Shown piece after piece: positions 1 through 64,000 of a stretch of 64,000 nucleotides of DNA. A program made the translations under genes and the position numbers. The notes beneath the pieces are model-generated. The model was not told where the DNA came from and did no database searches. It was given only the letters and a program-made list of their open reading frames with translations. This DNA is from Amoebidium appalachense (taxonomy: Eukaryota; Protista; Ichthyosporea), in NCBI GenBank assembly GCA_963693365.1, contig CAVNZM010000004.1:9080468-9144467 (forward strand). The letters are read 5' to 3'. Within the stretch, counting starts at the first letter, position 1, and each line of letters opens with the position of its first letter.

Positions 1-113
1 CCCCCCCTCCCCCCGGGGCCTTCCCTTCCTCCCTTCCCTCCTCATCCACTCACTCTCATCCCCTCCCCCCCCTTTTTTTTGGTGTCTCTATGTGTGTGTG
101 TGAGTGTGTGAGT

Positions 114-210
<97 letters not shown>

Positions 211-273
211 TGTGTTGGAAGAGGTGAGGGGAAGGGGGGAAGGGGGGGGGGGGGGGGGGGGGGGGGGAGTTAC

Positions 274-12867
<12,594 letters not shown>

Positions 12868-13141
12868 TTTTGAATGTCTAGTTCTTAATTAGTTGCACAC
12901 ACGACGAGCTCACAGGTGACAGGACCTTGAAGTATGTAACTTGTCAACTGGGCGGTCACTAGGTCAGACCGTCGACATGCGGACGACGCCGGGACGGACG
13001 AGGCTCAGTTTGTTGACGGTCCGCCATGCGATGATTGGGTAGATCTAAAAAGCGAAAACGCTCCAATTGGTTTCTTTTTCGCGCTAATGTTCCTATTGGT
13101 CAACGTCGCATCACCCAACAAAATATGTTGTGTTCTGTGTG

Positions 13142-13181
<40 letters not shown>

Positions 13182-13186
13182 GTGCG

Positions 13187-13259
<73 letters not shown>

Positions 13260-13551
13260 AACGTGTGTGTGGTTTTCCGTGCACATACGTGTGCGTGTGG
13301 GTATGGGTGTGCGAATTCACGTATGCGTGTGTGTGCTTGTGTGCGCGCGTATATGTCACATATGCATGTGCGTGTGTGTACATGTGTGTGTTTATGTATT
13401 AGCGCCAGTGTGTCTAGTGTCCACCTGGTGAGTCCCTGTGGTGGCGGGGGAGGGTGTACTGAGGGAGGGGGGGAGAGCCTCCGCGGGGGGGGGGGGGGGG
13501 GGGGGGAAGGGGGGGTGGTCCGGGAGGGTGGGGGTGAGAGAGAGAGAGGGG

Positions 13552-13694
<143 letters not shown>

Positions 13695-13925
13695 CACAAA
13701 GAGAGAGTGGGACGGATGTAGAGGCCAGGGGAGGGGCGGCCCCGGGGGGGTGGAGAGAAGGGCAAGAGATCTAGGGGGATGGGGGGGGGGGGGGGGGGGG
13801 GGGGGGAGTCGGAGAGAGAACGAGTGAGTGGGTACGTACGTAGGGTGAGAGAGAGAGAGGGGGGAGGGGGGAGGGGAGAGAGAGAGAGAGAGAGACGAGT
13901 GAGTGGGTACGTAGGGTGAGAGAGA

Positions 13926-13959
<34 letters not shown>

Positions 13960-14902
13960 GGGGGGGAGGAAGGGGAGAGGTAGAGAGAGAGAGAGGGAGA
14001 GAGAGAGAGGGAGGGAGAGGGAGATCTAGAGAGGGAGAGGGAGAGGGAGGGAGCCAGGGAGGGAAGGAGAGGGTGAGACCTGGGGAGGGACAGGGGAAAG
14101 ATAGATAGCTATAGGGAAAAGGAGAAAAATACTCGAGAGGGAGACAGTCTGAAGTGTGTACGCGCGGCGACAAGGTGTGTACGTGCGGTGTGACTGTGCA
14201 GGTTTAGATGCCATGCTACTAATTAGGGCTGCACGTTGGATACCAACCAAATTGGATTCATTTCTATCGAATGCATGCGCACCTCTATGTGCTATATACT
14301 GTACGGCTTGATTCATCATTTATTTATGCACCACATTGCCAGGGCTTCAATACAGTCAAAGTACTTTATGTACCTTTTCAACAACTTTTTAGTCTAATTA
14401 GTTGCGTGCTGCCGTGCATAGTATGCATTATGTAAGCGTTCTTGCGTATATAGCAATGGCCATCCTCCCATGTCATGATATCAATACGCTTTGCTGTGTT
14501 ATGATACTAAAGCTATGTAGTACTTGTGTGTAGCGCTTGGTCAAATGTACGGTTTCATTCAGATTGCGTAAATAGTAACGTAGTACTCACAACGACACCT
14601 CTGTGTTTGTACATATGAAGGACCCCGTGTTTCATAGACATCATCACCAAAGTTATATATCTCCCCGCATGAATCAACAAATGTTCTCGCCACACGGAGG
14701 CAAACACCTTCTCTCTAAGTAAACCAAAATATGCTTCACCATATCTGTGTGTAACAGTTGTATCTTACCGTGACACTGTACTCTAAGAGCAAGAATATGT
14801 TCATACCAAAGCCATATCGTATCTCACATCCCCATGTACATCAATAGTGCCCAAAGATATGTATTGTGACTCTTATTGGGAGTCATTGAGAGTACTGGTG
14901 TT

Positions 14903-15912
14903 TTACTTTCCCATGTAAATCAAATCGGCTTCTGAAAACTCACCGCGGTCATCCCCGTTCATCGTTTTGATGTAGGACCACATCTCCACAAACTTGTGCG
15001 GCTGCAGTGAACGAAGCAGCTTGGCAAGATCATACCTGCATATTCGACAAGTTCGTTTTAGTAATATAGAAACAAACATCTAATATTACAAACAGCTGTA
15101 CCGGTGATATTTGTGGTGGTGGTGGTGGGGCGGGGATGGGGATGGGGATGGGGATGGGGATGGGGGTGGGGGTGGGGGGTGGGTGGGGTGGGGTGGGCTG
15201 GGGGGGGGGGGGGGGGGGGGGGGTTATGGCCAAAAGTACGCAGACGTGCTGAGCGAACACACTGATAATCGTGCTCTGCTAAAGCGGGGAAGGAAAAGAA
15301 CAGTGTGTGTGTGTGTGTGTGGTGGGTGGGGGGGGGGGGGGGGGGGGGGGGGTGATGTATGCGTTAGAGGGTTGGAAATATGGAGGAGACAACAATATTC
15401 TATTAAACTAATTAACATCTCTTCCCTAATATTGAATGATTTAATTGTACTCTTTAAAACTGTTCTTCTCATTTTTCTCTTACCTACTATTGAATAATTT
15501 AATTATACTCCTATTATAACATTGAATGATACCATTCAATTATACTCCTATGTTTTAGTAACATAGTACTGGATTCCTTACTATACATGATAAATATGTT
15601 TAATTACAATTTAAGATTCTTATAAACAATTCTTGATCTGCTAAAACTCCAATTTTCCAGATTTGCCACTTTCTGGATTAGCAACAACAAAACGCCACAA
15701 AAGTGGGAAAATCCAAAATCAAGCAATTTAAGCGTGCAGGCAGAAGACACTTGAACAGAGCCCATCATCAGGGGGGTTCCTATGCCTCCACAAAAGCATG
15801 GGTTTCGAGGGAGGGGGGGGGGCAAATGAAAATAAGTGAGGCCGCATTCTGATTCTGAATGTGGTGGGCAATCTACTATTGGTCATTTTGTGTATTGTGT
15901 CTGTGTGTGTGT

Positions 15913-15954
<42 letters not shown>

Positions 15955-16096
15955 GTGTGTGTGCGTGTGTGTGCGTACGCGCGTGGAGGGGGGGGGGGGG
16001 GGGGGGAAGGGAGGGAGGAGACCAAGGAAAATGAGGCGGAGCTCTGATTTTGGAAGTGGTGGGCATCTTTTGAATTTTGACTAAGGTTTTTTTTTT

Positions 16097-16138
<42 letters not shown>

Positions 16139-18379
16139 CTGTTTAGGATGCGGAGCACAGGAATAAGTACAGCTACTTGATGAGAAACACAGTACAGGAC
16201 ACATGTAAAAGAAACCATTCAAGCATGCAACATCAGCAAGGTGTGCAGTATGCAACATAAGCAGAACCAATCCTCAGGAAGGCCCAAGTCAGAAACTGCG
16301 GGAACGCGGGGGGGGGGGAGGGGGAGGGGGGGGGGGGGGTTGGGGGGGGGGGGTTTACAGTTGCAACACAAGCAAACGCAGAGCCCTGATCTTTATAGCC
16401 AAGAGAACACCACATGAGAAGGCGGGACTTAAAAATGACAACGAAGGCAGTTAAAAGTTGCGCAGAAAAACAAGGGACATTTCATTAAAGTTTGTGTGAA
16501 TAAATGTTCCAATCCACATTAACACGATCTTTCATCTCTTGCATAGCGCAAAACATGAATATAAAGAACAAAACTCACCATTCAGCCCAGGGACAGCCAT
16601 CGTCAGTCGTGTCGCAGAAACGCTCAAACGATGGGAAACCAACATCGCGCCATCGCTCAGCCGGATATGCAAGCCAGCGGAGCCTTCCGCCGATTTTTAA
16701 GTGCCTCAGATACACGTCCCACTCTTTCCGCACTAGCTCTCGTGGCATGTGATGGAGAGATCCAAGAACACAAATCACATCGAACATGCGGCCGGCCAGC
16801 TGTGAAGGGAGGGTTTCGGCATCTTGGAGATAGACAAAGTTACACCTGAGATTCTCTGTTAGCCAATTTACGCAAGCAGGGGCGTGCATGCCCGAGACAC
16901 AGAAAAACGGGAAAGGGCACGTGTAGGCCGTCGTTGGAAAGTTCGAGTGCAAACACAACCTTGTGGTAAGTACCAAGAACAGTTAATGGGTCTCAAGGTC
17001 TGGTCCTTTGCGTGTTTGCCACTCTCTCAGTTCCAATTTATACAACCACTCTCATCTCGGACTCTCATCTCGGACTCTTTCTCTCTCTATCTCTCTCTCT
17101 CTCTCTCTCTCCCCCCCCCCCCCCTCCCTCTCTCTTCGCGCGCTCCCTCTCTCTCCCTCTTCTTTCCCCCTTCTCCCTCCCTCCACTACCCCCTCCCCCC
17201 CCCCCCCCCTTCTCTCCCCCCACGTCAGCTCTCCCCTCCCCTGCCCCCCTTCCCCCCCCAAACCCCGTCCCTTTTCTCTTCTTTTTTCGTTTTTTTTTTT
17301 CGGGGGGGGGGGGGGGGAGGGGGGGGGGGGGGGGGGCAGTTCCTTTTATGCATGGTAATTCTCCTATCTTGACTGCAACCACCAAGATCACACAACATTT
17401 GCAAATCTAGACGTTGTCAAACCGCACTCTTCCCCCCTCCCCCCCCCCACAAACACACACACACACACACACACAGACCCCTCCCCTTCCTTCCCCCTCC
17501 CCTTTCCTCTCCAACCAAAAAACTGCTCCTCCCCCTCCCCCTCCCCCAACACCCCCCTCTTCCCCTTCCCCCATACATTCAGCACTGCCACCACTCTATT
17601 CCCAACACCACCTATTCACCGACCCAATCATGGAAATAAACACGAGATGGACGAGAAAAAGGAGAGAAAGAAGAAAAGGGGGAAACCCGAGCTTACCTGT
17701 CCATGATGCCATAGTGGCGGCACAGCTTCTTCAGCAGACTCAAGTTCTGCATGTTTAAATCCAGAAACGTGACGTTAGCCCCCATCATAGCGTAGATCAT
17801 AGTGGTACGACCAAACCCAGACCCAACGTCGAGAACGTTTTTCCACCGAAACTGGTTTCCATAGGCCACCGTTTCATAGTCGGTATCGTAGTCTGAGAAC
17901 TGGGCATATGTCTCCCAGTACTGGGCATACTCAGCATCTGACATGGCATTTAACGGCCCACTCTTCCCGTGCTTGCTAACAAGAGGAATTCGTTCCCAGC
18001 GTTGCCTGAGCTCTTCGTATGCTTCCACCCACCCGGAAGCTGCTATGCACCCAACCCCATTGAACAGCTGACTCTCCGGGCACGTGCACAGGCCAACATC
18101 GTCACACTGTGCGGCAGAACCCGCTGCCGCATCTCTCTGCCACCGTGCAACCTCTCTAGTGTCGGTCCACCGCCTTCTAGTGTAGAAGAAAAAAGAACCC
18201 AAGCGCTCTGATATTCTGCCAGGTATCTGATAAAGGTTTCTTTGAGTGGTCGATTTCGTTTCAACAGACCCCGTGTTGTTCCCTTTAAGAATGTAAAACA
18301 TGAACCAAATGAAAAGAACACACAAGCCCGCAGAAACGGGGCGGCTGGCTAGCCGCTCCCACAAGTTCCTTGTCCTCAT
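14903..18379 (-). CDS. Type II membrane class I SAM-dependent methyltransferase (MTase 1), ~360 aa, 3 exons
   Basis: Exons 17697-18379, 16579-16845 and 14903-15035 are in phase and end in TAA. N-terminal signal anchor AGLCVLFIWFMFYIL and a Cys-rich stem. Motif I VLDVGSGFG, acidic residue after strand 2 (VTFLD), then FDVICVLGSLHH and LKIGGRL. Confidence 0.88.
15396..15679. other. AT-rich insertion interrupting a subtype C repeat copy
   Basis: The flanks rejoin into the sequence seen intact at 27378-27518. The insert is markedly AT-rich, with three ATTGAAT...AATT(A/G)TACTC subrepeats. Confidence 0.75.
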
Positions 18380-19799
18380 GACTACTTCAACATCAAATTC
18401 TGGTGTGCGTGTGTGCGTTCAATCCCTTTCAGCATACTGTCCGAGTATTACACCTTGACGAGTGAGATCCCAGACGTTTAGAAGTTCACAAGGACTATGT
18501 TTTTAGGTGCCTGCAAAAGAAGTATTCTTGTTAAGGAGTTTAAACGCTGGTTTTGGACTTAGGTGTACGAAACCCTGTTCAACATATAAATATAGTTCTA
18601 GTAGGCCTACCGGGTCAAACAAAAAATTCTCCTGGCGTAATTGATCATAACCACATGGTGCTTTCATGGTGTTCCCAAACAGTTCAAACGGTGGCTCGGC
18701 CGCACCGTCATGTGTTTACCGCGCGCGCCCGGGGCGCCCGTGACCGTTTGATAGATTAAACTCTCATCACCTGTGCTGTAATTTTTCAATTTACCATTAA
18801 TTAAGAATTGGAATTGGTTTATTTATCTGGTTAATAGCCTAAAAAATGCTTGATTTTGAAACATATATTTAATTACATTGGATTTGTATAATCAATTTTG
18901 TTCTTAATTAATTATCGTTATTCACGCCACTGCTCAGTTCCTGGTTCAGTTACCAGCACGCAATCTTTTTTAAGCTCATAGGGAATCGACCCCCCTCGAT
19001 CGCAATCCCCCTTGCCGCAATGGTTCTCAAAGCTGATTGGTTCGTTGCGGTGCCCATGTGCATGCAAAACACGGTGGCTGCGCAAACGAGCCAACACGCA
19101 AACAACAAACATCGCAACGTGTTTTCCCGTTTAGCAGAAAGAGTTAGCATACCGTAGCGTCGTTGACAAGCGTCGGTGTTTTTTTTAAAGTGGCCTACTC
19201 GGGCGGGTAAAGAAAGCAGCGGCGCTGCGTTTGACCTTAAGCCATATTTGCACCCTTTGTTACTTTCCTGTTGTAGTTAGAGACGCGTATTACTGGGTGA
19301 GGCACAAAGCATCGCTTCGAGGTGCCCGTGATCTCTCGCCTAGCGGGCAAACAGCACGTTTTCCGATAGGTTCTTGAAACACCTTTGTGCTCCAGTTTTT
19401 CTCAAACGGCTTACAAGAGATCAAAGCACGAAAAGTAGAAGCCGTCTGCTCTAAGACCCCGGTGTGCGACTGAATAGGTTTCCGTTACAGGTATTTTCCC
19501 ATCCAACGCCCCAGTTCTTGCGCACTCGCATCTTGGTTGACTACCCCTTACACGGCTTGGGAACCTATGGGATTTGGACTGCCACGAAACTATAGGTGGT
19601 CGAATCTATACAAATTTGTACTTAGCTAGCCGCAATGTCATGTTATGAGTGCCGATGTTGACATCCTTCTGCCTGTGTGTGCCCGTTCTGCTTTACAACC
19701 CTGTGGGCAGGTTGAACCACCTCAAGTGAGACACACCCCTGCCTCTACAAGTTCTAACACTTTGACATCACCTCCCAGGAAACAGAAGTAAACCCGAGG

Positions 19800-21269
19800 A
19801 TGAAGGCCAAATTGCTTTTGCAGCGTCCGGTTTCGCTGGCCCTTTTTACCGGCTTTTTTTTGTTTTTGTATTACGTGGGCAGCAGGGGTCGCAGACACGA
19901 AGTTTCTGTCCCAAAGCAAGTGTCTGCACTTGGCCACTTTCAGGGCTACAACGTTAAAATGGGTCCTGAGTGGGACCAATTCAGCAAGGCGTGCTTTGAC
20001 CACTGGGACACGGTGGGCCACTATTCGTACGAAGTCGCCACAAAAGCGTGGGGTCACCCACCATCAGAGGGTGCTTCTGAGGGCGGGGAATATGCCGAGT
20101 ACGTTTCGTCCAAGCTGGTGCTCACCTTCACAGACCAGCAAGTGCGAAACTTTATCAAGCGCCAGGAGACGACCAGGTTGAACGAAGGTAAGCCCAGGCT
20201 TGTTGTCAAGTCTTGGCACTTTTTGCTCTGTCTGGTTGGACAATATAGCCCAATCCCCCCCCCCCCCCCCCCCCCCCGCGCCTTTTGCTTCCTTCCCCGT
20301 ATACTTCTTTGAAAGGGAGGTGCCGTTCTTTTCCCTCGGCCTCTCTCTAGCCTCTCCTTTGAGCCGTTGTGATATTCCTTGGCAATTTGCCTTCTCTGGA
20401 TGCAGAAGCGGGGTTATGACATTGTTCCAGCCGAAACCCCGCCATAAAAAGCTGTGAATGTTCAGGCTGGGGTTTTTTCCGGGTTGAAATGGGTGACCAG
20501 CAGTTAGTTGTGGCGGTCTGGCTCCTGGGAAGTCAGGGTTAGCAGTGTTTCGGTATTGACATATTCCTTTTCTGCAGGGGAAGGTGCCTTCCACAACTAC
20601 CAGGGCAAGTGGATTAAGCTGTTCCATGACGGCATCACGGGCAAGCACATTGTTGATTACGGCAGTGGTTTCGGCATTGAAACTCTTCAGTTTCTGAGGG
20701 CCGGCAATCGTGTGTCTTTGGCGGACATTAACATGGACAATATGAACGCTGCAGAGCGCATTATCAACGTTGCAGGGTACAAGGTGGAGCGTAAGATCCT
20801 GATTAGTGACCACTATCCGTTTTTCGAGTACGATCCCTCTTGGGAGAAGGTTGATATTTTCTACTCCAACGGTGTTCTTCACCATAGCCCTCGGATCCGA
20901 CATGTGATGAGACGGGCGCACGAAGTCGTCAAATCTGGCGGGCAGATGATTCTCCTTCTGTATTCCGATCTCATGTGGGATCACTGCATGCGCTGGTACG
21001 GCCCAGCCAAGGAGACGAGCCCTCGCATCCCACCCATAGATGAGGAGGTACAGGAGAATCCCCGCATGTGCGACTTTGTTGTGTGCGCTGACAAGGTTGG
21101 GCACTATGCCGACTGGTACAGCGCAGAGAAAATCGCTGTTGTTTCCCATGGTTTCTTCGAGGTTCAAACATACGACTATCTCACACCAAATAATGCATTT
21201 TGTGCAGTCACTTTGAGTAGAAATGATAACGCTTTTGACCCTACAAAGATTACCACAAAGTTGGATTGA
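19800..21269 (+). CDS. Type II membrane class I SAM-dependent methyltransferase (MTase 2), ~359 aa, 2 exons; paralogue of MTase 1
   Basis: Exons 19800-20187 (GTAAGC donor) and 20578-21269 (TGCAG acceptor) are in phase. Signal anchor LALFTGFFLFLYYV. Motifs IVDYGSGFG, VSLADIN, VDIFYSNGVLHH, VKSGGQMILLLY. Confidence 0.9.
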
Positions 21270-22320
21270 ACTTAGTTGTTGAATTGATATTCTTTCCATC
21301 TCGAAAGGTGTACGTGTTCTGTCGGTTTGTTGTTCTGTTGTTGGTGTTTCTCCTTGTCTGGTTAGACAAGAACACTCTCCCCCTTTATACACCCGCATGC
21401 AAACACGCGTACACACACACACACACACACACACACCAACATGACCCTTTTTTATTTTGGTTTTCCCACCTTTCATTCTGGTACGCCCCTTTGCAACTTC
21501 GTCTAGCAACCATCCTTCAGGTTTCGTCCCCTTCCTGTTTATTGCTCGTCTAAGAGTGTGGATGTGTGGGTGGGGGGAGGGGGGGAGGGGAGGGGGAGCT
21601 GATAGTAACGCAAACGTGGTGAACTTCATGCAACAAGCTCTTGCATTGAAACTGTGAATGCGAAGTTGAGCTTGAGAAAGTAGATGACAGTTTTTCTGGT
21701 ATCACACCAGCAGGAAATGCTGGAAGGAACTAAGATTAGGCAATTTTAACTCAATGATACGACTTTGCAGATGTCGTCGTTCTTCTTTTTTTTTTTTCGG
21801 GCGCCAGGGGGGGGGGGGGGGGGGGGGGGGGGGGGGCTTTGTTGGAGTTTCGTTTACATTTTCCTTTTTTTTTTTTTTGGCTACGGTGCTTTACCGGATC
21901 GGGGGGGGAGGGGGGGGGGGATTAGAGAAGTAATACACGAATGTGAGTATCGGTGTTGGCTGGACTCCCATTACCTGGAGAACCCTAGGGTTTACATTTG
22001 TCATAGTTGTTTTGTAACCTACTGTATTACTCGTTATATCAACTAAGGCTCTCTAGCTTTATAGTTTACCTTGATTCGAATTCCAGTTCTGTTACGCCGG
22101 AGGCACAAAAGACGAAAATCCCAAGGAATCGTAAGAAAACGCATGGACACGAGTATGGTTGGTGTTATTTTGCGTGTCTTCTACATACTATTAGCACAAT
22201 CTTGGGTGCTAAATAAGAGAGTTTGCGTAATGATGGACATGTACTGTACTGATGCGAAGAAAATCAATGCTAAGAAACTGACCCATTTTTGGCCATCCCC
22301 CTCCCCCCCCCCCCCCCCTC

Positions 22321-22391
<71 letters not shown>

Positions 22392-22475
22392 GCCCCGTGT
22401 CCTCAGTACCATGTTCTAGATCTCATTGTGTAGTTGTGCTTTGCACCCTGTTCCGCATTCTGAGCAACCAACCAG

Positions 22476-22528
<53 letters not shown>

Positions 22529-22544
22529 AAAGCACTATTTCTCG

Positions 22545-22820
22545 GCCACAGCAGAAGAAACGTGCTTCTTCTACTGCTTGCGCAGAAGCAGAATATATTG
22601 CTCTACTTATTTCAATATAAATATGCATTTTGCAGAACAAGACAGCTGTGTTTTGCTGCAGAACTTGAATTCTGCCTATACAGAATTAATAACATCTTCT
22701 GCTTCGAATTCTGCTGTAACATCTGCTGCGTGAGTCTGCTTTTAGCAGAATAAATCTGCTTCAAATAAATAAGAGTACATATTGAATTCTGCTCGGAGCA
22801 AGCTCGGCCGATCTGGTTGC
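22545..22820. mobile_element. Decayed relative of the 53710-54169 foldback element
   Basis: GCAGAA/TTCTGC subrepeats, and a right end TTCTGCTCGGAGCAAGCTCGGCCGATCTGGTTG similar to the end at 54130-54165. Confidence 0.55.
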
Positions 22821-22842
22821 AGGGCCGGCGCCTTGGGCCCGG

Positions 22843-22874
<32 letters not shown>

Positions 22875-22977
22875 CTTCCCCCAATTCCCCTCTCCCCTAC
22901 CCGGCCCCCCGGCCCCCCGGCCCTCCACCCCCCGCTCTTGCAGAGGGCCCGACGGCACCCTCCAGCTCTCCGGACAG

Positions 22978-23013
<36 letters not shown>

Positions 23014-23660
23014 ACACCACCACCGGTGATCACCAACACCTACACCACCACCACCAACGTTGGTGTTTTGTTGGTGGTGTTAATACCACCACCGGTACAC
23101 TACCACGACCACCACCACCACACACACATGTACACACACACAGTGTGCCACATGTACAATCACACGCGCCCACACAATCACGTACACACACACACACACA
23201 CACACATGTCACACACAAACACACACACAAGCACACACGCACACACACACACAACACAAACACACACGAACACCACCACCACCACCATCTGGTACACCAC
23301 CACATTACCTTCGTTCTGACCCGGTACCAGCGCTTTTAGCTTTGATTGGGGCTAAATAAGCTCAGTAGTGCTGCAGTTGTATTCTTCTGCATGCGTGCGT
23401 GCGTGCGTGCGTGCGTGCCTGACGTACTGACGGTGAGTGCGTGCAAGCCTGTGACTATGTGAATGCTCCTGTGAGACGCTAGCGCCGGGAGTATTTGTGT
23501 GTGCGTGTGCGTGCGGAGCATAGTCCTTTGCGGATCCCAACTTGTGGCGTAGTGGCGGGTTGGCCGTTGGAGAAAATACTCACGGTGATGCACACTACTG
23601 ATTAGCCTTTACACCCGAGGTTTTCGCATGATGACGTCACGCAGCATTCATCGATCAACA

Positions 23661-23760
23661 GTTACACCATCCGCACGTGAGGGTGCGCATCATCGACACA
23701 AAACAACAATTACACCGTCCTTGCAAGTGAGCGTGCGCACCATCGACACAAAACAACAAA
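23661..23760 (+). repeat. Two ~50-bp tandem units upstream of the two-domain GT
   Basis: TTACACC...GTGAG(G/C)GTGCGCA(T/C)CATCGACACAAAACAACAA twice, preceded by a TGACGTCA palindrome near 23632. Confidence 0.6.
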
Positions 23761-23871
23761 ACACGCAAACCGTGCATGTTTCTTAGATCTGAAGATTGGG
23801 CTCTAATGTTGTACAACAAACATCCACATGTTTCAGGTTTTACTATAGTTTCCCATATGTTCAGCCGGACG

Positions 23872-25833
23872 ATGGTGTCTAGAAAAGTGATGGCAGCGGC
23901 GTCAGCCGTTCGTAGCCTACCCTTGGCACGATGGGTACCACTGCAGTTTTTTGTCTGTGCGGTTATTTATTTTCTGATGTTTGGAGGGGAAACTTATACG
24001 CGCCACGGTCGCTTTAGTACCAGTGGAGGCGCGCATATTACCGTAGTTTCAACACCCAAAGAGTTTGACACAGCGCCCGAATCTATTATAAGGGCACAAC
24101 GTAATGCCATCAACTCATGGCTGGCGTGGGAACCCACACCCCAGGTCATTCTCTTCACCAAAGCACCCGTTCCAAGCGACATTAGGCAGCACCCAAACGT
24201 GCTGATCGTTTCAAATTTCCCGGAAAATAAATTTGGCACGCCCCTGATAAGCGGGCTGTTTGAGCTAGCCCAATCCCTAGCCAAAACCAAGGACATTTTG
24301 TATGTTAACTCAGACATCATGCTTAGCCCTCAAATGACGCAAGCTATTGCTACTGCTTCAACGGCGGGCGATCGGTATCTAATGGTCGGCCAGAGATGCT
24401 CCTTTCATTTTGAAGAAACCGTTACAAACTTTAATTTGGGCTTTTTCGAGACAAACCTGAAAAAATGCTCCTATGACGAGACTTATGCTATCGATTATTT
24501 CGGGTTCACAAAGTCAACTTTCAGGGATATTCCCAAGTTTGCACTCGGGCGGATGGTGTGGGACCAGTGGCTTCTTTATTCCGCCTTGGTTGACGACGTG
24601 CACATGGTTGATGCTACAAAGATGGTAGCAGCGTTGCACATGCTTCACGATTACAAGCACATTAAGGCCGCAAAGACGGAGTGGAAGAAGGACAACGAGA
24701 AGTCCTACAGTGGGAGCGAAGAGTTTGAAGAGAACAGGCGGTTGGGCAAGCAGCGGTGGTACTTCGGGCAGACATGTCTGGCTAGATACGAGCTGTCTCA
24801 GCATGGAGACTTGGTGGATAAACGTGTTCTTCTTCGCAAATACACCAAATCACCCAAACCGGATGGGGAGTTGGCCCGGGGTGTGAGTCTGCTAGTTAGT
24901 GTCAGGTTAGAGGAACAGGGGCCACTGAGTGACATTGTTTCACGGTGGACGGGGCCTGCCGTGCTGCTGTTCCACAGCCCGTCTGAGTTGGGCACTGTGC
25001 TGCCGTTGGTGAACGAGGTGGAAAAAACGTTCCGTCCTCTGGCCGGTAACGTCCCCCCCCCCCCCCCCCCCCCCCCCCCGCCTTCCCCTCTCTGCATCAT
25101 GTTTTCCATTATGCATGTGTACTTCCTACTGTATTCTAACCATCTCCCCACCACCACCACCACCACCCCCTCTCCCCTCCTTCCTCTCCCCTCCCCTCCC
25201 TCCCCTCCCTTCTCCCCATGCTTTTCCCTTTCCCCCCCCCCCTCCACCCACCCACCCACTACCATTCCCCCCTACCCCCTCCCCTCCCTTCCCCCCTCCC
25301 CCCTTGCTTTTCCTTCTTTTAACACATGCTTGCCTTTCCCTCTCCGTGCTCTTTTCCCTCGCTTTCTCATCCAACACACTCCCCAGGCCTTGTTCCGGAT
25401 TTTTCCCCCTCCGTGCATCCTGTGTCTGTGCTGCTATGATCGCCCGTCTAGTCCTCACCCAATGCCTGCTCCATCTCTCCATACCCCCCCCCCCCCCCCC
25501 TGCCCGCCCTCTCTCCCCCCTTCCCCTCTTCCGCCTACTCTGGATGACGTGCCCCGAGGATGGGCTCTGCTATGATGCATACTCTTTATGTATGGTTTGT
25601 ACTCTGCCTCGTGTTATCCGTTGTACATGTGTACTTAGTACTTTATGACGCATTCACCCCCCCCCCCACCCCCCTTCTCTCTCTCCCGAGGATGGGCTCT
25701 GCTTGTGATGCACCTTCTTTGTGTGTGCTTTGCAGTCGGTGTTCTGTTGCCCGTCTTGATTGTGTATGTCCTGGTCTGTAAACACATGCTACCTCCCCCC
25801 CCCCCCCCCCCCTCCTCTTCACAAAAAAAAAAG

Positions 25834-25904
<71 letters not shown>

Positions 25905-25907
25905 GTT

Positions 25908-25944
<37 letters not shown>

Positions 25945-26074
25945 GAGGGGATATGTGACATGCAATATGGATGAGGAAGGGGAGAGGGAACGATGATGGA
26001 GCCTGTACAGATGCAAGAGACGAGGGAAGAGAGCTCTGAGGGTTGGGGTTGGGTAGTGGTCGTGTGCGCATCAT

Positions 26075-26125
<51 letters not shown>

Positions 26126-26487
26126 ATGTGCGTGTGTTTAGGGCCCCGGGGGGGATGGGGGGGGGGAGGGGGGGGAGGTAGGGGAGATGAAGGGGTATGG
26201 GTGTGGGGGTTGGGGTCGCGGGGAGGGAGGGATTATACACAATGTTTTTCAGCCTGTTTACTCGGGTGTGTACATTCAGGGCGTGTCAAGATCATGTACC
26301 TTCTGGGTGATCGTTCTGGTAGCGAGAGCCAGAATAAGAAGCACTACAATATGCTGCTGTCGTCAGCAACCACCGAGCATGTGCTATTTTTGGACTCCAA
26401 CATGGTGCCAAGCAGTAATCTCCATGAAGAGTTGATGAAGGTAACATCCCCCCTACCCCCCGCTCCCCCCTCCCCCCATCCCCCCAA

Positions 26488-26561
<74 letters not shown>

Positions 26562-27350
26562 CCCCGTCTTCCCCCCCCCCCCCTCTTCCCCAATCTGCAT
26601 GCATAAGCAATATCGTCAACAATCACCGAAGTATTGAATGCACCGGGTATGGCACGCACAAAGTCAGGTCTGTCAGCCCTGTAGATTATTCGCGAGCAAC
26701 CAGCAAGGGCATGCACACACGCAGCATATACTATAAGGTCCAGACCTTTGGGGGGCTACCCCCCTCCCCCCCCCCCCCCCCCCCTCCTCCCCCCCCCCCC
26801 CTCCCTCCCTCCCTCTTGCCCGGAGAGAGAAAAAGAAAAAGGAGGAGGGGGGGGGGGGGGGGGGGGAGGAAAGAAGCCACAGGTTATGATACATTAGACT
26901 TGGAGTTTGTGCACGCCCAGGAGTTGCTCTTCTCAATTCCAGGGTTTTGGATGTGCTCAGTGGCTGTACATACCTCTTTGCATACCATCCTGCCTGTACC
27001 TGCATAGTACCACTGGTTGGTACATGCACAGACGTGAAAGTCTCGCACACTCACAAACACACATATGCACATGTACACCTGCAGGCACACAACATGCATG
27101 CACAAGGCACCCGAAGCCGTGAACCTTTCGTGGTTCTTGCGTTTTCTTTTCTCCCCCCCCCCCGTTTTTTTTCCCTTGCTGCTGTGTTGACATAAACTTA
27201 CTTCAAATTGACATGGCACCTCGAAATGCCGTTATAGACCTTATAACATAAGCTGTACAAGGTCACAAATCACACTGTCACTAATACTATATACACCCTA
27301 GCTCTCTTGGCTGGTGTGTGCAAATATGGCCAACATTAGTCCCTAACTGT

Positions 27351-27381
<31 letters not shown>

Positions 27382-28404
27382 TGATGATGGGCTCTGTTCA
27401 AAGTGTCTTCTGCCTGCACGCTTAAATTGTTTGATTTTGGATTTCCCACTTTTGTGACGTTTTGTTGTTGCTCTTTGTTGTCTCCTCCATATTTCCAACC
27501 CTCTAATGCATACATCACCCCCCCCTGCTTCTGCTTACTGCTGCAACTTTAACCCCCGGCCTTTCCCACTGCCCTTGCCTGCATAAGCAACCCTGCTCGT
27601 CTCTGATCAAGACGGGTGACCTACCCATGTTCAAGTGAAACAGTATCTGAGTTGGGTTTCGTTAACGAGGTGAATAGGTCGAAACTCGGGTACTGTGGAT
27701 GACGTGGGCCCCCCTGAGGATGGGCTCTGCTTATTATGCATACTCTTTATGTATGGCTTGCATTCTGCATCGTGTTATCCGTTTGTTCTTGTGTACTTCG
27801 TACTTTTTGACGCATTCAAACCCCCCCCCCCCCCCTGCCGCGCGGAGAACGGGCTTGGCATATTTTGTATACTCCTTATGTGTGGTTTGCACTCTGCAAT
27901 CTGTTGTCCGTTATTTATTGTGTACTTTGTACTCTATAACGCATTCTAACCCTCCCTCCCCTCCCCCCTCCCCCCCCCCCCCCCAAAAAAAAAAAGAAAA
28001 AAAGAAAAAAAGAAGGGGAAAAAAAAGCACCTTCTGTCCCTCCTGTTACGAATGGTCTTGTTTTTCTTGGCCACATTAGCCACCCCGAGTAGTCTGTTAT
28101 TTCTCTATAAATATTAACATGCTTGACCCTAGAACTATGACACGATCAGCAGCAATCCCGATAGGTGCTTTGCCCTGCCCGTTTTTGGCCAGCCATCTGC
28201 AACGGCACCACGGCCAGCCACCAAGCAGCAATTATTGGAGCAGCTGCAAAGGGGACAGGTAAGGTGTTTTTTTTTTTGGTTTTTTTTTTTTTTTTCCAGG
28301 GGAGGGGGGGGGGGGGAAGGAGGGGCAAAACAGGCAACCTTAGAGATGTGTTTGGATTGAAATATCTGTGTTTGTTCACCTCTTGTGAGCCTTGGCTCCT
28401 TCAG

Positions 28405-28476
<72 letters not shown>

Positions 28477-29159
28477 CCACACACACCTACATACACACAC
28501 ACACACACACATACACGAACACACGCACACACACACAAACACACACACACACAACCTCTCGTCCCCCTGGCCTCGGCATGCTGACAAATACACCGTGTGT
28601 AAGGTTTTGGCAGGCTGTTCTATATATAGCATTGTATCGTGTTGTGAACATTGTGCTTGGTACTTTTCCTACCTTCTATTCCTCGCTATCGTACCATCCG
28701 TCGTGCGTAAGATGCGGTTTGCTGGTCTCTTTTTAGGTCGCCAACCCCACCCCCCCCCCCCCCCCCCCCACCCCCCTTTCCCTTTCCCCGCACACACACA
28801 CACACACACACATGCTCACACACACACATGCTCACTCACATGTGCATGTGGGTGTAAAACACGAGACCACAAATTGGGGAACAATTCTGTGTGTGGCGTT
28901 TTGGCAACGAAAAATTTTCGGGCGTCATAAACGAAGCTGGAATTCTCAGAGAGCGTGTGCAATTAGCCCCTGAGGAATGGAAAGCTGTTTTTTTTTGTTT
29001 TCGTTGAATGCAGCGTGTCCATACCATGGATGCTCCCTCCCCCCCCCCCCCCCCCCCCCCCCTCCCCCCACAAGCTGATGCCCCTCCCCCTCTCCCCTCC
29101 CCCTGCCCCCCCCTCCCCCTCCCCCTCCCCTCCCCCTCCCCTCCCCCTCCTCTCCCCCC

Positions 29160-29208
<49 letters not shown>

Positions 29209-29807
29209 TCCTTATGACCCACCCATGTTCAAGTGAAGCAGCATCTGAGTTGGATTCTGTTGACGAGGTGAATGGGTCGAAACTCGGGTACTTTGGTGGA
29301 CTTGGTGGGGCCCTGATGAAGGGCTCTGCCTATGATGCACTGCCCTTTGTGTGCTCGCACTCTGCATTGTGTTGTCAAGCATTCAAATGCGTACTTTGTA
29401 TTCTGTAACACATTCTTAAAACTCCTCCCCCCTCCCCCCTCTCCCCATCCCCCCTCTCCCTCCCCCCTCCCCCCTCCCCCCTCCCCTCCCCCTTCCCCTC
29501 CTCCCCCCGCCCCTCCCCCCCGCCCCTCCCTCTCCCCCCCCCCCTTGCAGACTATTGCGCTAAACGACAGCCTTCGGCCCACACACGGTGCTGTCAATCA
29601 TCAGGCGTGGGCCGAAGCGGGCCACTGGTACCCAATCAACTACGACTATCTCTTTGAGGCATACTGTGTGCTGTCGCTGAACCGCTTGCCCATGTTCGAG
29701 GAAGGCCCTGCGACAAAGGGGTTCGAACGCATGGCTTACACCTTCTACCTTGACCAACTGGGATACGACTTTCAGGTGGGTGTTTGGGTGTGGGTGTGGG
29801 TGTGGGT

Positions 29808-29844
<37 letters not shown>

Positions 29845-30661
29845 TGTGTGTGCGTGTGTGCGTGCGTGCGTGCGTGCGAGCTTGCGTGTGTGCGAGCTTG
29901 CGTGCGTGCGTGCCTTCTGTGCGTGTGTGTGCCGGGGGGGGGGGGGGGGGGGGGGGGGGGTTGCACCCGTGCGTTTTTCCAGCGTTGGTCACGAACATTA
30001 TGAGCATTTTCGTGCATGGCTTCAAGTGTTGCATGTTTTGCTTGTAGCAGCAGGTTGAGCTTTATTGTTGGCTTTCGGCAACACGTTTAGGTCATCATCA
30101 TCGACCACTTTGAAGTTCGTTTTTTTGAGGTTGGAACAAACCAGACGTGGTTTTCATATTTGCACATCCTGACCTCTTATCAACCAACCCCAGTTGCCCA
30201 TTTGCCAATAGTCTTTTGGGAAAATTTATATCGTATAAAAATTCAGATTCCAAGAATTACTACCGTACTTATACTGGCCGATCACACACCCATGTTTGCA
30301 TTCCTGGCGTATATGTCATCATTTCTCACGAAATCTTCCAAAATCGCTTAAGTTTTTAATATAAAAAGGGAAATGTCACCATATATAAGCAAAGCCAATA
30401 ACGCAGTCTGGTGTCAATATGACGTAATACAGTGACGTCAAAATGTCATCACACCCTGATACATAATTGTTGGCATGGGGTATTTAGAATGGGACCACGG
30501 CTAATCGAACCCTCCTTTTTTTCCCCCTGTCTGTGCAGGTTGTTTCCGGCCAGTTTCTGATCGACACAAAACGCACCAGCGCCGAGGAGGACCCCCAGCC
30601 AGAGTGGCAAAACAGGTGGTACAGCTACATGTTTGAGTTCGGCAAGCTGCATTTGTCGTAG
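23872..30661 (+). CDS. Two-domain type II membrane glycosyltransferase: RAY1-N/bacterial GT-A-like domain plus C-terminal LARGE/GT49-like domain, ~602 aa, 5 exons
   Basis: Exons 23872-25045, 26280-26440, 28133-28258, 29551-29775 and 30539-30661 are all in phase; the start ATG is uncertain (23776/23857/23872). TM FFVCAVIYFLMF. Domain 1: ITVVSTPKEF, QRNAINSW, FGTPLISGLF, LYVNSDIML, DYFGF, IPKFALGRMVWDQWL, VDAT..LHMLHDY. Domain 2 is collinear with the LARGE GT49 domain: SRWTGPAVLL, TEHVLFLDSNMVPS, ALPVF, PATKQQLL, HGAVNHQAW, YPINYDYLFEAY, LGYDFQVV. Confidence 0.82.
27378..27518 (+). repeat. Intronic repeat subtype C (CCTGATGATGGGCTCTG start, different tail)
   Basis: Matches the reverse complements at 5160-5292, 15353-15790 (interrupted) and 4131-4232 (decayed). 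Confidence 0.8.
27572..27820 (+). repeat. Intronic structured repeat, full-length subtype A (kink-turn head plus tail ending CGCATTCAAA-polyC)
   Basis: Shares its head with 62692-62974. Its 3' ~150 nt are nearly identical to 44466-44614. Predicted helices are given in findings. Confidence 0.85.
29214..29420 (+). repeat. Intronic structured repeat, diverged subtype A
   Basis: TGACCCACCCATGTTCAAGTGAAGCAGCATCTGAGTT...GGTCGAAACTCGGGTACT...CCCTGATGAAGGGCTCTG. Confidence 0.75.
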
Positions 30662-31152
30662 TATTGCTTGGGTAATTACTTGGTTTTAATTATGAGATGC
30701 CTAGCATTTGGATGTTCTGACCTCGAACGCTTGTGTACTGTACACATTAAACTCTTAAAGACTTACCGGCCTAGACAGTCGAGTGCGCGTAAAAGTGTAT
30801 CATATATAATATAAATCTTGTTGTAACGTTCGTGTACGTACACCCCAGCAGGCTTTTGCTTGTTCACACACTTTAAGGTACACGGGCCGTGCCGCAATAG
30901 GCACACACACACATAAACACAATGTTACATGCAAATGCACGCATGGAGGCATGCATAGAGCAAGAGCAATCGAGTCAAATCTACAGTAGAAGATGCCCCT
31001 GTATAATTTTGGGGACCCTTATAGTCTTAACTCTTTTGACTTCTTTATCCGTGAAAGGTTCGATTATCATAGCTTTCCTGTGTCGATGTAACAATAGTTG
31101 ACTGTAGGTCAACCGTAACAGATGGTAAGTATTGCTTCCAAATACAATACCC

Positions 31153-31213
<61 letters not shown>

Positions 31214-32479
31214 TCACATTATGATAGTAGTGCAGCGTCTAACGTAGCGAGCCGCATGCCCCTGGCTATGCCAGTTGAGCTGGCATGATGAACCATACTA
31301 CCTGGTATCCGTACCCGCAGGCGGGGGAATACAATATAATAGTGTAGTATGCTTTCGGCCGCAGAGCCTCGTGCTTTGCCTTGGGTTCGAAGACGAGCGT
31401 TGCCCATTTATTTCTCTCTCTATGCTGGGTTACCCCCCCAAGCCAACCACCCACCCCAACCCCACCCGGGGTGCCCCACACATCCCCGCCGTATGACCCC
31501 TCCATCCTTCTATTAGACTTACATTTATGCACTTTTGTCTTCCCGGCATGTGAATATGGTTTACCCCTTCTCGCCGCTTGGATCAAGAAAGAGAGAACTA
31601 GAGCGCTTAAACCCTTGGCAAATTTCCTTGAAGCAGAAGTTGCCTCCTTTCTATCTAACAACTGTTGTAAACCTGGGCCTGTAACGCTCTCGATGTATGG
31701 TCTGGTCCCAATAGCTGCTAGAGTATCCCATCTCGCGCTGATATTCAATAAGCACATAAGCCGCTTAAAGAAGTATTTGCCCTCCCACCCTCTCTTCTCT
31801 ATCCGACCTGTCCCCTCATCACCTCTCCCCTCTTTCCTTCCCTCTCTCTCTCCTTTTCCCCCGGGCACAAATACAAATAAACCCCGCAAAAGTGTGCGTG
31901 TGACTTTGGACTGCCACTTACTTATTAGACATGTACACAATCACAAGATAAATTAAGCAATATAACAAATGGAAAAAGATACCACGCGACACCAGACCCG
32001 ATGAAAGCATACACCTTGAAAAACTAAGCCTTATGTCTCGTTTTATATATAATGACCGCCTTAACCATATTGCCAAATATGACACTCGCAAATGTGTAAC
32101 ACCTAAATACATATTACCTTCCTGTAGAATTGGTCTTTCTCTAGCTGATGGTATTATTGATCACATACCACGCTTTTACTGTACACGTGCTATACAGTGG
32201 AGATCTAATAAGTATAAGGTGGCATCGTTTGCATGCCCAAACAACACACACACACACCAGTTTAAACGGTCGTGATCGCCAAATGTAGTTTGATAGACCA
32301 CATAATACCGCAACACACACACGTCACATTCACAACAGACACCCAGAAAGATAGCCTACCTGAAAATTACAACATCCTTGATTTTATACTAATTAACACG
32401 TGAAACTACGACCTGTTTATTAGATGTATTGATTGGCTTGAGAAACACATCATTACAAAATTCTAGCGCGCACGCGCGC

Positions 32480-32543
<64 letters not shown>

Positions 32544-32576
32544 CCAGCTGATACCGAGTGTCCCAGGGGAGCCCGG

Positions 32577-32612
<36 letters not shown>

Positions 32613-33810
32613 GGGGAACCCCAACTAATTGATTTTTCTTAGTCTTTATGGTGTCACGTAGAGAAAGTAAACCCTGATATATAATCATCACCCGACAGCT
32701 CATGATGTACGTGATCATGATATACCGCTGAGGGGATATTCCGAGCAAAAACCCCCCATACCTGAGACTGGTCTCTCTTTGCCTTGAGTAAACAGCGTAA
32801 ACCCCACACTATTTTTTTTTTTTCACATAAAAGTGATAATTACATGATGTATACGTACTAGGTAGTCTGGCCAAGGCTATGTACCCGCTGGCTTACGTAA
32901 GTGGCCGGGGCGGCCTACGACGATGTCGCCTGTGGCAACATACAAGGTATGTTGTAGGCCGCAGGGAGACAGCACTCAAAGTGACTACGTACTAGGGAGG
33001 GCCACGGATGATCTCTGAACTTCGGGGCGGCCGCGGGGCAGGGCCCCGGGGGGGGGATGACATTGATATGATCATATTGATCATGCCTTAGTAACAAAAT
33101 CACGACCGCAGCGTAACGTCCAGTTGCAATTAAGCATCTGTTAGTTTAGTGAGGTACATACGGTCTTGACTTCTTGTGTGCACGTGCGCGTCAATTGCGT
33201 TCGTACTGCTCAGATCGATAGGCCTAGGAGGGGCTCACTGTGAGGTAGAATACATGTGCACGTGACCGATCGAAGGGCTGTGTACAAAGACTCGCATAAT
33301 TCATTATGTCATTGATCATAAGTTGTATATATTACACACAAACAGGCCTTCGGTATGCATGGAATGTGCCCCACGGGAGCCTTTTGAGGTACATGTACAA
33401 ACTATAGCAGACCATATTACTAACGCCGGGTATCTGTTAGAATTCTGCACAGTCTTAGATACCTTTTTGTATGTACTCTTTAACAACAAAGACGTCCTCG
33501 AATCATTTTTGATGAATTAACTGCACGTGAAGTGTCCATATGTGTGTTCTGCGTGAGCTATCAATACCATAAAATGTAAGGGCATGGACATGCACGAATG
33601 ACTGTGAGTGAGTACACTAATGTGTATTTAGTACTAGTAGGAGGGCGTATGGATGAACTTGCAGGATGTGTATAAGGGATGTAAGCCATGAATTGATAAA
33701 ATATTCGGTTGGTATTTCACGGGGGAATCCTAGATGCATCTATGCTCTCTCCCCTAAATGGTCCTATTACATAGTAACACAGTAATCTTTAAGATTCGAT
33801 ATTGTATGCC

Positions 33811-40535
<6,725 letters not shown>

Positions 40536-41149
40536 ATTGAACAAAAGAAAAGGGGCCCGACTGTGCCCTCCCGCTCTCTCTGTTTGACTGCGTACTAGCC
40601 AACTTCACTTATGTTTAGCTGATGGCCTAAGACTGAAACGTGTGAAGTACTACTTCGGAAACGAGCAATGCGCCTGCCAGCTTGTAGCGTTTGAACCATC
40701 GGAACAGAGATGTCCCACAGCAACGCGCCCTGCCCCCCTAGAGCAATCTAAGAGTCAAAATTCATATTCTGGATATGTTTTACCCAATATTCGAACCCAC
40801 AACTTGAATAACTCTGCATGCGAGATGGAGTACGGCTTGTTGACATAAGGTTTTCCACTAGCAGGTTTAGAACCGTGAAAATAAGATTTATGCTAATATA
40901 CTGTCAATGTTTACGGGGGTGTCTAACGCATCTATGTTACAAATCAAAAAGGCAAAAGTGTATCAAAACTCAAAAGGCGTTCAACGAACCGTTCTTATCA
41001 GAATTCTTTGGTGTGGATATTTCTTCTTTTCCTGGATATAGAAGACCGAAACCTCACTCTAGGACCCCATTCACCTGCCCTGCTGATTGGCTACTTAAGC
41101 AAACCACCAATGAGATGCATCGGGCTGGCGGCCGGCCGGGGCCCGCGGC

Positions 41150-41463
41150 CAGGGGTGTGGCAGAGCCTCGATGACTTGACTTGACTTATAATTATAATTG
41201 TTTGCTGGGTTTGATGACTTGACTTGACTTGAAGTCGCGACTTGGAGAGGTACTATTTTTAGTAACTCCTCCGGCCGGCTGGGCCACGGGCGGGCATTGC
41301 GCCCCCACTTCTCATGCAAACTCCTACGCTTCACCGCCCCAAGCCCCCCTCCCCCCATCAAGTCACTCCTATGTCCGGCCTCAGGGCCTGACTTGACTTG
41401 GTTGAAGTCAGGGTGCTTAGTGACTTCAAGTCGCGACTTTGAAGTCAAGTCGCCACACCCCTG
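41150..41463. mobile_element. hAT-type MITE (314 bp)
   Basis: Perfect 12-bp TIRs CAGGGGTGTGGC/GCCACACCCCTG. Perfect 8-bp TSD CCCGCGGC at 41142-41149 and 41464-41471. Subterminal GACTT repeats. Confidence 0.92.
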
Positions 41464-41798
41464 CCCGCGGCCCAGCGCGCCGGCCAGCGGTTGACCGAGC
41501 ACGATTTTTTGCAGTTTGAAAAACAAAGAGCCGAGGGTAAACATCGATAACGGTGTTATATAATTATGAAGTTTGAGCAGCAGACATACCATAATTTGCA
41601 CACACACTGAAAGAAGTCATCTGGGAGGGCGATTACGAACTCGCTGTTTTAAGTTTCCCAGGGCTCATCTACATAGGGGATGGGATTTTCAGAAACACTA
41701 AGGCACCGATATCCAGCCTCCTTTCGTTCGTCTTTTCTTTCTTCTTCAGTTTTGGCAACCGTTTGGCGTGTGTTGATAATAAAAAACCCTTGCTATTT

Positions 41799-41836
<38 letters not shown>

Positions 41837-42257
41837 CGCCCTCTCTCCCCTCCCCAAATCTTGTCACAACATATTGCAGAAAATTCTCAGTCGACGCCCT
41901 GAATTCGAAGCCTAAGCCTTGCAAGCTCTCCCGGTGCCCCCCTCGAGCTCCACCCCCCCTTCCCCCCCCCCTCCCCCTCTGGGCTCCCCATCTCCAACAT
42001 ACACAAACAAACAACCCCGCCCGCCGCCGCTATCCTTGCTGCTCTCTCCGCCGACCTTTTTACTAGTGGCTCACACTAATTTCTCTCCCTCACTTCCCCA
42101 ACCCACCAACATCTACCATATCTTCTTCAATCGATCAGTGCTTGCAATTATTATGACTGGTGCTAAGCTACACGCGTGCTCACCGAGTGCACATGCGTAT
42201 GCGCGTGCGCGTGCGTGTGCACGTGTAATGTGTAGGTTTACCAACCCCCCCCCCCCC

Positions 42258-42301
<44 letters not shown>

Positions 42302-42535
42302 AAAAATAAAAAATCCGCTGTTGCAATTGTGTGCCGGTTGTGTGTAATGCACATCCAATCAAATCACAGATCTAAAATACATATCACATGTGCATCTGTT
42401 CAACCGACAGGCCGAAAACGGTAAACTTTGGCGCGGTGTGTTTATTTTTTTTGTTTCGTTTCCTTTTGCCTTTTCTCAAAGCACACACCTCACGCGATAA
42501 GACCATTTTGCACGTCTGAACGGCTGTTAGCTAGC

Positions 42536-43636
42536 ATGGCGGTCAGCCTGAACCGTTCGCTTGTGCACTTCAAGGGAAACTCCCTGCAGACGCTGGTTGT
42601 TGCAGTGTTTGCGTGCTTTCTGGTGGTCACTCTCTTTTCCTTTTCCCATAGAACGACCATAACAAGAAATGAAGAGAGTACTTTGTCTCCCACAAAACCC
42701 GCCGCCAACGGAGAAAAGGCAGAAGACGCCTTAAAAAGCACCGAGCATGACGTAGGGGACGATGTTGGCGATCGCTCATATAAGCTTCACCAAAAGGCAA
42801 TGCGTTTTTACCACAACAACGGGACAGAATGGAACCGGGACATTCGTGAGTCCTGGTGGAACGAGGACACGATGGACTTCTGGAAGAACGATGAGGTGCA
42901 CAAGCTAGTCGACCCCATCCTGGACACGTACAAGAAGTCCTCATGGATAACAGTCGGCGACGGGCGGTATGGGACAGATGCACGTTATTTTTTCAAGAAG
43001 GGGTACGATGTTACTGCTACAGACATAGTTGACGACATGTTGGCAGTGGCTAGTGAGCGCAAATTTATCGGAAAACACCGTGCACTGAACGCAGAGAATA
43101 CCGGTTTGCCGTCTGGCACGTATGACTTTGTGTACATCAAAGAAGCCGTCCACCACTTCCCTCGCCCCCACAGCGCCTTGCACGAGTTGTTGCGTATTTC
43201 CAAGCACGGCCTCATGTTTACCGAACCTTTCAGCAAAGGAATAGAGGGCAGTCCTGGCCCTGAAGGTGCTAATTTAGACCCGGCACGTCATGTTTGGGAA
43301 GGAAATGGCAACTACGTGTGGAGAACTAACGCCGATGAAATGCTTCGTGTCGCGCTGGCAGCATCGCTCGAAGCAGTGGCATTCAAAGGTTCATACGAGT
43401 ATTGTTGCTTTGAGAATCTCGAATTTGAAAAGGCTGTAGAATCTAATCCTAAGTTTGTCGAGTTTAGAACCAAGCAGGCAGAAGGGAACAAGGGAAAGAC
43501 ATGGAACCTTATTTCTGTTCTGTTTTTGAAGTCTGCGCAGGCACGTTGCGATTTGGCCGAGCCTCTGCGGAAGGCTGGGTGGAATTTCATTGACGTTCCA
43601 TGGCATCCACGTCTTGGTCAAAAGAGATCTTGCTAG
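42536..43636 (+). CDS. Intronless type II membrane class I SAM-dependent methyltransferase (MTase 3), 366 aa
   Basis: Single ORF from ATG 42536. TM LVVAVFACFLVVTLFSF. Variant motif I WITVGDGRYGTDA, then VTATDI, LNAENTGLPSGTYDFVYIKEAVHHFPRPHSALHELLRIS (Methyltransf_11-like). Confidence 0.9.
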   Translation: MAVSLNRSLVHFKGNSLQTLVVAVFACFLVVTLFSFSHRTTITRNEESTLSPTKPAANGEKAEDALKSTEHDVGDDVGDRSYKLHQKAMRFYHNNGTEWNRDIRESWWNEDTMDFWKNDEVHKLVDPILDTYKKSSWITVGDGRYGTDARYFFKKGYDVTATDIVDDMLAVASERKFIGKHRALNAENTGLPSGTYDFVYIKEAVHHFPRPHSALHELLRISKHGLMFTEPFSKGIEGSPGPEGANLDPARHVWEGNGNYVWRTNADEMLRVALAASLEAVAFKGSYEYCCFENLEFEKAVESNPKFVEFRTKQAEGNKGKTWNLISVLFLKSAQARCDLAEPLRKAGWNFIDVPWHPRLGQKRSC

Positions 43637-44465
43637 TCCTTTTTTTTTTGCGCCCTTTTTAGGTTTCAACCGCTTCCCAAATGTTCTGTTTTCCTTCTCA
43701 AACAGTGAGTACCATTAACTTTGTCCCTTGCCACGTCTACGTAGACGGCATGACCTTGCTTCTCACCGAAACGCGTGCACACTAAGAGCACACAGGCAAT
43801 TCAGCACTTACGAACATACAAACATCCACGAAGAGAAAGGGGAGGGAGGGGGGGGGGGGGGGAGGTGGGTGAGTGAGAGAGAGCGAGAGAGAGAGAACTA
43901 CTCACACGATGTAGATACTAACACTCTGTAGATACTCTTGATACATAAGGTGGTTGGGAAATTCTCCTTGTGCAGAGTGTTTGCCTTCCTGCGTTAGGTT
44001 AGTGACTGGACTCTGCCATCTTACACAGCGTTTAAATAATGTGCACTAATACAGAACACAAGAAAATAGTAGGTTGAACTCCAAATTTATTCTTCGTGTG
44101 CATTGTTAATATACACAAGCACTTCGACCAAATGCAAAGTAGAGTCGGTAATGCTGAAGACTAATTAATATTATCTTGAAACAATAGCAAGGCTTTGTTT
44201 TGTATATATAATGCTGTGATGGCATTACGTGTTGTGCGTTGTTCGAGCACATATATATAACATTCGGCCCATAAAAATCATATATGAGGCTAATCTACTA
44301 ACATTTTATGTGGTGCTGCGATGATGTACATATCTATTGATCAGGAGTGCGCGTATAGTAGCAAGAAACAGAACCCACTAACGTTTGTGGACATCTTGCC
44401 AGCAGGGCAGTTCAGATCCCCCCCAACCCTCCGACCCCGAACGCCCCCCCCCCCCCCCCCAGGGG

Positions 44466-44614
44466 AATAGGTCGAAACTCGGGTACTGTGGATGACGTGG
44501 GCCCCCCCTGAGGATGGGCTCTGCTTATTATGCATACTCTTTATGTATGGCTTGCATTCTGCATCGTGTTATCCGTTTGTTCTTGTGTACTTCGTACTTT
44601 TTGACGCATTCAAA
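44466..44614 (+). repeat. Structured repeat subtype A (5'-truncated), downstream of MTase 3
   Basis: Essentially identical to 27672-27820. Confidence 0.85.
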
Positions 44615-44669
44615 ACCCCCTTCCCACTGGACCCCGACCCCCCCTTCCTCTCATACACACATACACACG

Positions 44670-44712
<43 letters not shown>

Positions 44713-45397
44713 ACCGTAGGCTGACAAAAAAGCACATTCACTGGGCCATTTATATATATTATGTAAATAAGTATGAACGGGGGGTCCCTAGGCCCGGCGC
44801 CGGATAGGTATACATATATAGGATAGATCTACAAAGGATAGATATATGGAAGTAAAAACTTTATTTTCTTCAATTACAATCGTGTAAATTAGCTACTAAA
44901 GTTTCTCCTTCCTCTCGTGGCCTACCACAATTACTGATTTTACAATTCTAACCCCTTCTTGTGATATTGCCTAGAAATGTTTGTTTTCGCGTTGTAACCT
45001 TTGTTTCCATAAATGTTTGTGCCACTTTTGTGCAGAACCTTTTTCTCGTAAACATCTAGATAGATGTATTTATTCATCTCCTGCAGATTATTCCGTTAGA
45101 ACTTAGAAGACTGGCTTATTTAGATAATCCTGATATTTTGTGTCCCATAATATTCAGTAATGTTCTCTTCGAAGTTTGTCTACACCAGCTCAGACTTAAG
45201 TATCACTGCACGCACATACTAATATTAGTATGTATAGCGCACGCGATCCATCTCACACTGTGGTCGACCTCACACGGTGTGTCATCAGTACTATTAAAAC
45301 ATGCTCGAGTTTCGCTGCACGGTGGCCCCGATTATTTCCCATTGGATACTATGATGCTCGTGGTCCCGATTTGGGATTATTGATTTGGAAACACGGT

Positions 45398-45438
<41 letters not shown>

Positions 45439-45548
45439 CCACCTCTCCGGGAGCCGCTGGCAGTGGCCCGGTGGGGAGGACCCACCACACACACTAATTA
45501 TAAGTAATCATTATGTAGATGGGTCCTCTCCCTTCCTCCCTCTCCTTC

Positions 45549-45591
<43 letters not shown>

Positions 45592-45645
45592 ACCCCCACC
45601 CCCAATTGCCACCCCTCCCCCCCTCCTGGAGGGCCTATGTCAGAT

Positions 45646-46095
45646 AAGGGATTTTTGAATTTGAAATGCTGGGGGTGGGTGGGGAATAGTAAATATCGAC
45701 GTCCCCCCTGGTGGTACCCCCTTACCCTCCCCCCACCCTCCCCCTCCCCCACCCCCCCCCCCCCCCCCCTCCCTCCCCAACGTCGCCGCAGGGTTGGGTG
45801 GATTCCCCCCCCCCCTTCCCCCCCCCTCCATCCCCAAGCTTGGGTAGCCGCAGGGACTGGGTGGGACCCGGTCTCCCCCCCCCCCCCCCCCCCCCCCCCA
45901 ACCCACCCGCACTCCCACCCACCCACCCACCCACCACCACCCACCAACTCCGTGTGCATGCGCGTGGTCATGTCACTAGAAAGTCTCTTTGTCACCCACC
46001 AACGGTTATATTCGTTTTTTTTTTTTTTTTCTTTTTTTTTTTTTGTTTTTTTCTTTTGGGGCTATTGCCTCCGTTTTGGCTACTGGGGCATATTA

Positions 46096-46144
<49 letters not shown>

Positions 46145-46273
46145 CACACACACACTGTGACACACACACACACGCGCCCGCGCGCCACACACACACGTAC
46201 ACACACACAAAAACTGTTAAACACACGCGCGCATGTGCGCGCACGCGCCGGTACACGCACGCAAGCGCGCGCG

Positions 46274-46353
<80 letters not shown>

Positions 46354-46423
46354 ACAGTATCGCACACCGTTCCCACCCGTTCGTGCCCCGGGGGAGGGGA
46401 GGGGGTGGGGGGTGGGGGAGGGG

Positions 46424-46455
<32 letters not shown>

Positions 46456-46708
46456 AAGAGTACTAGACCGTACGGCATATAGCCTGAGTTTCAGGCAATC
46501 GAGGAATCCTATAAGCTAGCCTCAATATTTATGTTTTGGCGTTGTATGTCACACTCTGCTGATAATATATATAGTACTATTATGTGTCACTGAGCAGGTT
46601 ATCTGATACATATAGACACATGATTACAGCCAATGAGGTGGGTGCCCCCCCCCCCCCCCCGCGCCCCCCGGGGGGACAGGACTCACCCTATTCAAGTGGG
46701 TGGTGGGT

Positions 46709-46749
<41 letters not shown>

Positions 46750-46816
46750 CCCCCCCCCCCCCCCCCCCCCCAAGTTACTACTTCCCCCCTCCCCGTTTCA
46801 AAATCAAGAATCCCTA
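45646..46816. mobile_element. Possible old TIR element
   Basis: AAGGGATTTTTGAATTTGAAATG...GGGGAATAGTAA is an imperfect inverse of TTACTACTTCCCC...GTTTCAAAATCAAGAATCCCTA. A third end-like copy lies near 45373. No clean TSD. Confidence 0.4.
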
Positions 46817-47608
46817 ACCGGATACTACAAGTACTATGATCTAAGGCCCCCAATCCTGAAGTTTTTTTTTAAAATTTTCCTTCTCCCAACGTCCCCTGAA
46901 ACCTCTCGTAGTAAAGGTTCATTCTTATTGCTAATTCGAAATCCGGATCCCCCCCTCCCCCCCCTCTTCCCCCTTGCCTACCCCCCTCTCCCCCGGCCAC
47001 CCCCCAAAAAACCTCGAGCTTACCAATGAGCCCCAACATATATCAAGTGCTGCCAACGACTTAACCACGTGCTGATGGAGATGCTGTTTTTAGATCATTG
47101 GCCAGATATTATATTACAAGCCCCCGGCCCCTCCCCCCCCCCCCCCCCCCCCCCTCACCCTCCTCTTCCCCCACCCCCTCCCCTCCCACCCCCCACCCCA
47201 CCCCACCCCTCTTCCTTGGCTCACAGATCCCCCCCCCCCCCCCTCCCTCCCCCGGGGCTCCCCCTCCCCCCCCCCCCCCCCCCCCCCCCCCCCAGCCCTT
47301 CGATGTATTAGGTTCAAGAGTCTTTAAAGTTTTCCCGGTTCATTTACACGAAAGCTCATGGGCATGTACATGGCCACATCCAACGGTTTCTGTGCGAAGG
47401 GGTGCCACCAAGTCTGGTCTTTGCACACCTTGAAGTTGGACATCTGGCCACATATGTATGTATGTCATTGACATGTTCGCATCTACAGCTCAAACCCAAG
47501 CCTTCCTTATACCTCCGTCTCCTGGTCACTTTTGTCCTTGTCCTTTCCCCACAAATGCCATTCTCCGGATGATTCGATCCTTAACCCCTCCCCCCCATCC
47601 CCCCCCCC

Positions 47609-47658
<50 letters not shown>

Positions 47659-48147
47659 ACCCCACCCAAAAAAAAAAAAAAAAAGAAAAAGAAAAAACCG
47701 AAGAAGGAAAGAAAAAGAACAACTCAAAGATCTGAAAAAAAATGAAAAGCAAACAAAAAAAGAAAACGAAAAGGGTGACTAGTGTTCGGTACAGAACTTT
47801 TGCCATGGTGAGCGATGCCTGTATGATGTGTGGTCGTTGACATCATCCGATTCAGCTGCAGAAGGCACGGGCAGGACCATTGAACGCGCTCTAGAGACCT
47901 CCCACCTTATTAAGGCGAGTGAGCGAGTGAGAAGGAGAGGGGGGCTGGGGAAAGGGGGGGGGAGGGGGGAGGGGGGAGGGGGTGGGGGTGGAAGGGGGGG
48001 GTGCACGTGTGTGTGTGTGTGGGTGTGTGTGTTGTGGGTGTGTGGGTGTGTGTCATAGTGGATGGGTATCACGATAAAAAAATTAGGAAGAAAACCATTA
48101 CTCCAGCACACCAATCTATTATGGAGGGGTGTTTCTCACGGTGTTTA

Positions 48148-48252
<105 letters not shown>

Positions 48253-48619
48253 CGCGCGCACGTGCGTGCGTGCGCGTGTGTGTGTGTGTGTATGTGTGAC
48301 AGTGGAGGGGGGGCCCGGGGGTGGGAGCTAGTGGGGGGGGGGGGGGGGGGGGGGGGGGAGGGTACTTGCTGTCCGCCTAGATGAAGATTTTGAGTATATC
48401 GTCTACAGGCAGACAGGGGTGATTTGAAAGGATGCAGGGGATGCTCAACGAGAATGGAGATCTAAAGCGAACATGTTGGGCACATTCAAAGCACTGTGGC
48501 ACCCCCGTGCCTACACTTTAATGCTTTAACATGTTTGACCCAGCACACGAAACCCGGAGCAAAATCACGCCCACCCACCCACCCACACGCACGCACGCAC
48601 CCACACACACACGCATGCA

Positions 48620-48725
<106 letters not shown>

Positions 48726-49098
48726 CACACATATGGACACACGCACACACACACAAGCACCGTGGTGCACACAACCACAGCCATGCATATATGCGTATGC
48801 ACCAAAAATAACAGTCCTACTAATTTGGGCTGCTCAGAACCGTGGTTCGGAAAGAACACCCATCGTGGCAGAGCAAAACAAAAGGTTAGGCCAGCCTCTG
48901 CACGGCATAGCCGATTTTTGAATCATTAGTAGTGCAAGTGCTCTTTTTTCTGCCCCCCCCCCCCCCCCCCCCCCCCCCGTTCTCCCCCCTCTCCCCTCCC
49001 TCTCGGGACTCCCTCCCCTCCCTCCCCCCTCCCCCCCCTCCTTGCCCCTCTTAGAATACTTCCCCCTCTCCCCCCGCTTCCCCAACACAATCAGCGCA

Positions 49099-49218
<120 letters not shown>

Positions 49219-49449
49219 TCACGTAACACATGCACACAAGTTGAATGCAGGCGCAAACCACACACATAACAGCCCGTTGAAACTCATTTGTGAGTGTAAA
49301 TGTTGATGTGCAGGTGTGTACCGTGAGCTCACTAATAAAATGACGACATAATCTTGAACTATGTCCTGCAGATCACACCGTGACGCTTTTTAAACATAAG
49401 TTACCTTACTTGAATATTTTCATAGATGCAGTCTCCGTGCAGTGCACGG

Positions 49450-49508
<59 letters not shown>

Positions 49509-49642
49509 TTGCATGCGTGCGTGCGTGCGTGTGTGCGTGCGTGGATGCGTGCGTGCGTGCGTGCGTGTGTGCGTCCGTGCATGCTTGCTTGCTGTTCGGT
49601 GCTGGATTGTGCGCATGCGTGTCTGCGCACACGTCACGGTGT

Positions 49643-50122
49643 TGTAAACAGTTGGACTAGTTAGGATAAGGCAGAGTACAACTGAATCAAAATAAAGACA
49701 GAGAACGGGTAGAAAGGCACACGCGGCCAGGTTGCTTTTACTATGGGCCGACTCAGTCTGTCTCAGACTTCACTGATGTGATCCCCGTACTGGGACGGCT
49801 TTCTTATATAGCCCCCAGGTTTCGGATCAAGGCCCAGGATTGGTTCATCCGCGGCCAGCGCGGGTGGCAACATGCCATTCGTGATTCTGGTGCGGTCCGA
49901 GCCAGTCAGACCTTTGTCCTATTTATGCAAACCTCTTATTGGTTCACTTCGTTTATGTGGTATGCAGCTGAAGAACCATATATGGTTCAATTCTTAGGTC
50001 AGAGTGAGTCCTATTGGTGCGGACATAATATTTATGTGATATTCATGACAAAGCACGAATCGTGTGCTAGTAGATCACATTCTTTAGTAAACATGTACAG
50101 TTCATGTGTACAGTTGTTTACA
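49643..50122 (-). repeat. 3' LTR (480 bp)
   Basis: Direct repeat of 52717-53196; TG...CA termini; minus-strand TATA-like GCTATATAAG near 49803-49812. Confidence 0.95.
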
Positions 50123-52716
50123 CTCCCCCCCTTGTCGGGAGCCTGGTGGTGTCGTTAGACAAGCAAACCACCAGGCTGAGAGGCGATAAACAACCTTCAG
50201 CGAGAATTCTTGTGTGTGCCGAGCTGCTGGACAGAACAGAGCAAGGACGGTGGAATAGAGTTGTGCACGTCTATGAGCACTTCTTCATTTGCCAAAACGT
50301 AAATTCATGCAGCATTCTTCTGTGATTTCATTTTCGTGGCGAAGATTGTTGCAGAGTGTGCGTGCGAATAATTCGCTAAGCCTTCGTCTCTGTGCTTGGC
50401 TTTTCTGTAGAAGTAGTATTTTCCTTTTTGGGAATTTTTCCTTTTTAGGATACTCCCGCAGATTCGTTTTCAATTGCGAGTAATTTGGTTGTGTGGATGA
50501 ATGATCATACCAAACATTCGATAATGAATATAACTCGAGCCTTAGGTCACTTCGTAGCTCAGGTAGTGGTGGATAGCTTCAAGGCTTAGCCACTGCTCCT
50601 TATCCCGGTTCTACCATAAGACTGTAAGGCGAGTCACCATGGCCGGAAAAGCCGCTTCTTTCATGAACAAATAGCACTTCTTTCCTTTCAGCTTTAACTC
50701 TGCATCATCGGAGCTGGGAAAAACATGAATAAAAATGCCCAAGTGTTCTTCGTTGGGCGACATAAAGAAATATATCACCCGTCAGAACCAGTAAAAGCCC
50801 GGTTCATAATTCATAAGAAGAGGGTAGGCAAAGCAAGCCTCCTTCAGAAAACACATGCTTCCATTCGTGAGCAGTTTTCGTATCCCATTTGCCAGCCATT
50901 TTCGTTGAGCAGGGGGATTCCAGGCATAATACATTCTTCTGGAGGCTTGGCCTAAAAAGAAAAGTCGTCGGAGTCGCCCTTTCTTTTGTAAGCAACTTCG
51001 TGAGCGCGCTTCGTGTTTTCATATCCTCCAGTGCAGGTCTGGATGGTGCCCCATCCTCTGCTTCATTTGTAGGTGGCCCTACTGTAGGTTCTGTTCGTTG
51101 TGTGGAATACCAAAACCATTCGTATTCGTGGAACTGCTTTGTGCTGTGCTTTCTTTCGTGTTGGTGTTCATGAAGTTACCCCGTTCACACACCCTACTTC
51201 TTACATACATTAGATGTAAGTAGCTGCCTGGTGAGTGTGTGGTTCGTGTTCGTGGCATTCTTCTGTTCCTTCGTGAGAAGAATATTCGTTTTAGCAGAGG
51301 TGCCCAATAAGGCAGCTTGTGGGGTTGTCTCCCGCATGTGCCCATTGGTGGGGTATGCACGTGCTAAATTGTTACAGTGTCATCATATTGCAAGGGAATA
51401 ACATGGTCACCTCCGTACCAGGGCCTAGTAGGTACACATGATGGTCCGATGTGTTAGTCAACAACACCTTGCATTCGTATTCGTATTTGTCTTCCACGTC
51501 ACTTTCTTCAGTAGTGAAGGAGGGTATTCGTAATTCGAAACTGAAAGGCTTCCAGCCAAAATACTGACACTGTATGATGGGGTTGTGAGGGAGCGGTGCC
51601 CATACCACATTCTTTTGTTCTGGTGGGGGTGTGCCGGCAGCTAGTGCAAGGCTTGACAGTGTAATTGGTATGTTACACCGTATTGCCACAGACGGGCATT
51701 CACCTTAAAATTCGTACCCAACACCTTCTTTGTTTTTCACATGCATGAACAAAAGTTCTGCATCGACTTTATTACATGCCTTTTGTGCACCAAGAGTGCA
51801 AATTCGTTAGGGCGTGGCACCAGGAAGGGCCGCCATACATGAGTCAGGCATATGTTCGTAATGTGTTTAGGCATGCCAGCATACATTCATGCGCATGTTG
51901 TGCATCCTGGGCGCTAAACTATGGGGCATGCTGTATTCGAGAACAGCAAGGGATTCGAAGCATGCATGCAACACTACTTTCATAAGATCTTAGGTCCTAC
52001 ATGCTATAGCAACAGCGACTATCTTCTTCGTTAAGTGCATTTGTGCTGAAAGTGGCCGTGCATCTGGCTTGCGAGTGTGGACGTGCATGCGGTGGCATGG
52101 ACACGATGGCAGTGTGCAATAGGGCAATGCACGCAAGGGCAACGGTTTTATTTTCTTCCTAACATAGAGGGGGCTGTGTGCATTGCAACCCAAGCAGTGT
52201 TGTGCATTCGTCCTTTCATTTTCGTATTTCCAGTTCATTTTGCTTTCGTTTTTCGTTTTTTGTCGTTTGATAACTTCGTTACTTCGTTTTGTTTTCGTGT
52301 TGCATTCATTTCGTATTTCCTCTATGCAATCGTTTGTCGTTAATTCTTTATTTCATTGCGTATTCGTGATGGTTCGTTTTTCGTTGGTTCATTGCTTCGT
52401 TAGCAATTCTTTATTCGTTTGTTCGTGTATTCGTTGTTTCGTTGTGTATTCGTTTTTCTTCACATTTTTGATGTGTCGTAGCAAAAGAAGTTTTACATGC
52501 TTTCAATTCTTTCCGTGTAGGTGGGCTGGCCACTTCAAACTTGTAGGTGTATATATTCTAAGCCGGACAAGGAAAGATGTGCCTATCATCGGGGTAAAAA
52601 GGATTGTGATCGGCCATGGGAGATTCTTGAGCTGATTGAAAGATGTGAGATTCTTGAACTGATTGAAAGATGTGAGATTCGAAGGATGCGAGATTCTTGA
52701 ACTGCGCGGTCGCCAA

Positions 52717-53196
52717 TGTAAACAGTTGGACTAGTTAGGATAAGGCAGAGTACAACTGAATCAAAATAAAGACAGAGAACGGGTAGAAAGGCACACGCGG
52801 CCAGGTTGCTTTTACTATGGGCCGACTCAGTCTGTCTCAGACTTCACTGATGTGATCCCCGTACTGGGACGGCTTTCTTATATAGCCCCCAGGTTTCGGA
52901 TCAAGGCCCAGGATTGGTTCATCCGCGGCCAGCGCGGGTGGCAACATGCCATTCGTGATTCTGGTGCGGTCCGAGCCAGTCAGACCTTTGTCCTATTTAT
53001 GCAAACCTCTTATTGGTTCACTTCGTTTATGTGGTATGCAGCTGAAGAACCATATATGGTTCAATTCTTAGGTCAGAGTGAGTCCTATTGGTGCGGACAT
53101 AATATTTATGTGATATTCATGACAAAGCACGAATCGTGTGCTAGTAGATCACATTCTTTAGTAAACATGTACAGTTCATGTGTACAGTTGTTTACA
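52717..53196 (-). repeat. 5' LTR (480 bp)
   Basis: Direct repeat of 49643-50122, adjacent to the PBS. Confidence 0.95.
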
Positions 53197-53709
53197 GGTG
53201 TGTGTGTGTGTGTGTCTGTGTGTGTGTGTGTGTGTATGTGTGTTCGTGCGTGCGTGAGGGGGGGACCCTTGTTCCCATACTGTTGCGAATTCTGGGCTGT
53301 GTCATTACCTGCATATATTACATTAATAAACCTCGTGAGCCTGTTCTGGGTGTTTGACCAGAATAATATAGTAAAGAAGCACGCCGACGTGGTGCCACAT
53401 AGCAAATAAAATCCACTAGATTACACACCGTTTGAGCCCCATTAATAACGACGATGGTCTCAGCACAAAGCCTTTTCCGTTCACATAATCTGATGTTTCT
53501 GCATTGAGGCCGCTCACCGTAAGTCTTCATTTTTTACTTATAAACGGACTTCAACATAGCATGTGCCATAGTCAAAAAAATCTGCCATCCACCGGCCGAA
53601 AGCCAGTCAATTCCGACAATGATCACATCATCACATGAGCACATCACCACTGAGGGGGAGGAGGGCTGGGTGGGTCAGGGTACATAGGAGGGCTGGGTGG
53701 GGTAGGAGA

Positions 53710-54169
53710 GGCCCCAACCACATAGGCAGAGTCAACTTGCAAACTTTGAAGCAGAATTATTCTGCGAAAGCGGAATTATTCTGTAAAAAGCAGAATTACT
53801 CAGCAAAAGCAGAATTATTCTGCAAAAGCAGAATCACTCTACAGTAGACATGCTTTGAAAATTAGCAGAATATTAATTAATTATTCTGCTTTTAGCAGAA
53901 TTATTCTGCAAAAAGCAGGATTATTCTCAGCGGCTTTCGACAGCAGAATAATTCTGCTTTTAGCAGAATAGTTCTGCTTTTAGCAGATTGATTCCTCTGT
54001 TTGCAGAATAATACTGCTTTTAGCGGAATCATTCTGCTTTTGAAGAATAACTCTGCTTTTGCAGAACAAATCTGCTTTTCAAAGTAATTCTGCTTTTAGC
54101 AGAATATTTCTGCTTTTTGCAGATTAATTTTGCTCGAAGCGAGTTGACTCGGTCGATGTGGTTGGGGCC
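53710..54169. mobile_element. Foldback/MITE-like element filled with ~20-bp palindromic GCAGAATTATTCTGC subrepeats
   Basis: ~31-bp imperfect TIRs (GGCCCCAACCACATAGGCAGAGTCAACTTGC / GCGAGTTGACTCGGTCGATGTGGTTGGGGCC). Flanks GTAGGAGA/TTAGGAGA match 7/8, a possible TSD. The subrepeat array is inverted about the centre. Confidence 0.75.
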
Positions 54170-54991
54170 TTAGGAGAAGGGGAGGGGGAGGGGGGAAGGG
54201 GCCGGGGCTGGCCTGCAGGTGAATTCGAATCATAGTACATGAATGGAACGCATCGCACACCACCACCATTGTTTGCTGCAGCGCCTCTACTAGAGTTGCC
54301 GTAGCGCACCCTTAGAAGCAAACCCCTGGGTTTCTGTTACCTCATACCATAAACGCAACCCCACGGCTCCATTCCACGTGCACCATGATAGCCCACATGG
54401 CAAGGCTTAATACACAGTGCCACGTATTACTAACTTGAGACGCCGCTAGCAGCTTTGTAATTATAACCGAATCCAGTATAGTGCCGCCAATGATTGTGTT
54501 CAAGTAATGTCAGCTTGAAGTATGTACAATCCCGGTGGATACTCAGCAAGTTCCGCCATGTCTGTACATATGACATTGTCACAAGATTATAATCTAATTA
54601 CGAAGCCTTGCACACAAGTCTCTCGTGTAGATATGTACAAAAGTAGGGCCGGTGCCCATCTAAATATTGTGATGCTCAAGCTTAAAAAGACTTTAACGTA
54701 ATACTAATGTCATAACGGTTTTCTCAGTATGACGGCCAAACACCCAAAATCAACTTTAAAATATATGGCTACATTAACTTTTTTTCAAACTAAGGATTGT
54801 GCTGTGTGCACGTCAACGATTATAGCGATTGATGTCAGGCTGAAGTTTTAGACGAATTAAAGAAAACTCTGCCAGTGTTTGTGGCCGCCTAATTTACTCA
54901 ACAAGACACCACATGAGCCAGTGTATATAGATAAATAGTGTGGCGTACCCCCCCCCCCCCCCCCCCTCCCCTCCCCCCCCTCCTCCCCCCA

Positions 54992-55023
<32 letters not shown>

Positions 55024-55088
55024 AAAACAAAAACAAAAAAAAACGAAGCCTTAGTTGTGACTTCTACATGTTTAACCACATGCTATAA

Positions 55089-56612
55089 CTAGATGCGGAA
55101 ACGACCAAGCATTGGCCTAGGCTTTTTTCGTGAAAGTGTTTCCGAGATAACCCGATGTACATCACCTACCAAACCAGGAATTGCTTGAGAATTCAAAAAT
55201 CCAACTTCGCCTTCAGGCCCTGTGGTAAGAATTATGGTATGATACATATCGAGATACCCAGACAGACCATAGTAACCTGAATCAAGGTGGGGGCCCATTA
55301 GCTCTATAACCGTTGCGCCTGGTGGTGCAAAGACAATGTTGACCAAACCCTGCCCATGAGGCCCCACCACTATTTTGGCGCGGGAAAAAATCTCCTTTGT
55401 CTGGTCTAGTGTGTGCTCGGATGGAACAAAGAGAACAAGTTCGTAAGGCGGTACGAGTGCTGACTTTACGGCTTCAACTGCAATAGCCTCGTCTTCAAAT
55501 CTGCGCCGCGTTGCATCCTCGCGGGAAACGAAAATGACAAGGTTTCTGCGGTCAGAGGGTGGCCACTTGCCCTGTATGACGCTCCTGACACGGAGAAACC
55601 CCTCCTTGGACATGGTTAGAAGGTCCGGAGTTGGTGGTGCCGGATACCAACCGTGAACCAATAAACTCTTGGCATGGTAGAGGACACCACATTGAGCCAC
55701 CACAATCCGTGACTGGGGCAAGCCAAGACGGTCCAAAAACCAGAATATTCTCTCGGCATTTTCTTCCTCCGGTGCTATTCGCATCAGCATTTTCACCTCG
55801 GGGTGCTCCTTTAAGTACGGCAACAGAAGGCCGATCTTCGACAGGGTCTCCAGAACAAAATGACTAACGTGGTCCGTCCATACTTGTGCAAAATTGAGGA
55901 GCACGTCGTAGTTCTCAACCCTTGGAGGCGTTGTGATGTTCACATGTTCTTGTCGAAGCACTCCAAACTTGGGCGGGCTTGTTAGTTCCACCTCGCGGTT
56001 AAAGTACGAGACGACTTCCCACGGGTAGTTGACATCGCTGTGAACCATGACGTAGCCGCCAGAAATCGCAGAGACAAAAAAATTCTGGCCGCCATTATAC
56101 TCGTTAAGTTTCCGTTCGAAAAACTTCAAACAGGAGTCTAACTGCTTGGTAAGTGATTGGTTGGTCGCAATGTGTGGATTGTCACGGTTGGCCACAGTTA
56201 CCGGTGGCATCGCCAAGGAATCACACACCGCGTTGTACAGTAACGGGAAACTTGTGCTCCAAAAAGTATTCTGAATTCTCAGGCTCATGAGCTCGCCATC
56301 AGTCACAGCTTTCAGATCCGCCTTAACCTCTTCGCTCGTCACATCCCGTGCTGTATGGAAGACTTGCCAAGAACGATTCAGCACCCATTCTCTTGGCGAG
56401 AAATCGGACACAAAACGTGCTTGCGGAAGAGACAGACACTGGAGCTCTAGCTCTGTTAAAGATCCGGAGGAATGTGGCAAAAAGTCACTAATGAGACCAA
56501 GGGAGTTAACGGAAAACAAAAACACGCTAACTATCAGAAATGCCCATAAGCAACAAACGGTCACGGGTTTTGCCCAAGTGTGCTGGGACGAACACATCGT
56601 GGCTGCTTGCAT
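55089..56612 (-). CDS. Intronless type II membrane glycosyltransferase family 61 (DUF563), 507 aa
   Basis: Uninterrupted ORF. TM VCCLWAFLIVSVFLFSV. HVSHFVLETLSKI, IFVSREDATRRR, and the GT61 signature QTKEIFSRAKIVVGPHGQGLVNIVFAPPGATVIEL. Confidence 0.9.
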   Translation of the reverse strand: MQAATMCSSQHTWAKPVTVCCLWAFLIVSVFLFSVNSLGLISDFLPHSSGSLTELELQCLSLPQARFVSDFSPREWVLNRSWQVFHTARDVTSEEVKADLKAVTDGELMSLRIQNTFWSTSFPLLYNAVCDSLAMPPVTVANRDNPHIATNQSLTKQLDSCLKFFERKLNEYNGGQNFFVSAISGGYVMVHSDVNYPWEVVSYFNREVELTSPPKFGVLRQEHVNITTPPRVENYDVLLNFAQVWTDHVSHFVLETLSKIGLLLPYLKEHPEVKMLMRIAPEEENAERIFWFLDRLGLPQSRIVVAQCGVLYHAKSLLVHGWYPAPPTPDLLTMSKEGFLRVRSVIQGKWPPSDRRNLVIFVSREDATRRRFEDEAIAVEAVKSALVPPYELVLFVPSEHTLDQTKEIFSRAKIVVGPHGQGLVNIVFAPPGATVIELMGPHLDSGYYGLSGYLDMYHTIILTTGPEGEVGFLNSQAIPGLVGDVHRVISETLSRKKPRPMLGRFRI

Positions 56613-57115
56613 CTTCAGTGACTGATGTCAAGGGGACCCGTACCTGCTGTACTGTGTTACACCGTCTGACACGCGCGGAGGAAGTTTTGATGCCACCAAC
56701 CGTTTGCTCCAATCAAAATCAGTCACTGAAAAGCTAACCCCAACTTTTGGGAATGGTTTGCTTGCAGCTTCGTCGCTGGGGATCCAACCGATCGAATCGA
56801 TTAGTGTTACGGCTGCTACATGCCTTCATAGCTCTAATTTTTCAAGGAGACGCGGACGATACGGAGAGCGGCTGATTACGTGAATCACCTACCCTTGACT
56901 CAGCCAGCGTCGATTTATCATACATAGGCTAGAGGACACAGTCAGTACCTGCCAGGTGTAACGGTAAGTCGGTGACGGTCTTCGGTATTGCGGAAAACAA
57001 AGTTGGCCCTTTATCTTACCGATCGGTCTGGTCGGGCCTGCCGCGGCAATAGTGTGGTCGTTCTCCGGCGGTTTCTACCAGCGGGGCTAACCGGCTTCGT
57101 AATCATGTGACACCA

Positions 57116-57157
57116 CCAAGGCCTCCTAAATAGGGTGTGCTATTTAGGAGGCCTTGG
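57116..57157. promoter_or_regulatory. Perfect 18-bp inverted repeat in the GT61/GT2 divergent intergenic region
   Basis: CCAAGGCCTCCTAAATAG-ggtgtg-CTATTTAGGAGGCCTTGG. A regulatory role is inferred from position only. Confidence 0.5.
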
Positions 57158-57608
57158 ACACCACGGTCACCACCGGGGACTGGAGTCTTGGGATTTATTC
57201 AGTAACAGTGTATTTATTAACGTCATTGTTATTTTTTTTTGCACACTGTGTATGCACATATTTCGAACAGTCTTCCCAGAAACTCTTGGAGTCACCGTAC
57301 ACTGCACGCTTGAGTCACTTGTGGTGAGTCACTCACGTGTTTGGGTGTAAACGGTTCCAAAACCTCGGGAGTATTTCGTGGAATGTCACTTCTGTCAGTC
57401 TGTCAAGCCAGAGCGGCGCAAAAGTTTGACAAGACGGTGGGAACTCGCGGAACTTAGCGGCACAGTAGATACTCTATTTGGAGGGCAACGTGTTGTTTGA
57501 ACTAGAAATTTGCTAATAATAATATTAGAATCTATAGTTTTCCCGCACTGTAACAACACAAATATAATAGCTATGGAAAGGAGATAGTGTCATCAACGCG
57601 GTGCAGAC

Positions 57609-58847
57609 ATGGCGCAGTTATCGTGGTCTAACAAGGGCACTTGTGTGCCCAGGATACGGCTGTCAGCAAGAAGCATCTTGTGGCTGCTTGTAGGGTTGCT
57701 TATTGCTCGTGAGGTTTATTTGCGAACAAGAGGCACAAAGGACGTAGTTGCAGACACTGCGTGGGTGAGGACTGACGCACACAAGAAACTTCTGAGAAAC
57801 GTTGCGCAGCAGATAGAGCAGACGAGACGGGGGGTGGGACAGGGTGTAAAGGTGGCCAAAAAGGTGCCTTTGACACGCTCAGCTGAAAGCCCTGCTAACC
57901 GGTATGTATCGTTCTTAAATACCTTGTTTCTTGTCTGTTGCTTGGCTGATGTATGTAACGAGCTTATAGACGATCAGTGTGGAGGTGGATGAGGGGCCGA
58001 GGGAGGGGTTTTCATTGTTTCCCCATTTTTTTTTTTTGTCAAAAAGGGGTTGGGGCCCGGAAGGAGGGGTTTTTTTTTTTTTTTTTTTTTTTTGGGGGGG
58101 GGGGGGGGGGGGGCCTGGGAGTTCGGGGAGAGGCAAGAGGAGGGGGAGAGGAAGGAAAAGAGAGCTAGGGAGAGGGAGAGGGAGAGGCAGAGAGGTGGGT
58201 GGGGAGAGGGGGAGGGAGAAAGGGAAGGGGAGGGGGAAGAGAACGAGGGAGAAAGGGGGGAAAAGGGGAGGTGGAGGTGGAGGGGGAGGGAGAGAAGGAG
58301 AGAGAGGCAGAGAAAGAGAAAGGGGGGGAGGGGGGGAGGGGCAGAGAGAGAGAGAGAGAGAAACAGAGAGATAAAGAGAGGGAGGAGTAGGAGGCAGAAG
58401 TTAGGACAAAACGTAGTACCGGCACGTTGAATCTTTTTCTTTTGGCTGGACCAGTTGTACCAGCGCACCTATGCGATAGGACTTGAGTTCTTGTGGCTTG
58501 CCCATTAACATCTTGTCAGTTTCCCAGACTTCGTTTTCGCACAAGAACCATGGACGGCCGACAATCTTTGTCTCAAGTACCCGCGTTGTACAAATTGCGA
58601 TGTAACAGTAATCGTTAGAGCACGCGACCCTCAACGTGTGGCCAAGCTACTGCTTTCTTTTGGCAGCCAAACAGCAAAAATCACACATGTTTTCGTCAGC
58701 ACTTTTGGGATATCAGAAATCTCTACCAAGGAGCAGGTGTGTGCACTCTCTGCTGCTTGAGATCGGGGCACACCATGTGCAGTTTGGGTGTTGTGGGAGG
58801 GGTGTCGATGCTTGCTGGCGGATGTGCCCCCCCGGGGTGGTGTGTGT

Positions 58848-58896
<49 letters not shown>

Positions 58897-59492
58897 TTGG
58901 GGACGGGGGAAAGGGCTTATGGCACCTGTGGTTGGGATATCGGGGTCGATAGTGATAGGGGTTGATAGTAGATAGGGTGTAGGTCGTAGGTGGGAGGGGA
59001 AGGGGGGGGGGGGGGTGTGGAGGGGGGCCGGAGAGAGAAAGGTGGGGGGGGGGGGGGGGGGGGGGGGGGGGTAGTAATAACGGATCATGGACATTGTAGC
59101 TGGATCCGAACAGGGCATTAAGGGTGATGGTGGCGGCGGCGCGGGTGCCCCGGGGGGGGGGGGGGGAGGGGATGGCGGGAGGAGAAGGGGAGGAGGGAGG
59201 GGGGAGGAGAGAGAGAGTGTGTGAATGAGAGAGAGGGAGAGAGTGAGTGAGAGACAGGGAGAGAGAGGCGGGGGGGGGGGGGGGGGGGGAGAGAGAGAGT
59301 TAGAGAGGGGGGCCCCGGGGGTCGGGGTTAAGGGGGGGGGACGAAGGGGGGGGGGGGGGGAGGGAGATACCTTGTAAGGGAGGGGACAAAGGGTGAGCAG
59401 AGGCAGATGCCAAACGAAAAAAAGTCGGTGTGTGCATGTATGTGCATGTGTGTGTGCGTGTGGGCGCGTATGTGTGTGTGTGTGTGTGTCTC

Positions 59493-59542
<50 letters not shown>

Positions 59543-61054
59543 CGCGCGCGCGTGTATGTGTGTGTGTTCGTGTGTGTATGTGTGTATGTGTTTGTGTGTG
59601 TATGTGTTGGGGGGGAGAGGTGAAAAGGGAGGGGAGGGGGGAGGGGAAAGCCATCGTGAGCCTGAAGAACAGCATGCGTTAGAAAAATGCGCACACTTAC
59701 AAGCGCATTCTCAACAGGTAGAGCAGGCGGTTGAAGCAGCAGCTGAGAAGAATTCAGCAATTAGTCTTTTCCATTCAACGGCCGCTCTAAACGGTGATGC
59801 CTCGGACATACTGGGGCTACAGGTACAGACACCATATGTAGCGTTTATGGACGACAGCGTGATTCCTGGGCCCAACTATTTGGACGCACTCGCACGTGCG
59901 CTGACTGCGTGCGAGTTGCGGTGTGTGGTCGGGTCTGCCGCTGCTCATGTGCAGTGTGACGATTTGAAGAATCGGGAATCGAGATTTTGCCGTTCTCCTG
60001 GGTGAGTTGAACATGTTGAAAATAAGTGGTGTGTAGTGGACTGTGTTGCTCTATGTTTTCTTGTAATGGTGCAAGGTTTGGGTCCTGTTTTTTCGTTTGT
60101 TTTTTGTATTTATTCCACCCATTGTGAAAACCTTATTCCCCTTTTGGCAATCCAATGTATGGTTAGTGGACCTTCACAGGGTTGCGTACAAGTGAAGTTG
60201 GGTTGAGAGAGGTCACATGTTGTTTTTTGAGATTGTGTGTGCATGTCCAGGGGGGCAAGGTTTTTCTCTTCTGGCTCAGAGAGGCAGCAGTAGTGGGATC
60301 TCACTTAAATGGCCTATACTTGCACCCCCTAGCTACAAGCCAAATCATTCGTCGTTTTGCCTAGTGTTATCACGGTTCTTGGTTACTTAGACACATACTG
60401 GAAAGACGGGATGTACATGCTTCTATTGTCGGTATGTATCCGGTGTTAATCATGTTTCACTGTTTATCCGGTGTTAATCAAGCATTCCGGCCCGCAGTGA
60501 CACAGTGACTGGTGCAAAGGTTGGCATGCTGCACGGGGTATATATGGTGGATGCCAAGGCCGTGAAGTTGGCTTTTAGACTGCCAAAACTAAGCCTTTCA
60601 GAATCAGGTTGATATATCCCCCCCCTCCCCCCCCCCCCCCCCCCCCACCCCACCCCCCGCCTCCCCCGGGGACCCCTCCACCCACGCACCCACATCCACC
60701 CACACATCCCCCCCCCCCCCCAACCACCGCCACCAACACCCACACATCCACCCATCCATCTCCCTCCCCCCTCTCTCCTCATCCTCTCTTGGTGTATGTG
60801 TTGTAACGGGAGGTAAATGGGTTTACTGGTTTGCATGTCGTCGAACTGGGGATGGGGGTGCACATAGACGTAAGCACACACATCCACATCTACTCAAATA
60901 TAATTTTTTCCCGTCCTTGCTACACAAACGAGCACATACGCTTACACTGTCACGTACTTAATTAATAAGCCCACGTGCACACACGCACACACACACACAC
61001 ACCCTAAGCAGGCACGCACGCACGCACGCACGCACTCACACACGCATGCATGCA

Positions 61055-61103
<49 letters not shown>

Positions 61104-61203
61104 GTGCACACACACAGACACACACACATACACGGACACATTAACTCACTAACACGTTCTCACCACACATTCACTTGCTCAGTCCGCAATTGCCCACCTA
61201 CCC

Positions 61204-61234
<31 letters not shown>

Positions 61235-63705
61235 ACTCTCTCGCTCTCTACCCACGCTTACACAGGCGCATGCGTGCATCACTGTGCGTGACCATGGTAC
61301 CTGTTGGCCTGTATGATGTGCTCTTTGCAGAAGCGCATACACACACGTGTGCCTTCACACCAGTACAACCACATGCACAATTTAGCAATATTATGCTAGC
61401 GATTGACACATTTGGGTTGTTTATTGTCTGTTTCGTTAACCAGCAATATCTTGTTTTTAAAAAACATGCGGGACTTTGTGCCCTTGATTGCGAAGTGAGT
61501 TCAGGGCACTCTTGATGGCAACAATAAGTAGAATAAGACTACAGTGTTCTGGGTATACAACAGCTCAAATAAGATCAGGGTGCTTTAATAAGGAAAATAG
61601 TTAAAAGATACATACCCTGACGTGGTGAAATTGCACTATTTTATGAATTCCTTTCAAAGAGCATCTAGACTAACAACCATTTTTCCAACCATACAGTTCC
61701 CGGGGTGGAGAAAGTATCGCTCGCTGCACACACACTGGCCAATCTTCCGTCAGCTGTTGTCGTCGACAATCACGCAACCGATTTGGGTGCTCCTAGAGAA
61801 CTCTTACCCTCTCCATCTTTACGCTATTTGGAATCACTCGCCGCCCGTGGTTTTTCCCCGCTGGGAGAGCGTCGCGGTCATCGACAGGCAACCCATGTAT
61901 TCTTTGTAGACTCTGCACCTCAGGCGATTAAGATTAAAGATGAGTTTCTGCGTGTGCCGGCAAACGATAGACTTTTGCTTGCGTCTGGGCGTGATGGGTT
62001 TTCCACCTGCAATGCAGCTGTTCTGTTGGGCCTGGAACAGTCTGTATGCCCCCCCCCCCCCCCCCCCCCTCCACCAAAGAAAATTGCATTGCTTTTGCGA
62101 TCACTCTAGCAGTAGTATTTTGAGAAAAGCCACGGTACACAAGGGTTGCTATTGCAGTTTGATGCAGTCCTGTTGTTTGCGACGCAACGTATCATCCGAT
62201 TACTGCAGAGCCCCCCCCCCCCCCCCCCCCCCCCCCCTCCTTCTAGGGTAGATGGACCCTGTTAATGATGGATACCCTGTGCGTGTTCTTTGCGAAATCT
62301 GCCTTATGGTGTTCGTCGTGAATGTGCACTTTACACCCTGTGGCACGTTCTATTCCCCCCCCCCCCCCCCCCCCTCTTGTGCCCTCCCTGAAGATGGGCT
62401 CTGCTTATGACGCATACTTTGCGCATGGCTGATGTTGCATACTTCAATGTTTGCCTTTGCATGTGTCCTGCACGATGCTTCTCATCGTGTATGCGTACTT
62501 CGTATCGTGTTTTGCATTTAAACCCCCCCAGTCTTCTTTCAGAGGTGTCCTTTCAGGACAGACCACTGTGTGGAGACATCTTTACTTCCATGCAACCGGG
62601 CATGGTTGCTCTGTGTCGTGCATCTGTAAGCACATACGCATTTTTCGCTGCACTGCATTATTTTGCACACACACCTTCACCGTTTTGCTCACCTTGCTTG
62701 CATAAGCAACCCTGCTCGTCTTTGATCAAGACGGGTTGACCCACCCAAGTTCAGTTGATGCTGCTGTCTGAATTGGAGCGTCGTATATACGCGGGCTAAG
62801 GGGTCGAAACTCAGACGCAATTGATGACTTGGGCCCTCCCTGAGGATGGGCTCTGCTTATGACGCATACTGTGCGCATGGCTGATGTTGCATACTTGAAT
62901 GTTTTCCTTTGCATGTGTCCTGCACCATGCTTCTCATCGTGTATGCGTACTTCGTACCGTGTTCCGCATTCAAACCCCCCCCCCCCCCCCCCCTCTCCTC
63001 CCCCCCCCCTCCCGCCCCCGCCCTGGCCGCCCACCCGCCCGCCCGCCCGCCTGCGTGCACCTCTTCATAACCTGGGAAGCAAAAGCAAAGGATAAGAATA
63101 AAAGCAACATGGGAAAGAAAGAAAGCCCAGAAGTGTGGGTGCCATTGGTAATGGAGGAGTGAGGGAAAAGAAAGAAGGTAAGCCAAATAACAGAAAGAGG
63201 GAGGGGGAGAAGGAGAACAAAGTGCACAAAAAAGCCCAGCTAGTGCTGTTGATGTTTACCTTTGTACGACAGCTAAAGATGGAGGAAACTTGAAGATAGT
63301 ACTTTTTTTTGTTTATATGTCCTGTTCGGGCTGACACTTGTTGGGGACTAACAAAAAATAACCTATCCAGGAATGGGCCTATATCTACGATCTACACCTT
63401 ATCGAATGCTTCAGCCGCGCGATCCGATATGTCGACATTGTATCTGAGGTTATGTCCGGTGTGCAACGAGTACTTCGTGCAGTGGGTGCCACACACCTTC
63501 ATGTGGTGGTGGATGGAAGTCCGGCATCTTACGGCGCGGCCCTTGGTGCTTCTATAACAGGTGTATCAGTCGATGGAATAGGGATAGGAGTTGAGTGCAT
63601 GTCGGCACTATGTTCTTTAAGTTGGCTGGCGAAACAGGACGGTGGGATGTCTGCCGGTGGTCGAGCTATCGCAGTGCCAATTAGCAACGCGCAAACTGAA
63701 GACAG
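57609..63705 (+). CDS. Type II membrane GT-A/GT2-like glycosyltransferase resembling the plant At5g60700-type family; continues past the right edge
   Basis: In-phase exons 57609-57901, 58520-58736, 59718-60001, 60483-60607, 61697-62043 and 63371-63705; a small extra exon within 62044-63370 cannot be excluded. [39 protein letters not shown] and a DxD-like motif in [22 protein letters not shown]. The family call is from remembered similarity only. Confidence 0.7.
62692..62974 (+). repeat. Intronic structured repeat, full-length subtype B
   Basis: Near-identical to the reverse complement of 12163-12410. A second, 5'-truncated B unit lies at 62385-62523. Confidence 0.85.
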
Positions 63706-63890
63706 GTGTGATGTTTGTATAGAGAGATGTCTCATTAATCCTTCCCCCTTTTCCTTCAAGTTTCCTCTATTCCAACCCTGCAAGCTTGGTCGTTTTCATC
63801 CCGACACCACATCTTTTTCTGCTTGGTTTCCCTTTTGGCTAACGTCTCTGCTTCGTGCTCTTGTATGCGCGCCCGTGTGTGTATGTGTGT

Positions 63891-63934
<44 letters not shown>

Positions 63935-64000
63935 AAAAAAAAAAAAGGTGGGGGGGTGTGGGGGGGGGGGGGGGGGGGTGCCCTGGCTCCTTTCTTCCGT

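Follow-up and report, generated by a model that had tools for sequence, protein, structure and literature searches.

Genes and copies of the repeat in the window

The window, by which we mean the whole 64-kb stretch of DNA analysed, harbors several genes, other mobile elements and a dispersed repeat family. A nucleotide-sugar transporter was located at 40384-33814 on the minus strand by a four-block tblastn match. For its near-identical database protein, the nearest named homolog came from the ichthyosporean Sphaeroforma arctica (60% identity, 402 bits), with the best animal homologs modestly behind at 399 and 383 bits. The window is eukaryotic, and its host is, by this comparison (one gene, no tree), likely an ichthyosporean or a similar protist. 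Three long single-frame genes (20508-21269, 42425-43636 and 55089-56627) encode two SAM methyltransferases and a glycosyltransferase 61. The protein encoded at 42.4 kb had 21 homologs, all of them 28-37% identical to it, and those named by organism were bacterial. This sequence pattern suggests a bacterial transfer into a glycan-modification cluster with the sugar transporter.

A young LTR element was found at 49643-53196, with identical 480-bp LTRs (TG...CA) and a 5-bp target duplication. PBS-like and polypurine tracts place it on the minus strand, and its 2.6-kb interior has no ORF of at least 125 aa; it is likely non-autonomous. At 53709-54170, an inverted array of a 19-20-nt self-complementary unit resembled a MITE or foldback element.

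BLAST with six subtype queries recovered 21 loci of the repeat, 3520 bases in total. The 3' ends were common to all loci, and the 5' ends were variably truncated. Runs of at least six C lay within 30 nt of 18 of the 21 3' ends and 14 of the 5' ends, compared with 7% of random windows. The loci were grouped in same-strand blocks (21/21). C/G runs of at least 8 also switched strand in blocks, apparently along gene direction, with C on the sense strand, and part of the intronic C-runs may have served the repeat family as targets or be left over from it. Additional short 3'-tail copies accompanied longer copies at 12081-12129 and 8027-8207 (minus), with C-runs between, a pattern that repeated priming at oligo-C, or template jumping there, would produce.

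The initial annotation had described the repeat as intronic. For the copies at 36.0, 36.6 and 39.4-39.7 kb this is supported: they lie between transporter exons, in sense orientation. Support was weak for the 27.6-kb copy, which is placed between colinear exon-like segments matching Glyco_transf_49 (E 0.017 and 0.011).

Subtype B forms a 453-nt head-to-tail unit. The locus 62376-62975 starts with a tail fragment and continues with a whole unit; the tandem in the window comprises only ~1.3 units. In a contig of run X14 (another organism code, record 9), position 62972 was joined directly to 62520, and run X2 contigs also contained tail-to-head joints of subtype B. The junction-spanning contigs had the family base at position 62519, not the base private to the 62376-62975 locus. 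On the strength of these joins, subtype B is, as far as sequence can tell, a head-to-tail or circular unit. Its longest open frame was 104 aa, and an ORF of the Naiad/Chlamys type, with N-terminal GIY-YIG plus RT, was absent from the unit. A Pfam scan of 15 of the 137 ORFs in the window identified no Penelope RT. Subtype A contigs of 776 and 783 nt extended ~500 nt further 5' than the reference copy, and the subtype A unit may be longer than this copy. Summed contig depths in runs X13 and X2, used below, are not copy numbers.

The 5' truncation, the partial tandem and the microsatellite (oligo-C) target are all traits of Naiad/Chlamys PLEs. The carrier is likely a non-autonomous Penelope-type retroelement, related to Naiad/Chlamys.

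Table 1 Positions of the predicted structural elements in the subtype A copy, and of further copies in the window.
Feature	Position	Strand	Basis or remark
Subtype A copy	27527..27821	+	5'-truncated; family contigs of other runs reach further 5'
Helix X 5' strand (outer part 7 bp, inner part 3 bp); predicted first extra helix, A9/G10.1 break	27583..27593	+	MFE
Predicted second extra helix: hairpin Y of 8 bp, immediately before G10.1	27595..27617	+	MFE
Stem II 5' strand, G10.1 = 27618	27618..27623	+	Weak Rfam alignment with 27675-80; compensatory variants at matched depth
K-turn C-helix 5' strand (arm)	27624..27633	+	One bulged base at 27630
K-turn bulged strand L1-L3, G1b, A2b, A3b	27634..27639	+	Rules in PMC8191799
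NC helix = extended hammerhead stem III 5' strand	27640..27652	+	U16.1 = 27652
GUU cleavage triplet	27651..27653	+	Predicted cut 27653/27654
Stem I 5' strand	27654..27656	+	3 bp in A; 4 bp in B, G-C/A-U covariation
10-nt perfect palindrome, predicted dimerisation site	27659..27668	+	
Stem II 3' strand (C11.1 = 27680) + GAAA (G12-A15.1)	27675..27684	+	
Stem III 3' strand + K-turn non-bulged strand (G3n, G2n, A1n 27697-99) + C-helix 3' strand	27684..27708	+	
Stem I 3' strand + CUGAGGA core (C3 = 27714) + extra U	27711..27721	+	
Helix X 3' strand	27722..27734	+	MFE
3' tail + oligo-C run at insertion end, subtype A copy	27735..27835	+	
Diverged A-like copy C	29213..29425	+	Has the core; stem I of 2 bp; damage in the 3' strand of the K-turn
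Subtype A copy, 5'-truncated	44461..44614	+	
Subtype B partial tandem (B1)	62376..62975	+	Tail 62376-62529, then unit 62520-62972
B1 core	G10.1 62738; predicted cut 62774/5; G12 62806; C3 62840	+	
Subtype B copy B2 (12.3 kb), core intact	12165..12409	-	G10.1 12401, U16.1 12366, G12 12333, C3 12299
Subtype D copy D1	5155..5392	-	K-turn with different bases, GAAA region damaged
Subtype D copy D2	15680..15810	-	Starts just before GAAA; CUGAUGA intact
Old copy E in transporter intron	39385..39745	-	C-runs interrupt copy

Kink-turn motif and hammerhead blocks

The kink-turn (K-turn) that the initial annotation had read in subtype A was recovered in full. Its C-helix (27624-27633/27700-27708) has 9 bp and one bulged U. 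This is followed by the bulge AGU (27634-36), GA (27637-38) facing GA (27698-99), an A.G pair (27639/27697) and a 14-bp helix in which 14 of 14 positions (27640-27653/27683-27696) can pair, two as G-U. All elements of a standard K-turn were thereby found: C helix, 3-nt bulge, tandem G.A/A.G and NC helix. In subtype B (62744-62833) the C-helix, the bulge GUU and the U.U pair were confirmed, and an imperfect stretch of 5-6 nt separates U.U from the 9-bp helix that had been drawn directly after it. The bulged base is C in the 12.3-kb copy, as described, and the palindromes of both subtypes and the enclosing helix were also seen in the sequence. The hairpin loop, given as UGAUC for both subtypes, is this 5-nt sequence only in B and has 7 nt in A.

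A loose K-turn descriptor alone performed at chance level (26 matches in the window, against a mean of 26.4 in 40 shuffles), and the folding energies were unremarkable (z of -1.18 for A and -1.94 for B). What exceeded chance was the retention of the K-turn at one position across diverged copies, together with the hammerhead blocks around it. By descriptor, its position was shared by A, B1, B2 and the 7.07-kb copy, and in subtype D it was recognized by eye. The proposal of a structured RNA selected at the RNA level, carrying a standard-geometry K-turn, was counted as supported, and the motif had no match in Rfam at the gathering threshold, in line with the failure to assign it to a known family.

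Statements on PMC8191799, PMC5689011, PMC10085705, PMC3088659, PMC8557442, PMC7229834 and 10.64898/2026.07.22.740005, here and below, refer to the covered parts of these sources. The repeat shares the 3-nt bulge and the tandem G.A/A.G with the standard K-turn (Huang et al. 2021, PMC8191799). The 3b:3n pair is A:G in A and D, a type that the rules of PMC8191799 class as ion-folding and N3; in B, unlike A and D, it is U:U. The -1b:-1n pair is A:U (A, B) or U:G (D), in place of the C:G common in standard K-turns (PMC8191799). By these rules the A and D K-turns should fold in ions. K-turns of box C/D type need an L7Ae-family protein to fold (PMC5689011), and by analogy the K-turn of B may need one too.

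The K-turn motif is present in the sequence, but the initial annotation had overlooked the hammerhead-type motif around it, to whose stem III it adds an accessory bend. Three hammerhead core blocks were recognized in subtype A: GUU (27651-53), GAAA (27681-84) and CUGAnGA (27714-20), in a non-circularly permuted order. In every intact copy, GUU closes the long helix, GAAA lies on the opposite strand and CUGAnGA follows 33-35 nt further. CUGAnGA, GAAA and an NUH triplet with A15.1-U16.1 were intact in A, B2 and C. Position N7 was G, U or A across copies, the remaining letters of CUGAnGA being kept except in D1, and stem I covaried from G-C to A-U between A and B. GUU was the family majority in subtype B contigs. 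With G10.1-C11.1, the formable stems comprise 3-4 bp (stem I), 5-6 bp (stem II, in the split reading described below) and 9-13 bp (stem III).

A scan for all six block orders gave two loci (27.7 and 12.3 kb), both S-G-C. The other five orders, including the circularly permuted ones of hammerhead types I-III (CGS, GSC, SCG), were not found in the window. None of 60 shuffles matched the S-G-C descriptor, which, like the split-core descriptor used below, was set after inspecting the window copies and tuned on them. Copy B1 fails the S-G-C descriptor only through a private stem III change, and the family majority restores the broken pair, with G in 305457 of 305667 depth (run X2). Taken by itself, a hammerhead-type architecture is, by our estimate, quite probable. 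From this model, the RNA is predicted to self-cleave after GUU.

A probable split core and the readings of the repeat

The stem GACC/GGUC forms 5-6 bp in A, B1, B2, C and E, and is damaged at that place in D1. Read as stem II, it leaves the core split between A9 and G10.1 by two extra helices. In the contiguous alternative, the GGG that follows CUGAnGA can form two pairs before it meets a G.G mismatch, and this stem was less stable than the split stem II in both comparisons (-2.2 vs -6.7 and -5.4 vs -8.7 kcal/mol). Position 5 of stem II covaries between copies (U-A to C-G), and the two variants occurred at matching depth in run X13 (1423 and 1490). The Rfam Hammerhead_1 model weakly aligned GACC with GGUC-GAAAC (14.2 bits, E 2.4, below the gathering threshold of 34). 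The split-core descriptor found three loci in the window and none in 40 shuffles. In a pair count, 85.5% of 242 cells were paired and 11 of 49 pairs had changed on both sides (0/500 shuffles); this count is descriptive only, covering 12 related fragments with a structure derived from copy A, and is inflated, the old copies E and F being partly mis-registered.

We infer that GACC/GGUC is stem II, so that A9 and G10.1 are joined via helices X and Y and not directly. Both helix X and hairpin Y appeared in the MFE structure of copy A, where they would separate A9 from G10.1. Helix X was invariant in the two copies that hold it, and no covariation was found in helices X and Y (2-3 copies in the window). 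The resulting four-way junction is a model drawn from the MFE structure and a by-eye comparison with Naiad records. Known hammerhead alignments show at most 1-2 nt inserted between CUGAnGA and its stems (PMC10085705), and core insertions of only 1-2 nt are also described in PMC3088659. A split core would be without tested precedent in the literature covered.

Between stems I and II lies a perfect 10-nt palindrome, different in A and B (shuffle p = 0.0075 for A and 0.011 for B2). The palindromes are weak as hairpins (-1.4 to -2.6 kcal/mol) and strong as homodimers (-14 to -18 kcal/mol). Copy C lacks the palindrome, and D1 has 6 nt only (p 0.23). In hammerheads, helix III stacks on helix II and helix I runs parallel to II (PMC4209133). 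Here 17 bp of the extended stem III separate the K-turn from the core, the arm beyond the K-turn has only 9-10 bp, and the links to the ends of stems I/II are 0-3 nt long. A crude rod model (2.8 Å per bp, 50 degree K-turn) left a gap of 54-59 Å, compared with 30 Å for the short octopus form described below. Given this gap, the 17-bp distance and the short arm, a single molecule probably cannot close. Rough geometry and subtype-specific palindromes together suggest a dimer, and cases in which cleavage depends on dimers are described for Penelope and satellite hammerheads (PMC4209133).

Our main reading, to which we give a probability of about 0.58, is that the repeat, with its core order cut site-GAAA-CUGAnGA, is likely a non-autonomous Penelope-type (Naiad/Chlamys-related) element, with an RNA predicted to cut itself at GUU by way of a split-core hammerhead that two copies would build together. 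The palindrome would be the pairing site of two RNAs. The arm of each would lend its CUGAnGA and G10.1 strands to the cut site of the partner, in a mutual exchange. Cleavage of tandem transcripts at GUU would yield unit-length RNA, possibly ligated to a circle. A Penelope-type RT/endonuclease supplied in trans would copy this RNA, primed in oligo-C tracts, leaving truncated and partial-tandem copies. No locus among the 21 begins at the predicted cut, and six begin upstream of it (BLAST ends are imprecise); contigs of the sequencing runs also cross the site. This fits a circular template and leaves no footprint of cutting.

A stronger version of the main reading is tentative, and we hold it to be possible but doubtful. 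It states that the active site is obligately built from two molecules and four strands, with the palindromes choosing the partner; that it is an overlooked ribozyme of N-terminal-endonuclease Penelope elements in animals and an ichthyosporean-like protist; and that only transcripts that are paired or in tandem are cut, giving circles of unit length.

The same absence of copies beginning at the cut, the contigs spanning it and the unfavourable monomer geometry would also be expected if the fold were derived from a hammerhead and no longer cut, with a role in retrotransposition as a structural signal or a protein-binding site (for RT recognition, dimerisation or an L7Ae-family protein). Some Penelope hammerheads have low or no activity, with other functions left open (PMC4209133). 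We consider this unlikely, if worth keeping in mind: the catalytic positions, including the pattern of variation at N7 and H17, are kept across the subtypes and the Naiad records, which is hard to explain without catalysis.

Somewhat less plausible is a monomeric hammerhead of the ordinary, contiguous SGC type, in which the GGG following the extra U would build stem II and the GACC pairing would be an off-switch. The contiguous S-G-C descriptor did find A and B2, G10.1-C11.1 and a G-U pair can form in all six copies holding both blocks, and pairing resumes past the G.G. An extra nucleotide between A9 and G10.1 is moreover typical of Penelope hammerheads (PMC4209133). Such a stem II is, however, interrupted after 2 bp and is 3-4.5 kcal/mol weaker than the GACC pairing. 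In the by-eye inspection of Naiad records, the strand following A9 had its partner upstream (helix X) and was not complementary to the strand before GAAA.

A stand-alone K-turn RNP RNA or a SINE head (snoRNA-, SECIS- or tRNA-like) would account for the standard K-turn sequence, for the box C/D-like U.U at 3b.3n in B and for the many intronic copies in sense orientation. It is improbable, and leaves three hammerhead blocks unexplained. The orientation of the copies follows the strand of the C-runs, which may explain the sense bias in introns. Contrary to the "head" placement in the initial annotation, the motif is internal (nt 225-314 of the 453-nt subtype B unit) and lies in the 3' half of a 5'-truncated retroelement. 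No Rfam match reached the gathering threshold or an E-value below 0.4; mir-981 (E 0.42) and snoU82P (E 7.5) were regarded as chance matches.

Individual candidates of this kind were rejected as follows. The box C RUGAUGA, box D CUGA and single-stranded guides of a box C/D snoRNA were not found together in the sequence or through Rfam, box D and the guide being absent. SECIS elements have a UGAN/NGAN core and an unpaired apical AA, and reside in a selenoprotein 3' UTR; this combination was not seen, the apical region starts with GG without the apical AA, and the copies are dispersed and often intronic. ARAGORN predicted 0 tRNA genes in the window, which argues against a tRNA-derived SINE head, although degenerate heads could escape this search.

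A permuted HDV-like ribozyme (GG, P4, J4/2, P2) is the least credible candidate: such ribozymes have a catalytic C in J4/2 and P3/L3 after P2, and although B and E show GG, a hairpin and then GCUAA or GCGAA before a P2-like strand, the place of the catalytic C is taken by U in copies A and C and by G in most of the X13 depth (10582/14942), no P3/L3 follows P2, and only 2 nt separate the end of P2 from the would-be cut.

Relatives of the split hammerhead were found in none of the viral, metagenome or prokaryotic collections. One search of viral contigs gave 0 matches, and others gave 5, with a stem III of 2-3 bp only. The single match in metagenome contigs lay inside a bacterial coding region and had a 3-bp stem III. 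Of 18 matches in genome contigs, 17 were below thresholds and one was borderline (L024, stems 3/4/5); they were treated as chance, because the search pattern itself forces several pairs. A split-core or K-turn-bearing permuted hammerhead, or any permuted hammerhead in an ichthyosporean, was not found in the open literature covered.

Comparison with known systems

The type-SGC hammerheads (HRIMA-1 and variants, Eckert et al. 2023, PMC10085705) share with the repeat the S-G-C order, the full core, the link between the stem I 5' strand and the stem II 3' strand, and the pseudoknotted core. Unlike them, the repeat likely has its core split at A9/G10.1, carries a palindrome in the linker and a K-turn in stem III, and is hosted as a genomic repeat by a eukaryote. 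The covered text of PMC10085705 contains neither "kink" nor "k-turn". As the type is defined, by a contiguous block C, the repeat is probably not a member.

Should the repeat cut, it would break the assumption of PMC10085705 that CUGAnGA and stem II are inseparable, and a eukaryotic genome would be shown to carry a hammerhead of non-circularly permuted order. This would also account for the Naiad elements reported without canonical hammerheads, and make the model of Penelope partial-tandem formation testable with a 160-nt RNA. The likely non-animal host, the long K-turn arm and the swapped palindromes together offer a natural monomer-versus-dimer test.

Naiad and Chlamys elements (Craig et al. 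2021, PMC8557442) resemble the repeat in their 5' truncation, partial tandems and microsatellite targets. Many Chlamys elements have a (C)n target bias, and non-autonomous head-to-tail families occur (PMC8557442). Unlike these elements the repeat has no ORF, and its proposed kinship to the PLE clades is drawn from non-coding traits. The covered text of PMC8557442 has 0 mentions of Ichthyosporea. It reports no canonical hammerhead and no structure, and it flags 8 "HHR_half_core" cases, with core halves 35-50 nt apart.

By eye, we found the split S-G-C layout at the end of 8 Naiad consensus records in the PMC8557442 supplement, ~5 families of the 54 records listed: three from Acropora, two from octopus, the record before Naiad_Mley, and two whose header was not shown. 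This inspection covered 58 of 62 CTGATGA and 13 of 13 GTCGAAA places in the supplement; three longer strings for other N7 variants gave 0 matches in the part covered. The order is helix Y, G10.1 strand, arm, cut site, GAAA, arm, CUGAUGA, in a sequence unrelated to the repeat. Helix X was readable in seven of the records; in the one before Naiad_Mley it was not seen, and stem I has 2 bp only. The distance between bend and core is ~5, 6, 7, 10 or 13 bp. Only the two octopus records have a K-turn there, at 5 bp and with opposite polarity, compared with 17 bp in the repeat; the other records show a plain bulge. Two nematode records had the ordinary hammerhead order, and no Chlamys record in the covered part of the supplement clearly had the split layout. 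The record before Chlamys-1_dArm has a GACC/GGUC hairpin followed by GAAAC near its 3' end, with no adjacent CUGAnGA in the passage covered, and is possibly another rearranged core.

Non-LTR retrozymes (Cervera and de la Pena 2020, PMC7229834; Li et al. 2026, 10.64898/2026.07.22.740005) are non-coding units of similar size (150-450 bp, against 453 nt here), with one ribozyme motif per unit, head-to-tail joins and a proposed link to Penelope. They are defined by type I hammerheads in animals and by expression as linear and circular RNA of unit length, the circular form having been shown, whereas the repeat is known from DNA and contigs and is not type I: the six-order scan found no type I hammerhead in the window. 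A non-coding head-to-tail unit, as in retrozymes, was found for subtype B only. The repeat is not a type I-III hammerhead, nor a retrozyme as defined (type I), but it likely works in the way that the hammerhead does in a retrozyme.
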